A stretch of 64,000 nucleotides of DNA. It comes from Acidimicrobiales bacterium (lineage in GTDB: Bacteria; Actinomycetota; Acidimicrobiia; Acidimicrobiales; Bog-793). The DNA is taken from NCBI GenBank assembly GCA_049514105.1, contig JBEKVJ010000002.1, positions 5,727 through 69,726 of the forward strand, written 5' to 3'. Positions 1 to 64,000 of the stretch are shown in pieces. The notes below the pieces were generated by a model. The model had not been told where the DNA came from. It did not search any database and saw only the letters and a program-made list of their open reading frames with translations. Every line of letters begins with the position of its first letter. Position 1 is the stretch's first letter. A program made the position numbers and the translations under genes.

Positions 1-234
1 CCGAGTTCACTGAACAATGCCATATCGCCGTTCAAAGAGAAGAGGGACCTCGAACTTCTCCTTTAGCGTCGTTTTCTCAGGTTGGTACTTCCACAGTTAA
101 CCAAGACAGTATTTCTCAAGTGCACCAGGTGGCGGAGAGGAGGTGCGCAACTCCCAGCGCTTGAGGTCGCTCGTGGAGAGATCCTGTCTCTCGGCGCTAG
201 TTCAACACATCAACCGGAAGTTAGGGAGGACACT

Positions 235-1560
235 ATGAACATTTTGCGACACCCCACCTGTCGCCTAGGTGGACTTATCGCGGCTATTTTGGCGCTCGGC
301 GTGCTCGGTACCGCCTCTGCCACAACCGCACAGTCCGCGAAGGCAAGGACCTCGAGCACTATCACCGTCATCATGCACTACCCCAGTCCGCCTAAATACA
401 TGCTCAACGAGTTCACCAAACAGACTGGCATAAAGGTCAATTGGGAAACCCTAGGCTTCGCCGATGAGCAGACCAAGATCGCCGCGGCCGGAGAGGCAGG
501 CGCCTACTTTGCCGACGCAACTGACGTTGACTGGTCCGCGATCGGTGAGTACGCGAAGACGGGCTGGTTCATTCCCCTAAACAAGTACTTCAACGAAGCG
601 GCGCTGAAGAAGGACATGCCGCAGATTAGCTCTTTTGTGGCTCCGAACGGCCAGCTGCTCGGCGTACCGTTTGATTCGGAATACATCACTCCGACAATAA
701 ATACGCGCGATTTCGCGCACGCAGGGATCAAGGGAACCCCAACCACGCTCGCTGAGTTCACCGCGGATCTTAAGACTCTTCAAAAGAGCGGCTTTGCGCA
801 TCCCCTAGATATTCCTTTTGCAGCAGCGGCCGGGGAGGCTCAGTGCTGGTTTCAGGTGGCTGAGGATTTCGGTGGCAGCGTGGTCAGCAAGACCTTTGCT
901 CCGGAGTTCACTTCACCGAGTTCACCGGGATACCAGGCTCTCAAGTGGATGATCAACGCCTACAAAAGCGGCCTCGTCCCGGCGGCGAACATCAACATGA
1001 TCGACCTAGGTGCCTTGACGACTGAGATGGCGCATAACAGGGTGGCGGCGGCGATCTGCGACTACTCGGGAGACGTGGGCTCGATTTACGACGTTTCAAG
1101 TATCTCCTCTGTCGTTAATCAGATTGCGTACATCTCAGATCCCGGTGTCAAAGGGCCAGTGCCAGGCCTTGCAAACATGGATGGCATCGGAATTCCGACG
1201 ACGGCTCACAACGTGGCGGGAGCGGTGGAGTTCCTGAAGTGGTTCAACTCAACAGAGAACCAGGCCATATGGAGCGGCCTTGACGGCGCGAAGGGCATCA
1301 TCGCAGGCATTCCTCTACCCACTCGAATCAGCAGCCTTCAACTCTTAGCGGCGAAGAAGGTCCTTTCCGAATCGCAGGAACGCGCTCTCGTCGCCGGGCT
1401 TGAGGATTCGCTGCCCATCTTCCCGGGGAAGGCGCCTGCAGGATACATTCCGTTCTACACGACCGTGTATGACACGATTCACTCGGCCGCCGCTGGTCAG
1501 CTCACGCTTCAGCAGGCCGTGACGACAATCGCGAACGCCGCCAGGCGAATAAGCGGATAG
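235..1560 (+). CDS. Carbohydrate ABC transporter substrate-binding protein (family 1)
   Basis: ATG at 235 after GGGAGGA; N-terminal signal peptide; 'FTKQTGIKVNWE', 'LLGVPF' and 'AVEFLKWF' SBP motifs; upstream of two permeases. Confidence 0.9.
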   Translation: MNILRHPTCRLGGLIAAILALGVLGTASATTAQSAKARTSSTITVIMHYPSPPKYMLNEFTKQTGIKVNWETLGFADEQTKIAAAGEAGAYFADATDVDWSAIGEYAKTGWFIPLNKYFNEAALKKDMPQISSFVAPNGQLLGVPFDSEYITPTINTRDFAHAGIKGTPTTLAEFTADLKTLQKSGFAHPLDIPFAAAAGEAQCWFQVAEDFGGSVVSKTFAPEFTSPSSPGYQALKWMINAYKSGLVPAANINMIDLGALTTEMAHNRVAAAICDYSGDVGSIYDVSSISSVVNQIAYISDPGVKGPVPGLANMDGIGIPTTAHNVAGAVEFLKWFNSTENQAIWSGLDGAKGIIAGIPLPTRISSLQLLAAKKVLSESQERALVAGLEDSLPIFPGKAPAGYIPFYTTVYDTIHSAAAGQLTLQQAVTTIANAARRISG

Positions 1561-1653
1561 CAAGGTCCAATGTCTTGAGTGCTCGGCTGCTCAGGGTCGG
1601 GCACTCAAGGCCGGGGGCCTTTGAATGCAGGCTACAGATTGGTGCGCAACTAG

Positions 1654-2571
1654 ATGATCCAGCTTGGTCGACGCCGGCCGGGGACTGCAGGAGCGAAAAG
1701 CCGACTCCGCCGAAGCTGGCTACCTTACGCACTGGTGGCGCCACTCGTGATCGTGGTCGGCGGGCTCGTTTTCTACCCCACCGTCGCGACTTCAGTGGAA
1801 GCCTTCTTCTACTCGGATCCTCTTCTCTCAGGTTCAGGTTTTGCAGGACTAAGCAACTTCCGGACAGCCTTCTCAGACCCCCTAACCCAGACCAGTCTGG
1901 TCAACACTGCACTTTATGGGATTGTGGGTGTGGCGGGATCCACGCTCCTCGGAATCTCGTTCGCCTTCGCTATGCGGAATAACTTCCGGCTGCGCGGTCT
2001 GCTTCTCGCCATCGTTGTTCTTCCGTGGGCGCTGCCTCCCGTAGCGGAAGCAGTGATTTGGAGCTGGATCTTCGATCCGACCTTCGGAGTTCTTAACAGT
2101 CTCCTTAAGTCTGCCCATATCATTGGCGCCTACCACGTATGGGTCGGCCTCGATCGCTTAACCTCCGTAATTCTCATAGAGCTCGTGCAGATCTGGCAGC
2201 TGACTCCGTTGTCCACATTGATCATCCTTGCCTCACTACAAACGATCCCTAAAGAGCTATATGAGGCGGCGGAGCTCGACGGAGCAGGCGGTTGGAGTTC
2301 CTTCCATAGAGTGACTCTGCCGCTTATACGGCCAGGTATTGCCATCGCGGCCGTTCAAGCCCTTGTTCTCTCGTTGAACGTGTTTGATCAAGTTTACGTG
2401 CTCAACTTCAACGCACCTACTGCCAGCTCCGCGACCCTGGCGATCTATGCAGATGCCTTTCAGAATCTCAACTTTGGCGAAGGATACGCTCTGTCCCTCG
2501 TGCTCACGCTCGCGACCGTCGTCCTCGCGCTCGGCATCCTGGGCCTCGTGTACCGGCACGTGGAGTACTGA
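1654..2571 (+). CDS. Carbohydrate ABC transporter permease (MalF/UgpA type)
   Basis: Six hydrophobic segments; EAA loop 'LQTIPKELYEAAELDGA'. Confidence 0.93.
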   Translation: MIQLGRRRPGTAGAKSRLRRSWLPYALVAPLVIVVGGLVFYPTVATSVEAFFYSDPLLSGSGFAGLSNFRTAFSDPLTQTSLVNTALYGIVGVAGSTLLGISFAFAMRNNFRLRGLLLAIVVLPWALPPVAEAVIWSWIFDPTFGVLNSLLKSAHIIGAYHVWVGLDRLTSVILIELVQIWQLTPLSTLIILASLQTIPKELYEAAELDGAGGWSSFHRVTLPLIRPGIAIAAVQALVLSLNVFDQVYVLNFNAPTASSATLAIYADAFQNLNFGEGYALSLVLTLATVVLALGILGLVYRHVEY

Positions 2572-3425
2572 TGCGGATCCTCAAGCGGACGAGCCGCCTG
2601 CTAACACTTCTGATGATTCTATTCTGGTCATTCTTCCCAATTTATTGGGCGCTTAACACAAGCTTGACAACGCAAAGAGCGGCGCAGAGCACGCCTGCTC
2701 GGTACATCCCGAGTCCCTTCACTGGTACAAACTACCGACAACTCTTCGGCTTTGTTCACGCCGGAGCAGGTGGTGGCAGCATTTCTGCGGAATTTGTACG
2801 ATCGCTTCTCAATACGGTCGTCGAGGCGGGAGGGGCAGTGCTGCTTAGCGTCCCAATCGCGCTCCTCGCCGCTTATGCTCTCGCAAGGATGCGCATGCGA
2901 TTCAAGCGTCTGATCTTTACGGCCGTCCTGCTCACGCTTGCCGTTCCGGCCTACGCAACCTTGCTTCCTGTCTACCGGTTGATGATCAACTTGGGGCTCT
3001 TGAATACCTATCTGGGCATCATCTTGATTTATGCTTCAGGTATCCTTCCTCTAGCGGTTTGGATTCTTTACAACTATGTTCTGACGATTCCGCAACAGCT
3101 AGAGGAGGCGGCAGCAATAGACGGTGCTTCCTCGATCCAGTCGCTGGTGCGCATAATTCTTCCTCTTGCTGCCCCCGGGATCGCTGCTACGGCAATTATC
3201 GTCTACCTTTTCGCCTGGGCACAGTTCCTATTTCCTCTAATCATGACAACTGACCTGTCGGCGCAGCCTCTGACCGTCGTCGTGGCTGGGCTCAGTGGCG
3301 AGAGGGTCATTCCGTTTACTCTCCTGATGGCCGCCGCTGTCCTCGCAGCAGCACCGGCCGGTGCTGTTGCACTCCTGCTGAACCGCTATATCGTTTCCGG
3401 TCTCACCTCAGGCGGAGTGAAGTGA
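2571..3425 (+). CDS. Carbohydrate ABC transporter permease (MalG/UgpE type)
   Basis: TGATG overlap with previous gene; 'IPQQLEEAAAIDGAS'; C-terminal 'IVSGLTSGGVK'. Confidence 0.93.
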   Translation: MRILKRTSRLLTLLMILFWSFFPIYWALNTSLTTQRAAQSTPARYIPSPFTGTNYRQLFGFVHAGAGGGSISAEFVRSLLNTVVEAGGAVLLSVPIALLAAYALARMRMRFKRLIFTAVLLTLAVPAYATLLPVYRLMINLGLLNTYLGIILIYASGILPLAVWILYNYVLTIPQQLEEAAAIDGASSIQSLVRIILPLAAPGIAATAIIVYLFAWAQFLFPLIMTTDLSAQPLTVVVAGLSGERVIPFTLLMAAAVLAAAPAGAVALLLNRYIVSGLTSGGVK

Positions 3426-3658
3426 ATTTCCCGGCTAGTGAATTCTCAAAGACATTACGCGGTATCGGCCGATTGCGCTTACCCTGCCGGAAGAGGGAGC
3501 CAAGTCCTGGCTGCTGGCCGAACTTGCGAAGATCTCGAGGAAATGGTTGGTGGCGCTGAGGGTGACCTTGGCGTCCATGTCCGCAACCCCGGCGCAAGTT
3601 ACGGACGGCTTTGCATTGACGATCACAAAGCTCTATCGAGGATATGAGAGGCTCCGGT

Positions 3659-4660
3659 ATGAAGGTTAATGACGTTACCATGATCGGGTCAGTTCAAGTC
3701 ACACGGCTTGGATTAGGCGGGACCTCTCTCGGCGGTCTGTTCGAACCGACTCCGGAAGATAGTGCGTACAGGACGGTCGCACGCGCCTACGAGCTCGGCA
3801 TTCGCTTCTTCGACACCGCTCCGCTATACGGATATGGAAGTTCAGAACGTCGACTTGGCCATGCCATCGGTTCCCTCCCTCGCGCGACAGTGACGGTCGC
3901 CACAAAGGTTGGCCGCTTGCTCAGAGACACGACGCTACCTGGTGCCAGCTACGACATCGACACGACAATCTTCTGTAACGGTGAACCTTTATACAAGGAC
4001 ACGGGTCGGGAGGTTCCGATCTGGGATTTCTCCTACGATGGAGCCTTGCGGTCGCTGGAAGAGAGCCTTGTGCGGCTTGACGTAGACCACGTCGATCTCG
4101 TTCACGTCCATGACCCGGATGATCATCTTGACGAGGCCATTAGCGGGGCATGTCAGGCCTTAATCGATTTACGAGACCAGGGCATCATTGGCGCAGTCGG
4201 AGTTGGCATAGATCACTCACGGCCAGCGGCCCGCTTTGTGCGAGAGAGCGATATTGACTGCGTGCTGATCGCGGGCCGGTGGACACTATTGGATCATGAG
4301 GCACTTGACGAGCTGCTGCCACTCGCACTGAATGAGGGTGTGAAGGTAATTGCCTGCGGCGTCTTCAACAGCGGCGTCCTTGCATCAGACAATGCAGATG
4401 CGACCTTTGATTACGCGCCGGCTCCCCCCGAGATTCGCCAGCGTGTTCAGAGGATGGCGCTGGTGTGTCGTCGTCACGGTGTGCCGCTCAAGGCCGCGGC
4501 GCTGCAATTCGCCTACCGACACCCTGCGGTCGCCGCTGTGCTTGTGGGAACTCGATCACCAGAGCGGCTTGAGGAATGTGTGGCACTAAGTGAGGTCGCA
4601 ATTCCAGAAGAGCTCTGGAGCGACCTGTCTGAGGAGTGCCATGTGCCGTTATTACAGTAG
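3659..4660 (+). CDS. Aldo/keto reductase, D-threo-aldose 1-dehydrogenase-like
   Basis: 'LGLGGT', 'FFDTAPLYGYGSSERRLG', 'TKVGR', 'DFSYDG...SLEESL', 'HVHDPD', 'GVFNSG'; start 3644/3659 uncertain. Confidence 0.88.
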   Translation: MKVNDVTMIGSVQVTRLGLGGTSLGGLFEPTPEDSAYRTVARAYELGIRFFDTAPLYGYGSSERRLGHAIGSLPRATVTVATKVGRLLRDTTLPGASYDIDTTIFCNGEPLYKDTGREVPIWDFSYDGALRSLEESLVRLDVDHVDLVHVHDPDDHLDEAISGACQALIDLRDQGIIGAVGVGIDHSRPAARFVRESDIDCVLIAGRWTLLDHEALDELLPLALNEGVKVIACGVFNSGVLASDNADATFDYAPAPPEIRQRVQRMALVCRRHGVPLKAAALQFAYRHPAVAAVLVGTRSPERLEECVALSEVAIPEELWSDLSEECHVPLLQ

Positions 4661-5107
4661 ACGTATGGCCATCGAACCATAAGGCATCGGGAGATTGTCG
4701 GTCGGCAGATCCGCCAGCACCAGGTTCGCGCTATTGACTTCAGGTCAGGAGTGGCGAAAGAGGAGGAGGTTCTCGACCACGGTGCTGCAACACAAGTGGT
4801 TCTCCGTCATCGCCGTGGTGATTCGATCCGATCGGGGTTGGCCTAGGTGGCGACCCGTGATCCAAAATTGCGGCTCCCTCACGGCTCCAGCCACACAACA
4901 CCTGTTGCGCGAGCGCGTCAGACTAAGTGGACGCTTCAGAAGCAATCTCGAACTCCTTCCCCTTGCCAGCGGCTGAGGCAGCCATGGGTGGACAGCGGCA
5001 CGATGCGTCCAGAATCCTTCTTGTATGTGCACGTCGGCCTAACTACGGGCAAACCTGAACGACCTGGCGCAGAGGAGCGCAGCCTCGAAACCCAGCAGCC
5101 CGGGCCA

Positions 5108-6994
5108 CTAAGTCGCGACGACACCGGCCTCGTCGAGCGCCTGGTGCTCGAACTGGGTGCGATAGAAATCGGCGTAGACGCCTCCGGCTGCGAGCAGTTC
5201 TTCGTGGCGGCCCCGCTCGACAATCCTGCCGTCAACCACAACGAGAAGCTGGTCGGCACCACGCACCGTCGAGAGCCTGTGCGCGATGACAATCGAGGTC
5301 CTGGCCTCGAGCGCTTTTTGCAGGGCGCGCTGGACAGCCAGCTCTGACTCGGAGTCGAGGTGCGCCGTGGCCTCGTCCAGCACGACAACGTCCGGCGCCT
5401 TGAGGAGAAGGCGGGCTAGGGCGATGCGCTGCTTCTCTCCTCCCGACAGCCGGTAACCGCGGTCACCGACGACGGTGTCGAGGCCGTCTGGCAACGACTC
5501 GACGAACGAGAGGATCTGGGCCCCGGAGATGGCCTCGTGGATCTCGCCTTCAGTCGCATCAGGTTTCGCGTAAACCAGGTTCGCTCGGATCGTGTCGTGG
5601 AAGAGGTGGGCATCCTGGGTCACGACACCAATCGAGTCGCGCAACGAGGCGAAGGTCATGTCGCGCACGTCAACCCCGTTCAGGCGCACTGCCCCGGCAC
5701 GCACGTCGTACAAGCGCGAGACGAGATAGCTGATCGTCGTCTTGCCGGCGCCCGAGGGGCCGACGAGAGCAACGAGCTGGCCCGGCTCGGCACGAAAGCT
5801 CACATCGAAAAGAACTTGGCTCGACGGCGTCTGGTCCAAAACGGCGACCGACTCGAGCGAGGCGAGGGACACCTCCTCGGCTGTCGGGTAGCTGAAGTCA
5901 ACGTGCTCGAACTCGACCGCGACCGGGCCCCGGGCGAGCGCGACAGCGCCCGGGCGCTCCGCGATGAGCGGAGGAAGGTCAAGCACCTCGAAGACGCGGT
6001 CGAAAGAGACCAGGGCGGTCATGACATCCACGTTCACGTTCGAAAGCGCCGTCAACGGCCCGTACAGCCGCACGAGCAGCGCCGCGAGGGCGACGACGGT
6101 GCCGATCTTGAACCGGCCGTCGACCGCGAGCACGCCGCCCCAGCCGTATACGAGCGCGGTGGCAAGCGAAGAGGTGAGGATCAGCGACAGGAAGAAGATC
6201 CTCCCGTACATCGCCGTCTGCACACCGATGTCGCGCACGCGCGCCGCCCGGCTGGCAAACTGCTGGTGTTCTGTGTCCGGCCGGCCGAACAACTTGACCA
6301 AGAGGGCCCCCGAGACGTTGAAGCGCTCGGTCATGGTGTTGTTCATTTGGGCGTTGAGGTTGTAGGCCTCCCGGGTCAGCTCCTGCAGCTTGCGGCCGAT
6401 GCGTCGTGCCGGGAAGACGAACATCGGCAGCAGCAAGAGGGCAACCACAGTTATCTGCCAGGAGAGCAGCGCCATGACTGCCACGGTCAAAATGACTGTG
6501 ATCAGGTTCGAGACGATCGACGAGAGCGTGTCTGTAAAGGCCTGTTGGGCCCCAAGGACGTCGTTGTTCAATCGTGAGATCAAAGCGCCGGTCTGTGTGC
6601 GTGAGAAGAAGGCCAGGGGCATCTCTTGGATGTGTGCGAAGACCTTCTCGCGCATGTCGTAGATGAGACCCTCACCTACGCGCGAGGAGATGTAGCGCTG
6701 CGCGAGCGACAACAATGCGTCTCCGAGGGCGAGGCCCGCGAGCAAAATCGCCAGCACGACGATGAGATGAGAGTCGTGCTTGACGATGCCGCCGTCGATG
6801 ATCTCGCGGTAGATCAGCGGGTTCCAGACCCCGATAAGGGCGTCGATGACGATCACTCCGAGGAAGATGCCGAGGATCTTGCGGTAGGGGGCGGCGAACC
6901 TCATGATCCTGCGCAAGGTCCCAGGGGGGAGCTTCTTTTTCGTCACCGAGGCGTCCCTCATGAGCGATCGCGCCATCGAGTGCCCAGCTGCCAT
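5108..6994 (-). CDS. ABC exporter, fused permease/ATPase (MsbA/Sav1866-like)
   Basis: TM domain, Walker A GPSGAGKT, LSGGEKQR, LDEATAHLD; ATG at 6994 one base after the MarR stop. Confidence 0.93.
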   Translation of the reverse strand: MAAGHSMARSLMRDASVTKKKLPPGTLRRIMRFAAPYRKILGIFLGVIVIDALIGVWNPLIYREIIDGGIVKHDSHLIVVLAILLAGLALGDALLSLAQRYISSRVGEGLIYDMREKVFAHIQEMPLAFFSRTQTGALISRLNNDVLGAQQAFTDTLSSIVSNLITVILTVAVMALLSWQITVVALLLLPMFVFPARRIGRKLQELTREAYNLNAQMNNTMTERFNVSGALLVKLFGRPDTEHQQFASRAARVRDIGVQTAMYGRIFFLSLILTSSLATALVYGWGGVLAVDGRFKIGTVVALAALLVRLYGPLTALSNVNVDVMTALVSFDRVFEVLDLPPLIAERPGAVALARGPVAVEFEHVDFSYPTAEEVSLASLESVAVLDQTPSSQVLFDVSFRAEPGQLVALVGPSGAGKTTISYLVSRLYDVRAGAVRLNGVDVRDMTFASLRDSIGVVTQDAHLFHDTIRANLVYAKPDATEGEIHEAISGAQILSFVESLPDGLDTVVGDRGYRLSGGEKQRIALARLLLKAPDVVVLDEATAHLDSESELAVQRALQKALEARTSIVIAHRLSTVRGADQLLVVVDGRIVERGRHEELLAAGGVYADFYRTQFEHQALDEAGVVAT

Positions 6995-6995
6995 C

Positions 6996-7535
6996 TCAGC
7001 TACCCCCTGTCCCGCTCGCTCGCGGTCGGTACGCACGAGTCGGGCCGCCATGGTCCTCCGGCCCGCAACACGGTCCGCAACACAGGCTCAAGAGCCTGCG
7101 CAGCTCGGCACGTTCTGTCATCGACAGCGGGCTGAAGGTCACCTCGGCCGTTCGCCCGCGTGCCTGTGCAACGCGGTCCAGCAAGAGCAGGCCTTGCCTT
7201 GTCAAAGAGACGAGGATCGAACGCCGATCAGCCGGGTCGACAGCCCTTTTCACGAGCCCCGCCTCTTCGAGGTCGTCAACGAGCGATGTCGCCGAACGGG
7301 GCACGACTTCGAGGGCGGCCGCTATGTCCGCCATGCGCGCCGGGTGGCCGGCGCCCGAGAGGTAGCGGATGACCCGCGCCTTTGCACCGGTCAGCCCGAT
7401 CGGGCCGAGCTCCGCCATGGAGCTGCGCTGCAGGCGCCGCGTGGCGCGCACGAGAAGCTCTGCGAGCTGGGCCGGGTCGTCCGCGCCCGGTGCAGCGCCG
7501 GTCGGCGGGAGGGGCGACAGCGGATTAGTGAGCAT
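6996..7535 (-). CDS. MarR family transcriptional regulator
   Basis: 'SATSLVDDLEEAGLVKRAVDPADRRS' winged-helix motif; coupled to exporter. Confidence 0.92.
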   Translation of the reverse strand: MLTNPLSPLPPTGAAPGADDPAQLAELLVRATRRLQRSSMAELGPIGLTGAKARVIRYLSGAGHPARMADIAAALEVVPRSATSLVDDLEEAGLVKRAVDPADRRSILVSLTRQGLLLLDRVAQARGRTAEVTFSPLSMTERAELRRLLSLCCGPCCGPEDHGGPTRAYRPRASGTGGS

Positions 7536-7672
7536 AACTCAATATAACCCTGACTCAGCGTTTTCATTCCCCCGCCCTTTTTCCCTCCCGGACCCTAGGG
7601 AGCTGCGCGAAACCTCGGGTTTCTGTACAGTGCCGTTCACCACGTGAGGCCGGTCGAGAAAGGAAACCCGTC

Positions 7673-8923
7673 ATGCGCTGGAACCTCCCACCCGGACAGA
7701 TGCCCGAGGCCTGGTTCAACGTCGTGCCGCACCTCCCTGAACCACTGCTGCCGGACCTTCATCCGGGCACACGCGAACCGGTGGGACCCGATGATCTCGC
7801 CCCGCTCTTCCCGATGGCGCTCATCGGCCAGGAGGTCACGCTCGAGCCCTGGGTGGACATCCCCGGCGAGGTCATCGACGTGCTTCGGCTGTGGCGCCCG
7901 ACGCCGCTTGTGCGAGCAGAACGACTCGAAAAGGCGCTCGGAACCCCGGCACGCATCTACTACAAGGATGAGTCGGTGTCGCCCGCGGGCTCGCACAAGC
8001 CGAACACAGCCGTTCCGCAAGCTTTCTACAACAAACAGGACGGGATCGCGCGCTTGTCCACCGAGACAGGCGCCGGCCAATGGGGAAGCGCCCTTGCTTT
8101 TGCCTGCGCCCTGTTCGGCCTCGAGTGCAAGGTCTACATGGTCCGCGCCTCGTACAACCAGAAGCCCTATCGCCGCATCATGATGGAGACCTGGGGGGGA
8201 TCAGTCGTCGCCTCCCCGATCGACGATCCCGACAGTCCGGGCTCGTTGGGCTCGGCGATCTCCGATGCCGTGCGCGACGCCGCCTCGCGCGCGGATACGC
8301 ACTACTCGCTCGGCTCGGTCCTCAATCACGTCCTGTTGCACCAGACCGTCATCGGGCTTGAGGCCAAAGACCAGCTCGCCCTTGTCGGTGAGCGGCTCCC
8401 GGACATCGTGATCGGCTCGTGCGGTGGCGGCTCCAACCTCGGGGGGATCTCACTGCCTTTTGTACCTGAAGCCGGGGTCGAGCTTCTCGCCGTCGAGCCG
8501 TCCTCCTGCCCGACGCTGACCGAAGGCACCTTCGAGTACGACTTCGCGGATGTGGCCGAGATGACTCCGTTGTTGCCCATGTACACCCTCGGTCACAAGT
8601 TCATGCCGCCTTCGATACATGCCGGAGGCCTGCGCTACCACGGCGACGCCCCGATCATCTGCAACCTGGTGAAGAACGGGAGAATGCGCGCCGTCGCCTA
8701 TCCCCAGGGCAAGGTCTTCGAAGCCGCTGTCCAGTTTGCCCGTAGCGAGGGAACGATCCCCGCCCCTGAGACCTCGCACGCGATCAAGGCCGTGATCGAC
8801 GAGGCCCTCGCTGCCAAACAGGCCGGTCAGGAAAAGGTGATCCTGTTCTCCTACTCCGGCCACGGCCTGTTAGACCTGGCCGCCTACGACGACTACCTGC
8901 ACGGGCGCCTCGAAGCGGGCTGA
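7673..8923 (+). CDS. trpB2: Tryptophan synthase beta chain 2 (TrpB2-type)
   Basis: 'WRPTPLVRA', PLP lysine 'GSHKPNTA', '[10 protein letters not shown]', '[10 protein letters not shown]', 'SGHG'; SD GAAAGGA; no trpA adjacent. Confidence 0.93.
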
Positions 8924-8935
8924 GTGGGCCGGTGG

Positions 8936-9373
8936 TCAGCGACTGGCGCTGCGTTCGGGATCGAGCTGGTTGAGAAAGAGAGCACATCGCTCCTCCTCGT
9001 CGAGCTCGCCGATCGCCTGCGCGGCCCGGCGGAGCGCCTCGAGCGAGCGGAGGAATCCCCTGTTGGTCTCGTGGCGCCAACGCACGTAACCGGAGCCTTT
9101 CCATCCGGCGGCACGCAGCGCGTCAAGGCCGCGGTGATAACCCACCCTCGCATAGGCGTAGGACGAGACCTCGTCGTCGGTGAGCTCGGCGAGAGACGCC
9201 CAAGCCTCGAGGTGGCGCGGGTGGGCCCGGGCAGCGGCCTTCACGGACTCGAGTCGCGCCGTGGCCGACAAGCTGCCCGCTTCCTCGAGGGCGCGGGTCC
9301 AATCTTCGGGTGGGGCTGGCAGCACTGTGTCTGGTAGCCCGGTGCTCAAGTTGACTCGCGAATCGTCGTTCAT
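8936..9373 (-). CDS. DUF3151 family protein
   Basis: 'YAYARVGYHRGLDALRAAGWKGSGYVRWRHETNRGFLR' actinobacterial DUF3151 signature; start chosen at MNDDS. Confidence 0.85.
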   Translation of the reverse strand: MNDDSRVNLSTGLPDTVLPAPPEDWTRALEEAGSLSATARLESVKAAARAHPRHLEAWASLAELTDDEVSSYAYARVGYHRGLDALRAAGWKGSGYVRWRHETNRGFLRSLEALRRAAQAIGELDEEERCALFLNQLDPERSASR

Positions 9374-9460
9374 GGCCCTTATCTTCATCGCGCAGGGTTG
9401 CGATCGTGGCGCGCGAGGGTGCCGAGCCTCGGTGGCCACATCGTTGTTAGCTTTTGCTGC

Positions 9461-10288
9461 ATGACAAAACACCCCCGGCAGGTGGCCGCGCCATCTCTGC
9501 GGATAGCCCGGGGTGCGGTCTTGGCCGTGGCATCGTGCCTGCTTCTAGCCGGGTGCGGAACCAAGGCTCTAGGAAGCGGCCTATCAAATGCGCCGAAACT
9601 CTCGACGACCACCACGACCTTCGGCCTCTCACAGCCGACCGCATCCAAGCCGGTCACGGTCCTCGTCGTGGGTGACTCCATCAGCAAGGACCTCGGCTTG
9701 GGACTGTCCTACACCCTCAGCACCGACCCGCTCTTACATTTGGTCCAGGCAGGATATGTCGGCAGCGGGCTCGCCCGTCCCGACTTCTACGACTGGCCAG
9801 AGCATCTCGAGGCCCTTGTCAATCAGTACCATCCCAAGCTCGTGATCATTCTCGTCGGAGCCAATGACTCCCAGAGCTTCGACGTCGGCGACCAGGCCTT
9901 GGCTTTCGGTTCTGCGAAGTGGCGCAGCGTCTACACCCAGCGCGTCGACGCCATGATCAACGAGACCCTCACCTCCGGGGCCAAGATGCTCTGGGTCGGC
10001 GCACCGATAATGGCTGACCCCGTACTCAGTGCCTCGATGCAGACCCTCAACTCGATCTATCAGGCCCAGGCCAAGCTGCACCCGGGCGTCGAGTTCATGT
10101 CGATATGGTCGCTTTTCTCCGATGCCTCGGGCCAGTACAGCGAGTACCTGACCAACAGCTCGGGCCAAACGGTACTCGCCCGCGACGACGACGGCATCCA
10201 TCTCACCGTGCCCGATGGCTGCGACATCCTTGCCGTCGCTGTGATCCGACAGATCTACAAGCTCTGGCACATCCACCTTGGAGCCTGA
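9461..10288 (+). CDS. SGNH/GDSL hydrolase lipoprotein (DUF459-like)
   Basis: Lipobox LAGC; 'VVGDS', 'SGLARPDFYDW', 'GAND', 'DDGIH'. Confidence 0.85.
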   Translation: MTKHPRQVAAPSLRIARGAVLAVASCLLLAGCGTKALGSGLSNAPKLSTTTTTFGLSQPTASKPVTVLVVGDSISKDLGLGLSYTLSTDPLLHLVQAGYVGSGLARPDFYDWPEHLEALVNQYHPKLVIILVGANDSQSFDVGDQALAFGSAKWRSVYTQRVDAMINETLTSGAKMLWVGAPIMADPVLSASMQTLNSIYQAQAKLHPGVEFMSIWSLFSDASGQYSEYLTNSSGQTVLARDDDGIHLTVPDGCDILAVAVIRQIYKLWHIHLGA

Positions 10289-10314
10289 TCGACTCCCGCC
10301 TTTCGGCTAGGGAG

Positions 10315-10998
10315 TCAGACCTCGGGCCTAGCTGGAGGCGGATTCTGCTCGAGGGGGGCGAGCGCGAGACCGTCGGGCTCGCCACCGCCGTCCCAATCCT
10401 CGACAAAGACCCCAGAAGAGTCCCGCCGGAACACGGGAATCGCCCCGAGGGCGTGCACGAGATCGACCGTGTCAGCGAGCTCGCGCCTCCATGTGGCCGC
10501 CTCGGTGACAAGGGTGCCAATGGCGACAGGCTTCGCACCGACTCGGTACAACAAGTTGAGCGCGGCCCGCATGGAGGCTCCCGTTGAGATGACGTCGTCG
10601 ACAACCCCGACCCGGCGGCCCTTTACGACCTCCACACGGGCAGCGTCGAACAAGAGCCGCTGCTGGGTGCCGGTCGTGATGGACTTGACCGGCTCGGTTA
10701 TGGCATCTCGTAGGTGGAGCTTCGGCGTCTTCTGCAAGATTAAGTAGTCATCGAGGCCGAGTGCCCTCGTCACCTCGATCGCAAGGGGGATCCCCATGGT
10801 CGCGACAGAGACGACGAGGTCGAGATCGAACTTCTCGAGCTGCTCGGCGAGCTCGGTCGCCGCCTGCTCGACGAAACGAACACCGTGGTCGACCGTGATC
10901 AGCAGCGCTATCGCAAGGTCGTCGGTGATCGGGATCAGCGGTAGGTCGATCTCTTGAGTCCCGACCGTCGCGTGGTATGTGCCTGCGGCTATGACCAT
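10315..10998 (-). CDS. Type I phosphoribosyltransferase (adenine/purine PRTase-like)
   Basis: PRPP motif 'VGVVDDVISTGAS'; start uncertain (ORF open to 11124). Confidence 0.8.
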   Translation of the reverse strand: MVIAAGTYHATVGTQEIDLPLIPITDDLAIALLITVDHGVRFVEQAATELAEQLEKFDLDLVVSVATMGIPLAIEVTRALGLDDYLILQKTPKLHLRDAITEPVKSITTGTQQRLLFDAARVEVVKGRRVGVVDDVISTGASMRAALNLLYRVGAKPVAIGTLVTEAATWRRELADTVDLVHALGAIPVFRRDSSGVFVEDWDGGGEPDGLALAPLEQNPPPARPEV

Positions 10999-11086
10999 GG
11001 CGCGATGCTCGCTGGTCGGGAGCCAGAGTGCAACTACGGCTCGACCAAGAGCCTGCTCGGGCGAAACCTGGCGGTCGCGAACAGCC

Positions 11087-11782
11087 TCAGGCGGGCGGGC
11101 CGAAGAGCCTGTCTCCGGCGTCACCCAGGCCGGGGACGATGAATCCGTGCTCGTTAAGCTCCTCGTCGACAGCGACGCAGGCGACCTTCACTGAAGGGTG
11201 AAATCCGCAGAAGTGGTCGATGCCTGTCCGCGACGCGATCAAACAGAGGGCGTGGATCTCGGTCGCGCCCCTTTGCTTGACGAGGTCGCAAACCTTCACG
11301 AGCGAGCCTCCCGTGGCCAGCATCGGGTCGCAGATGATCACCCGCCGGCCCGACAGGTCTCGAGGCAACCGCTCGAGATAGACCGCCGGGACGAGGGTCT
11401 CCTCGTCTCGACGCAACCCAACGTGGGCGACCTCGGTCAAAGGGAGCATCTCTTGGATGGCGGGAATCATGCCGAGCCCGGCGCGAAGTATCGGCACGAG
11501 CAGCACCATCTCGCTCACCCTTTGGCAGGGAACGTCTTTTTGCATTGGGGTGTCGACGCGCTGCTCGACGGTACGCAAGTCGCGTAGCGCCTCGTAGGCA
11601 ACCACAGCGGACAACTCTCCCATGATCGTGCGGAACGTGGCGTTGTCGGTCTCGACAGACCTCAGGACCGACAAGCGGTGGGCGACGATCGGGTGATCGA
11701 CAACAAGCACGCGCTGGCCTCCTGCCGAGGGATGGCGGGCCGGCTCGGTGACAAGCCGTAGTCCCCTTCCCGAACGTGACAT
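11087..11782 (-). CDS. upp: Uracil phosphoribosyltransferase
   Basis: 'VPILRAGLGM', 'RRDEETL', 'DPMLATGGS', 'IVPGLGDAGDRLFG'; start uncertain. Confidence 0.95.
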   Translation of the reverse strand: MSRSGRGLRLVTEPARHPSAGGQRVLVVDHPIVAHRLSVLRSVETDNATFRTIMGELSAVVAYEALRDLRTVEQRVDTPMQKDVPCQRVSEMVLLVPILRAGLGMIPAIQEMLPLTEVAHVGLRRDEETLVPAVYLERLPRDLSGRRVIICDPMLATGGSLVKVCDLVKQRGATEIHALCLIASRTGIDHFCGFHPSVKVACVAVDEELNEHGFIVPGLGDAGDRLFGPPA

Positions 11783-11864
11783 CACTGGCAGGCTACCCGA
11801 GCGGCTCGGCCACTGCCCACTGCGCCAGGACACGAGGCCGGCCCCAGGCAAATCGGGCACGCGC

Positions 11865-13226
11865 TCAGCTAGAAAGGCCCTTCACCGCCACCTCGACAGC
11901 ACGGTGGAAGGTTGGGTAGGCGTAGATCATCGTCGCCAGCACCGAGGTCGGCACGGACGCGTGCACTGCGAGGGTAAGCATCGAGAGAACCTCCCCACCG
12001 CAAGGCCCCGCCGAGGTCGCCCCCACGAGCACGGCGCGGTCGGCATCTTCGACGAGCTTGATGAAACCCGCGTTGTCGACTTTCTGGATCCAGCCGCGCG
12101 CGGACGAAGGAAGGTCGGTGTAGCCGGTACGCACCCTCATGCCGCTAGAACGTGCCTGGGCCTCGCTCAAGCCGACCGAGCCGATCTCTGGGTCGGTGAA
12201 AGTCACTCTCGGCAGGGCCCGATAGTCGCCGGGCGCTCCGGGACGGCCCAAGATATCGGCGAGCACTATTTCGGCCTGGTACATCGACACGTGAGTGAAG
12301 GCACCCTTGCCGGTGATGTCCCCAACCGCCCAGAGCCCGGGTGCCGCGCGACATCTGTCGTCGACCGGGATCGAACGCGCGTTTTCCTCAAGGCCGACCG
12401 ACCGGAGCCCGATGGCGGCGAGGTCGACACGGCGCCCAGTCGCGACGAGGAGGTGATCGGCGGAAAGCGACTCGCCCGAAGCCAGCTCGAGCGCGATGCC
12501 CGGGCCGCTGTCGTGGGCGGAGGTGACCTCGGACCCAGTCAAGATGCGCATCCCTTCTGACTCGAGCACATCTGTGAGCAAGCGCCCCGCCTCAGGCTCC
12601 TCGAGCGGAAGCAGGCCGGGCCCCGCTTCCACGATGGTGACCGCGCTCCCAAAACGGGCGAAGACCTGCCCGAGCTCGACCCCGATGGCGCCGCCTCCGA
12701 GGACCACGAGCGAGGATGGCGCCTCGGTCGCTTCTATGGCTTCCCGGTTGGTCCAATAGGCCGTCTCCGCGAGCCCGGGGATCGGAGGTGAGAAGGGATG
12801 GGTCCCGGTGTTGATCACGATCCCGCGCGAGGCCTCGAACTCGCGTTCGCCAACTGAGACCAGGCCGGGGCCGGCGAGGCGGCCATAACCGCGCACGAAC
12901 CTGCCGCCTTTGGATTCGAAGCGCTCAACGGCAACGCGGTCGTTCCAGTCGTCGGTTGCCTCGGTACGGATACGCCTTGCGACCTGGGAGTAGTCCGCGC
13001 TCACGGTCGCGCTCCCCGCGATCCCGCCCACGCGGCGCGCGTCGGCGAGCAGGCCCGCCGCCCGGAGCATCATCTTTGAAGGAACACAGCCCCAGTACGG
13101 GCACTCGCCACCGACAAGGCGCCCGTCGATGCCAATAACGGCGAGGCCTTCCTCGGCGAGCCGGCCCGCCACATGCTCACCACCTGGGCCCATCCCGAGG
13201 ACAATCACGTCCGCATGCTCAGTCAT
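11865..13226 (-). CDS. Class I pyridine nucleotide-disulfide oxidoreductase (Lpd/MerA-like family)
   Basis: GxGPGG, redox-active 'GGECPYWGCVPSK', 'GGGAIG', 'ATGR', 'WAVGD'; C-terminal 'AYPT'. Confidence 0.88.
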   Translation of the reverse strand: MTEHADVIVLGMGPGGEHVAGRLAEEGLAVIGIDGRLVGGECPYWGCVPSKMMLRAAGLLADARRVGGIAGSATVSADYSQVARRIRTEATDDWNDRVAVERFESKGGRFVRGYGRLAGPGLVSVGEREFEASRGIVINTGTHPFSPPIPGLAETAYWTNREAIEATEAPSSLVVLGGGAIGVELGQVFARFGSAVTIVEAGPGLLPLEEPEAGRLLTDVLESEGMRILTGSEVTSAHDSGPGIALELASGESLSADHLLVATGRRVDLAAIGLRSVGLEENARSIPVDDRCRAAPGLWAVGDITGKGAFTHVSMYQAEIVLADILGRPGAPGDYRALPRVTFTDPEIGSVGLSEAQARSSGMRVRTGYTDLPSSARGWIQKVDNAGFIKLVEDADRAVLVGATSAGPCGGEVLSMLTLAVHASVPTSVLATMIYAYPTFHRAVEVAVKGLSS

Positions 13227-13284
13227 GGCTGATCGTAACCTGAACGGTTCCCGCCGAGCCGGGTCGTTAGACTGCCGCCCCACG

Positions 13285-14817
13285 ATGCGGATCACGGCCA
13301 CCGGTCACGCGGGACTGTTCATCGAGACGGCGAGAGGCACCGTTCTTTGCGACCCGTGGCGCTCACCGGCTTACTTCGCCTCCTGGTTCGTGTTCCCCGA
13401 CAACAGCGACATCGACTTCGCGGCGCTTAAGCCGGACTTCTTGTACATCTCACACCTGCACCGGGACCACTTCGACCCGGAGCTGCTCAAAAAGAGCGTG
13501 CCGAAATCGGCGACGGTCCTCCTACCGCAGTTCCCGACCGACGAGCTGCGCTCGGCGCTTTGTGATATCGGGTTCTCCTCTTTCGTCGAGACGACAAACG
13601 GCGAGCCGGTCGAGCTCGATGGCCTTCGGGTGATGATCACAGCCATGGTTGCGCCGAGCGACGGTCCTATCGGCGACTCGGCTCTCTCGCTCGACGACGG
13701 CGAGTGTCGAGTCCTCAATCAGAACGACGCCCGGCCCCCCGACCCGGAGCAGCTAAACGCCTTTGGAGCCTACGACGGGCATTTCCTCCAGTTCTCCGGC
13801 GCCATCTGGTGGCCCGTGGTCTACGAGCTGGCCGAGGCGAACAAGTCCGAGTTCGCCAGGCGCAAGCGGCTGAACGGGATGGAACGCGCACGGCGCTTTG
13901 TCGACTCGGTCGGGGCTCGCTACGTCTTTCCGACCGCCGGTCCGCCTTGTTTTTTGGACGACGACCTCTTCGAGCACAACGACTTCACCAACCGCGCCGA
14001 CAACATCTTCCCGGACCAGACCGTCTTCCTCTCCTACCTGGCCGAAAGCGGCCTCGACAACGGGCGCCTTTTGATCCCGGGCAGTGTGGCAACTCTCGAT
14101 GAAACCAGTTGTGCCCTTTCTCATCCGATCGCCCCCGAGGAACTTCGTGCGATCTTTGACCACAAGCGCCAGTACCTCGAGGCTTACGCCAAGCGCCAGC
14201 GGCCCGTCCTCGAACGCGAGCACGCCTCGTGGCCCCGCTACGAGGGCGACATACTGGGCGCCCTCAAGGCGTGGTTCGAGCCGCTGTTGGAACTGGCGGA
14301 CAACATCTGCGAAGGCGTCGGCGCCCCGGTCTTAGTCGACCTCGGCGAGGAGAAGATCCTCATCGACTTCACCGCTCGCCAGGTCCGCGCTTTCGCTGGC
14401 GAAGAGTGCCGCTACCGCTTCAGCATGCAACGGCGCCTCGTCGAGGCCCTCGTGGCCACACACGAGATCGACTGGGTCAACAGCTTGTTCCTCTCGATGC
14501 GTTTTGGTGCCAAGCGTCGGGGCCAGTACAACGAGTACGTTTTTGCTTTTTTCAAATGCCTCTCGCCCGAGCGAATGAGCTACGCCGAGGGCTGGTACGC
14601 CGAGAAGTCGAGCGGCGACGACCTCGTTGCGCTCGACGGCTTCATGGTCCAACGCCGCTGCCCGCACCTAAAGGCCGACCTTTCGCGTTTCGGCACAGTC
14701 TGTGACGGAGTACTCGAGTGCGCCATGCACGGTTGGCGCTTCGAGCTTGCCACCGGGCAGTGCCTAACAGCCGCGGGCCACGACATCGTCGCGGTGCCGA
14801 TAGAGCCCTCAGGCTGA
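13285..14817 (+). CDS. Metallo-beta-lactamase-fold protein with C-terminal Rieske [2Fe-2S] domain (Rv3818-like)
   Basis: 'GHAG', 'SHLHRDH', 'LNQND'; Rieske 'CPH...CAMH'. Confidence 0.85.
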   Translation: MRITATGHAGLFIETARGTVLCDPWRSPAYFASWFVFPDNSDIDFAALKPDFLYISHLHRDHFDPELLKKSVPKSATVLLPQFPTDELRSALCDIGFSSFVETTNGEPVELDGLRVMITAMVAPSDGPIGDSALSLDDGECRVLNQNDARPPDPEQLNAFGAYDGHFLQFSGAIWWPVVYELAEANKSEFARRKRLNGMERARRFVDSVGARYVFPTAGPPCFLDDDLFEHNDFTNRADNIFPDQTVFLSYLAESGLDNGRLLIPGSVATLDETSCALSHPIAPEELRAIFDHKRQYLEAYAKRQRPVLEREHASWPRYEGDILGALKAWFEPLLELADNICEGVGAPVLVDLGEEKILIDFTARQVRAFAGEECRYRFSMQRRLVEALVATHEIDWVNSLFLSMRFGAKRRGQYNEYVFAFFKCLSPERMSYAEGWYAEKSSGDDLVALDGFMVQRRCPHLKADLSRFGTVCDGVLECAMHGWRFELATGQCLTAAGHDIVAVPIEPSG

Positions 14818-17022
14818 GGCGAGCGTCTCGCGGGAATCCTCGCGGAACTTGCGCTTGCGCAACTCCGGGGCTCCCACGGCCGGGTTCTGCTCGAGCCAGA
14901 CCACCAGCTCGTCGGGCGGCACAGGCCTGCTCACGTAGTAGCCCTGGGCGAAATCACAGCCAAACTGGGCGAGTCGCTCCATGACGGCTCGCTTCTCGAC
15001 ACCCTCGGCGACGACGCCGAGACCGAGGTTGTGGGCGAGCTCGATCACCGCGCGGACGATGGCCTCGTCCTCCTCACGCGCCACCATGGCAGAGACAAAT
15101 GTGCGGTCGATCTTGATCTCGTCTATGGGAAGGCTCTTGAGCGAGGCGATGGAGGACCCGCCCGTCCCGTAGTCGTCGACCGAGAGACACAAGCCCATGG
15201 CACCGAGGCGCTCGAGGACGTCCTCGGTTCGTGCCGGGTCGTCCGAGATGGCACGCTCGGCGACCTCGAGCTTGAGCATCTTCGCGGGCATCCGCCACTT
15301 GCCGAGCAACGCCGCGATCTCGCCGGGAAAGCCAGGATCGAGCAGGTCGCGCTGAGAGAGGTTGACCGAAATCGGCAAGCTGAGCCCCGCGTCCGACCAG
15401 GCGCGCCACTGCCTGGCGGCCTCCTCCAGCACGCGCTGGGTTAGCGCGCGGATGAGGCTCGTCCCGCTCACGACGGGGATGAACTCGTCCGGCATGACCA
15501 GGCCCCGGCCGGAGTCCTGCCATCTAACGAGTGCCTCGACGCCGACGATGCGGCCAGATTGTACGGCAATCTTCGGCTGGTAGTGCAAAACGAGCTCGTG
15601 CTCGTCGATCGCCCGGCGCAGCTCGCCCACAAGTGCAAGGCGCTCGGCGGCCCTTGTATCCACAGAGACGTCGAAGAAGGCATAGCCGAGCTTGGCGTCC
15701 TTGGCGACTCGCATGGCCGTGTCGGCCGAGCGAAGCAGCGAGTCCACATCGGCCCCGTCGCGCGGACAGCAGGCGATGCCGACGCTCACCTCGATCTCTA
15801 GGTCCAGTCCCTCGATCGCGACCGCGGGCTCGAGCGCCTCGCGAAGGCGGTGGACCACCTCGAGCGCCTCCGCCCGGCCGGCACCGGTCACGAGCACAGC
15901 GAACTCGTCGCCGGCGAGCCTTGCTATGGAGTCGTCGCCGCGCAGGCAGTGGTGAAACCGGCTCCCGACCTCTTGCAACAAGCGGTCCCCGATCTCGCGC
16001 CCGAGGGTGTCGTTGACCTCCTTGAACCGGTCCAGGTTCATCACGAACACGACAAGCTCGCTCTCGGCCTCGCGCGCCTCACTGATCGCGTGAGCAAGGC
16101 TGTCGCGGAAATAGGCCTCGTTGGTGAGCCCGGTGAGCGAGTCGTGAAGCGAGTGATGGCGGACTTGGCGTTCGAGCAGCTCGCGCGACGCCTCCGCCGC
16201 CTTCTGGCGGGTGAGGTCCAAGATGACGCCCGCTGTCCACTGCGGCTTGCCGTCCAGGCCCAGCACGGGCCGGCCACGCTCGGTGACCCAGCGCGCCTCG
16301 CCACTTAAGTGGATGACCCTGTACTCAAGCGAGTACGGCGAGCCCCGCTCGAGGGCGTCGTTGACCTCCGAGATCATGTAGGGCAGGTCCTCGGGATGCA
16401 CGATCGAGTCGTAGCTGCGCACCTTGTTTCCGATGAAGTCGCTCGCCGGATAACCGACAAGGTCCTCGATCTGGTCGCTCATGAACTCGATCGTCCCTGT
16501 CGCGTCGCAAGCGCAGCGGTAGATCGCCCCCGGGATGCCGGCGACGGCCGAGTGGAGATACTCCTCGATTCCACTCGGACGTGGCTCGGTCCTGCGCCTC
16601 GGAGTGACATCGAGGCAGTGACCGTGGAGTGTCGACTTGCCCGACGCGCCGACAATGGGCGCGGCCTCGTCGTAGATCCAAAGCACGCTCCCATTCCGGC
16701 CGACCATGCGGTACTCGCTCAAAAGGGCCTCGCCCCTGGCCGCGGCGTCCCAATGCTCGGCGAGGACCCTGTCACGGTCGTCCGGGTGCACGAGCCTCGC
16801 GAACCCGCCCGGATCGCTCGCAATCGTCTCCGGAGATACCCCCAAAACGGCCGCGCTATGGATGCTCAGCTCGGTGACAAGAATTGGGACTCCCTGCGTC
16901 GCCCGGTACGAAAGCACAAAGAACTGCTCGAGGGCCGACCACGCCTCGACCGCGTCGTTCACCGCCGCCACCCGCCCCGGTGGCGGCTCGGGCTGAGAGC
17001 CGGAATCCATTGGACTACCCAT
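14809..17022 (-). CDS. PAS-PAS-GGDEF-EAL c-di-GMP metabolising protein
   Basis: Two PAS/PAC units ('VHPDD', 'VHPED'); 'LDRFKEVND', 'AGDEF'; 'EALVRW', 'DDYGTG', 'AEGVE'. Confidence 0.93.
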   Translation of the reverse strand: MGSPMDSGSQPEPPPGRVAAVNDAVEAWSALEQFFVLSYRATQGVPILVTELSIHSAAVLGVSPETIASDPGGFARLVHPDDRDRVLAEHWDAAARGEALLSEYRMVGRNGSVLWIYDEAAPIVGASGKSTLHGHCLDVTPRRRTEPRPSGIEEYLHSAVAGIPGAIYRCACDATGTIEFMSDQIEDLVGYPASDFIGNKVRSYDSIVHPEDLPYMISEVNDALERGSPYSLEYRVIHLSGEARWVTERGRPVLGLDGKPQWTAGVILDLTRQKAAEASRELLERQVRHHSLHDSLTGLTNEAYFRDSLAHAISEAREAESELVVFVMNLDRFKEVNDTLGREIGDRLLQEVGSRFHHCLRGDDSIARLAGDEFAVLVTGAGRAEALEVVHRLREALEPAVAIEGLDLEIEVSVGIACCPRDGADVDSLLRSADTAMRVAKDAKLGYAFFDVSVDTRAAERLALVGELRRAIDEHELVLHYQPKIAVQSGRIVGVEALVRWQDSGRGLVMPDEFIPVVSGTSLIRALTQRVLEEAARQWRAWSDAGLSLPISVNLSQRDLLDPGFPGEIAALLGKWRMPAKMLKLEVAERAISDDPARTEDVLERLGAMGLCLSVDDYGTGGSSIASLKSLPIDEIKIDRTFVSAMVAREEDEAIVRAVIELAHNLGLGVVAEGVEKRAVMERLAQFGCDFAQGYYVSRPVPPDELVVWLEQNPAVGAPELRKRKFREDSRETLASA

Positions 17023-17043
17023 TCTCCGCTCTCACGTCACTAA

Positions 17044-17072
17044 CCATCGGCCCGCAGGTGGCTTGACTTGAG
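17044..17072 (-). promoter_or_regulatory. Putative sigma-28 (FliA/WhiG-type) promoter
   Basis: Minus strand TCAA-N16-GCCGATGG ending ~20 nt upstream of the GGDEF-EAL ATG. Confidence 0.45.
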
Positions 17073-17126
17073 AGCAATCCCAGGTCAGAAGCATCGACTG
17101 AACCCTCAGCAAAGGGACTTTGGGGC

Positions 17127-17642
17127 TCAAAGGTACGGGGTGCGGCCCTCGTTGGCGCCGTTGTCGCGCTCGGCACCGGGGCCGACGCCGCGCATCTGCT
17201 CGAGCTGGCGCTGGGTGGCTACCTGCTGGACGAAAAGCGTCGCTTGGATGCCCTGGAACAGCCCGGAGAGCCAACCGACGAGCTGACCCTGAGCCACACG
17301 GAGCTCTGCGTCGGTGGGCGCGTCGCCGTCAAAGGGAATCGCGAACCGGTCCAGCTCCTGGGCGAGCTCGGGCGAGAGGGTCGCCTCGAGCTGGCGGACC
17401 GACTCGTGGTAGATCTCCTTCATCCGGTTGCGGCTCGCCTCGTCGAGCGGCGCCACGCGAACCTCCTCGAGGAGCTGCTTGGCCATTGACGCGATGCGCA
17501 TGAGCTTGGCTGGCTGGGATACGAACTCCTCTTCCGAAAGGGCACCTGGTTGGGTGATCTCGGCCGGTACGAGTGGGCGCGGTCCCGGATCGCCACTTTC
17601 GCCCAGGTCCTCGGCGCCAGAGACGTCTTGGTCGTTGTGCAT
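17127..17642 (-). CDS. bpa: Bacterial proteasome activator Bpa/PafE (DUF2587)
   Basis: 'QPAKLMRIASMAKQLLEEVR', 'ELRVAQGQLVGWLSGLFQGIQ'; C-terminal penultimate Tyr (…PYL). Confidence 0.9.
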   Translation of the reverse strand: MHNDQDVSGAEDLGESGDPGPRPLVPAEITQPGALSEEEFVSQPAKLMRIASMAKQLLEEVRVAPLDEASRNRMKEIYHESVRQLEATLSPELAQELDRFAIPFDGDAPTDAELRVAQGQLVGWLSGLFQGIQATLFVQQVATQRQLEQMRGVGPGAERDNGANEGRTPYL

Positions 17643-17723
17643 GGACCGATTCTGCCTTGAAGCCAGCGGCTCCATGCGGCACAGCCAGTCCGCACCGCCC
17701 CGTTTGCCAGAACGGCGCGGCTC

Positions 17724-19742
17724 TCAGCGCCACAGGTGGTCGAGATCGACGGTGATAGGGCCATGGGTCGACACCGCCGCTTCGACGCGGGGGCGAGGTG
17801 GCGTCTGCTCTTGGATATCGAGAGTGGACAGCACCTCGCCCTCTAAGAACCGGCTCGCCGGGGCGATGCAGTGACGGTCGTTGCGGGCGCGCCGGTGGTA
17901 GGGCATGCGCAGCGGCGTGTAGAGCGTGAGACGGTCCCGTGCCCTGGTGGTGGCGACGTAGAAGAGCCTGCGCTCCTCGGCGAGCCCCGCCGCAGATCCG
18001 AGCGCCATATCGGAAGGAAAAGCGCCGTCGACGAGGTGGGGAAGATGCACAGAGGCCCACTCGAGGCCCTTGGCGGAATGGACCGTGGAGATGATCACGA
18101 AGTCCTCGTCCAGATGCGGCGGCCCAGCCCGGTCGCCTGTCGAGCTCGGCGGATCAAGAGTTATCTCGGCGAGCCACGCCGGCAGGTCGTCCATGGCCGA
18201 CGCGGCCGAAGACAAGCGGTCCAGGTCCTCGACTCGCGCCGGGCCCTCGCTGTAGCGGCTAAGCACGAGCGGGCGCAGGAGTGCGAAGACGGACTCGACT
18301 CGCTCGACGACCCCGGCCTGATTGCGGGCCGACTCGAGGCCTTCGAGGGTCCGGCCGAGCTCGACGCGCGACCGCGCCGGCGCGGCCGCCACCGCCTCGG
18401 CCCAGTCGAATGCACCGGTGCCAGAAAGCGGAGCCACGAGGCCTACAAGAGCGCGGCCGTGGGCAGGCCCGATGCCCTCGTGCATGCGCAGCAGGCGGAA
18501 CCAGGCGAGCTCGTCAGCCGGGTTGTCGAGCAGGCGGAGGGCGGCGGCAAAGTCCTTGACATGGGCCGCTTCGACGAATCGGAGGCCACCATACTTGCGG
18601 TAAGGAACCCGGCGCGCCGTGAGCTCGAGCTCGATCAGATCGCTGTGGTGGGCGGCTCTCACCAGCACGGCCTGCTCTCGAAGGGCCATGCCTTCCTCAT
18701 GCGCATCGAGGATGCGATCGACGACGGCCCGGGCCTCGGCCGGAGCGTCGTGACACCGCAAAAGGACCGGCCGGCGGCCTCCTGGTCTTTGTCCCGAAAG
18801 CACGAGGTGAATCCCCGCCTCGGCCGGCCGGACAATGTTCGCCAGGTTCAAGATGGGCTGTAAAGAGCGGAAGTTGCGCTCGAGGGCGACCACGGTCGCG
18901 TGCGAGAACGAGCTGGCGAGGTCGTGGAGATAACACGCGTTCGCCCCGCGAAAGGCGTAGATCGCCTGGGCGTCGTCGCCGACAACCGTAAGCCCGTGCC
19001 CGTCGGGCCGAAGCGCCTGCACGATCTCAACCTGGAGCGCGTTCACATCCTGGTACTCGTCGACGAGCACATGGTCGAACATCTCGATCATGCGCGGCCC
19101 GAGCCGGTCGTCGCAAAGCGCCGCCCGCCAGAGCAACAAGAGGTCGTCGAAATCGACCTGGCCTTTCGCACGCTTGCGCGCGACATATGCCTTGAATAGG
19201 CCGGCGATGGATTCGACATGGGGCTCGCACCAGGGAAAGTCCGTCGCCAGCACTTCACCGAGGCGCTGGCGGGTGTTGACACAGCGCGAGTACACATCGA
19301 CAAGGGTCCTCGAGCGAGGGACACGGACCTCTCCGGTCCCGAATTCCTGCTCGTCTCTCAAAAGGTCCATCACGTCGGCGGCGTCGGCGGGATCGAGTAG
19401 CGAGAAACCGGGCTGCAGGCCGAGTGGCTCCGCGTAGGCGGAGATGAACTGGTGCGCCACGGCGTGAAAGGTCCCGCCTCGCAACCTTCTCCCCCACTCA
19501 CGGTGCCCGCTCAGCGTGGCTGCCCGGGCCAGCATGTCGTCGGCGGCGCGCCGTGTGAATGTGAGTAACAAGATCCTTTCCGGGGCGATGCCGCGGTCCA
19601 ACAGCCGTGCCACTCTCGCGGTGAGAGTGTGGGTCTTGCCGGTGCCGGCTCCAGCAACAATCACAAGCGGGTCGTCCCCGTGGACGACTGCGGCCAGCTG
19701 GGCCTCGTCCAGATTGGCGTCCCATGCTGCATCGTCGTACAT
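17724..19742 (-). CDS. UvrD/Rep/PcrA superfamily 1 DNA helicase
   Basis: 'AGAGTGKT', 'LTFTRRAA', 'VDEYQD', 'VGDDAQAIYAFRGA', 'STVHSAKGLEW', 'EERRLFYVATTRA'. Confidence 0.94.
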   Translation of the reverse strand: MYDDAAWDANLDEAQLAAVVHGDDPLVIVAGAGTGKTHTLTARVARLLDRGIAPERILLLTFTRRAADDMLARAATLSGHREWGRRLRGGTFHAVAHQFISAYAEPLGLQPGFSLLDPADAADVMDLLRDEQEFGTGEVRVPRSRTLVDVYSRCVNTRQRLGEVLATDFPWCEPHVESIAGLFKAYVARKRAKGQVDFDDLLLLWRAALCDDRLGPRMIEMFDHVLVDEYQDVNALQVEIVQALRPDGHGLTVVGDDAQAIYAFRGANACYLHDLASSFSHATVVALERNFRSLQPILNLANIVRPAEAGIHLVLSGQRPGGRRPVLLRCHDAPAEARAVVDRILDAHEEGMALREQAVLVRAAHHSDLIELELTARRVPYRKYGGLRFVEAAHVKDFAAALRLLDNPADELAWFRLLRMHEGIGPAHGRALVGLVAPLSGTGAFDWAEAVAAAPARSRVELGRTLEGLESARNQAGVVERVESVFALLRPLVLSRYSEGPARVEDLDRLSSAASAMDDLPAWLAEITLDPPSSTGDRAGPPHLDEDFVIISTVHSAKGLEWASVHLPHLVDGAFPSDMALGSAAGLAEERRLFYVATTRARDRLTLYTPLRMPYHRRARNDRHCIAPASRFLEGEVLSTLDIQEQTPPRPRVEAAVSTHGPITVDLDHLWR

Positions 19743-19750
19743 ATGTTCGA
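19735..19750 (-). promoter_or_regulatory. LexA/SOS box overlapping helicase start codon
   Basis: TCGAACATATGTACGA, one mismatch to actinobacterial TCGAAC-N4-GTTCGA; adjacent to -10 TAACAT. Confidence 0.8.
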
Positions 19751-19860
19751 TGTTATCGCCCCGGCCGTCTCCAGGTCGGAAAGCCGCCGCTCGGGCTCTC
19801 CAGGCCACTACCCTCTGGTAGGTGCTCAAGCTTTCGGGCCATGTTGTGACCTCTTAATCG

Positions 19861-19888
19861 CTCAAGGATCACGACGAGTTGCCGATAA
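19861..19888 (+). promoter_or_regulatory. Putative sigma-28 (FliA/WhiG-type) promoter
   Basis: CTCAAG...GCCGATAA with TCAA-N15-GCCGATAA spacing; in-frame GTG 8 nt downstream. Confidence 0.6.
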
Positions 19889-19896
19889 CTTTTCTC

Positions 19897-22671
19897 GTGG
19901 CCTCACAAGACCGCAATGAGGATCGCGCCTCGGCGCGTGCGGTGGTTGCCGCCCCTGAACCGGTCGAAACACCGGATTCGAACGTTGCCGAGCTTGAAAA
20001 TGCTACCTCAGCTAGCTATTCGCAAGTCGCGCTTGCTCCCCCGAAGCTGGGTGCCCGCATCGGCGTGCCGATCTTCGCCGCCCTTTTGGCCGCCGGCACG
20101 GGCGCGTTGCTCACATGGGGCCCGGTCGGGGCCGAGGCACCATATCGGAGCCTCACAGCTCAGCCTTTAGTCGCCCTGTTGCTGAGCATCGCCTTTGCCG
20201 CAGTCGTGCTCGGGCCGGTCACGATCCACTACCGAGGTCAGACGTGCCTGTTCGCCCTGAGCGAGGTGCCGCTCCTTCTCGGGCTGGTGATAGTGGCACC
20301 TGTCGTGCTTGTCGTCTGTCGCGTGGTCGGGGAGGCTTTCGCTTTCGCGGTGATCAGACGACAATCTCCGAGCAAGCTCGCCTTCAACCTTGCGTCCCAC
20401 GCGATGGCCTGTGTGGTCGCGATCGTCCTCTACAGGGCGTTCCTCGGGGAATACATCATTACCCACGGACCTCGCGTCGCGGTCCTACCCATAGGTTGGA
20501 CGGCGGGCACGGTTGCGCTCTGCGCTGCATTTTTGTTTGGGAACCTCGTGTTCACCATTGTCATACGCCTTAATGGGCAGGCCCAGCACCGCAAGTACGA
20601 GTTCGACTTCATTCCGGTGGCGCTGATGCTCATCTCGAGCATCGCCCTCGCCCTTGTAGTTCTCGACGCAGCTTGGTTGGACACCTGGGCGGTGCTTCCC
20701 CTCGTCATCGTCGGTGCCCTGATCGTCTTCGCCTATCGGGGCTATCTGCGCCTCACGAATCGCTTTGGAGCCCTTCAGCAGCTGTACGACTTCTCCAAGT
20801 CGGTGAGCGGCCCCTATCTCGAGACCGCCGGCACTGCGTGGGCGGTGCTTGAGCAGGTGCAACAGGTCATGCGCTCGAACCGGGCGGAGCTGATCATCAT
20901 CGACGAGTGGCCCTCGGTTCGCCACATTGCCTTGAACGGAGAGGTCCGCTCGTCGGTGCAACGCACCATCGTCGACAGCGCGTCGGTGATCGCAAAAGCC
21001 GTCACCAAACAGCAGGCGAGCCTGCGCGTGGGCACCAACAGCAATCACAAGCGCGAGGCGGATGTCGACTCTCTCCTCGGCGACTTCAGTGGAGCCATGA
21101 TCGTCCCGCTCGCCAGCGGAGAGAGGACTCTCGGTGCGCTCGTTGTCCTCGACCGCGATGCGGGCTTCGCCCCCTTCGATGAGGACGAACTGAGGCTCTT
21201 TGAGGCGTTGGCCGCGCATGCCAGCACGACCATGGAACGGGCACAACTCGTCGAGGAGCTCCGACTCGAGGCCGAGAGCAAGTGGCACCAGGCAACCCAC
21301 GATCTGTTGACAGGTCTACCCAACCGGACCCTGTTCCTCGATCGCGCCGCGGCCGCGCTCGCCGAAACCGGTAGAGCAGCTGTGGCGTTGTTGGACCTCG
21401 ACAGGTTCAAGGAGGTCAACGACACTCTCGGTCACGGCACCGGAGACAGGCTCTTGTGCGAGGTGGCAGAGACCCTCGTGCGCGCCGGCAGCGGCCGCGC
21501 AACTGTCGCCAGACTCGGGGGCGACGAGTTCGCGCTCGTGGTGCCGGACATCATCGGGCCCGAGGAGGCCTTGGGGATCGTGCGGGATCTTCTCGCAGCC
21601 ATCTCCAAGCCAATGAACATCGACGGGATCACCCTCGCAGTCACCGCTACAGCAGGCATCGCGCTCGCTCCTGAACACGGGGACAATGTCGCGACCCTCT
21701 TGCAAAGGGCGGACATTGCCATGTACCACGGCAAAGCGAAGCGCTCGGGCGTCGAGCTGTATCTCCCCGCACACGATCAGAGCATGCAGCGAAAGCTGCT
21801 CCTCGGAGGCCATCTGGCCGAGGCGCTTGCAAGCGGCCAACAGCTGAGCGTGATGTACCAGCCGATCGCCGGTCTCGTCTCTGGAGAGGTCGTACGCGTC
21901 GAGGCGCTTGCGCGCTGGTTCCACCCAGTGCACGGCCAAGTCCCAGCCGATGAGTTCATCCAGATCGCCGAGCAGATGGGCCTCATCGGCCAGATAACCG
22001 ACTTCGTGCTCCACGAGGCCTGCAGCCAGGCGGCTCGCTGGAGGCGCGACGGCCTCGAGATCGGGCTTGCGATCAACCTTTCCGGGCGCGACCTGTCGAA
22101 CCAGTCGCTCGTTCGCAACATCCTCACGCACCTCGGACAGAGCGGGCTCCCGGCGAGCGCGCTCTCTCTCGAGATAACCGAAACAGAGGTCATGGCCGAT
22201 ATAACCGAGGCGAGTGAAGTGCTCGGCCAGCTCGCCGAGCTAGGGGTGCGCATCGCCGTCGACGACTACGGCACCGGCTACTCCTCACTTGCCTACTTGC
22301 ACCGCCTGCCCGTCAAAGAGTTGAAGCTGGATCGGTCCTTCGTCGCCAATGTCGCTGCTGACCAGAGCAACTCGATCATCGTCCGCTCTTCGATCGCCAT
22401 GGCGCATTCGCTCGGCCTTACCGTTGTCGCCGAGGGCGCCGAGGACGAGGTCACCTGTGCGATCCTCGCCGACGCAGGTTGCGACGCTGTCCAGGGTTAC
22501 TACTTCTCACCGCCGCTCGGACACGAGGACCTGCTGCGTTGGCTCGCCACTCATCCACGGCTGAAGTTCTCTCGTGAGATTCCCTCGATTCGGCCCCTTC
22601 GAGTTATTTCCGGACGGCAAGAAGGCGGCACGCAAGCCGATCTAGAAGAGGGCTCCCAGCTCAGAGGCTGA
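19897..22671 (+). CDS. Membrane sensor-GAF-GGDEF-EAL bifunctional c-di-GMP enzyme
   Basis: Multiple TM helices with 'LSEVPLLLGL...KLAFN'; GAF ('AMIVPL...LGALVV...FDEDELRLF'); intact GGDEF, EAL, DDYGTGYSS; ORF open from 19879. Confidence 0.92.
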   Translation: MASQDRNEDRASARAVVAAPEPVETPDSNVAELENATSASYSQVALAPPKLGARIGVPIFAALLAAGTGALLTWGPVGAEAPYRSLTAQPLVALLLSIAFAAVVLGPVTIHYRGQTCLFALSEVPLLLGLVIVAPVVLVVCRVVGEAFAFAVIRRQSPSKLAFNLASHAMACVVAIVLYRAFLGEYIITHGPRVAVLPIGWTAGTVALCAAFLFGNLVFTIVIRLNGQAQHRKYEFDFIPVALMLISSIALALVVLDAAWLDTWAVLPLVIVGALIVFAYRGYLRLTNRFGALQQLYDFSKSVSGPYLETAGTAWAVLEQVQQVMRSNRAELIIIDEWPSVRHIALNGEVRSSVQRTIVDSASVIAKAVTKQQASLRVGTNSNHKREADVDSLLGDFSGAMIVPLASGERTLGALVVLDRDAGFAPFDEDELRLFEALAAHASTTMERAQLVEELRLEAESKWHQATHDLLTGLPNRTLFLDRAAAALAETGRAAVALLDLDRFKEVNDTLGHGTGDRLLCEVAETLVRAGSGRATVARLGGDEFALVVPDIIGPEEALGIVRDLLAAISKPMNIDGITLAVTATAGIALAPEHGDNVATLLQRADIAMYHGKAKRSGVELYLPAHDQSMQRKLLLGGHLAEALASGQQLSVMYQPIAGLVSGEVVRVEALARWFHPVHGQVPADEFIQIAEQMGLIGQITDFVLHEACSQAARWRRDGLEIGLAINLSGRDLSNQSLVRNILTHLGQSGLPASALSLEITETEVMADITEASEVLGQLAELGVRIAVDDYGTGYSSLAYLHRLPVKELKLDRSFVANVAADQSNSIIVRSSIAMAHSLGLTVVAEGAEDEVTCAILADAGCDAVQGYYFSPPLGHEDLLRWLATHPRLKFSREIPSIRPLRVISGRQEGGTQADLEEGSQLRG

Positions 22672-22825
22672 TTTTCCCCACCGATCGAACAGATCGATCA
22701 GATCGATTGCCGCCGGAGCGCGCGTTTCACGGCCACAAAGGTCGCACACATTCCCATGTCGGTGTTGACATCGTGTCTAGTGTGAACGTTGTGCAGTTCC
22801 CTACCGACCTGAGATGATTTAAGCG

Positions 22826-22889
22826 CGGGGGATTCGAGGGCACCGGTCGCTCGGTGTTACGCCCTCGTTCCCCCGACCGTGGTCCCCGC
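22826..22889 (+). other. Predicted structured RNA leader upstream of micropeptide ORF
   Basis: Nested complementarity: GGGGA/TCCCC, CGAGGGC/GCCCTCG, CACCG/CGGTG; alternative GCGGGG/CCCCGC pairing. Confidence 0.5.
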
Positions 22890-22910
22890 TCTCGAAGGGA
22901 GGTGGTCGAT

Positions 22911-22937
22911 ATGGTTCGTGACTTTTCTTGGGGATAA
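22911..22937 (+). CDS. Putative micropeptide MVRDFSWG
   Basis: AAGGGAGGT SD then 7 nt then ATG GTT CGT GAC TTT TCT TGG GGA TAA, inside an otherwise empty 500 bp intergenic region. Confidence 0.6.
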   Translation: MVRDFSWG

Positions 22938-23171
22938 GTCACGCGGTTTCTGACCGCTTGAACTAACAGTGGAAGCCGCTAGCAATCCGACGTGGTCTTC
23001 CAATCTGTTATCGGAACGGCAGGCGGAATCCTTTAGCAATATGAGGCTTTTCGCCTGCCGTTTTCCGCGCCAGGATTGTGTTGAGCCACCAAGCTCGTTC
23101 GTCTGAGCCCGGAACCGGCTGTCGCCACGAGGAAACGTGACACGAAGACCAAACGGGAGCCATGATTCACC

Positions 23172-24632
23172 GTGACCTCCGACCAGGGGCGCGTGAGGAC
23201 CAAAAATGGATTTCCCCGCGCGCCCAGAGTTGCGCGCTCGCTGGGACGACAATTCGGCTATCTCTGGGCGACTTTTCTCGTAACAGGCTTCGGCGACGGC
23301 TTCGGCTACGGAGCGGTCCCGCTCCTTGCCCTCTTCGTCGACCCGCGTCCGCTACCGGTGTCCGGAGTCGCAGCGGCCGATTCATTCCCATGGCTCGTGC
23401 TCGCGCTTCCTGCCGGCGCGCTCGCCGACCGCTACGAGCGAGGTCGTCTCATGGCGGTCACCAACATGAGCCGCGCACTTGTCCTTGTGACACTTGGAGT
23501 TCTGGTCGCGACGCGCCACATCGACTACATGCTGCTCGTGATCCTCGTGTTCACCAACGGTGGGGCGCGGGCGATCTATTACTCGGCTTCGCAAGCGACC
23601 GTGCCCGAACTTGTCGAGGCCGATGACTTCTCGCGTGCGAACGGGATCCTGACCAGCACCGAGGCCGCCACCCAGCACCTTGGCGGCCCCATAGTTGGAA
23701 CCTTGGCGTTCGCCGCATCTAAGGCAGTCCCTTTTGTTGCCGATGCGGCGGCAGTCGGGCTTGCAGGCTTGTCCCTGCTCGGCTTTCGTACCGAGAAGCT
23801 GATCTCTGGACCCGCTCACGGCTCGATCCTGGACGGTGCGCGCCAACTCGTAAAGGACCGTTCCCTGAGACTCCTCGTGACCCTGCTCGCGTCACTGGCC
23901 GCCCTACAGGGGCTCGTGGCGGGCGTGCTGGTAATTGTCGCCACGGTCGACTGGGGAGTGTCCAAGAACCTCTATGGGGTGTTCTTGGCAGTTGGCGCCG
24001 CAGGAAATGTCCTCGGAGCCCTGCTTGCAGATCGAATCGCCAATCGGATCGGCAACATCGCGACCGTCATCGTGAGCGCCATCATCTCGGGCTTGGCCTA
24101 TCTCGTCATGGCAACTGCCAGGGGATGGTTAGTCGCCGGGGCGGCCTTCTTTGTCGTCGGCTTTGCCGTCTGTGCGGGCAGTGTCGTCGCAGTTTCGCTT
24201 CGCCAGCGCCTCTCGCCCCGCAAACTGATGGGCCGCGTAGGCTCAGCATGGCGAGGCATCGTATGGGGCGCGATTCCGATCGGCTCGCTCATCGGCGGCG
24301 CTCTCGCCGATAAATGGGGGGTTCGGGTACCGCTGTACGCGGCGGGGGCAGCCCAGTGCATCGTCGCCGTGCTCCTCGCCGGCCGGCTCTCATCCAGCCT
24401 CGCCGCCTCTGAGAGAGCCGCGACGGCGGGAGAAGCTTCCGAGAGCTTGGCAACCTCGCCCGACAAGGACCATCCCTTGTCGGGGACAACGGCCACCGCG
24501 AGCAACGGCCAGGTGCCCCCGCCCGCCCTCACCCTCGAAAGGCAACCGGCCCCGACCGGGCGGCGCCTTCACGCCAAGGCCGGCCGAGGGCCCCTCTACT
24601 GGGGCCGCTCGTCGAGGAACTCCCGCCGGTAG
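23172..24632 (+). CDS. MFS transporter (efflux-type)
   Basis: About 12 TM segments; motif A 'AGALADRYERGRLM'; 'RQRLSPRKLMGRV'. Confidence 0.88.
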   Translation: MTSDQGRVRTKNGFPRAPRVARSLGRQFGYLWATFLVTGFGDGFGYGAVPLLALFVDPRPLPVSGVAAADSFPWLVLALPAGALADRYERGRLMAVTNMSRALVLVTLGVLVATRHIDYMLLVILVFTNGGARAIYYSASQATVPELVEADDFSRANGILTSTEAATQHLGGPIVGTLAFAASKAVPFVADAAAVGLAGLSLLGFRTEKLISGPAHGSILDGARQLVKDRSLRLLVTLLASLAALQGLVAGVLVIVATVDWGVSKNLYGVFLAVGAAGNVLGALLADRIANRIGNIATVIVSAIISGLAYLVMATARGWLVAGAAFFVVGFAVCAGSVVAVSLRQRLSPRKLMGRVGSAWRGIVWGAIPIGSLIGGALADKWGVRVPLYAAGAAQCIVAVLLAGRLSSSLAASERAATAGEASESLATSPDKDHPLSGTTATASNGQVPPPALTLERQPAPTGRRLHAKAGRGPLYWGRSSRNSRR

Positions 24633-25075
24633 TGCCAGCGGCGATTCCTGCGGTCACGCATCCACAAGAACAGGGCTACGAGCGCGATCAGCGGCCAAGG
24701 AAAACCCCTCCAGCCGAACCACAAGAACCTCCCCGAGGCGGCCACGAAGAACGAGAGCGCCCAGAACGCGAGCACCGCGAACACGACGACGCCGAGCAGA
24801 CCTGGACGCCGTCGGGGCGGCCTTGGCAAGGGCGCGGAGGGTTGCGGCGGCTTCAGGCTCGGCAGGTCGCTAACGAGCCCGGACAGGTCGGCGCGGGTCT
24901 TGGCGCTCATGGCCCGATCCAGGCGCTCCTGGAATTCGGCCGCGTCGAGGCGCCCGTCGCTGTAGTGCTTTGAGAGAAGCTCGCTGATCTCGTTGCGCTC
25001 GGCATCGCCGATGCGGACGCTGGAGTCAGAAGAGCGGGGGGAAGATCCCCAAGGGACATCCCATCGTGATTGCAT
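24596..25075 (-). CDS. DUF1707 (SHOCT-like) membrane protein
   Basis: 'RIGDAERNE...HYSDGRLDAAEFQERLDRAMSAKTRADL...DLP' plus two TM helices. Confidence 0.88.
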   Translation of the reverse strand: MQSRWDVPWGSSPRSSDSSVRIGDAERNEISELLSKHYSDGRLDAAEFQERLDRAMSAKTRADLSGLVSDLPSLKPPQPSAPLPRPPRRRPGLLGVVVFAVLAFWALSFFVAASGRFLWFGWRGFPWPLIALVALFLWMRDRRNRRWHYRREFLDERPQ

Positions 25076-25122
25076 TTGCTTCCTTCCTAGAAGACGATTT
25101 CGGGCCCGAAGCTCGGGCGGCC

Positions 25123-25389
25123 TCAGTTGCGCCAGGAGTGGCTCAAGATCTCGCCCGCGATGGCAAGATCCGAACCCTCCTCGGGGATCAAGAGCCAGGC
25201 GGCGATGTACAGAGGAATGCCGGCACCGCCGAGCAAGCTGAGGGCCACGAGCCCGATGCGGACAAAGGTCACGTCCACCTCGAAGTACTCCGACAGGCCG
25301 ACCGCGACGCCGGCAAGCATCGATCCTTCGCGCGTGCGCCGCAGCGGCCTTGGTTCGGCGGGGTTGTTCTGATTCGTCGTTTCATCCAT
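25123..25389 (-). CDS. pspC: PspC domain protein
   Basis: 'LRRTREGSMLAGVAVGLSEYFEVDVTFVRI...LYIAAWLLIPEE'. Confidence 0.9.
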   Translation of the reverse strand: MDETTNQNNPAEPRPLRRTREGSMLAGVAVGLSEYFEVDVTFVRIGLVALSLLGGAGIPLYIAAWLLIPEEGSDLAIAGEILSHSWRN

Positions 25390-25423
25390 ACGACGATCGT
25401 GCGCTCATGACCAGCGCTTGGGA

Positions 25424-25484
25424 ATCGGGGATGTCCCGGATCGAGCCCTGAGATTGGCTCCGCCCGATCAGGGTCTCCCCCGAT
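25424..25484. promoter_or_regulatory. Two 18-bp imperfect palindromes, probable LuxR/NarL-type response regulator sites
   Basis: ATCGGGG-ATGT-CCCGGAT (25424-25441) and ATCAGGG-TCTC-CCCCGAT (25467-25484) between divergent pspC and kinase genes. Confidence 0.65.
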
Positions 25485-26826
25485 GGTTGCGGTGTCGCAA
25501 AGGCGCGATCATCGTTACATCGCCGATCAGTTCACCTCCTGGAACCGCTTCGATCACACCGGGCATGTCCGCGCCTCTGCTCGGCGCTACGGCCGGCGCG
25601 GTCGCGGTCGGCTGCAGCGAAGCCGGGAGGACAGGATGATCGGCGGCATCGCCGGAGGCATCGCCGCCCGGCGCGGCAGGGACCCGACGATCGTCCGCAT
25701 CGTCTTGGTGCTACTCGGCCTTCTAAGCGGGTTCGGGGTGGTGCTCTACATCTTCGCCTGGCTGGTACTGCCGGTCGAGGGGTCCGCCGAGACGATCGGA
25801 ACACGCGCCCTGTCGGATCGCCAGGGCATCACCATCGCCATTGCCCTCGTGCCGGCGCTGGTGCTCGTGCTGCTCCTAGGCTCGCAGTTGCACGCGAGCT
25901 TCGTCTCGTCCTGGGGCCTCCCCCTTCTCGTCAGCGCGGCCGGACTGCTTCTTGTCTACCGCAACGCCGAGGCCGAGGAACGGGCCTCGCTCGAGGACTC
26001 CTTCAAGGCTCTCTTGCAACTGGGTTCCGACCGGCGCCATTCGCCGCGCTACTTCCTCGCCCGTCTCGGCGGCGGACTCATCTTGTTCGTGCTCGGCGTG
26101 GTGGTCATCTCCCAGGGGGGCAGGCACACCTTCCTCCGTCCGATCGCAGGCACCGTCCTTATGATCGCGGGGACCGTGATCCTGCTCGGACCGTGGTGGC
26201 TGCGGTTGGCCCTCGGTCTGTTGCACGAACGCCAGGCACGCATCCGCGCCGAGGAGCGCGCGGACATGGCCGCCCGAGTACACGATTCGGTACTGCAGAC
26301 ATTGGCCATGATCCAGCGCTCGGCGGCAGAGCCCCAAGAGGTGGCGAGGCTTGCCAGGGCTCAAGAGCGAGAGCTGCGCTCGTGGCTGTTCGAGGGCAGG
26401 GAGCCGGGCTCCTTCGGCGCCGAGGGTGCCTCCACGCTCGCAGCCGGGGTAGAGCAGATCGAACGGGAGGTGGAAGAAGCCCACGGCGTCGCCGTCGATG
26501 CCGTCATGGTCGGTGACGCCCCTCTCGACGACGAGTTGCGGGCCCTGCTCGCCGCGGGCAGGGAGGCAACGGTGAACGCGGCAAAATGGTCTGGAGCAAG
26601 CTCGGTGTCCATCTACGTCGAAGCCGAGGCGAAACGGGTGTCCATGTTCGTGCGCGACCGCGGGGCGGGGTTCGACCCCGAGTCGATAGCAGACGACCGC
26701 CAAGGTATTGCGGAGTCGATACGGGGCAGGATGCAGCGCCACGGCGGGACAGCCGTCATCCGTTCCGTGCCGGGCGAAGGCACAGAGGTCGAACTCAGCG
26801 TCCCCCGCCACCCGGGGCGAGCATGA
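25483..26826 (+). CDS. PspC-domain sensor histidine kinase
   Basis: N-terminal PspC domain; TM helices; H-box 'EERADMAARVHDSVLQTL'; 'EATVNAAKWS', 'RDRGAGF'; start uncertain. Confidence 0.9.
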   Translation: MVAVSQRRDHRYIADQFTSWNRFDHTGHVRASARRYGRRGRGRLQRSREDRMIGGIAGGIAARRGRDPTIVRIVLVLLGLLSGFGVVLYIFAWLVLPVEGSAETIGTRALSDRQGITIAIALVPALVLVLLLGSQLHASFVSSWGLPLLVSAAGLLLVYRNAEAEERASLEDSFKALLQLGSDRRHSPRYFLARLGGGLILFVLGVVVISQGGRHTFLRPIAGTVLMIAGTVILLGPWWLRLALGLLHERQARIRAEERADMAARVHDSVLQTLAMIQRSAAEPQEVARLARAQERELRSWLFEGREPGSFGAEGASTLAAGVEQIEREVEEAHGVAVDAVMVGDAPLDDELRALLAAGREATVNAAKWSGASSVSIYVEAEAKRVSMFVRDRGAGFDPESIADDRQGIAESIRGRMQRHGGTAVIRSVPGEGTEVELSVPRHPGRA

Positions 26827-27485
26827 AGGCGACGGTCCGCCCAAGGGTCTTCCTAGTCGACGACCATCACCTTTTTCGGACCGGGGTCAAAAGCGCCCTC
26901 GGAGATGCCGTCGAGGTCGTGGGCGAGGCGGACGAAGTCCCTGCCGCCATCGAGCTGATCGGAGAGCGGCTCCCCGACGTGGTGCTGCTCGATGTCCACA
27001 TGCCCGGCGGCGGCGGGCGGGCGGTGATCGACGCCATCAAACCAGCGCACCCCGAGGTCCGGTTCCTCGCCTTGTCGGTCTCCGACGCCCCCGAGGACGT
27101 CATCGCCGTCATCAGGGCTGGGGCCAGGGGCTATGTGACAAAGACGATCTCAGGCCCAGAGCTGGTCGATGCCGTCGAGCGTGTTGCCGGCGGAGATGCC
27201 GTCTTCTCGCCACGTTTGGCTGGCTTCGTCCTCGACGCCTTCGCCTCCATGCCGCCGGGCTCGGAGCTGCCCGGCCCATTCGATCCCGAGCTCGACAACC
27301 TGTCGCCGCGCGAGCGGGAGGTGCTGCGCCTCATCGCTCGTGGTTACACCTACAAAGAGATCGCCCGGGAGCTCACGATCTCGGTAAAGACAGTCGAGAC
27401 CCACGTCTCGGCGGTGCTGCGCAAGCTCCAGCTGTCGACGCGTCACGAGCTGACGAGATGGGCGACCGAGCGGCGCCTGATCTAG
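26823..27485 (+). CDS. NarL/LuxR family response regulator
   Basis: ATGA overlap; 'LVDDH', 'LLDVHMP', 'LSPREREVL...SVKTVETH'. Confidence 0.95.
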   Translation: MKATVRPRVFLVDDHHLFRTGVKSALGDAVEVVGEADEVPAAIELIGERLPDVVLLDVHMPGGGGRAVIDAIKPAHPEVRFLALSVSDAPEDVIAVIRAGARGYVTKTISGPELVDAVERVAGGDAVFSPRLAGFVLDAFASMPPGSELPGPFDPELDNLSPREREVLRLIARGYTYKEIARELTISVKTVETHVSAVLRKLQLSTRHELTRWATERRLI

Positions 27486-27495
27486 GGTCCGCATA

Positions 27496-28875
27496 ATGAG
27501 TAACTTCCGCACAATCATCGAGCCCTTCCGGATCCACGCCGTCGAGCCCTTGCGGATGACGACGCCGGACGAGCGAGCGGCCGCGATCGAAGCCGCGGGT
27601 TACAACGTCTTCAACCTTCTCGCCCGCGACGTCCTCATCGACCTTCTCACCGACTCCGGCACGGGGGCCATGAGCCGTGACCAGTGGGCCGCGATCCAGC
27701 ACGGCGACGAGTCCTACGCCGGCTCGCCGTCGTGGATCATCTTCCGCGACGCTGTGAGCGAGCTCTTCCCGTTCCGCCACATCATCCCGACCCATCAGGG
27801 TCGAGCGGCAGAGAAGATCCTCTTCGCGGTCATCGGTGGCCCCGGCCAGGTGGTGCCCAGCAACACCCATTTCGACACCACCCGGGCCAACATCGAATTC
27901 ACACACGCCGAGGCCGTCGACCTCGTCATCGCCGAAGGTCGGGACCCGGCCAGCTTGCACCCGTTCAAGGGCAACGTCGACACCGAGGCACTCGAAGCCC
28001 TGATCCAAGAGCGCGGAAGCGAGCACGTGCCGGTCGTGATGGTCACGATCACGAACAACTCGGCTGGCGGCCAGCCTGTGAGCCTCGCCAACCTGCACGA
28101 GGTGCGCAAGGTCTGCGACCGCTACGGCCTGCCCCTGTTCCTCGACGCCTGCCGTTTTGCCGAGAACGCATGGTTCATCCGCGAGCGCGAGGAGGGCCAC
28201 TCGGAGCGCGAAGTCGCCGACATCGTGCGCGAGATGGCCTCGCTCGCGGACGGGATGACAATGAGCGCGAAGAAGGACCCGCTCGCCAACATCGGCGGAT
28301 GGCTGGCTTGCAACGACGACGCGCTGGCCGAGAAGTGCCGGAACATGTTGATCCTGACGGAGGGATTCCCCACCTACGGCGGGCTTGCAGGGCGCGATCT
28401 GGAGGCAATCGCCCAGGGGATCCGAGAGGCTGTCTCGCACGACTACCTCCGTTACCGGATCCAGTCGACGGCGTACCTGGGCGAGGCGCTACATAGAAGC
28501 GGCGTCCCTGTCTTCCTGCCGATCGGCGGACACGCCGTGTACCTCGACGCAAGGGGATTGCTCCCCCATATCCCCCCGCTCGAGTATCCCGGTCAGGCTC
28601 TGGCGGTGGCGCTCTACAAAGCCGGAGGCATCCGCGGCTGCGAGATCGGCACGGTGATGTTCGGATTGCAGCCAGACGGGACCGAGATAGAAGCCACGAT
28701 GGACCTGGTCCGCCTTGCGATCCCAAGGCGCACCTACACCCAGAGCCACATCGACTACGTGATTGAGGTCTGCCAACAAGTCGCGCAGGAGGCAAAGGAG
28801 CTTCGCGGGTACAAGATCGTCGAGCAGGCGCCCCAGCTCCGCCACTTCACGGCACGTTTCGAACCTCTGCACTGA
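27496..28875 (+). CDS. tnaA: Tryptophanase (beta-eliminating lyase)
   Basis: 'IDLLTDSGT', 'GDESYAG', 'HQGRAAE', 'MSAKKD', 'RLAIPRR', 'LRHFTARF' (His here is TnaA-type; tyrosine phenol-lyase has Phe). Confidence 0.88.
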   Translation: MSNFRTIIEPFRIHAVEPLRMTTPDERAAAIEAAGYNVFNLLARDVLIDLLTDSGTGAMSRDQWAAIQHGDESYAGSPSWIIFRDAVSELFPFRHIIPTHQGRAAEKILFAVIGGPGQVVPSNTHFDTTRANIEFTHAEAVDLVIAEGRDPASLHPFKGNVDTEALEALIQERGSEHVPVVMVTITNNSAGGQPVSLANLHEVRKVCDRYGLPLFLDACRFAENAWFIREREEGHSEREVADIVREMASLADGMTMSAKKDPLANIGGWLACNDDALAEKCRNMLILTEGFPTYGGLAGRDLEAIAQGIREAVSHDYLRYRIQSTAYLGEALHRSGVPVFLPIGGHAVYLDARGLLPHIPPLEYPGQALAVALYKAGGIRGCEIGTVMFGLQPDGTEIEATMDLVRLAIPRRTYTQSHIDYVIEVCQQVAQEAKELRGYKIVEQAPQLRHFTARFEPLH

Positions 28876-28960
28876 ACATCTGCTGCCTTTACGGCAGCTC
28901 GCGACACAAAGCCCAGGAGTCTTCCCAGAACTCGGGACCACCAGCCAATGGTGTCGGCGC

Positions 28961-29482
28961 TCAGCCCATCGTTTTCGCGCCGTCGAGCGACTCGCGGATG
29001 ATGTCCGCGTGACCGGCGTGCTGGGCGGTCTCGCCGATCAAGTGCAAGAGGACCCGGCGCGCTGACCAGCGTGCCCCGGGCGCGAACCAAGGGGCGGGCG
29101 GCAACGGCTGAGAGCGGTCGAGAGAAGGCAACGAAATCACGAGCTGCTCGGTCGCGCGGGCAACCTCCTCATAGCGCGACAACAGCCCGGCCAGAGTCTC
29201 GTCCTCACCCATGCAAAAGCTCGCTTCATGCTCCGCGCCGGCATCCTCACCGCCGGACGACAGCGCTTGTGGGCCCCGGACTATGAAATCGGCCCAGTTT
29301 CGCTCAACCCGGCTCAAGTGCTTGATCAAGCCCCCGAGACACAGCGCGCTGACGGTGGTCCGGGTCCGTGCCTGCTCGTCAGTCAGGTCCCTCACGGTAC
29401 GAAGCAAGAAGCCCCGATGGGACGCGAGAGCCTCAAGAAAATCGGCTCGCTCGCGGTCTTCTGTCGTGCCCTCGGTCGTCAT
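28961..29482 (-). CDS. DinB/DUF664 family protein
   Basis: 'LGGLIKHL..VE..W', 'RRVLLHLIGETAQHAGHADIIRESLDG'. Confidence 0.9.
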   Translation of the reverse strand: MTTEGTTEDRERADFLEALASHRGFLLRTVRDLTDEQARTRTTVSALCLGGLIKHLSRVERNWADFIVRGPQALSSGGEDAGAEHEASFCMGEDETLAGLLSRYEEVARATEQLVISLPSLDRSQPLPPAPWFAPGARWSARRVLLHLIGETAQHAGHADIIRESLDGAKTMG

Positions 29483-29785
29483 GGCCCCAACGGTAGCGGC
29501 ACGCAGAAGCGCTGAACTCGCTGACCAAGCCGGGCCTGAGTCTCGCTCTCATCGCTGTCTATCTTCGAGCCGAGGTGCTGCCTGAGCGTCTCACTAGGCC
29601 GGAGCAGTCGATTCGCCAAGCTTGTTCCGGGCCGGTCAGAAGGTACCGATGACATCTTGACTACGCACGCTGGTGCTAACGATGCCCAGTGCACTCACTC
29701 GGAGTGTTGCGACAGTGGTGATGCCGCCGATGGTGGCGGTAGATGCAGAATACAAGCCCGCATGCATCGGCTGTCGTTATACTGC

Positions 29786-29815
29786 TTGACGGTATATCGG
29801 TTTCCGGAGTATTGT
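29786..29815 (+). promoter_or_regulatory. Putative housekeeping-sigma promoter
   Basis: TTGACG-N18-TATTGT followed 6 nt later by ATG (29822). Confidence 0.5.
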
Positions 29816-29914
29816 CACGGTATGCTTCTCGTGATTGGCGCCACACGGTTCGCGAGCCGTGTCGCGTCCCGCGGCGAATACCCTGACCCCGGTGGCGAGC
29901 TTCGAAGCGTGTAG

Positions 29915-30352
29915 ATGAGCGCGTTCTGGTTGGGGACGGGCCTTGTCATCGTGGCCGTGGCTATCGGCCTGAACGAGGTGAGGCGACAGCGATGGCACCC
30001 TCGGCCTGTGCTCATCGTGCTCGTCGTCCTGCTCGTCGTCGCGTTTGTCCCACCCATGGAGTTGCGGAACCGGGCGCAGTGGCGCGCCGAGTTCGGAACC
30101 TTCAGCGCGACCGCTGCTCCACCAAGAGTCGACTTGTGCGGCCGCCGGTTTTACCCTGACGACGAGACGGTGACCCTCACACAAGCCAAGGATCAAGAAG
30201 GCCGCGCGCTCGGCGTCGTAGCGCGCACTCCTGCTGGGACTGCGATCCTCGCTAAGACCTCACACGCTCATGTCGGCGACTGCATCCTCACGCTGTATGT
30301 GGAGACAGCACCGGACCGCTATGTCGTCTACGAGCTGTCCGGAGGCCCCTGA
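29915..30352 (+). CDS. Hypothetical membrane-anchored protein
   Basis: Two hydrophobic segments, small Cys-pair extracellular domain ending 'YVVYELSGGP'. Confidence 0.65.
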   Translation: MSAFWLGTGLVIVAVAIGLNEVRRQRWHPRPVLIVLVVLLVVAFVPPMELRNRAQWRAEFGTFSATAAPPRVDLCGRRFYPDDETVTLTQAKDQEGRALGVVARTPAGTAILAKTSHAHVGDCILTLYVETAPDRYVVYELSGGP

Positions 30353-30374
30353 TCTACCCCTGGCGAGGTAGATC
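30351..30374 (+). terminator. Hairpin at gene end
   Basis: GATCTACC-N8-GGTAGATC perfect 8-bp stem at the stop codon; no U tract. Confidence 0.4.
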
Positions 30375-30714
30375 GCGTGCGAATCCTCCCGACAAGAAGC
30401 TACTGCTCAGCGCGATCGTCCTCAGCACCTGCGCGATCTCGCACAGAACGGTTCACCAACTCCTCACCATGTTCATCGACCGCGTTCTCGTCCCGGAGCC
30501 GGAGTGAGCTGGTCGATGCTGTTAGTCGGGTTACCGGCGGCAGGCTGAGCGCACTCATCGCAGTACTGGTCCGTCGGTGTCCTTTGGCGGCCCAGGCCGG
30601 TTGGCGCGGACTAAGTGGGCCAGGTCCCTCGTCCGCTCTAGATAAGTGATGACCGCGATAAAAGTCGTGGAAGTCAGGGCTGTCTGACCAAGCCCCGCGT
30701 CGTGTAATGGCGTC

Positions 30715-31791
30715 GTGGTGGATGTATACCTGCGCTTGGTGGCGACAAGACGCACATCGTGGCAGGTGCTGATGGTCATGAGCGCGCTCGTCGTTGGGAG
30801 CTTTACGACCGCACAAGTGGCACCTAAACGCGCCCTCGTAGGGTTGTCGAGGCCCAACCAGGCGACGACAGCCCGAGGCACTCTGACCGGAGAAGTCTGC
30901 CAACCTCAGGAGGGTCCACCTGAGGCGAAGGTGACCGTCTTCCTTGACGAAAGCAACGCCGGAGGACCGGGGAAGCAGATTCGGTCCGCGACCGTGCCAC
31001 GAAACGGCAGATACAGGTTCACATCAGTCGTTCAGGGGTCTTACCTTCTTGTCGGGCAATGGCTCGGCTCTCCACGCTTTCAGACGGGCGCTTCGGTGTG
31101 GGCTGGCCAAACCGAGGTGGTGAATCTTCCGACGTGCATTCCGACGACCGGAGTCGCCTACAAACCAGCGAGCGCTGCTGCCGTGCGACAGTTCCTAGCG
31201 GAGGCGACCCGCGGTGACGACCGAGCTTTCTCCGCTACCTATCGTTACCTCGGAGGGGAGATATACGGAACCGAGCAAACGGGCCAGACCTTCTCATTCG
31301 CCCAGAAACCGCACGGTCATGACTCCATCTACCCATGGGGAGCCGGTGATTTCGCCTACCGCGCTCAAAAGGGCGGCGAATCCCTGGAGTTCATCCAGCG
31401 GGTCCGTCATGATTACGAGTGCGTGCGTAACACGCCCGCTACGGCTTGGTCGTGCGAAGGCCCGAACAATAGGAGCATCGGCAACGCCCTCGCGGTTCTC
31501 GGTTTTGACGAGCAGGTGGGAATTCTCCGAGACATGCCTCTACCCACGAAGGACGCGGCGATGTCGTCGGGCACATTGAACGGGCTGAAGGTGACTTGCC
31601 TCCGATTCCAGGAATCCGATGGCTCACAGGTGACCTGGTGCATCACGGCCAGCGACATCACCGCCTTTGCGGCAGCTGAGAACATCGACAATGTGGAAAT
31701 ACTGACGCTCTCCCCCTCGCTAATCGCGGGCACCTTTTCGCTTCCTGCGCGCCCGGTGAAATGGTATGGGTACACAGGGTTGCCGACCTAG
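30715..31791 (+). CDS. Hypothetical exported protein with carboxypeptidase-regulatory-like N-terminal domain
   Basis: Hydrophobic N-terminus; 'GTLTGEV...NGRYRFTSVVQGSYLL'; Cys pairs; start uncertain. Confidence 0.6.
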   Translation: MVDVYLRLVATRRTSWQVLMVMSALVVGSFTTAQVAPKRALVGLSRPNQATTARGTLTGEVCQPQEGPPEAKVTVFLDESNAGGPGKQIRSATVPRNGRYRFTSVVQGSYLLVGQWLGSPRFQTGASVWAGQTEVVNLPTCIPTTGVAYKPASAAAVRQFLAEATRGDDRAFSATYRYLGGEIYGTEQTGQTFSFAQKPHGHDSIYPWGAGDFAYRAQKGGESLEFIQRVRHDYECVRNTPATAWSCEGPNNRSIGNALAVLGFDEQVGILRDMPLPTKDAAMSSGTLNGLKVTCLRFQESDGSQVTWCITASDITAFAAAENIDNVEILTLSPSLIAGTFSLPARPVKWYGYTGLPT

Positions 31792-31812
31792 ATCGGATAG
31801 GGGCCAACGACG

Positions 31813-32502
31813 ATGGCCGTCTGGGATGAACTAAAGCTCGTCCTGCTCGATCTGGAAGGCTCCGGCGGGCTCGCGGCATACCCCGACCCCCGGATGGACG
31901 AAGGCAGGGAGCCGCCTTTTGGGATTGACCTTGCCCCATGGGCCACCGACGTGGCCGAGCGACTAAGTTGTCAGTTCGGCGACGACGTGGAACTGACCGT
32001 CGGGGCGTTTCGTTACCCAGAACGGCAGCCGCTCCGACAGCCCGCGAGCGCTTCCGACGACATCGCGGAGATAGATCCGAGCGAGTTGACCGTCGAGCTT
32101 GACGCGCCCGTCGTCGTGGCCTCGGGACGAACGATCATGGGGGCGTTGCGCGTCCATAACATGAGCGCGCACACGAGTGTTATTGCGACCAACGGGCAAC
32201 TGACCGCGGAGGTTGTTGACCCGCAGACCGGGGCCGTCGTCGGAGGCTTCGTCGGTTCACAACGCTTGCCGCTTGTTCACTTTCGAGCCGCTCCGGGCGA
32301 AACCGTGATCGTGCCGTTGCTCGTCGGGACCGCCAGCTTTTTGCCTGACCTCGGGTACGCCATCCCGGCCGGGGAATGGATGATTCAGGCCATCGTCAAA
32401 CTGGACGAGAGCGGCGAAGCCGGTCGGCAGCGAAGGGTTACCGGCCGAGTTGTATCGCGCCGCTCGCGCACGCCATTGCTGCCCATCACCGTGACGAACT
32501 GA
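31813..32502 (+). CDS. Hypothetical protein
   Basis: 229 aa ORF with gene-like codon usage and a beta-rich C-terminal half; no family recognised. Confidence 0.65.
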   Translation: MAVWDELKLVLLDLEGSGGLAAYPDPRMDEGREPPFGIDLAPWATDVAERLSCQFGDDVELTVGAFRYPERQPLRQPASASDDIAEIDPSELTVELDAPVVVASGRTIMGALRVHNMSAHTSVIATNGQLTAEVVDPQTGAVVGGFVGSQRLPLVHFRAAPGETVIVPLLVGTASFLPDLGYAIPAGEWMIQAIVKLDESGEAGRQRRVTGRVVSRRSRTPLLPITVTN

Positions 32503-32526
32503 GGGCCTAGACGACCAGCGGCGTTG

Positions 32527-32586
32527 TTTTTCCCCCGTTTCTCCCTATCCCTCTACCAATTAGTAAAGGGAATAATCGGGGAAAAA
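32527..32586. terminator. Imperfect inverted repeat between convergent genes
   Basis: TTTTTCCCCCG ... CGGGGAAAAA with AT-rich centre. Confidence 0.35.
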
Positions 32587-32629
32587 TAGTGGCTCGGCTT
32601 CGGCCCTCCCCTTTGTCCGAACGAAGTGC

Positions 32630-33184
32630 CTACCCGAGTGGCCGGAACGAGTCGAGGAAGTTCTGGGCCTGCCTCTCGGTGCCCCGAGTCACTACCTGCG
32701 CGACCCATACGACGCCGCCGTGCGAAACCATGAGCGTCCCACGGCAATGGCTGGCAACACAGAACACCGGATTGGCGAGGACTGCGAATCCGGTTACGTT
32801 TTGAACACCGCTAGGGCCATCTGCTGACGGTGGTTCGGACAGTCCGTCGAACATGGCCCAGACGGTTTCAAGTGACGAGCCGCGCGGATCGAAGGGGACG
32901 TCGCCAATTACGGTTACCGCCTCCACGTTCCTTAGCGGGCGGTTCGAGATTGGCAGCACGAGCCAGCCGCTCGGATTGGTTTTGACCTGCCAGACCGGAA
33001 ACCTGCCGAGCCACGTCATCTGCGTGACATGGACCCGCCCCGAGAACCCTACGGAGAAGTGACCCCAAGAAGGCCCCTGGACGGTCTGACTTGTCCTAGC
33101 GGCCACTACCCCGGCACCGATGGCGATGACCGCGAGGATCGTCACGACGAAGGCAGCGCTGGGGCGGTGGAGCTTGTGCACCAC
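32630..33184 (-). CDS. Hypothetical exported/membrane-anchored protein
   Basis: N-terminal hydrophobic helix; ends 'AQNFLDSFRPLG'. Confidence 0.6.
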   Translation of the reverse strand: MVHKLHRPSAAFVVTILAVIAIGAGVVAARTSQTVQGPSWGHFSVGFSGRVHVTQMTWLGRFPVWQVKTNPSGWLVLPISNRPLRNVEAVTVIGDVPFDPRGSSLETVWAMFDGLSEPPSADGPSGVQNVTGFAVLANPVFCVASHCRGTLMVSHGGVVWVAQVVTRGTERQAQNFLDSFRPLG

Positions 33185-33346
33185 GATCAGGCTAACCCTG
33201 CCAAGTGCGCCAGGGCGGGGCTAAATCGCGATGGACGCCGACGTGCTCAATGGCGGAAACGCCAGCGCCACACCGGGTACCCGACAAGCGCGAGAACAAG
33301 GACGGCCCCAGAAGGCGCCACAGTGGTGGACCACCAACCGAGTTCA

Positions 33347-34309
33347 TTACGCCGCCCGCAACGAGTACAAAACCGTCCTTGCGATCATGCCGTTCCCGGC
33401 CAGCCCGATGGACACGTAGACCGGCTTCGAGCGCCCTGGAACGGTGAGCTTGAGGACGAGGATCGAGTACGCGGGCGACGTCGCGGGACAGGCGGTCAGG
33501 TCGTGGAGGGCGAGGCAACGGGTGGGAAAGGTCGTGGGGACCAAAAGGGGACTCCAGTCAACATCGACTTCGACACCGTTGCCAGGCTGCTGAGCAAGCG
33601 GTAGACGGAACGGCTGATGGCACACGGCAGGGTGAGTAGCCTTCGTCAAGAACACAGTGTCGCCAGTCATCGCTGGGCCCGTCCCGCCGCAGACTCCGAT
33701 GTCAACCCATCGGTACGTTCGCCAGTCTGCCGGGACCGAGAACTGCAACCCGGCAAAGGTCAATGAGCGCCACGCCGCGGGAACGACCGGCGCAGGACCG
33801 CTGGCGAGAGCGACAGCTCGGGGTGAGCGGGTCAGGGTTTCGGCGACCTGGCGTGCGACTGGCCCATAGGTATGCAGTTCGACTCCAATGGATGGGACGT
33901 AGTAGGTGAAATATGGGACCTTGCCGTGAGGCCCGAGAAGGACCTGCACTCCATTGAGAATCGTCGGCTTCTCACCTGCGTACTTCGAGGGAACACGGCG
34001 CATAGAGTCAAGACTCGCGAGTGTGGTCTGCTCGGTCACTTGACAAGCGGGACCGCCACTTGTTGGTCCGACAAACGTGACTCCCACCGAGCCAGAATCA
34101 CAGGACGGCGTTCGTGGATACAAGACGTAGAACGATGCAGGTACCGATATCTGAGCGTTTTCGTAAGCGACCGGTACCCACCCCTTTGGCGTGGCTGAGA
34201 GGTCAACGGTAGGGAGCGTCTTGGTCGTGGTGGACGGTGCCGCCGAGCTAGTGCACGCCGCGAGGACGAGGGTCAGGACCACTAGCACGAAGGCGCGCAC
34301 ACTCACCAT
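33347..34309 (-). CDS. Hypothetical lipoprotein with duplicated domain
   Basis: Lipobox LAAC; repeat motif 'PKGWVPVAYENAQISVPASF' / 'PAAWRSLTFAGLQFSVPADW'; GGGAG 7 nt upstream of ATG. Confidence 0.7.
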   Translation of the reverse strand: MVSVRAFVLVVLTLVLAACTSSAAPSTTTKTLPTVDLSATPKGWVPVAYENAQISVPASFYVLYPRTPSCDSGSVGVTFVGPTSGGPACQVTEQTTLASLDSMRRVPSKYAGEKPTILNGVQVLLGPHGKVPYFTYYVPSIGVELHTYGPVARQVAETLTRSPRAVALASGPAPVVPAAWRSLTFAGLQFSVPADWRTYRWVDIGVCGGTGPAMTGDTVFLTKATHPAVCHQPFRLPLAQQPGNGVEVDVDWSPLLVPTTFPTRCLALHDLTACPATSPAYSILVLKLTVPGRSKPVYVSIGLAGNGMIARTVLYSLRAA

Positions 34310-34355
34310 CCTCATGCTCCCATGAAGCCTGGAACGGTCGGGTTCGCGTACGAGA

Positions 34356-35867
34356 TCACTTGCAGTAGTCCGGGAAGTCGGCGGTGACGACAGCACCGGC
34401 GCGGACTGTCACACCCCTCGAACCCCACCAGCCTTTCACCTGGTACTCGCCTGGCCTGACCGAGAACCGGTATTTGGAACCCGATTTGACTGTCTCTGAG
34501 GCAACGAGCTTGGAGTCGTAGTAGAGGCTTATCTTGACGTGGAAGGCCCTACCAGCCGGGGCGATTCCCTCGCAGGCGAAGGCGTAACCGGTAACAACGC
34601 CGGTGGGCTTGGCAGTCCTCCCAGCCGCCGCCTTCACGGTCGGAGCCTTCACTGACTGCCAGGAGCGACCTCCGTTGCTGGTGCGCCATAACCTACTAAC
34701 ACTCTGCGCGAACCAGTCGGTCGCCGAGAGTGGAACGATGTTTCCCGCGCCAACACCCCTTGCCGCCCCCGGTAGTCGGACGAATGTGCGGCCTCCGTTC
34801 CTGGTGATCAGCGTGCCCTGTGCGCCCGCCACATCGAACAAGGCTTCGTCGTTGGACACAGCGAGGTAATCGTTTGTATTGGCGGCGTACTCCCCAGGCG
34901 GACGAAGGGTGAGGAAGTTCTGGCCCTCATCAGACGAGCGGACGAAGTAGCCGAAAAGCCCGGTTATGCAATGTCCCCAGAGAACTTTTGCCGAAGTGGC
35001 ACTTAGGTCGCAGCGCAGGCCACCCAAGCCATCACTCGGGAGAACGGAAAGGTTGTGACCCCCGTCGTTGGATACGAACAGGAGGGTGTTTCCTATTGCG
35101 CTGGTCACGGCGACCCAGAGCTTCGAGCCGAAGGCGGTCAACCCGACCTCGTAGTAGTCGGGGTAGTTGATTGCATGTCGGGACAATGGGAGGGCCTCCA
35201 TGGTCCAGGAATCGCTCGTCACCGCAGACGATGCCAAATCGAGCGACCGGCACTCAGTCTTGGAGCAGTCTTGGTAGGCGGCGAGGAACGCCCTGCCGTT
35301 CGCGGTGACAATGGGCGAGGTAATCACCCCGAGCGAAGGCGCAAGTCGCCAAAGCTTGCCGCTGTCTATCGTCTGATAGAGCGACGGTCCGCCTAATGGT
35401 GTTTGTTGCAGGAGTCCGTAGCCGTCCCGTCGGTTCGCGAACTCGAGGCCGTACATGCCCGCAGGAGGCGTACCGACCCTGACGAAGGACTTCCCGCCGT
35501 CGGTGCTTCGCATGAGCACAGGGCAAGTTCCAGCGGCACAGGGATACGTCCCGAGCATCCACAGGTAACCGTCGGCACCGGTAACCGCGGTCGGGGTGAC
35601 CTTCGCTGATGTAACCGTCTGCGTGCTTGCCGGGGTCGTTTTCGCCGGGGCGACGAGACTGTGGAACAGACTGACGTGGGGAAGGGGGACAAAGAACACG
35701 ACCACAATGGCAGCAGCGACAAGGACGGTCGTCACCCGGCGAGCAACGCGGGGTCGGCGCGTGGCAGACAGCGTTGGCATCCGGCCCGGACTAATCGGAG
35801 CTTTCGCGAGGGCTTGAAACGTCTCACGAAGCCTTGTCTCAAGAACGTCGTCGCGCATGTTCGTCAC
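34356..35867 (-). CDS. Putative anti-sigma factor with extracellular BNR/Asp-box beta-propeller
   Basis: GTGA overlap with sigma gene; short cytoplasmic 'LETRLRETF' helix, single TM, repeated 'STDGGKSF', 'TIDSGKLW', 'SNDGG', 'TRNGGRTF', 'TSNGGRSW'. Confidence 0.75.
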   Translation of the reverse strand: MTNMRDDVLETRLRETFQALAKAPISPGRMPTLSATRRPRVARRVTTVLVAAAIVVVFFVPLPHVSLFHSLVAPAKTTPASTQTVTSAKVTPTAVTGADGYLWMLGTYPCAAGTCPVLMRSTDGGKSFVRVGTPPAGMYGLEFANRRDGYGLLQQTPLGGPSLYQTIDSGKLWRLAPSLGVITSPIVTANGRAFLAAYQDCSKTECRSLDLASSAVTSDSWTMEALPLSRHAINYPDYYEVGLTAFGSKLWVAVTSAIGNTLLFVSNDGGHNLSVLPSDGLGGLRCDLSATSAKVLWGHCITGLFGYFVRSSDEGQNFLTLRPPGEYAANTNDYLAVSNDEALFDVAGAQGTLITRNGGRTFVRLPGAARGVGAGNIVPLSATDWFAQSVSRLWRTSNGGRSWQSVKAPTVKAAAGRTAKPTGVVTGYAFACEGIAPAGRAFHVKISLYYDSKLVASETVKSGSKYRFSVRPGEYQVKGWWGSRGVTVRAGAVVTADFPDYCK

Positions 35868-36364
35868 GACAACTCCTTCCGTAACGATGCCAGAGCGTGG
35901 TGGAGATTCGACTTGACGGTGCCCGGCCGACAGGAGAGGAGGCTCGCTATCTCTACCTCAGGGAGGTCCTCGTAGTAACGGAGTACGACGACGGCGCGTT
36001 GTCGGAACGGAAGCCGACACACAGCGCCCCAGGTTTCGTCGAGGTCAGGGTTCTCGACCAGACGAGGGACAATCGCAGGTTGGCGACGCTGCACTCGAAG
36101 GTGGCGAAGATGGCTGCGACTCAGATTGACCACCGTGGTTCGGAGGTAGGCGGGGGGATTGTCCAGAGGCCGTCTTGTTCTGGCGATCCGAACAAAAGAC
36201 TCCTGTACAAGTTCCTCGGCGTCTGGCGCGGAACCGACCAGCAGCAGAGCCAGCCGGACCATCCGGTCGCGCTCGGTGCGATACAGAGCCTCTAGGTCCT
36301 CAGCGGAGACTCCCCCACGGACGTTGGCAGGTGACGCCCTGACTGTCCCGCTGGCAGTGCTCAC
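35864..36364 (-). CDS. ECF sigma-70 factor (actinobacterial SigE-like)
   Basis: 'LALLLVGSAPDAEELVQESF', 'AYLRTTVVN', 'LPFRQRAVVVLRYYEDL...GTVKS'. Confidence 0.93.
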   Translation of the reverse strand: MSTASGTVRASPANVRGGVSAEDLEALYRTERDRMVRLALLLVGSAPDAEELVQESFVRIARTRRPLDNPPAYLRTTVVNLSRSHLRHLRVQRRQPAIVPRLVENPDLDETWGAVCRLPFRQRAVVVLRYYEDLPEVEIASLLSCRPGTVKSNLHHALASLRKELS

Positions 36365-36373
36365 ACTCTCTAT

Positions 36374-36399
36374 GACGCTTAGCCTCCCAGAAAGGTTGC
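36374..36399 (-). promoter_or_regulatory. Putative ECF autoregulatory promoter
   Basis: Minus strand GCAACC-N16-CGTC, 9 nt before the sigma GTG. Confidence 0.6.
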
Positions 36400-36438
36400 A
36401 TGGGGTCAGGCCACGCTTCTCCGCGTACCGCCACTCTC

Positions 36439-36466
36439 TTGACGCGGACTACGGCAAGCGTATAGT
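36439..36466 (+). promoter_or_regulatory. Housekeeping-sigma promoter, leaderless GntR transcript
   Basis: TTGACG-N16-TATAGT-N6-GTG. Confidence 0.6.
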
Positions 36467-36472
36467 CACACT

Positions 36473-36835
36473 GTGAGCAGTACCACTCCGAAAGTTGCCA
36501 TCGACTTCGACAGCCCGGTCCCACTCCACGAGCAGGTCGCTGCCGCCATCCGCAGAGCCATCGCCGACGGGGAGGCGAAACCCGGTGAGCGGCTCCCCCC
36601 GGCTCGGGACCTAGCCGCGGTGCTCGGGGTCAACTCGAACACGGTGTTCCGGTCCTTGCACACACTCCGCGACGAGGGACTCTTGGAATTCTCCCGCGGG
36701 CACGGCGTGACGGTCACCGGCGCCGCGCTTCAACGTGGTGCTGTCGTGGCGAAGGCGCGGGAACTGGTCAAGCTGGCGCGCAAGTTCGGGTACCACCCCG
36801 ACGAGCTGGTGGCGATCATCGAGCAGGTGTCGTAG
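36473..36835 (+). CDS. GntR family regulator (YtrA subfamily)
   Basis: 120 aa; 'PLHEQV...KPGERLPPARDLAAVLGVNSNTV'. Confidence 0.92.
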   Translation: MSSTTPKVAIDFDSPVPLHEQVAAAIRRAIADGEAKPGERLPPARDLAAVLGVNSNTVFRSLHTLRDEGLLEFSRGHGVTVTGAALQRGAVVAKARELVKLARKFGYHPDELVAIIEQVS

Positions 36836-36843
36836 GAGGCATC

Positions 36844-37845
36844 GTGATCGTCCCGGAGAAGTCCCAAGAACTGATCATCGACGCCGCAGATGCTGAGTCG
36901 CTGGAAGCCGAGGCGCTGATCAAAGAAGCGCGCCAGCGTCAGCGGAAGCGTCAGTTGTTCATCGCGGTCGTCGTGCTCGTCGTCGCGCTCGGCTCTGTCA
37001 TCTGGGTCGCTTCGGCCGCTGGGACCAGAGCGCCGTCCTCGAACAAGACGGGACCGGGCAAATCCGCAGGGGGGGCTGGCTTGGCCGGTAGTCGCCATGC
37101 CAATCCTTTGCAACTGGTCGGGGTCTGGCGAGTCACCGGGACCGGACAGCACCGACCGGCCATCGCTTCTATTGGCGGCCTGGGACTAGTCGTATGGCAA
37201 TCGTGTGGGTGGATGTCAGGGGACTGGAACGCAAACCAGCAGGGATTATTTGCAGGAATCCTGAGCGGTGGCGTTCCGGCGTGCGCTTCCTCGTATGCGA
37301 GCTTGAACCCGGCGTGGCTCGCCGCCACCGGCTACAAGGGGGATGGTCGCGACGAGTTGCTGCTCGCTGCAGACGGTCGTGTCCTTGCACATTTGGTTCC
37401 GACCACGGTGCCGCCTTCCTACGCGAGAGCTATGTCACCCGATTACCTCCACCCGGTGGTGACACCCCAACTGCGAAAGGTCCTACTTCAAGTCAGCCGT
37501 CCGCTTCCATCCGGCCTCGCCCAAGTATCGACAAAGCAGCTTCGAGGTCGTTGGGGTCCAGCCAAGGCGTCACCAGGGCACGCGCCCCATCAGGCGTACC
37601 TCTCGTTCAACGCGGACGGCGACTGGTCAGGCTCCGACGGGTGCAACGGACTCTATGGCAGGTGGAGCCTGGGTTCGGGTGCCACCATCCTTGTCGCCAC
37701 TGGGCCGCAAACGACCATGGCCTGCACCGGCATGACTCCTGTCGGCGGATGGCTGTCTCAGGCAACCCGCGCGGCGTTCCAGGGAAGTGTTCTCGTCTTT
37801 GTAAACGCTGGCGGTAAGGTGACGGGTCGATTGCGCCGAGAATGA
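36844..37845 (+). CDS. Membrane-anchored META (HslJ-like) domain protein
   Basis: SD AGGAGG; 'EALIKEARQRQRKR' plus TM; META motif 'SGSDGCN...TTMAC'. Confidence 0.75.
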   Translation: MIVPEKSQELIIDAADAESLEAEALIKEARQRQRKRQLFIAVVVLVVALGSVIWVASAAGTRAPSSNKTGPGKSAGGAGLAGSRHANPLQLVGVWRVTGTGQHRPAIASIGGLGLVVWQSCGWMSGDWNANQQGLFAGILSGGVPACASSYASLNPAWLAATGYKGDGRDELLLAADGRVLAHLVPTTVPPSYARAMSPDYLHPVVTPQLRKVLLQVSRPLPSGLAQVSTKQLRGRWGPAKASPGHAPHQAYLSFNADGDWSGSDGCNGLYGRWSLGSGATILVATGPQTTMACTGMTPVGGWLSQATRAAFQGSVLVFVNAGGKVTGRLRRE

Positions 37846-37848
37846 TAG

Positions 37849-38423
37849 ATGTAGGTCATCGAGGAACCCCGACGGACTGAGGCAAGCCTTCCGGACGCCC
37901 AGGCGCTCATCAAAGAAGCGCGCGAGCGCCAGCGGAGAGGCCGCTTGTTCATCGGCGTCGTCGTCCTCATGGCTGTAACCGTGAGTGGCGTCATCTACGC
38001 CATCGTCAGCGGGCCGAGTGCCAGAACGCGCCGCACCGGCACTTCGTCACCAACCAAGACAGTTTCGGCTTCCGGTGCCTATGTTTCGCCGAAGGCCCCA
38101 TACGCGTTGGCCGTCACCCCGAATGGTGACCTACTCGTTGTCGATAGCGGTCGGGACCAGATTCTGCGGCGTCTGCCCTCGGCAAGTTCCAAGTACTAGC
38201 CGGTGACGGCAGGCGGGGGTTCTCTGGGGATGGGGGTCCGGCGGTCCAGGCCGAGGTCAACCTCGATTACCAGGCGGGCATCGCAGTCGCGAAAGACGGC
38301 ACCATCTACTTTGCCGGCGCCCAGAACGGCAGGGTCCGCGAGATTCTTCCCGACGGCATCATCGTATATAGACCACGTCAAGTGCCCTGCTCAGCCGCCT
38401 ACGAAAGTTCCCGCCAGCGATAA
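37849..38423 (+). pseudogene. Degraded NHL-repeat membrane-anchored protein
   Basis: ATG TAG at codons 1-2; 'QALIKEARERQRR' plus TM; frameshift at ~38181 restores 'GKFQVLAGDGRRGFSGDGGPAVQA...GIAVAKDGTIYF...GRVREI'; truncated against the 3' end of tag. Confidence 0.75.
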
Positions 38424-39022
38424 CAGCTAGTTATGTGATCCATAACAAGACCGGTCGCCTGCATGTGTGCGTAACAGACGACAGGGCCGAGGAAGCTGAA
38501 GCCGCGTCGCTTCATGTCCTTGCTCAGTTCCTTCGATAGCGCCGTCTCGGCTGGGATCTGAGACTCAGGTCCCCAGGCATTGACAATGGGCGCTCTGTCG
38601 ACAAAGCCCCAGATGTAAGTGTCGAAGCTGCCGAACTCGTTCTGCACCTCCAAAAAGGCCCGGGCGTTGGAGATCGCGCTCTCAACTTTTCGGCGGTTGC
38701 GGATTATGCCGGAGTCTTTGAGGAGACGTTCGACATCGGTCGGCCTGAGTTCGGCCACTGCCCCCGGGTCAAATTCGCAGAACGCTTCCCGGTAGGCGTT
38801 GCGGCGCTTCAAGATCGTTATCCAGCTCAAGCCCGCCTGGGCGGATTCGAGGACGAGGAACTCGAAGTGCCTTTGCTCGTCGTGCACTGGCACACCCCAC
38901 TCGTTGTCGTGGTACGGCTGCAGATGCGGACCGATGGCCCAGGCACAGCGCGTGGCGGTCTCGGCGGAGCTCGAACCAGGTTCGCGCCTTGGCGGCTCGG
39001 AGTCGCTGTTCAACTTGGGCAT
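38399..39022 (-). CDS. tag: DNA-3-methyladenine glycosylase I
   Basis: 'RCAW...YHDNEWG', 'LESAQAGLSW', 'IIRNRRK', 'MQATGLVMDH...C'. Confidence 0.95.
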   Translation of the reverse strand: MPKLNSDSEPPRREPGSSSAETATRCAWAIGPHLQPYHDNEWGVPVHDEQRHFEFLVLESAQAGLSWITILKRRNAYREAFCEFDPGAVAELRPTDVERLLKDSGIIRNRRKVESAISNARAFLEVQNEFGSFDTYIWGFVDRAPIVNAWGPESQIPAETALSKELSKDMKRRGFSFLGPVVCYAHMQATGLVMDHITSCYRWRELS

Positions 39023-39059
39023 GGCTGAGTTGTAACAGACAACACCACCGTTTGTGGAC

Positions 39060-40139
39060 TCACGGCAGGCGAAGCTGCTCGGCTGATGGTCGAAGCTGGA
39101 GAGCCTCGACGCGTTCACGGCGCCTCTTGAGGTCCTCGGCGCCGTGAGGCTTCCTCGGCGCAGCACGGTGCCAGCTTGGGCGTCGCCGAGTGGGGAGAAC
39201 GACGGACCTGACGATCTCGGCGATACGTTGCTGCTCCGCCTTGGATTGGTAAGAGCCGCGCTTGAACCGCTCGCCATAAAGTGCCGACAGCTCGGGGCGG
39301 ACCCGGCTGAGCCACTCGAGGTAGTGCTCACGCACGCCTGGGCGCAGGTGGAGAGCGACCGGCGTGACCGAGACCGCCCCCGCCTCCAGACAGGCCTTGG
39401 TCACCGCTCGCAGCTGGTCCTCAGAATCAGACAGGCCGGGCAGGACCGGAGCGATGAGCACGCCACAGCGCACGCCGACCTCGTTAAGCCTCGAGACGGC
39501 CTCGAGACGCTTTTCAGGTGGGGGCGTGCCAGGTTCTGTGAGGCGCCAAAGCTCACGGTCCAATGTGCCTACCGATAGGGCGAGGCTCACAGTTGTGCGA
39601 GTGGCGGCCTCTTCGAGCAAAGCGAGGTCCCGCAACACGAGCGTCGACTTCGTGAGGATGCTGAAGGGGTTTCCTGCCTCGGCGAGCACCCGCACGACGC
39701 CCTGAGTGAGGTGGTACTTGCCTTCTGCCTTCTGGTAAGGGTCGGTGTTGGTACCCATGGCGATGTGGTCGCCCTGCCACTTGCGCGATCCGAGCTCGAC
39801 ACGAAGCCGCTCGACGGCGTTGATCTTTACGACGATCTTGCGCTCGAAATCCTCGCCCGTACCGAGCCCCAGATAGCTGTGCGTTGGTCTCGCAAAACAG
39901 TATGTGCAAGCGTGACTGCAGCCGCGATAGGCGTTGATCGTGTACTGAAAAGGCATCCTCGAGGCGGACGGCACCTTGTTGATGATCGTGCGCGCATTGA
40001 CGTGGAAGAACCCCATCCCCCGGTACTCACCCTTGCCGAGGTGACCTTCGCCAAGCGAGGAGCCAGGAAACAACGTCGCCGACTCCTCGTCCTCGACAAG
40101 GCGCCAGCGAAGCTGGCCCGACTGCCTTTGTCCGTCCAT
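39060..40139 (-). CDS. Rv2578c-like radical SAM protein (spore photoproduct lyase-like family)
   Basis: 'INAYRGCSHACTYCFAR', 'GTNTDPYQ', 'SILTKS'. Confidence 0.9.
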   Translation of the reverse strand: MDGQRQSGQLRWRLVEDEESATLFPGSSLGEGHLGKGEYRGMGFFHVNARTIINKVPSASRMPFQYTINAYRGCSHACTYCFARPTHSYLGLGTGEDFERKIVVKINAVERLRVELGSRKWQGDHIAMGTNTDPYQKAEGKYHLTQGVVRVLAEAGNPFSILTKSTLVLRDLALLEEAATRTTVSLALSVGTLDRELWRLTEPGTPPPEKRLEAVSRLNEVGVRCGVLIAPVLPGLSDSEDQLRAVTKACLEAGAVSVTPVALHLRPGVREHYLEWLSRVRPELSALYGERFKRGSYQSKAEQQRIAEIVRSVVLPTRRRPSWHRAAPRKPHGAEDLKRRRERVEALQLRPSAEQLRLP

Positions 40140-40151
40140 AAGGACAGCCTA

Positions 40152-40167
40152 TCGAACATATGTACGT
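40152..40167. promoter_or_regulatory. LexA/SOS box upstream of radical SAM-tag pair
   Basis: TCGAACATATGTACGT abutting -10 TAGGCT, 6 nt before ATG on the minus strand. Confidence 0.8.
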
Positions 40168-40214
40168 AACGATAGGTCCGCGCTGGCGCGGAGGCTTGGC
40201 CATATCCTGGCCGT

Positions 40215-40649
40215 GTGCCCCCATTGCCCGAGGTTGTGTCGTCGATCACCGACCCGGACGAGCGTGAGCTCGTCGAGCTTGCCTACAAGGCCTGCACGAA
40301 GGCCTACGCTCCGTACTCCAAGTTCCAAGTCGGAGCGGCGATACGAACCACGAGAGGGACCTACACAGGCGCCAATGTCGAGAACGGGAGCTTCGGGCTC
40401 ACCTGTTGTGCAGAGCGCAACGCCGTGTTCGCGGCCGTCAGCTGCGAGGGCGGCAAGATCGCGCTCAAAGCCGTTGCTGTGTACGCCCTCTCGCCGGGTG
40501 GAAACGTGAAGACAGCGTCACCGTGTGGCGCCTGCCGCCAGGTTCTCGCCGAGTTCGGGCGCGACGCCACCGTCACCTTTCTCGAAAGGGGCCGGTTCCT
40601 TACGATGACCGTCGACGAGCTCCTGCCGGCTGGCTTCGAGCTGTACTGA
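40215..40649 (+). CDS. cdd: Cytidine deaminase
   Basis: 'AYAPYSKFQVGAA', 'GANVEN', 'CAE', 'PCGACRQ'. Confidence 0.95.
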   Translation: MPPLPEVVSSITDPDERELVELAYKACTKAYAPYSKFQVGAAIRTTRGTYTGANVENGSFGLTCCAERNAVFAAVSCEGGKIALKAVAVYALSPGGNVKTASPCGACRQVLAEFGRDATVTFLERGRFLTMTVDELLPAGFELY

Positions 40650-40685
40650 GCCCAGCGGATCGAGCGCAAAGAACCTCTAGCCAGC

Positions 40686-41891
40686 CTAGGAAGCGAGCTC
40701 CTCGAGCGCTTCTAGCAGCCTGATCACGTCCGACTGGTCGTTGTAGTGCACGACCCCAGCCCGCACGGCACCGCCTCTTTCGCGGATCTTGAGCACACCT
40801 GCGAGCTCACGGGCGTAGTTGTCGCCGTTCCAGACATTGACGCCGCGATCGGCGAGATGAGCCGCGACCTCGCGCGGACTGCGGTCGGTGAGATTGAAAC
40901 ACGTCGTCGGCGCCCGATCTGACGCCCTCCCATAAGCCGTGACGTGCGCCATTGCCTTGAGACCTTCGAGCAAGGAGTCGAAGACAACCGCCTCGTACTC
41001 GGCAACGGCGGTCATGGACGCGGTGAGGCGCTCACGGCGCGACCCGGCCGCGCCGGGATCGAGAGAGGCGAGATGGTCGACAGCGGCGGTCACGCCGGCG
41101 AGGTCGGCGAACGCCAGCGTGCCGCGTTCGAACCGGCCCGGCACCGACTCGGGAGCGGGGTCGAGCTTGTAGGGATGCAGGCCCTCGAGCAACGCCACGC
41201 TCGCCACGACGGCTCCCACGTGCGGGCCGGACCACTTGTAGGCGCTCGTGGCCCAGAAGTCGGCCCCGAGCGCGACGACGTCGACGGGCCCGTGCGGTGT
41301 CGCGTGCACGCCGTCGACATAACTGAGTGCCCCTACGCTTCGGGCTTTGCGGCAGATCTCGCCCACGTCGGGACGCGTGCCGATGAGGTTGCTCGCGGCC
41401 GATACCGCCACGAGCCTGGTCCGCTCTGATAAGAGCTCGTCGTACTGGCCGGCGGGGAGCTCCCCGCTCGAGGCATCAACCTCGGCCCATCGCACGACTG
41501 CGCCGGCGCGTCGTGCTGCCTGGACCCATGGCCTCACGTTCGCGTCGTGGTCGAGTCGTGAGACGACGACCTCGTCGCCAGCGGCCCAGGTTCGAGACAG
41601 CGTCTCTGCAACTCGGTAGGTGAGCGTCGTCATGTTCGGTCCGAGGATCACCCCTTCGCTCTCAGCGCCCACGAGGTCGGCGACAGCCGCTCGGCAGTTG
41701 TCCACTATCTCCCCGGCACGCTCGGAGGCGGGAAACGCCCCTCCTTGGTTGCCCAGCCCGGCGAGGTACGCAGCTGAGATCGCGTCGATGACGCTCGAGG
41801 GGACCTGCGTGCCGGCCGCGCCATCGAGATAGGCGCAGCCGTCCTTGAGGGCGGGATATGAGGCGCGGATCCGGCCTACATCCAGGCTCAC
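40686..41891 (-). CDS. Cysteine desulfurase-like PLP protein (Rv3778c-type)
   Basis: 'YLDGAAGTQVP', 'RLDHDANVRPW', 'SAYKWSGPH', 'FERGT'; GTGA overlap with VOC gene. Confidence 0.88.
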   Translation of the reverse strand: MSLDVGRIRASYPALKDGCAYLDGAAGTQVPSSVIDAISAAYLAGLGNQGGAFPASERAGEIVDNCRAAVADLVGAESEGVILGPNMTTLTYRVAETLSRTWAAGDEVVVSRLDHDANVRPWVQAARRAGAVVRWAEVDASSGELPAGQYDELLSERTRLVAVSAASNLIGTRPDVGEICRKARSVGALSYVDGVHATPHGPVDVVALGADFWATSAYKWSGPHVGAVVASVALLEGLHPYKLDPAPESVPGRFERGTLAFADLAGVTAAVDHLASLDPGAAGSRRERLTASMTAVAEYEAVVFDSLLEGLKAMAHVTAYGRASDRAPTTCFNLTDRSPREVAAHLADRGVNVWNGDNYARELAGVLKIRERGGAVRAGVVHYNDQSDVIRLLEALEELAS

Positions 41892-42268
41892 GAGGTTGTC
41901 TCGGCGCTGTGGCAGACGGCTTCGACGTTGTTGCCGTCCGGGTCGCGGACGAAGGCGCCGTAGTAGTTCTCGTGGTACTCCGGCCACAGGCGCGGCTCAT
42001 GGAGGACCTCGGCGCCAAGAGACACCGCCGCCTCGAAGAACGCCCTCACGCCCGCCCGGTCCTTGGCCACAGAAGCGAGGTGGTTCTCGCGGTTCGGACC
42101 GGCCGAGGCTAGTGGTCCGATCCAGAACTCGGGCTTGCCCTCAAGCCCGTAGCCGACGACTTCGCCGAAGTCCATGACGCGGCCGCCACCGAGGGGGGCA
42201 AGGACGCGGTCGTAGAACGCCGAGCTAGCGCCCGGATCGGCGCACTGAATGGACAGATGATCAAGCAT
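41888..42268 (-). CDS. VOC/glyoxalase family protein
   Basis: 'MLDHLSI', 'YHENYYGAFVRDPDGNNVEAVCH'. Confidence 0.92.
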   Translation of the reverse strand: MLDHLSIQCADPGASSAFYDRVLAPLGGGRVMDFGEVVGYGLEGKPEFWIGPLASAGPNRENHLASVAKDRAGVRAFFEAAVSLGAEVLHEPRLWPEYHENYYGAFVRDPDGNNVEAVCHSAETTS

Positions 42269-42357
42269 GAACGGGATCATACGGCCCTGTTCGCGCGAGG
42301 ACATGGTCCAGCAGTACTGCCCGCCCGAGCACTGGTGCGCGAGACTTCATAATTCAG

Positions 42358-43737
42358 ATGGCTTCACGACTCAAGCGCACTGGTTCTCGCGCGACGACCA
42401 ACCCGGCCGATGCTTCTGTCGCTGCCCTGAGCGGACCGCTCGAGTCGGCGCGAAGACATGACGCGACAAGTGCACTGTTTGTCGTCGATCTCGACAACTT
42501 CCATGTCCTCAATAACGGCCTCGGTCGCCGTCTCGGAGACGCAGTCTTAGGGGTTGTCTTGAGCCGGCTCGAACAATGCGTCTCCGGGCTCGGCCAGTGC
42601 CTTTCTTGCGGAGGCGACAGGTTCATCGTGCTCGTCTCACAGAGCAAACAGCCGGATCTCGCCACCATGGCAGACCGGCTCATCGAAGCCGTGCGCATGC
42701 CCGTTCCTGTCAACGACGACGAGCCCGCATTGGTGATCTCGGCCAGTGTGGGAAGCGTCCTTGACGACGGCGCCGGCGTCGACGAGCTCGTTCGACGTGC
42801 CGATATCGCGCTCAGTGTTGCGAAAACAACCGGGATCGCCAGCCACGTGAGTTTCGAGCCCGAGATGCAGCTTGCCGCCGAAGCCGAGGCACGTCTCGAG
42901 CGCGAGCTGCGTGAGGCTCTTGATTCGGAGCTGTTGTTCCTCGCCTACCTTCCCGGCGTCGATATCACGACGGGCCGCGTCACTAGTGCTGAGGCGCTCC
43001 TGCGCTGGAATCACCCCAAGCGCGGAGTCATCGCGGCCCGCGAGTTCATGCCCGTGCTCGAAAAGAGCGGGACGATCCTCGAGATCGGAAGCTGGGTTAT
43101 CCAGCAAGCCTGCATGCAGGCCGCCGCCTGGCAGCGCCGAGGCATGAGCCTCGAGATGCATGTCAACCTCTCCGCGCGCCAGATCGCAGCGGACGCGACC
43201 CTCGAGGAGCTACGCGACAGCCTGTTCATGAGCCGTCTCGACCCAGCTCTATTGGTACTCGAGGTAGCCGAGGCGACATTCGCAACCGAAACCTCCGCCG
43301 TCGCGGCGCGTCTCGAGGAGTTCAAGGCCCTCGGGGTCAGCATCGCCATGGACAGCTTCGGCGCCGCATACTCCGCCTTGAGCCACCTGAAGCAGCTTCC
43401 TCTCGACATCGTCGAATTCGACCGTTCCCTCGTGGCCGAGATCGGCCAGGACGCCTCCGCCGCCGCCCTCGTCCGCACGCTGGTGCAAGTCGCCAAGAGC
43501 CTGGGACTGCAAACCCTCGCCGTGGGCGTCGAGGACGAGCAGCAACTCAAAGAGCTCCGCGACGCCGGGTGCAGCGGGGCTCTCGGGCACCTGTACTCCG
43601 AGCCGGTTGACGCGGACGAGCTCGACAAGGTCTTCAGGGAGTTCGAGCTCGACACGACAGGCTGGTCGCCCGAGCCTTCGGCTGAGCCTGAGCCGGACGA
43701 AGTCGTTGAGGAAAGCGAGGCGGTCGACAACCCATGA
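42358..43737 (+). CDS. Degenerate GGDEF-EAL protein
   Basis: 'VDLDNF', GGDRF; EAL present but 'DSFG', 'EFDRS', 'VGVE', 'LGH' replace catalytic motifs. Confidence 0.88.
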   Translation: MASRLKRTGSRATTNPADASVAALSGPLESARRHDATSALFVVDLDNFHVLNNGLGRRLGDAVLGVVLSRLEQCVSGLGQCLSCGGDRFIVLVSQSKQPDLATMADRLIEAVRMPVPVNDDEPALVISASVGSVLDDGAGVDELVRRADIALSVAKTTGIASHVSFEPEMQLAAEAEARLERELREALDSELLFLAYLPGVDITTGRVTSAEALLRWNHPKRGVIAAREFMPVLEKSGTILEIGSWVIQQACMQAAAWQRRGMSLEMHVNLSARQIAADATLEELRDSLFMSRLDPALLVLEVAEATFATETSAVAARLEEFKALGVSIAMDSFGAAYSALSHLKQLPLDIVEFDRSLVAEIGQDASAAALVRTLVQVAKSLGLQTLAVGVEDEQQLKELRDAGCSGALGHLYSEPVDADELDKVFREFELDTTGWSPEPSAEPEPDEVVEESEAVDNP

Positions 43738-45062
43738 CCCTCCATCGGACACCCGAAGGCCCGAGCGAGGCCGGACCGGCACCGGGCCGAATGGACATCG
43801 TGAACCTGATTTGCGCTAAGCGCGACGGGCACGAGCTCAAAGACGCAGAGATCGACTGGATCATGGACGCCTATGTCCGCGGGGCTGTCGCGGATGAACA
43901 GGTATCGGCCCTCTTGATGGCGGTGTTCTGGCGCGGTCTGTCGGTCTCCGAGCTGTCACGTTGGACATCGGCGATCATCGCCTCGGGGGAAAAGATGGAC
44001 CTCTCGGGCCTCACGCGCCCGACGGTGGACAAGCACTCAACCGGCGGCGTCGGCGACAAGGTCTCGCTCATCTTGGTCCCCCTTGTCGCGGCCTGCGGAG
44101 CCGCGGTGCCCCAGCTTTCGGGCCGGGGCCTCGGCCATACAGGTGGGACGCTCGACAAGCTGGACTCGATCCCCGGTTGGCGTTCAGAGCTGTCGAATAA
44201 CGAAGTGCTCACTCAGCTTGAGGAGATCGGCTGCGTCATCTGCGCCGCTGGCGCCGGTCTCGCCCCGGCAGACCGCAAGCTCTACGCACTGAGGGACGTG
44301 ACAGGGACCGTGGAGTCGATCCCGCTCATTGCTGGCTCGATCATGTCGAAGAAGATCGCCGAGGGCACCGAGTCGCTCGTTCTCGACGTCAAGGTCGGCA
44401 CCGGTGCCTTCATGACCGAGCGCGAGCGGGCAGGCGAGCTAGCCCGCACCATGGTCCGGCTCGGCCGTGACCACGGGCTCAAGGTGACCGCCGTGCTGAG
44501 CGCCATGGACACACCACTCGGGCGCGCCGTCGGCAACGCCCTTGAGGTCACCGAGTCAGTAGAGGTTCTCCAAGGCAAGCATGCCGGCTCAGATCTGGTC
44601 GAGCTGACGCTCGCCCTCGCCCGGGAGATGCTCGAGCTGGCCGGCATCGACGCGGACCCCGCCGAGGCACTCGAGGACGGCACGGCTCTTGCCCGCTATC
44701 GCGAGATGGTCCTCGCCCAAGGCGGTGACCCCGACGCCGCTCTGCCCCAGGCGCCTAAGGTCGAGCTCGTGAATGCAGATCGGGCAGGCGTCGTCGCTCG
44801 GCTCGACGCACGTTCTGTCGGGGTGGCCGCCTGGCGACTTGGCGCCGGCCGGGCCCGCAAGGAGGATCCCGTCAGCGCCGCCGCAGGGATCCTGTGCCGC
44901 GTTAAACCTGGTGACGAGGTTGCAAAGGGTCAACCTCTACTAGAGCTTCATACTGAACAACAAGATCGTCTCGCCTGGGCTCGGGCCGCGCTTGTTGGGG
45001 CAGTAGTCATCGCCGATGAAGGCCCGGGAAACGGAGCTGTGGTCCTGGAGGTGATCAAGTGA
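43734..45062 (+). CDS. deoA: Thymidine/pyrimidine-nucleoside phosphorylase
   Basis: '[11 protein letters not shown]', '[15 protein letters not shown]', 'SIMSKK', 'DVKVG'. Confidence 0.96.
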
Positions 45063-46219
45063 GCTCGACTCCCACCCTCGAGGAGATCCGAGCCGTGCCG
45101 AAGGTACTCCTGCATGATCACCTTGATGGGGGGTTACGCCCGTCCACTGTGGTCGAGCTCGCAGCCGAGCAAGGCTATGGAGATCTTCCGACTACCGACC
45201 CTGGGGAACTGGCGGCTTGGTTCGTCTCAGCGGCGCCTCGGCGCGACCTCGTCCGCTACCTGGAGGGCTTCGTACACACAGTCGGAGTAATGCAGACCGC
45301 GGAGGCCCTCGAGCGGGTGGCGAGCGAATGTGTAGAGGACCTTGCCGAAGACGGAGTCGTCTACGCCGAGGTGCGTTTTGCCCCGGAGCTTCACACCGAG
45401 CGCGATCTGACACTCGAGCAGGTCGTCGAAGCGGTGCTGGCGGGATTCGACAGCGCGATGGCTCGAGCTGTCGCGGCCGGGCGGTCCATCGTCGTCCGCA
45501 CACTTTTGACCGCGATGCGCACTGCGGCACGTTCGCGCGAGATCGCCGAACTGGCCGTGCGCTACCGCGACGTGGGTGTGGCTGGCTTCGACGTCGCCGG
45601 GCCGGAGGCCGGCTATCCGCCGACGGCTCATCTCGACGCCTTCCACCTTGTCCAACGCGAGAACTTCCATGCCACCGTGCACGCGGGCGAGGCGTTCGGG
45701 CTTCCCTCGATATGGCAGGCGATCCAGTGGTGCAACGCGGAACGGCTCGGCCACGGAGTGCGTATCGCCGACGACGTCGTGATCGACGAGGACGGCGAGG
45801 CCAGCCTCGGACGCCTGGCGGCTTATGTTCGCGACAGGCGCATACCCCTTGAGATGTGCCCGACCTCGAACGTGCACACCGGGGCGGTCCCCTCTCTCGC
45901 CGAGCACCCGATCGGGCTTCTGCGTCGGCTCCGCTTCCGGGTCACGGTGAGCACCGACAACCGCCTCATGAGCGGCATCAGCCTTTCCTCGGAGCTCGCC
46001 GGGCTCGTCGATGTCTTCGGCTGGACCTGGAGGGACTTGAACTGGCTCACGATCAATGCGATGAAGAGCGCCTTTTGCCCCTTCGAGGACCGATTGGCGC
46101 TGATCGACAGCAAGATAAAGCCGGCTTTCGCAGCCTTTGACCCTGCTGCCCGCCCAGGTCCGGGAGGCCACTCGTCTCCGGCTCAGGGCTCCTTCGGCGA
46201 AGACGCCCTGATCGACTGA
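45059..46219 (+). CDS. add: Adenosine deaminase
   Basis: 'LHDHLDGG', 'YAEVRFAPE', 'HAGE', 'RLGHG', 'CPTSN', 'TDNRLMS'. Confidence 0.95.
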
Positions 46220-47928
46220 CAAAGGGCGGCGACCTCGCTCTCGATCAGAGCAAGCACCGCCTCGGCGCGCGTCCGCTCATCAGCAACGACGTCTTTTTGC
46301 ACCGGGTCGCCTGCGACCTCCAAATAGGCCTTCAGCTTGGGCTCGGTGCCGCTTGGCCGCAGGACGACACGGGCGCCGCCGGCGAGGCGCAACACGAGCG
46401 CATCGGTCGGGGGGAGCTCGGCCGTCCCGGCAGCGAGGTCGACGACCTCGGTGACGTCGAGGCCGCCGAGCGACGGGGGCGGGTCGCTCCTCCAGCGGGC
46501 GACGATGCCGGCCATCTCTTCTTGTGCGCCCGGGCCGGAGAGCCTGAGCGACCACTGTGCGGTCGCGTGCACACCGAATCGTGAGGCGAGGTCGTCGAGA
46601 AGCTCGCAAATCGAGTGCCCCCGAGCCTTTGCCGTCGCCGCGATCTCGGCCGCGACAAGCGCCGCCGAGAGACCGTCCTTGTCAGCCACGGCGTCAGCCA
46701 CTTCGTAGCCGAGCGCCTCCTCGTAGCCGAACACAAGGCGAGCCCCCGGACGGCGCAGCGGAGCTCTCGCGATCCATTTGAAGCCGGTGAGAGTCTCGAC
46801 ATAGGCGACCCCGGCCATAGCAGCCATCTTCGAGAGCATGCTCGAAGAGACGATCGTCGTCGCCACGAGCCTGTCGTCGCCATGTGTTGCCGACAGCAGA
46901 TGGTCCGCGAGGAGCGCCCCCAACTCGTCGCCTGTGAGCCTGCGCCACGCCCCTGTGGCCGGGTCCGGCACTGCCACGGCCAGCCGGTCGGCATCGGGGT
47001 CGTTGGCGAGGATGATCTCAGCATTGACACGGACCGCATCGGCAAATGCGAGATCGAGAGCTCCTGGCTCCTCCGGGTTCGGGAACGACACGGTCGGAAA
47101 CTCGGGATCGGGTACTTCTTGAGCTGCTACGACCGAGACCGGCATGAAACCCGCCTCCTCCAAGAGCCAAGGAAGGACAGCGGCGCCGACGCCGTGAAGC
47201 GGCGTGTAGACGATCCTAAGGTCCCGCGCCCCGGCCGGGTCTAGGTGACAGAAGACTTCTCGGCGATAGGCCTCGAGGAGCTCTGTCTCGTCGATCGTCT
47301 CGGCGCGGCGGAGAGTGGAGACTGCTGGTAGGGCGAAAGCGTGCGGTGAGGCGCTCGCAGCTGCCTTGGCGATGTGGACGTCATCGGGTGGGATCACCTG
47401 GGCACCGTCGGCTGCGTAGACCTTGTAGCCGTTGTCAGCGGCTGGGTTGTGACTGGCGGTGATCATCACTCCGGCCGCGGCATCGAGGTGTTTGACGGCA
47501 AAAGCAGTGATCGGTGTCGGCAACGGTCGCGAAAAGACACGGACGCGCACTCCTGCGCTCGTCGCGACCTCGGCGACATCACGGGCGAACTCGGCCGATC
47601 CGTTGCGAGCGTCACGCCCGACGACGATCCCTCGGGCGATGGCCTTTGGACCCTGGTCGATTAGCCACTGCGCCACCCCCGCGGTCGTCTTTCGCACGAC
47701 GAGGCGGTTCATGCGCGCGGGGCCAGCGCCGAGTGCCCCGCGCAACCCCGCCGTCCCGAAACTGAGAGGGTTCTCGAAACGGGCAAGCAACTCGGCCGTG
47801 TCGCCCGCCCCGATCAGTGCCGCGAGCTCTTCGCGAGTCGCCGGGTCAGGATCGGCAGCGATCCAGGCTTGCGCCTCGGCTAAAAGAGCGGGCGGTATTT
47901 TTTCGGGCTCGTCGGTGCGTGCTGTCAC
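46183..47928 (-). CDS. Phosphohexomutase-family enzyme (PMM/PGM2-type), probable phosphopentomutase
   Basis: 'FGTAGLRG', 'TASHNP', 'DPDADR', 'YEEALG', 'RPSGTEPK'; coupled to punA. Confidence 0.9.
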
Positions 47929-48797
47929 AGCGCCGAGAGCACCCCGCCGATCAGCCCGACCAGGTACGGTGCAGCTTGCGCGCCGGCGGCCAGTACCTCG
48001 GCGTGGTCGAGTGGGGTCGGGCTCACTCCCGCGGCAAGGTTCGTCACGAGCGAGATACCGAGCACCGATGCCCCGAGGTGATGGGCTGCGATCGCCTCGA
48101 GCGCCGTCGACATCCCGACGAGGTCCGCGCCGAGATTGCGCAGCATCGCGACCTCGGCCGGGGTCTCGTACTGGGGTCCGTTCAGGGCCGCATAGACGCC
48201 TTCTGTGATCGTTGGGTCGACGGCCTTGGCGACGGAGCGGAGCTTGGCCGGGTACAGCTCGGTGAGATCCACAAAGCGGCCCTTGTAGGCATGCGGAGGT
48301 GGCGGACCGCTCAAGGGCGAGACGCCCGTCAGGTTCAGCTGGTCACGGATCAGCACGGCCTGGCCTGGCCGCATGTCCGGGTCGAGACCTCCCGCGGCGT
48401 TGGTCAAGATGACTACCCGGGCGCCTGCAAGCACTGCGGTCCTGACCGGGTGGACGACCTGAGCCGGTGCGCGACCCTCGTAAAGGTGGGTCCGCCCGAT
48501 GAGCACCAGGACGTGACGGCCCCCGATCCTGAGGTAGCGCAGCTGGCCGTGGTGACCAGCGACAGTCGGTGCCGCGAAGCCTGGCAGGTCACTCGTCGCC
48601 AGTTCTGCCTCCGTCGTCCCGAGGCCGTCGGCGACATCCTGCCAGCCGGAGCCGAGGACGACGGCTACCTCGGGGGCCTGTCGTCCGGTCCTCTTGTTCA
48701 CCTCCGCGCCTGCGGCGGCCGCGAGCTCGAACGGGTCCGATGAGCCACTAGACGCGATCATGTGCCGAACCTTAGAGCTGGGCCGGACGACCGGCAC
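47925..48797 (-). CDS. punA: Purine nucleoside phosphorylase (trimeric type)
   Basis: 'VLGSG', 'GRTHLYEG', 'TNAAGG', 'GPQYETPAE', 'VGMST', 'VTNLAAG'; alternative start 48761. Confidence 0.94.
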   Translation of the reverse strand: MPVVRPSSKVRHMIASSGSSDPFELAAAAGAEVNKRTGRQAPEVAVVLGSGWQDVADGLGTTEAELATSDLPGFAAPTVAGHHGQLRYLRIGGRHVLVLIGRTHLYEGRAPAQVVHPVRTAVLAGARVVILTNAAGGLDPDMRPGQAVLIRDQLNLTGVSPLSGPPPPHAYKGRFVDLTELYPAKLRSVAKAVDPTITEGVYAALNGPQYETPAEVAMLRNLGADLVGMSTALEAIAAHHLGASVLGISLVTNLAAGVSPTPLDHAEVLAAGAQAAPYLVGLIGGVLSAL

Positions 48798-48818
48798 GCG
48801 AAGCCGCGGCGGCGCGCC

Positions 48819-49688
48819 TTAGACCCCGACGGGGTGCCAGACGGTCTTTGTCTCGAGAAAAGCCAGCATGCGCCTTGGCGTTGGGGCGGCATTCCAGTCC
48901 GCACCGCCTCTGTCCGGGCGCAGAACGCGCTTCACGTTCGTCACCGCGGCCTGTTCGAGCTCGACGAGGAGCTCTGCCGGGGCACCCGCGAGGTCCAAGG
49001 CATCAACATCGCGATGGGCGGCGAGCACGGGCGAAAGTTCGCCAACGCGTCCGGTGAGAAGGTTGACGACGCCGCCTGGAACATCAGAAGTCGCGAGCAC
49101 CTCAGCGAGGGTGATGGCGGGAAGAGGCCTTTCCTCGCTGGCGACGAGCACGACGGCGTTGCCAGTCACGAGCACCGGCGCGAGCACGCTCACGAGGCCA
49201 AGCAAAGAGGAGCTCTGGGGCGCGATCACACCGACCACGCCAGTGGGCTCTGGCACGCTGAAGTTGAAGAACGGCCCCGCCACAGGGTTGGAGGACCCGG
49301 CCACCTGGGCCACCTTGTCCGCCCAGCCCGCGTACCAAACCCAGCGGTCGACAGCAGCGTCGACGCTTTGAGCTGACTGCTTGGGCGTCGTCCCCTCGCT
49401 CGAGGCAACCTCCTCGGCGAACTGAGCGCGGCGCCCGTCCAACATCTCGGCAACACGGTAGAGGACCTGGCCTCGGTTGTAGGCGGTGGCAGCGGCCCAA
49501 GAAGACTGGGCTTTGCGTGCGGCCACGACTGCGTCCCGGACGTCTTTTCTCGAAGCCCGGGCCGCGTTGGCGAGGAATCCGCCCTTCGCGTCGACCACGA
49601 TGTAGGAGCGACCCGACTCTGATCGTGGGAAGGCCCCTGCGATGTAGAGCTTGTAGGTCTTTTTCACCGACAGGCGTTGCTCAGACAT
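48819..49688 (-). CDS. Short aldehyde dehydrogenase-like subunit lacking the catalytic domain
   Basis: 'KTYKLYIAGAFPRSESGR', 'YAGWADK', 'EPTGVVG', C-terminal 'ETKTVWHP'; no FTGS/ELGGK/catalytic Cys. Confidence 0.85.
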   Translation of the reverse strand: MSEQRLSVKKTYKLYIAGAFPRSESGRSYIVVDAKGGFLANAARASRKDVRDAVVAARKAQSSWAAATAYNRGQVLYRVAEMLDGRRAQFAEEVASSEGTTPKQSAQSVDAAVDRWVWYAGWADKVAQVAGSSNPVAGPFFNFSVPEPTGVVGVIAPQSSSLLGLVSVLAPVLVTGNAVVLVASEERPLPAITLAEVLATSDVPGGVVNLLTGRVGELSPVLAAHRDVDALDLAGAPAELLVELEQAAVTNVKRVLRPDRGGADWNAAPTPRRMLAFLETKTVWHPVGV

Positions 49689-51117
49689 CAAGGTACGCGG
49701 CCAGCCCCTGGCGGCCGCCCTCCCTCCCGAATCCCGACTCGCGATAGCCCCCGAACGGGCTCGATGGGTCGAAACGGTTGAAGCTGTTCGCCCACACGAC
49801 TCCGGCTCGCAGCTGGCCGGCCATCCACAAGATGCGACTGCCCTTTTCTGTCCAGACACCGGCGGAGAGCCCATAGACGGTGTTGTTCGCCTTCGCGACC
49901 GCCTCTTCGGGCGTGCGGAAGGTGAGCACCGAGAGCACGGGTCCGAAGATCTCCTCCTGCGCGATCCGGTGCGCCTGTGAGACCCCGGTGAACACCGTCG
50001 GGGGGAACCAGTAGCCCTGCGCTGGCAGCTCACACTCGGGCGACCAGCGCACGGCGCCTTCGGCTTCGCCCTCTTCGACCATGCTGCGGATCTTCTCGAG
50101 CTGGGCGGCGTTGTTGATAGCACCGAGATCGGTGTTCTTGTCCAACGGGTCGCCGACACGAAGCGTCCCGAGACGCCGCTTCAGCTTTTCGATCACTACA
50201 TCGGCGATTGACTCTTGCACCAACAGGCGCGAGCCTGCGCAGCAGACCTCGCCCTGGTTGAAGAAGATGCCGTTGACGATGCCCTCGACGGCCTGGTCGA
50301 CCGGGGCGTCGTCGAAGACGATGTTCGCGGCCTTGCCGCCGAGCTCGAGGGTGAGGTGTTTTCCCGTGCCGGCGAGCGCGCGCTGGAGGTCCTTGCCGAT
50401 CTCTGTCGAGCCGGTGAAAGCCACCTTGTCGACCCCCGGGTGAGAGACGAGCGCCGCGCCGCAGATGGACCCGGCCCCGGTGAGGACGTTGACGACCCCG
50501 GGCGGGAGGTCAGCCTGCTGGATGATCTCCGCGAGGAGCAGAGCTGACAGTGGGGTCGTCGTCGCCGGCTTTAGGACACAGGTGTTGCCGGCCGCGAGCG
50601 CCGGGGCAAGCTTCCAGGCCGCCATCATCAACGGAAAGTTCCACGGGATGACCTGCCCGGCCACTCCAAGTGGGCGCGGGTCGGGACCGAAACCTGCGTA
50701 GTCGAGCTTGTCCGCCCACCCCGCGTAGTAGAAGAAGTGGGCTGCAGCCAACGGCACATCGACGTCGCGTGACTCCCGGATGGGCTTTCCGTTGTCGAGG
50801 CTCTCGAGCACGGCCAGCTCTCTGGAGCGCTCCTGGATCATGCGGGCGATCCGGTAGAGGTACTTCGCCCGCTCGGCACCGGGCATAGGACCCCAGACGT
50901 TCTTCTGGGCGCGAGCGGCCGCTTCCACCGCGAGGTCGACGTCGGCCACGCTGGCGGCGGCGATGTCTGCCAGCACCTCCTCGGTGGCGGGGTTCTCGGT
51001 CTTGTACGCGTTGGCGCCGGTGGCTTCGACGAAGGCGCCGTCTATGAACAACCCGTAGGACGAGTGGATGTCGACAATGGCCCGCGACTCGGGCGCCGGT
51101 GCGTAGTCCCAGGTCAT
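49681..51117 (-). CDS. Aldehyde dehydrogenase (catalytic subunit)
   Basis: 'IPWNFP', 'LKPA', 'FTGST', 'LELGGK', 'FNQGEVCCAG', 'EEIFGP', 'FGGYRESG'. Confidence 0.95.
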   Translation of the reverse strand: MTWDYAPAPESRAIVDIHSSYGLFIDGAFVEATGANAYKTENPATEEVLADIAAASVADVDLAVEAAARAQKNVWGPMPGAERAKYLYRIARMIQERSRELAVLESLDNGKPIRESRDVDVPLAAAHFFYYAGWADKLDYAGFGPDPRPLGVAGQVIPWNFPLMMAAWKLAPALAAGNTCVLKPATTTPLSALLLAEIIQQADLPPGVVNVLTGAGSICGAALVSHPGVDKVAFTGSTEIGKDLQRALAGTGKHLTLELGGKAANIVFDDAPVDQAVEGIVNGIFFNQGEVCCAGSRLLVQESIADVVIEKLKRRLGTLRVGDPLDKNTDLGAINNAAQLEKIRSMVEEGEAEGAVRWSPECELPAQGYWFPPTVFTGVSQAHRIAQEEIFGPVLSVLTFRTPEEAVAKANNTVYGLSAGVWTEKGSRILWMAGQLRAGVVWANSFNRFDPSSPFGGYRESGFGREGGRQGLAAYLDV

Positions 51118-51121
51118 CGCG

Positions 51122-52174
51122 TCATGACAGGCTGTAGTCCTCGGTTCCGGCATAGGCGCCCGTGAGCTGCTTGGAACGCTGCATCAAAAGGTCGTTCAAA
51201 AGGCTGGAAGCGCCGAAGCGGAACAGGGACGGGTGAAGCCAGTCCTCGCCGACGGTCTCGTTCACGATGACGAGGTACCTGATGGCGTCCTTGGCATTTC
51301 GGATGCCACCGGCAACCTTTACCCCCACGCGTGTGCCCGTGAGGTCGGCGAAGTCCCGCACGGCCTCCAGCATGACAAGCGCTACGGGGAGCGTCGCGGA
51401 TGGGCTGACCTTGCCGGTCGAGGTCTTTATGAAATCTGCCCCGCCCACCATCGCCAGATAGCTTGCCCGCCTGACGTTGTCGTAGGTGACGAGCTCGCCT
51501 GTCTCCAAGATCACCTTCAGGTGCGCGGTGCCGCAGGCCTGTTTCACTGCCTGTACTTCCTCGAGGACGAGGCCATAACGCCCGCTCAAGAACGCCCCCC
51601 GGTCGATGACCATGTCGACTTCGTCGGCGCCGGCCATGACCGCATCTCGGACGTCCGCGAGCTTGACCTCGAGTGAGGCCCGCCCCGAGGGGAACGCCGT
51701 CGCGACAGCTGCGACCGCCACTGAGCTGCCCGCCAAAGCACGTTTGGCCACCGGTACCAGGTCCGAGTAGATGCACACGGCGGCGACCGACGGAACCGCA
51801 GGGTCTCCCGGGTCTGGTCGAATGGCTTTCGCACACAGGCTGAGGACCTTGCCGGGTGTGTCGGCTCCTTCGAGTGTGGTCAGGTCCACCATCCGCACGG
51901 CCATCTCAAGTGCCCACAGCTTGGCTGAGGTCTTGATCGAGCGCGTTGCCAGTGACGCCGCCCTCGACTCGGCACCGACCTGGTCGACTCCCGGTAGGCC
52001 GTGAAGGAAACGGCGCAACTCGGTCTCCGATCGCCCCAGGTAGGCGAGCATCTCCGCAGCCGAGCCGCCCGAACCGACTACGGTCGTGCCCGCACCCGGC
52101 GTGGCAGAAAGCGGCCGCCGGGCGTCCAGGACAAGGCCGCCGGGCGCGTCAACAGAACTGGGCGCGCCCATCAT
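51122..52174 (-). CDS. deoC: Deoxyribose-phosphate aldolase
   Basis: 'DLTTLEG', 'GADEVDMVI', '[10 protein letters not shown]', 'FIKTSTGK', 'KVAGGIR', 'RFGASSL'; start uncertain. Confidence 0.94.
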
Positions 52175-52317
52175 CGCTTCTGTCTCCAAGTGTCCCACCT
52201 CAATGCTCTTCCGGTGATCGAGCCTATCCTGCGAACGTCTCGAATCGAAATGCCCGCCAGCTCGGAGGCTCTCCGGGCCGATCGGCCGAAGGGGCAAAGC
52301 GAGAGGAAAATAGCTGC

Positions 52318-53553
52318 ATGGCGAACTTTGACTCGACCGGCCTCGGCGTCCACTCCGAGGTGGGAAAGCTCCGCCAGGTAATCGTCCACCGGCCGGGGCT
52401 CGAGCTCTCGCGCCTAACGCCACAGAACCTCGCTGAGATGCTCTTCGACGGCGTCGTCTGGGTGGCGAAGGCGAACGAGGAGCATGACGCCTTTGTCGAA
52501 TCCCTCCGCCAACGTGGTGTCCGCGTGCACCACTTCGAGCAGCTTTTGACAGAAGTCCTCGCGCTCGACGAGGGCCGCTCGTTCGTCTTAGACCGGATCT
52601 GTACCGAGGACATCGTCGGCACCACGCTCGTCGACCCGCTTCGCGCCTTTTTCGAGGACCTCGACTGCGAAACCTTGTGCAGCTGTCTCGTCGGTGGCGT
52701 GCTCAAGGGCGACCTCCAGCCCATGAGCGCCAACAGCTTGAAGTGGGAGAGCCTCCACGCCGACGACTTCTTGTTGGCGCCGCTTCCCAACCACCTGTTC
52801 CAGCGCGACAACGTCTGTTGGATCTACGACGGCGTGTCGATCAACCCGATGGCTAAGCTCGCACGCCAGCGCGAGACCCTGCACAACCGGGCCATCTACC
52901 GCTACCACCCGATGTTCGCAGGCGCGGACTTTCTCACCTACTACGGCGACGACGATGCCAACCATCTGCCCGCCTCGGTCGAGGGTGGCGACGTCCATGT
53001 GATCGGCAACAAGACGGTGATGATCGGGATGGGCGAACGCACCACGCCGATGGGTGCCGAGATCCTGACCAAGCGCCTGTTCGCCTCGGGCCAAGTGGAC
53101 AAGGTCATCGCCGTCGAGCTGCCGAAGACCCGCTCGATGATGCACCTTGACACGGCCATGACGATGATCGACAAGACCACATTCGTCCTCTACCCGTACT
53201 TCGACCGCCAAGCTCGCTCATGGACCGTCACCCTGGATGATGCCGGCGGGTTCGACGTTGCCCGCAACGACAACCTCTGGGAGACGATCGCCTCGGCGAT
53301 AGGCGTGGACACGGTGACAGTGCTCGCAATCGATTCCGATGTTCGCGCAGCCGAGCGTGAGCAGTGGGACGACGGCACTAACTATCTCGCCGTTTCGCCC
53401 GGGGTTCTTTTCGGCTACGACCGTAACGAGGCGACGAACACGATGCTGGAGCACAACGGGTTCGAGGTCGTGACTATCTCAGGAAGTGAGCTTGGACGTG
53501 GCCGGGGCGGCCCGCGGTGCATGACGTGTCCTATCGAGCGGGACCCGGCCTGA
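52318..53553 (+). CDS. arcA: Arginine deiminase
   Basis: SD GAGAGG; 'VHSEVGKL', '[10 protein letters not shown]', 'EGGD', 'MHLDT', 'EQWDDG', '[15 protein letters not shown]'. Confidence 0.95.
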
Positions 53554-53578
53554 GCTGAAACAAGCGCCGATTACCGAC

Positions 53579-54661
53579 TCAGTCCCACGCCCAGCCGCCC
53601 GAGCTCTCTGCAGCCGGGGTTCTTAGCTCGCTTCGGATCAGCATCGACTTGTAGTCAACGGGACGCGAAGAGCTGTGGCTCGAGGATCCGGTACCCTGCG
53701 CCCCGGAACTCTGGTGGTCGTCGTGGTGAGCTTCGTAGCGATAGCCCAGGCCGCGAATCGTGACGATACGCACCGGGTTCTCCGGGTCGTCCTCGATCCG
53801 GGCGCGCAACCGGTTGATCAGGGTCGAGAGGATCTTCCCGCTGCCGTCGAAGTCTGAACCCCAGATGCGCTCGAGCAAGGTCCGGCGCAACAAAAGCATG
53901 CCCGCCCCGCGCAGGAGCTCCTCGAGGAGACGGAACTCCTGTCGGGTGAGCTCGACCCGCTCGCCTCGAACGAAGACCTCGTGCCGGTCCGGATCCAGCT
54001 GGAGGTCGTCGACCACCAGAACTTCCGGATTCGTCGGTTCCGCCGTCGCGGTGGAAGCAACTGCCGGTGCGGCCGCGGGCGGTGACCCAGCTGCCTCGGC
54101 GCGGCGCGGAACGCTGCGGCGAAGCACGGCTCGGATGCGAGCGACAAGAACTCTGATGGGGTAAGGCCTGGCAAGGAAATCGTCCGCACCGACCTCCATC
54201 GCAAGCACGACGTCTAGCTCGTCAGAGCGCGAGCTCAACACGATCACCGGAACGGCAGTAAATGTCTCCCTGATGTGCCTCGTCAGATCTATCCCAGAAA
54301 AGCCAGGCAGAATCGCATCAACGATCACGATATCTGGGCTGATGGCGCGTAGTACTTCGAGCCCGGACGCGCCATCTCTGACCCACGTCACCGCGAAACC
54401 CTCGCGCTCGAGCCCGACTCGGATGGCTGCACCTTGGGTCTCGTCACCCTCGACGACAAGGACGGTGGTAGCGCCTCGAAGTGGACCCACCGGTTCTTGG
54501 GCATCTCTAGAATCCGAACGGAGCACGATCGATTCGTCTGTCGCGTCGTCCGCTGGCGGGCCGGGCACTGACTCGTGCCTGAGTTCGACATCACGGGCGT
54601 GACCAGCATCGCTCTCAGCGACGTCAACCAGTTTCGCGAGGATTGGATCCCACAGAGCCAC
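53579..54661 (-). CDS. Orphan OmpR/PhoB-family response regulator with atypical receiver
   Basis: Receiver ('IVIVDAILP', 'GADDFLARP') plus winged helix ('LTRQEFRLL', 'IVTIRGLGY'); start uncertain. Confidence 0.85.
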   Translation of the reverse strand: MALWDPILAKLVDVAESDAGHARDVELRHESVPGPPADDATDESIVLRSDSRDAQEPVGPLRGATTVLVVEGDETQGAAIRVGLEREGFAVTWVRDGASGLEVLRAISPDIVIVDAILPGFSGIDLTRHIRETFTAVPVIVLSSRSDELDVVLAMEVGADDFLARPYPIRVLVARIRAVLRRSVPRRAEAAGSPPAAAPAVASTATAEPTNPEVLVVDDLQLDPDRHEVFVRGERVELTRQEFRLLEELLRGAGMLLLRRTLLERIWGSDFDGSGKILSTLINRLRARIEDDPENPVRIVTIRGLGYRYEAHHDDHQSSGAQGTGSSSHSSSRPVDYKSMLIRSELRTPAAESSGGWAWD

Positions 54662-55104
54662 GGCGGACGCAACCTAAACAAAGCCCATGAACGCAGCATG
54701 AATCGTGGTCGCCGTGATGATGAAGCTCGGGTGAATGTTGCGTCACACACTGCGCCATAACCGATCCTGTGATGGGCCGCACGGAGGGTTAGTGTCGGTC
54801 CTCAGATCAGTCCGAGACCATTCGACGAGTCGCATCACAGCCCAAAGGTGATCCGTTCGCCTTCTCCGGTACTGAGCTCCCCGTACCGCGGCCCGCCCTC
54901 GCCAATCCCTTATCGGCTGACTTCGCTCGGTTAAATCACGAAAGACACGAGGGCCGATCTCACTGTGTGGCCGGAGGATCGCGTCGTCGAAAACCAGCTA
55001 AAGAAGGACCTTGAGGGTATCGCCACCCTCTGATGCGCCTAGAAGGAGGGACCGAAGCGAAGTCGTCGAAGTTGTCAGATCGAAAGAGTTGGGCCGTATT
55101 CGTC

Positions 55105-55638
55105 TCAAGTCGTCGCGCCTGCGGCATCTAGCTCGGACGCAGTAAAAAGGGGCGTCACGCTAAGCCCTGCGCCCTTGAGAAGACCATGGTCGCCGTGGCT
55201 TCGGTCAATGATGCACAGCACGTGATCGACGTTCGCTCCGAGCCTGCGGAGGTCTTCTGTCGACATCGCGACCTGTCCTCCCGTTGTAATCACGTCCTCG
55301 ACGACAAGGACACGCCGACCCCAGAGGGGACGGCCTTCGGCGAGCTTGGCGGTGCCGTACTGCTTTGCCACCTTGCGCACGAACACGGCCTCGAGTCCCG
55401 TCGCGAGGGAGAGCGCCGTCGCTATTGGAACGCCACCGAGCTCAAGGCCCGCGAGAACCTCTGTGCCGGGTGGTATGAGGGGGACCGCGTGGGCCGCCAC
55501 CTCCCGTAAGAGCTCCGGAGCGCCTTCGAACTGGTACTTATCGAAGTAGTAGTCCGCGATCTGGCCAGAGCGAAGGGTGAAGGTCCCGGTCAACCGGCAG
55601 CAGCCGTTGATGCGAGCGGCGAGCGTAGGTCTGTCCAT
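55105..55638 (-). CDS. pyrE: Orotate phosphoribosyltransferase
   Basis: 'GTFTLRSG...YFDKY', 'GLELGGVP', 'FVRK..K.YGT', 'VEDVITTGG'. Confidence 0.92.
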   Translation of the reverse strand: MDRPTLAARINGCCRLTGTFTLRSGQIADYYFDKYQFEGAPELLREVAAHAVPLIPPGTEVLAGLELGGVPIATALSLATGLEAVFVRKVAKQYGTAKLAEGRPLWGRRVLVVEDVITTGGQVAMSTEDLRRLGANVDHVLCIIDRSHGDHGLLKGAGLSVTPLFTASELDAAGATT

Positions 55639-55785
55639 CGCCGACATTCTGTCGCGTAGCTCAAGGTCAGCGGTCATAAACCCGATACCCACTCTTGGTG
55701 ATATGAAAACGCACGGTGCGCGCGCGGCCTACCATCAGGGGACGTTGGCGGTCTGGGTGAAACTGACGTGAAAGGCGGGAGGAAC

Positions 55786-58700
55786 GTGAAACTGTCGCGG
55801 AAGTTGGCGTCGACATTGCACGTCGCTTCGATATTCGCCCTCGGCGCAGTACTTGTGCCCCTTCTTGCAACCGCTGCCGGGGCGCAGACGATCAGCCAGA
55901 CCGGAGACGAGACTGGAACGACAACGGTGGCGCTCAGCTCGTCGTTCAGCTTCCAGATCGAAACGGCAGGTGGAGACGGACAGCCGCTCGTCTTCACCGC
56001 CTCGGGTCCCTCCAGTCCTGCGGGCCTTTTCGTCTCTTCAGGCGGTGTCATCTCGTCGGGAGACACGACGCTTGATACTGGCACCTACACCCTCACCGGC
56101 AGTGTCGACGACGACGTTCCAGCGGACACCGGGCCATGGACCTACGCGCTCACCGTTAGCGCGACGACGCTCAACCAGACCTCGGCAACCTCGGGCTCGA
56201 CAACGCCAGCAGCCAGCTCGACCTTCAGCGCGAATCTGACGGCGAGCGGCGGTACAGGTGTGGTCACATTCTCCGCGTCGGGCGCATCTACCCCCCCAGG
56301 ACTTTCCGTATCAGACGGCGTCGTCTCGTCTGGTGGCGCGACGCTCAATTCGGACAGCTATTCCATCACGGGCACAGACTCGGATATCTACGGCGACGAC
56401 GGGTCATGGACATACACCTTGACGGTGGCGATCGCCCAAACCTCACCTTTCTCCGGCACCGTGGCCGCCGGATCACCTTTCAACGGTCAGCTGAATTCTG
56501 ATGGTGGAGTGGGCACTGTCTCCTACTCCCAGGTGAGTGGATCGGATGACATAACCGTCTCGAGCAGCGGAGCCATCTTTGCTTCGGACACATTGCCAGC
56601 GGGCACTTACATAGCCTCAGGCACCGACAGCGACACCGATGTGCCCGCCAACACCGGCACCTGGACATACACCTTGACGGTGGCGATCGCCCAAACCTCA
56701 CCTTTCTCCGGCACCGTGGCCGCCGGATCACCTTTCAACGGTCAGCTGAATTCTGACGGTGGAGCGGGCACTGTCTCCTACTCCCAGGAGAGTGGATCGG
56801 ATGACATAACCGTCTCAAGCAGCGGAGCCATCTTTGCTTCCGACACATTGCCAGCGGGCACTTACATAGCCTCAGGCACCGACAGCGACACCGATGTGCC
56901 CGCCAACACCGGCACCTGGACCTTCACCTTGACTGTCAACATCGCTCAGGCGTCACCTCTGTCGGGCTCGACCACTCCGGACGCCAGCGGCATGTTCACC
57001 GACCAGCTGAAAACGAACGGTACGACTGCGCAGGTCAGATTCCTTGCCAGCGGCCCCTCAAGCCCGCCGGGCCTCACTGTCACCATCGGGGGCGACGTAC
57101 AGACAACAGGCACTCTCTCGCTGGGCACGTACACGCTCCATGGCACCGACTCCGACGTCGCCGGTGATGTCGGAACCTGGACCTACGCGCTTGCGGTCGC
57201 GAGCACGACGATCGAGCAAAACCCGCAGACGGGCTCGACGACGACCACGGGCAGCCCAACTTTCACCGACCAGCTGGTGACGAGTGGCGGAGTTACCGGA
57301 TCGGTCGACTTCACGACTACGGCATCCTCCGGCCCCCCCGGAGTGTCCGTCAGCGAAACCGGTGCGGTGTCAACGACGGGTCAACTCGCAGTCGGCGTCT
57401 ACACCGCCTCGGGCACGGACTCCGACGGCCTCTCGTACGGCGACACCGGGCACTGGAGCTACACCCTTGATGTGACAGGCGTGACAATCGAGCAGGGCTC
57501 GCCGACCGGCAACGGTCCTATGGTCACTCCCGCCGGCAGCGCAGGCTGGACTGACGAGCTGGACACATCCGGTGGGATCGAAGGCGTCACCTTCGTAGTC
57601 ACAAGCATCCCGACCTCGACCGCACTCGCCGTCAGCTCCTCGGGTGCTGTGTCAACGACAGGCCAGCTCGCTGTCGGTTCGTACAGCATCTCAGGGACCG
57701 ACGCGGACGCTTACGGAGACATAGGAACGTGGAACTACACCCTGATCGTCTCTCCTGCAACCCTCGTCCAAAGCGCTCCCCAGACGAACTCGGTCGCCCC
57801 GAGCGCCAGCGCTAGCTTCAAGACGCAACTGAACACCCAGAACAACGTCGGGGCACTCAGCTTCGTCACCTTCTCGACATCCGGACCTACTGGCGCGACA
57901 ACCGGGATCGTGGTCTCCTCTTCGGGCGTGGTCTCTGCGACCGGGACGCTCGAGTTAGGCACATACCGCGCCTCGGGTAGCGACACCGATGCCTACGGCG
58001 ACACCGGGGCATGGTCTTTCACCTTGACCGTTTCCGCGAGCGCGATCACTCAGCTCGGTCCCTTCGCTAACTCGAAGGTGCTCACGCCCGCCACGAGCTC
58101 GAGCTTCACCGATCAGCTGAAAACCACCACCAGCAAGGTCACCTTCACCGTCACTGCGTCGAGCCCAACTGGGCTTGTCGTCTCGGCCTCTGGGCGCGTC
58201 TCGACTAAGGGAGCTCTCGCCGCCGGCACCTACACGGTCTCGGGCACCGACTCGGACGGCTTGGGTGACCATGGGTCTTGGGGCTTTTCGGCAACGGTCA
58301 CGCCCACCAAGATCACCCAGGCTGCCCCGGCTAGCGCCAAGACCTCGACGGGGAAAGTCTTTGCCGGCCAGTTGAAGGTTTCTGATTCCTACGGCACCGT
58401 CACCTTCGCGCAGACCTCAGGCAAGCCATACCTGACGGTCTCGTCCAAGGGCGTGGTGTCGGCAGTGGGCGACCTGCGAGCCGGGACCTACAGGGCAACG
58501 GGTTCTGCGTCGGACAACTACCGTGACGACCGGGGCAATTGGACCTTCTCTTTGACCGTGACAGCAACGAAGATCACCCAGGCCATCCCGACGACGGCCG
58601 CCACTACGACCGGCAAGACCTTTTCCACCCGACTCAAGCTCTCCGGCTCGCACGGCACCGTCACCTTCGCCCAGGTGAGCGGGGCGCCCCACCTGAAGAT

Positions 58701-60120
58701 CTCTTCTTCAGGAACCCTGTCTGCGCCCTCGAACTTGCCGAAGGGGACCTACAAGGCAACGGGCGATGATTCCGACAGCCTCGGTGACACCGGGACCTGG
58801 AGCTTCTCGCTAACTGTCACCTCTGCCTCGATCCGACAACTCGGCCTTAGGGCTCAGTCCACGCCCGCCGGCACGGCGTTCCGGGGCCAGCTCAAAGTCA
58901 CCGGGTCGCACGGAACTGTCACCTACAGCCAGTCGACCGGCGCGCCACACATCAAGGTCTCGTCCTCTGGTGTCATCTCGGCCGCGGCCAACCTGCCCAC
59001 GGGTGTCTACAGGGCAACTGGTGCGGCGCGGGACTCAGAAGACGACTCGGGCGTGTGGACCTTCACCTTGACGGTCACCGCCAGAAAGCTCACCCAGCTC
59101 GCTCCCTCCACTGACACCACGACCGTGGGCAAAGCCTTCAGCGACCAGCTGAAGCTCTCGGGGTCCCACGGCCGGGTCACCTACAGCCAGTCGAGTGGCG
59201 CCCCCCAGCTCAAGGTGTCGTCATCCGGCGCCATCTCGGCCCCGGCCACGCTCGCAGCAGGGACCTATAAGGCGACCGGAAGTGCCCGAGACTCCTTCGG
59301 TGACTCGGGCAGCTGGAGCTTTACGCTCAAGGTCGACGGGAACCAGCTTCTGCAGCTCGCCCCGAACGCCGGAACGACCAAGGGCGGCAAGGCCTTCCGG
59401 GCTCAGCTCAAGGTCTCCGGAGCACATGGCGCGCTGCGCTACAGCCAGTTGCGCGGTGCCCCCCGGGTGGTTGTCTCGCCCTCTGGAGTTCTTACGGCCC
59501 CGGCAACGCTTCGTGGTGGGGTCTACAAGGCCTCAGGTCAGGTCGAGGACGGTCTCGGAGATCTCGGGACGTGGGTGTTCACCCTCACAGTGGCGGGAAA
59601 GAAGCTGACCCAGGTCGCGCCTCTCGTCGCGTCGACGGGCCCCGGCACGGCCTTCTCCGCCAAGCTGAAGGTCTCCGGCGCACATGGCAAAGTGATCTAC
59701 AAGCAGTTGAAAGGCGCGCCCCGTCTGAAGGTCTCAGCCTCAGGCGCCATCTCGGCTGGGGCCAAACTGCCGGCAGGCACCTACAAGGCGAGCGGCACCG
59801 ATACCGATTCGTCCGGTGACACGGGGACGTGGAGTTTCACCTTGAAGGTGACATCTGCTCAGATCAAGCAGATCGCTCCGACAGCGGGCAGAAGCACGAG
59901 CGGTAGAGCCTTCACTGCCCAGCTGAAGGTCTCCGGAGCCCAGGCGGGCGTTACCTTCACGCTGTCGACGGGTCAGCGCGACTTCACGGTCTCGCCCTCG
60001 GGCCTGCTTTCGGCTCCGGGGAGTTTGGTGCCCGGCACATACACCGCAACCGGCACCGCGAGGGACACTGCAGGGGCAACATGCAGCTGGACCTTCACCC
60101 TGTTCGTTGCAGCCGCGTGA
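55786..60120 (+). CDS. Large exported protein of 16 tandem ~85-95 aa Ig/cadherin-like repeats
   Basis: GGGAGG SD then GTG; signal peptide ending AGA; 16 copies of 'VSSSG...L..GTY...G.D.D..G..G.W.(F/Y).L.V'. Confidence 0.85.
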   Translation: MKLSRKLASTLHVASIFALGAVLVPLLATAAGAQTISQTGDETGTTTVALSSSFSFQIETAGGDGQPLVFTASGPSSPAGLFVSSGGVISSGDTTLDTGTYTLTGSVDDDVPADTGPWTYALTVSATTLNQTSATSGSTTPAASSTFSANLTASGGTGVVTFSASGASTPPGLSVSDGVVSSGGATLNSDSYSITGTDSDIYGDDGSWTYTLTVAIAQTSPFSGTVAAGSPFNGQLNSDGGVGTVSYSQVSGSDDITVSSSGAIFASDTLPAGTYIASGTDSDTDVPANTGTWTYTLTVAIAQTSPFSGTVAAGSPFNGQLNSDGGAGTVSYSQESGSDDITVSSSGAIFASDTLPAGTYIASGTDSDTDVPANTGTWTFTLTVNIAQASPLSGSTTPDASGMFTDQLKTNGTTAQVRFLASGPSSPPGLTVTIGGDVQTTGTLSLGTYTLHGTDSDVAGDVGTWTYALAVASTTIEQNPQTGSTTTTGSPTFTDQLVTSGGVTGSVDFTTTASSGPPGVSVSETGAVSTTGQLAVGVYTASGTDSDGLSYGDTGHWSYTLDVTGVTIEQGSPTGNGPMVTPAGSAGWTDELDTSGGIEGVTFVVTSIPTSTALAVSSSGAVSTTGQLAVGSYSISGTDADAYGDIGTWNYTLIVSPATLVQSAPQTNSVAPSASASFKTQLNTQNNVGALSFVTFSTSGPTGATTGIVVSSSGVVSATGTLELGTYRASGSDTDAYGDTGAWSFTLTVSASAITQLGPFANSKVLTPATSSSFTDQLKTTTSKVTFTVTASSPTGLVVSASGRVSTKGALAAGTYTVSGTDSDGLGDHGSWGFSATVTPTKITQAAPASAKTSTGKVFAGQLKVSDSYGTVTFAQTSGKPYLTVSSKGVVSAVGDLRAGTYRATGSASDNYRDDRGNWTFSLTVTATKITQAIPTTAATTTGKTFSTRLKLSGSHGTVTFAQVSGAPHLKISSSGTLSAPSNLPKGTYKATGDDSDSLGDTGTWSFSLTVTSASIRQLGLRAQSTPAGTAFRGQLKVTGSHGTVTYSQSTGAPHIKVSSSGVISAAANLPTGVYRATGAARDSEDDSGVWTFTLTVTARKLTQLAPSTDTTTVGKAFSDQLKLSGSHGRVTYSQSSGAPQLKVSSSGAISAPATLAAGTYKATGSARDSFGDSGSWSFTLKVDGNQLLQLAPNAGTTKGGKAFRAQLKVSGAHGALRYSQLRGAPRVVVSPSGVLTAPATLRGGVYKASGQVEDGLGDLGTWVFTLTVAGKKLTQVAPLVASTGPGTAFSAKLKVSGAHGKVIYKQLKGAPRLKVSASGAISAGAKLPAGTYKASGTDTDSSGDTGTWSFTLKVTSAQIKQIAPTAGRSTSGRAFTAQLKVSGAQAGVTFTLSTGQRDFTVSPSGLLSAPGSLVPGTYTATGTARDTAGATCSWTFTLFVAAA
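56407..56921 (+). repeat. Near-identical 255-bp in-frame tandem duplication
   Basis: Units start at 56407 and 56662; five substitutions seen by eye. Confidence 0.92.
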
Positions 60121-60246
60121 GCTCGCCCGCAGGCGAAACCAGCTCCATGATCTCCTGGCGGCTCAGCAACAAGCGCTGAGCTGCCCATCTCTGGATAAGC
60201 CTGCTCCGCGGAGCTCGGGTCCAGTTCAGTTGGCATAGTCAATCTA

Positions 60247-60280
60247 TTGACATCGTCTCTTTTATGAGAGACTATGTCAA
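60247..60280. promoter_or_regulatory. TetR-type operator palindrome
   Basis: TTGACATcGTCTCT-tttatg-AGAGACtATGTCAA ending 3 nt before the MFS GTG; contains TTGACA; further half-site TTGGCATAGTC at 60230-60240. Confidence 0.75.
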
Positions 60281-60283
60281 ATA

Positions 60284-61897
60284 GTGGAAACAACCAATCA
60301 GGCTCGTAACGCTCCCGCAGGAGCAGGTCGCTGGTGGGCGATGGTGGCGCTCTCGGTCTCCGTGCTCGTCGTCGGGATCGACCTGACCGTGCTGAACGTG
60401 GCATTGCCCACATTGGCAAGATCCCTGCATGCCTCGACCAGCCAGCTGCAGTGGTTCGTGGACTCCTACAGCCTGGTTCTCGCCGGCCTGCTCCTCCCCG
60501 CAGGACTTCTCGCCGACCGCTTCGGACGAAAGCGCCTCCTCATGATCGCCCTGACGGTGTTCGGGGCGAGCTCTGCCGGCTGCGCCTACTCCGGCTCGCC
60601 CATTGCGCTCATCGCCATCCGTGCCGTCCTCGGTGGAGGCGCGGCCGTCATAATGACCGTCTCGCTCTCGTTGTTGGCGGTGTTGTTCCCTGACGACCAA
60701 GAGCGCCAAAAGGCGACCGCGATCATGATGGGTTGCACCCTGCTCGGCTATCCGCTCGGTCCCCTGCTCGGCGGATGGCTCCTCGACCATTTCTGGTGGG
60801 GATCGGTCTTCCTCATCAGCGCGCCCGTTGCGGCCGTGGCCATGGGGGCGCTTGCCTTCTTGATGCCCGAGTCGCGCGGCACGGCCCCTGCAAGGCTCGA
60901 CGGCCTCGGCGTGCTGTTGTCGAGCCTGGGACTCGTCGCGGTCACCTACGGCGTGATCCAAGCAGGCGAGGACGGCTGGTCGAGCTCGCGTGCGGTCATT
61001 GCCCTCGTGTGCGGTGCGCTCGGGCTCGCCGGCTTTGTCACCTGGGAACAGCGACTCGGTAGCCGCCACAAAGAACCGCTGATCGACCTCGGCCTGTTTC
61101 GTTCCGCCCGGTTCAGTTGGGCGACGGTGCTCGCGACGATGGTCACATTTGCCACCTTTGGGTTGCTGTTCGCGATGCCCCAGTACTTCCAGGCCGTCAT
61201 GGGTGAAAACCCGCTCGGAAGCGGCGTCCGTCTCCTTCCCTTGATCGGGGGCCTTGTCATCGGCGGAGCCTTGTCCACGCGGTTGCAGAGCGGCCACGCC
61301 AGAGCCGACCTGTCGGCCGGCCCGGGTTCCGTACCTCGGCTGGCGTCAAATCGCCTCGTGGCCATCGGTTTCGCCGTGCTCGCGACAGGCCTGTTCCTCG
61401 GGGCGAGGACCAATTTGGACAGCGGCACGGGATGGGCCGCGCTCTGGTTCGTCGTCTGCGGCTTCGGGCTCGGCTTCTCGCTTCCGGCGACGATGAACGC
61501 GGCCCTCGGAGCACTTTCTCCCGAGCGCGCCGGTATCGGCTCCGGCCTGATCATGGCCTGCCGCCAGGTCGGGGGCACGATCGGGGTCGCCCTTTTGGGA
61601 AACGTCCTTGACTCGCAGTACCGCGGCCATGTCCAGGTCGCGCATCTGAGCACCCAAGCCGCCGGGCTCGTACGCCAAGGCGTGGCCACTGGGATGGCCG
61701 TCGCCACCGAGCTCAAAGACGTGGCGCTCGCCCGCTCGGTCCGGTCCGCTTTTGTCACCTCGCTCGATGTCATGCTGTGGTTGTGCGGTGCGATTGCGCT
61801 CGGAGCGATGGTGTTAGCTCTTGTCTTCCTGCCAGGCCGCCACGCCCCGACACAGATGCCCGTGGCCGTGATGGCAGGCGCGAAGCCTGATGTCTGA
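60284..61897 (+). CDS. DHA2 (EmrB/QacA) MFS efflux pump
   Basis: 'DLTVLNVALP', 'LQWFVDSY', 'GLLADRFGRKR', 'GPLLGG', 14-TM pattern. Confidence 0.93.
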   Translation: METTNQARNAPAGAGRWWAMVALSVSVLVVGIDLTVLNVALPTLARSLHASTSQLQWFVDSYSLVLAGLLLPAGLLADRFGRKRLLMIALTVFGASSAGCAYSGSPIALIAIRAVLGGGAAVIMTVSLSLLAVLFPDDQERQKATAIMMGCTLLGYPLGPLLGGWLLDHFWWGSVFLISAPVAAVAMGALAFLMPESRGTAPARLDGLGVLLSSLGLVAVTYGVIQAGEDGWSSSRAVIALVCGALGLAGFVTWEQRLGSRHKEPLIDLGLFRSARFSWATVLATMVTFATFGLLFAMPQYFQAVMGENPLGSGVRLLPLIGGLVIGGALSTRLQSGHARADLSAGPGSVPRLASNRLVAIGFAVLATGLFLGARTNLDSGTGWAALWFVVCGFGLGFSLPATMNAALGALSPERAGIGSGLIMACRQVGGTIGVALLGNVLDSQYRGHVQVAHLSTQAAGLVRQGVATGMAVATELKDVALARSVRSAFVTSLDVMLWLCGAIALGAMVLALVFLPGRHAPTQMPVAVMAGAKPDV

Positions 61898-62468
61898 TCT
61901 GCCGACAGGCTTGAGGGAGCGCAAGAAGGCCAAGACCCGCCTTGCGATAAGAGAGCACGCCATGGAGCTGTTCTCGAAGCAGGGCTACGACGAGACGACA
62001 GTCGAACAGATCGCCGCCGCGGCTGAGGTCTCCCCGAGTACGTTCTTCCGCTACTTCCCCTCCAAAGAGGAGGTCGTCCTCCAAGACGACTATGACGCTT
62101 TGTTGCTGGCGGCTTTCCACGCCCAAAAGCCCGACGTGGCACCCCTCGAGGCGCTGCGCAACGCCATCACAGAGGTGTTCTCGACCCTGCCAGAGAGCCA
62201 ACGCGCCCAGGAGGCCGAACGGACGCGGCTTTTGACCAAGGTGCCAGAACTTCGGGCGCGCATGCTCGCCCAGGGCGCGGAGATGATCCAGATGCTGGCC
62301 GAAGCCGTAGCCGAGCGCGTGGGCCGCCAGGCTGACGAGTTCGAGGTGCGGACATTCGCAGGTGCGCTCATCGGTGTCGCCCTCGCCGTGGCCGAGGCCG
62401 GCAGTGGCGACTACCTCGAGCAATTCAACCGCGCCCTTGTGCTCCTCGAGGCCGGCTTGCCCCTCTGA
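61890..62468 (+). CDS. TetR family regulator
   Basis: 'GLRERKKAKTR', 'TTVEQIAAAAEVSPSTFFRYFPSKE'. Confidence 0.95.
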   Translation: MSDLPTGLRERKKAKTRLAIREHAMELFSKQGYDETTVEQIAAAAEVSPSTFFRYFPSKEEVVLQDDYDALLLAAFHAQKPDVAPLEALRNAITEVFSTLPESQRAQEAERTRLLTKVPELRARMLAQGAEMIQMLAEAVAERVGRQADEFEVRTFAGALIGVALAVAEAGSGDYLEQFNRALVLLEAGLPL

Positions 62469-62506
62469 TGGCGGCCACCGCGCCGATCGCCCCCGGGGGC
62501 GTTGGG

Positions 62507-64000
62507 TCAGCGCTTGGCTTTGCCGGCCACCTTGTCGTAGACGACCCCGACAAACGGTGGGCTCGAGGTCTCATGTGAGTAGTCGGCTGTGAAGTGCTTG
62601 CCGAGGTGGGCGAAGGTGCCTTTGAAGACCCCACCGGAGAGCAAAACAAGCGGGAAGTCGGTGTTCGTCGATGCATGTCCGACGAGGAAGGGAAGGAGGC
62701 TTCCGCCGGCGATGAACTTGCCCGCACCGTTACAGCATGGGGAGACGACTTGGAACTGGCCGAGCCTCTTCGGGCTCGAGATCTCCGGGATGATCGTCCC
62801 GTCGGGCTTGTTCGTGAACACGGCGCCCGACTCTAGGAGGTAAAGAGCGCCCAAGCCGACCTTGACCGTCCCATCGTTGGTCGCGGCCGCCGGTGCATTG
62901 TCCTCGAACTCGCCGCTCGTAACGCTCAGCGTGCCGGAGTGCTTGTTGGCGAGCCCTGCCTCGTACTGGACGGGCCAGGAGGGATCTTTTACCTCAGCGA
63001 GGATGGTGCCCTTGTTCACCAGCGCTCCGTTGTTGAGGACCGCCGGGCCTCCGGTCTTCGATCCCGAACCCTGCGCCTCGAGCACGATCGTGCCGTCGTT
63101 GACGACGGTGCTCGAGTCCAGGCCCAAAGTGGTGCCGTTGTAGTTGTCCCCTCTGTAGTTGTAGGACTCCCCTACAACCGTGATCTTCTGGCCCGCCGGG
63201 ATCGTGCCTTTTACCTGGGCGGAGATCGAGTCCACTAAGAATTTGGCGGCGCCGGAGCTGTCGAGCAGTATCGCCCCGCCTCCGAGCACGATCTCGTTGC
63301 CCTTGATCGGGCCTCCGGCCTGGGTCCAGGTGACTGCTCCTGCGGTCTGGTTCGCCGTGATCGACCCGTCGTTGACAAGGGCCCCGAAGTTGGCGAAGCT
63401 CGCCGGCCCCCCGAAATTGACCTGCAGGGGGATAAGCGACATCGACGCCGCGACGCCGACGGTGAAGCTGCCGTAGTTGGTGATGTTGTCTTCTTCGAGC
63501 TCACCCGAAAGGTCGCTCACTTTCGCGTGCGCTTCGTTCACCAGACCGCTCTCAAATTCGGTCAGATTGGCGAGCTTGTCGCTCGGGGCCTGGGTCTCGG
63601 TCTCGACCGTGCCGTAGTTGAGGAATTGGCCCCCCATGACCCCGGCGTAGCCGCCCGGAGGGGTGCCCTGAGGCGGCGGTGTACCGCCGCTGGTCGAGTC
63701 GAGGACGAGGTTGCCCTGTTGGGTGATCGTGCTCGTCTGGACGACGCTCAGGGTCACATTGGTCACCTGCTCGTTGCTGTTCGAGGTGCTCCCCTGCCCG
63801 ACGATGTCGAGGGTCTCGGTCCCGCCCCCGCCGGCGGCGCCGAGAGTGAGGGCGCCGATGCCTGCGCCGCTGTTGTTCGGATCGGCGGTGCCGATGCTCC
63901 AAGGAGCGAGCGTCACGGTGTATGTGCCAGGCAGCGTGATGCAGACCGAATCGTCGCCACCGGGGATCTGTCCCGTGCTCCAGTTGGAAGGCACGCCCCA
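62507..64000 (-). CDS. Partial (5'-truncated) exported G/N/T-rich protein, beta-helix/adhesin passenger-like
   Basis: 'SNWSTGQIP..DDSV.I', repeated 'N.G' turns; ORF runs off the window end. Confidence 0.7.
   Translation of the reverse strand, partial: WGVPSNWSTGQIPGGDDSVCITLPGTYTVTLAPWSIGTADPNNSGAGIGALTLGAAGGGGTETLDIVGQGSTSNSNEQVTNVTLSVVQTSTITQQGNLVLDSTSGGTPPPQGTPPGGYAGVMGGQFLNYGTVETETQAPSDKLANLTEFESGLVNEAHAKVSDLSGELEEDNITNYGSFTVGVAASMSLIPLQVNFGGPASFANFGALVNDGSITANQTAGAVTWTQAGGPIKGNEIVLGGGAILLDSSGAAKFLVDSISAQVKGTIPAGQKITVVGESYNYRGDNYNGTTLGLDSSTVVNDGTIVLEAQGSGSKTGGPAVLNNGALVNKGTILAEVKDPSWPVQYEAGLANKHSGTLSVTSGEFEDNAPAAATNDGTVKVGLGALYLLESGAVFTNKPDGTIIPEISSPKRLGQFQVVSPCCNGAGKFIAGGSLLPFLVGHASTNTDFPLVLLSGGVFKGTFAHLGKHFTADYSHETSSPPFVGVVYDKVAGKAKR

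What the first reader, a model, noticed from the sequence alone, without database searches (positions are those of the whole stretch)
19861..22960. Candidate micropeptide-c-di-GMP signalling module: membrane GAF-GGDEF-EAL sensor followed by 8-aa ORF MVRDFSWG
Seen: 240 bp after the sensor gene, a near-perfect SD (AAGGGAGGT) sits 7 nt before ATG-GTT-CGT-GAC-TTT-TCT-TGG-GGA-TAA (22911-22937). It is among the strongest ribosome-binding sites in a window where many genes look leaderless, and the ORF is too short for the ORF track. The sensor has intact GGDEF and EAL motifs and an uncharacterised multi-TM domain ('LSEVPLLLGL...RRQSPSKLAFN'). Inference: the aromatic-ending peptide (DFSWG) may be the ligand or modulator of this membrane domain, i.e. 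a pheromone-like input to c-di-GMP. My recollection that 'KxxFN' membrane sensors often lie beside short Trp-containing ORFs is unverified here.
Basis: partly seen in the sequence, partly recalled or inferred. Interest (0 to 1): 0.85.

Follow-up and report, generated by a model that had tools for sequence, protein, structure and literature searches.

The report
Conserved Trp-ending mini-ORF leader RNA
The 8-codon ORF is real and conserved in many related bacteria, but it sits in a structured RNA just upstream of a transporter gene and looks more like a ribosome-sensing regulatory leader than a peptide signal for the neighbouring c-di-GMP sensor.

Summary
An SD (22895-22903) lies 7 nt before ATG 22911, the ORF reads MVRDFSWG-stop, and it starts 240 nt after a TM-GAF-GGDEF-EAL gene.

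The ORF is not a chance frame. In 41 of 42 related copies (Acidimicrobiia, four families) an invariant long SD, a start codon and a 5-10 residue ORF are kept. Trp is the second-to-last residue in 37 of 41, and 34 of 41 end in W-G-stop. Gly and stop codons vary synonymously.

A paralogous set of 8 loci has the same design, ending in W-X-stop.

The ORF lies inside a structured RNA of about 250 nt (about 22824-23070). It has its own conserved promoter, a covarying 5' hairpin, a sequestered SD and a long 3' hairpin. No Rfam family matches.

The ORF is always upstream of, and co-directional with, a DHA3-type MFS transporter gene. The sensor homologue is always adjacent too, in tandem or divergent.

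Best reading: a sensory leader peptide or uORF for the transporter, within a conserved sensor-leader-transporter module. The mechanism and the signal are inferred, not shown. The peptide-ligand idea is neither shown nor excluded.

The parts
19879..22671 (+). Membrane sensor gene: orphan multi-TM domain, then GAF, GGDEF and EAL (930 aa). It is a conserved neighbour of the element.
   Evidence: Translation. Pfam hits GAF_3, GGDEF and EAL. No family for residues 50-324. Orthologues at 87-93% identity within the genus.
22764..22788 (+). Block conserved within the genus, upstream of the -35 (GTTGACA...TAGTGTGA). Role unknown; a candidate regulator site.
   Evidence: Alignment of 15 copies. Only partly kept in two neighbouring genera.
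22789..22818 (+). Predicted promoter of the element: -35 TTGTGC (22789-22794), 18 nt spacer ending in TGN, -10 GATGAT (22813-22818). Predicted start near 22824.
   Evidence: The same motif lies at a fixed distance from the SD in 37 of 40 copies, against 0.36% of 5000 random 95-nt windows.
22826..22875 (+). 5' terminal hairpin (CGGGGGA...UCCCCCG with inner helices).
   Evidence: 7 of 13 pairs change on both sides across 30 distinct sequences. Present in the MFE fold.
22875..22909 (+). Upstream CU-rich strand (22875-22893), which pairs with the invariant long SD GAAGGGAGGTGGTCGA (22894-22909).
   Evidence: The SD is invariant in 20 of 20 genus copies. Helices 3 and 4 are 96% paired, with 3 pairs changed on both sides. 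The SD and start codon are paired in the MFE fold.
22911..22937 (+). Mini-ORF MVRDFSWG-stop (8 codons plus TAA).
   Evidence: Sequence. Kept in 41 of 42 related copies, of which 34 of 41 end W-G-stop. Synonymous Gly and stop codons. pN/pS 0.39-0.71.
22918..22957 (+). Hairpin enclosing the end of the ORF and its stop codon (GTGAC...GTCAC, 22918-22942), then a small hairpin GCGG...CCGC (22943-22957).
   Evidence: MFE fold. The small hairpin covaries (GC to CG, CG to UA) in RNAalifold.
22994..23001 (+). Downstream CU-rich word (GGTCTTCC), an alternative partner of the SD.
   Evidence: RNAalifold pairs the SD with this stretch across 20 copies. This competes with the upstream partner, so a switch is inferred, not shown.
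23008..23067 (+). Conserved UUAUCGG word and long 3' hairpin with the loop word CCUUUAG (23030-23036), followed by UUUUCC. Terminator-like.
   Evidence: A hairpin forms in 31 of 31 distinct sequences, mean z -3.29, with several pair types per position. The consensus terminator scan did not call it.
23161..23174 (+). -10-like CATGAT, 5 nt before the GTG start of the transporter gene, which has no SD. A possible leaderless promoter.
   Evidence: A -10-like hexamer lies 5-7 nt before the start in 24 of 35 type I loci. The promoter scan also hit 23137-23166.
23172..24632 (+). MFS transporter gene, DHA3-like (Mef/Tap/Tet(V) relatives). All hits are below the curated cut-offs.
   Evidence: Pfam MFS_1 and MFS_3. 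NCBIfam TIGR00900 at 137 bits against a cut-off of 319.6. Orthologues lie downstream of every copy of the element whose contig reaches that far.

Best explanation
The 8-codon ORF is a genuinely translated, conserved leader mini-ORF. Its family signature is an invariant long SD, 5-10 residues, Trp second to last, then Gly and a stop. It lies inside a structured RNA of about 250 nt, just upstream of and co-directional with a DHA3-type MFS transporter gene. I read it as a sensory uORF or leader peptide. The SD is normally folded away. When a ribosome translates the ORF and dwells at its ...W-G-stop end, it melts the stem that holds the stop codon and refolds the RNA downstream. That would set how much transcript or translation reaches the transporter gene. 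Shown: the ORF, its conservation, the RNA structure and the gene order. Inferred: that ribosomes pause at the end of the ORF, what the signal is (a ribosome-binding compound, Trp or charged tRNA-Trp, or another metabolite), and that the output is transporter expression. The TM-GAF-GGDEF-EAL gene is a constant third member of the module. Its functional link, for example sensing what the transporter moves, is inferred only from conserved adjacency.
For: Translation and selection. The SD, start and short frame are kept in 41 of 42 copies from four families. Trp is second to last in 37 of 41, and 34 of 41 end W-G-stop. Among 32 distinct W-G-stop ORFs, Gly is GGC 24, GGT 5, GGA 3, and the stop is TGA 28, TAA 3, TAG 1. 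ORF length differences are whole codons. Two copies that lost TGA have an in-frame TAG two codons on. pN/pS is 0.39-0.71.

Paralogous modules. 8 of 8 have a long SD and an ORF ending W-X-stop (MTFFDRWL, MTRRDRWS, MRWE and others). Their stop codon overlaps a hairpin.

Leader geometry. The ORF is upstream of and co-directional with the MFS gene in every locus whose contig reaches that far, including G139 and G751, where the sensor is divergent. In type II, an SD-bearing MFS start lies 31-48 nt after the 3' hairpin in the three loci where both were placed, which leaves no room for a promoter.

Specificity. 27 of 28 other DHA3 homologue loci in the class have neither the sensor nor such an ORF.

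RNA. The fold has z -5.30. The 5' hairpin and the SD pairing covary: 10 pairs change on both sides against 1.9 +/- 1.2 in shuffles. The 3' hairpin forms in 31 of 31 distinct sequences. The promoter motif is found in 37 of 40 copies.

Expression. Contigs from four metatranscriptome runs of three studies match the element exactly. In run X8 the contig depth is 33.8, against 9.8 and 5.5 for the contigs on the flanking genes. These are contigs only, so this is weak.
Against: No conserved antiterminator was found. The best duplex between the upstream RNA and the 5' arm of the 3' hairpin is no better than in shuffles (mean z +0.14, 25 sequences) and sits at inconsistent places.

In this window, and in 24 of 35 type I loci, the MFS start has no SD and lies 5-7 nt after a -10-like hexamer. 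The transporter may therefore have its own leaderless promoter, and the element may be a separate transcript.

The 3' hairpin has only a weak U-run, and the terminator scan missed it.

Interior residues of the peptide differ between lineages (VRDFS, VSLGPI, TCRDSR), so no single arrest motif beyond W-G is defined.

Two of the four RNA contigs begin 43 and 74 nt upstream of the predicted start.

No ribosome, toeprint or reporter data exist.
Confidence: 0.5

Rival explanations
1. Stand-alone small gene. The element is an independent RNA of about 250 nt with its own promoter and a constitutive terminator. It acts in trans, for example through the invariant CU-rich loop UCCUUUAG, or through its peptide. 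Translation of the mini-ORF gates its activity or stability. The transporter is transcribed separately as a leaderless mRNA.
For: Own promoter in 37 of 40 copies. Long 3' hairpin with no detectable antiterminator. A -10-like hexamer 5-7 nt before an SD-less MFS start in 24 of 35 loci. No RNA contig bridges the element and either flanking gene, and in one run the contig depth is higher on the element (weak). Invariant loop and single-stranded words (UUAUCGG, CCUUUAG) across genera.
Against: In the paralogous type II loci and in G139 the transporter start lies too close behind the element for a separate promoter. Strict co-direction and adjacency with the MFS gene in four families is what a cis element shows. 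No trans target is known or was searched for.
Confidence: 0.2
2. The released peptide (x-R-D-x-x-W-G) is itself a signal, perhaps exported by the adjacent MFS pump. It binds or modulates the orphan TM domain of the GGDEF-EAL protein, giving a peptide input to c-di-GMP.
For: The sensor homologue, the mini-ORF and the MFS gene stay together in tandem and divergent layouts, in four families and in a paralogous lineage. Some peptide positions are under purifying selection (pN/pS 0.39-0.71). The two residues before Trp vary most, as in pherotype-like diversification.
Against: The RNA around the ORF is more conserved than the peptide. Peptides as short as MRWE (4 residues) and MENKWG occur in homologous modules. 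There is no signal sequence, processing gene or modification gene nearby. The feature conserved best is the position of Trp relative to the stop codon, which points to the ribosome rather than a receptor. Paralogous modules whose sensor TM domains share only 24-29% identity with this one keep the same peptide scheme.
Confidence: 0.12
3. Trp-supply sensor, a special case of the leader model. The single UGG codon two codons before the stop is a hungry-codon or free-Trp sensor, as in the trp or tna leaders, and the transporter moves Trp, indole or a related aromatic compound.
For: Trp is the one residue kept in every intact ORF of both types. Its distance to the stop and to the stop-overlapping stem is fixed. 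A tryptophanase-subfamily gene lies 4.5-7 kb downstream in this genus and two neighbouring genera.
Against: There is only one Trp codon in most copies. Gly after Trp is selected at the amino-acid level in type I, which a hungry-codon sensor does not need. The tryptophanase gene is on other contigs or far away in other genera that have the module, and it is present in genera that lack the module. The DHA3 family is known for drug efflux (the family's reputation is my recollection).
Confidence: 0.12
4. The frame is not translated. It is a by-product of a conserved non-coding RNA structure that happens to look like an SD plus an ORF.
For: The ORF overlaps conserved stems. Interior codons show no excess third-position variability across the whole set. 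There is no direct evidence of translation.
Against: The stop triplet varies only among TGA, TAA and TAG, or is replaced by a nearby in-frame stop. Length changes are whole codons in all but one copy. GGC, GGT and GGA alternate at the Gly codon. The start codon is always ATG or TTG at a fixed distance from an 11-nt complement of the usual anti-SD (the 16S tail was not read here). The same design recurs in paralogous loci whose RNA sequence is otherwise different.
Confidence: 0.05

Closest known systems
Sensory uORFs and leader peptides of efflux and resistance genes (the mef(A)/msr(D), erm and cat/cmlA leaders, recalled; E. coli toiL, PMC12121999, abstract and passages read)
   Same: A short SD-preceded ORF in a structured 5' region on the same strand as the regulated gene. 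The stop or the ORF is embedded in a stem. A hairpin lies between the ORF and the gene. The gene class is a Mef/Tap/Tet(V)-like MFS pump.
   Different: The peptide signature (Trp second to last, then Gly and a stop) matches none of the arrest motifs I know. No antiterminator was found. A covarying hairpin of about 50 nt precedes the ORF. A GGDEF-EAL membrane protein is a fixed neighbour. The transporter may be leaderless in this locus.
TnaC and the tna operon (PMC8450073 and PMC8429421, search listing and abstract starts only), and PepNL (PMC11890864, passages read)
   Same: Short leader ORFs in which the ribosome is held at the stop codon and the nascent chain, with Trp involved, decides termination. 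They need no antiterminator hairpin, since TnaC works through Rho (recalled).
   Different: TnaC has 24 residues, with W12, D16 and P24 (recalled). PepNL has 14 residues and carries Asp-tRNA in the P site. Here the ORF has 5-10 residues with W at -2 and G at -1. All three stop codons occur. The RNA after the stop is G-rich and structured, so it does not look like a rut site.
mgtA/mgtL-type leaders (recalled): a structured leader RNA combined with a short translated ORF
   Same: A long structured leader whose folding is coupled to translation of a tiny ORF.
   Different: No sequence or Rfam relation. No ligand is known here.
Microcin C locus (mccA heptapeptide gene followed by a hairpin, with an MFS exporter MccC; recalled)
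   Same: A gene of about 7 codons with a strong SD, a hairpin behind it and an MFS pump nearby.
   Different: The peptide ends in Gly, not Asn. No MccB-like adenylyltransferase or other tailoring gene is among the neighbours.

Membership tests
Leader-peptide / sensory-uORF regulator of a downstream gene | Short ORF with its own RBS, upstream of and co-directional with the regulated gene | tested here: met
   True in every type I locus whose contig reaches the MFS gene and in 8 of 8 type II loci.
Leader-peptide / sensory-uORF regulator of a downstream gene | The ORF is under selection as a translated frame | tested here: met
   41 of 42 copies keep the frame. Stop and Gly codons vary synonymously. 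Indels are whole codons. pN/pS is 0.39-0.71.
Leader-peptide / sensory-uORF regulator of a downstream gene | Mutually exclusive RNA structures (terminator and antiterminator, or RBS masking of the downstream gene) governed by ribosome position | tested here: inconclusive
   The stop codon lies in a stem, and the SD has two alternative partners. No conserved partner was found for the 5' arm of the 3' hairpin (mean z +0.14).
Leader-peptide / sensory-uORF regulator of a downstream gene | The downstream gene is transcribed through the leader | tested here: inconclusive
   Type II: the start lies 31-48 nt after the hairpin and has an SD. This window: 99 nt of spacer, no SD, and a -10-like hexamer 5 nt before the GTG. 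RNA contigs do not bridge the gap, which is not evidence either way.
Leader-peptide / sensory-uORF regulator of a downstream gene | Signal-dependent ribosome pausing in the ORF | not testable with these tools
   Needs toeprinting or ribosome profiling.
Intrinsic (Rho-independent) terminator | GC-rich stem followed by a U-run | tested here: inconclusive
   The stem is strong and conserved. The tail is UUUUCC here and UUCUCC or CACUCC in relatives. The consensus scan found none.
Known RNA families (Rfam 15), including c-di-GMP-I/II riboswitches, 6S RNA and tmRNA | Match to a covariance model | tested here: not met
   Only a chance miRNA hit (E 0.096) in 22400-23400. No hit in six related loci. 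No tmRNA or tRNA.
   The sensor homologue is adjacent in every locus where the flank was available.
   The peptide is too short for the complex tool, which asks for chains of 30 residues or more. No secretion or processing genes are nearby.
Microcin C-like peptide-nucleotide locus | C-terminal Asn and an adjacent MccB-type adenylyltransferase | tested here: not met
   The peptide ends in Gly. The neighbours are DUF1707, a PspC-type kinase, a tryptophanase-like enzyme, a mycothiol transferase, a helicase and Bpa.
TnaC-type Trp-dependent arrest peptide | W-x3-D ... P-stop spacing, with tnaA directly downstream | tested here: not met
   The ORF has 8 codons and ends in G. The tryptophanase-like gene is 4.5 kb away behind three other genes, and it is unlinked in other genera. 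The TnaC residues are recalled.

The most novel reading that the evidence does not exclude
The three conserved parts form one signalling circuit that has not been described. A ribosome-made micro-peptide, or the ribosome stalled on it, is one part. A DHA3 pump that exports the peptide or its cognate small molecule is the second. The third is a membrane GGDEF-EAL enzyme whose orphan TM domain senses that same molecule.
Probability: 0.12. Interest if true: 0.9.

Novelty: new variant of a known kind. Interest (0 to 1): 0.62.

Why it matters
If the reading is right, this is a new family of bacterial sensory mini-ORFs. Its signature is very simple: Trp second to last, then a stop. It is found in an uncultured, poorly studied class of Actinobacteria from peat and wetland samples. 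It gives a concrete candidate for a new ribosome-arrest or termination-pause motif, and a way to find what the attached pump transports. The constant pairing with a TM-GAF-GGDEF-EAL protein, in two gene orders and two paralogous lineages, suggests that c-di-GMP signalling and an efflux system are wired together. No known input exists for that orphan TM domain. The finding also shows that an ORF far below gene-caller limits can be recognised from comparative data alone.

Tried and rejected
Known RNA families. Rfam at E up to 1 on 22400-23400 gave only a chance miRNA hit. Six related loci gave nothing at E up to 0.1. ARAGORN found no tRNA or tmRNA.

'P1' helix. RNAalifold paired GGGAUGAU with a downstream strand. 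I dropped this helix because that word is the conserved -10 of the promoter.

Synteny as a tie-breaker between sensor and transporter. It failed. I found no locus with the mini-ORF but without the sensor, or without the MFS gene. The apparent exception (genus g34: no sensor hit, none in the first locus) turned out to have a divergent 894-aa homologue just outside the first locus.

Antiterminator search by RNAduplex. No signal.

Structural alignment of the 3' hairpin. MAFFT misaligned the distant copies. The model-based alignment A9 was polluted by 14 antisense matches, so I did not count pairs on it. I used per-sequence folds instead, which lean towards pairing.

Complex prediction of the MFS protein with the sensor's TM region. 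The verdict was 'no answer', score 0.00, and the controls were not folded. This is no evidence for or against binding.

Metatranscriptome contigs. The stretches 22595-22780 and 22996-23192 have no cover in run X8, and the contigs end at 22995-23024. Contig ends probably reflect graph branching at words shared with relatives. I draw no transcript ends from them. A 10-letter adapter-like loose end at 22781 in one contig was not interpreted.

Tryptophanase link. It holds only in three related genera, so I dropped it as a part of the module.

Literature. Searches found no description of this element. No paper held 4 of the 5 terms leader peptide, MFS transporter, GGDEF, small ORF, Actinobacteria.

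Not done: the search for homologous proteins, the search of protein representatives, structure prediction, the atlas search, and a search outside the class.

Full report
**1. What is in the window.**
AAGGGAGGT lies at 22895-22903. Seven nt follow, then ATG GTT CGT GAC TTT TCT TGG GGA TAA at 22911-22937.

The upstream ORF (19879-22671) encodes 930 aa with GAF, GGDEF and EAL domains. Its GGDEF and EAL words are intact. Its N-terminal multi-TM region matches no Pfam or NCBIfam model.

Downstream, 23172-24632 encodes an MFS transporter (Pfam MFS_1 and MFS_3). Its best NCBIfam relatives are the DHA3 'H+ antiporter' subfamily, EntS, Tet(V), Mef and Tap, all below their cut-offs.

Upstream, on the other strand, lies a UvrD-like helicase gene.

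A relative's record title names an uncultured Acidimicrobiaceae bacterium. The DNA occurs in peat, wetland and soil metagenomes.

**2. The ORF lies inside a conserved element.**
The 500-nt spacer matched 19 of 20 other genomes of the genus at 72-82% identity. The edges of the match were sharp, at about 22764 and 23073. No match was found in 20 genomes of other genera. There is one copy in the window's own genome.

In 20 aligned copies the word GAAGGGAGGTGGTCGA is invariant, and so is much of the 110 nt before it. No Rfam family, tRNA or tmRNA matches.

A covariance model of the 5' part found the element in 33 of 92 genomes of the family (6 of 29 genera). In an even sample of the order it found 2 of 151 genomes, one being the window's own genome and the other belonging to another family.

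The model under-detects. I checked six genomes that had a strong sensor orthologue but no model hit, and 6 of 6 had the SD, the mini-ORF and the transporter gene.

**3. The mini-ORF is conserved as a reading frame.**
I read 42 copies; the copy of the unpublished genome G100 is left out. Of these, 41 keep an ATG or TTG at a fixed distance from the SD, followed by a frame of 5-10 residues. The exception is G007, which has a 1-nt insertion. In that genome the sensor and the transporter are also split over several frames, so the whole module is either decayed or poorly assembled.

- Trp is second to last in 37 of 41 copies, and 34 of 41 end W-G-stop.
- The other four end WGGG, WGGP or WPI (two copies).
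- Examples: MVRDFSWG (this window), (M)VSLGPIWG, MTCRDSHWG, (M)ARRDLSWG, MAFPHWG, MRDCRWG, MENKWG.
- Among 32 distinct W-G-stop ORFs, Gly is GGC 24, GGT 5 or GGA 3, and the stop is TGA 28, TAA 3 or TAG 1.
- Two copies that changed TGA to GGA carry an in-frame TAG two codons later.
- ORF length differences are whole codons.
- pN/pS within lineages is 0.39-0.71.

Across the whole set, interior codons show no third-position excess. The interior is therefore only loosely constrained between lineages. The frame, the length, R-D in many copies, Trp, the last residue and the stop are what is kept.

Background is low. The generalised pattern (SD, short ORF, W-X-stop) occurs 3 times in the 64-kb window, one of them this ORF.

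**4. A paralogous set shows the same design.**
More distant homologues of the sensor in the same family (35-39% identity overall) lie divergently beside an MFS homologue (31-38% identity) in 5 of 6 loci. The sixth locus ends at a contig edge.

In 5 of 5, the spacer holds a long SD (GAGAGGAGGTGA-like) and a mini-ORF upstream of the transporter. The peptides are MTFFDRWL, MTTFDRWL, (M)TANVQWK, MTRTFGEWR and MRWE.

A DNA search added MTVLDKWI, MTRRDRWS and MMRRSEWA. It also found one relic without a start codon or Trp codon and without the neighbouring genes.

Trp is second to last in 8 of 8. The stop overlaps a perfect hairpin. A 12-bp GC hairpin follows. The transporter's SD-bearing start lies 31-48 nt after that hairpin in the three loci where both were placed.

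**5. Gene order.**
In family f1 and family f71 the order is sensor, element, transporter, all on one strand.

In G139 (family f49) and G751 (family f7) the sensor homologue is divergent. It is 37% identical over 839 residues in G139, with the same architecture. The mini-ORF stays upstream of, and co-directional with, the transporter.

Twenty-seven of 28 other DHA3 homologue loci of the class (31-38% identity) have neither the sensor nor an SD-preceded ORF ending W-G/A/P-stop.

I found no case in which the ORF occurs without either partner. An apparent one (g34) was resolved by fetching more flank.

**6. Anatomy of the RNA.**

*Promoter.* A -35 TTGNNN, a spacer of 17-19 nt ending in TGN, and a -10 NANNNT lie at a fixed distance (73-81 nt, or 60 nt in one genus) before the SD in 37 of 40 copies. 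The same pattern is found in 0.36% of random windows. In this window the -35 is at 22789-22794 and the -10 at 22813-22818, which predicts a start near 22824.

*Fold.* The stretch 22824-23075 folds at -120.9 kcal/mol, z -5.30.

*5' hairpin and SD.* The RNA begins with a 50-nt hairpin in which 7 of 13 pairs change on both sides. The SD pairs with an upstream CU-rich strand. Over the whole 5' domain, 10 pairs change on both sides, against 1.9 +/- 1.2 in shuffles (0 of 500 shuffles reached 10). The alignment was fitted to the model, which favours pairing. RNAalifold also offers a downstream CU-rich partner for the SD, at 22994-23001.

*End of the ORF.* The end of the ORF and its stop sit in a stem at 22918-42.

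*3' hairpin.* A conserved UUAUCGG word leads into a long 3' hairpin with the loop word CCUUUAG. The hairpin forms in 31 of 31 distinct sequences (mean z -3.29), and several stem positions show 3-6 pair types. These are per-sequence MFE folds. The U-run is weak, and the consensus scan did not call a terminator.

**7. Expression.**
Contigs from four metatranscriptome runs of three studies match exactly at 22750-23013, 22781-22995, 22834-23024 and 22845-22998. In run X8 the contig depth is 33.8 on the element, against 9.8 on the 3' part of the sensor gene and 5.5 on the transporter gene. Relatives' versions of the ORF are present as well.

These are contigs. They give no strand and no ends, and DNA carry-over cannot be excluded. 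Two of them start upstream of the predicted start, so read-through from the sensor gene or an upstream start is possible.

**8. Mechanism.**
The design fits a sensory leader ORF for the transporter. Its features are a very strong but masked SD, a tiny frame, a stop inside a stem, a hairpin before the gene, and a pump of the Mef/Tap/Tet(V) kind. The type II geometry and the compact G139 arrangement support this.

The known analogues are TnaC and PepNL, which hold ribosomes at stop codons (PMC11890864, passages read; TnaC papers, search listing and abstract starts only), and toiL (PMC12121999, abstract and passages read). That a C-terminal Gly slows peptide release is my recollection and was not checked here.

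Three results argue against a classical attenuator in this locus:
- No antiterminator was found.
- The U-run is weak.
- The transporter start has no SD and follows a -10-like hexamer by 5 nt. This pattern is seen in 24 of 35 type I loci and suggests a leaderless mRNA of its own.

The stand-alone-RNA reading therefore stays alive at about 0.2. The peptide-ligand reading is neither supported nor excluded, at about 0.12.

**9. Novelty.**
Leader peptides before efflux genes are a known kind. Four things are not in Rfam or in the papers I could search:
- this peptide signature;
- the RNA family;
- its restriction to Acidimicrobiia, as far as searched;
- its constant company with a TM-GAF-GGDEF-EAL protein.

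Noticed in passing
window 27496-28875 (+): This gene belongs to the tryptophanase subfamily (NF009709, 672.9 bits; below the TnaA and tyrosine phenol-lyase equivalog cut-offs). It lies 4.5-7 kb downstream of the element in this genus and two neighbouring genera. In other genera with the module it is on other contigs or far away, and it is present in genera without the module.
   Followed up: yes
window 14809-17022 (-): A second c-di-GMP gene (two PAS folds, then GGDEF and EAL, 737 aa) lies 3 kb upstream of the sensor. It is separated from it by a Bpa proteasome-activator gene (17127-17675) and the UvrD-like helicase gene.
   Followed up: no
window 22764-22788: This 25-nt block (GTTGACA...TAGTGTGA) lies just upstream of the element's -35. 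It is conserved within the genus and partly in two neighbouring genera. It does not fit a promoter at usable spacing and may be a regulator site.
   Followed up: partly
L005 (G007:C11, around 274545-274865): This is the only copy with a frameshifted mini-ORF (a 1-nt insertion). In the same locus the sensor and MFS genes are each split over several frames. The module is either decaying or the assembly carries indel errors.
   Followed up: partly
L110 (G041:C38:61505-61555): This is a relic of the type II leader. The SD is kept, but the start codon reads ACG and the Trp codon reads TAG. No MFS or sensor homologue lies within 1.5 kb.
   Followed up: partly
G019 contigs C28, C46, C27 (L006, L016, L017): One genome bin holds three different copies of the whole module on three short contigs, with different peptides. 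It is probably a mixed-strain bin rather than a triplication.
   Followed up: no
window 25483-26826 (+) and 24596-25075 (-): A PspC-domain histidine kinase (MacS/LiaS-like, below cut-offs) and a DUF1707 protein follow the transporter gene. Whether they travel with the module was not checked.
   Followed up: no
type II loci L097-L108, directly after the 3' hairpin: The word YAACGRC is conserved right behind the GC hairpin in 8 of 8 type II leaders. In some of them the last three bases of the hairpin are a GTG in frame with the transporter. No explanation was found.
   Followed up: no
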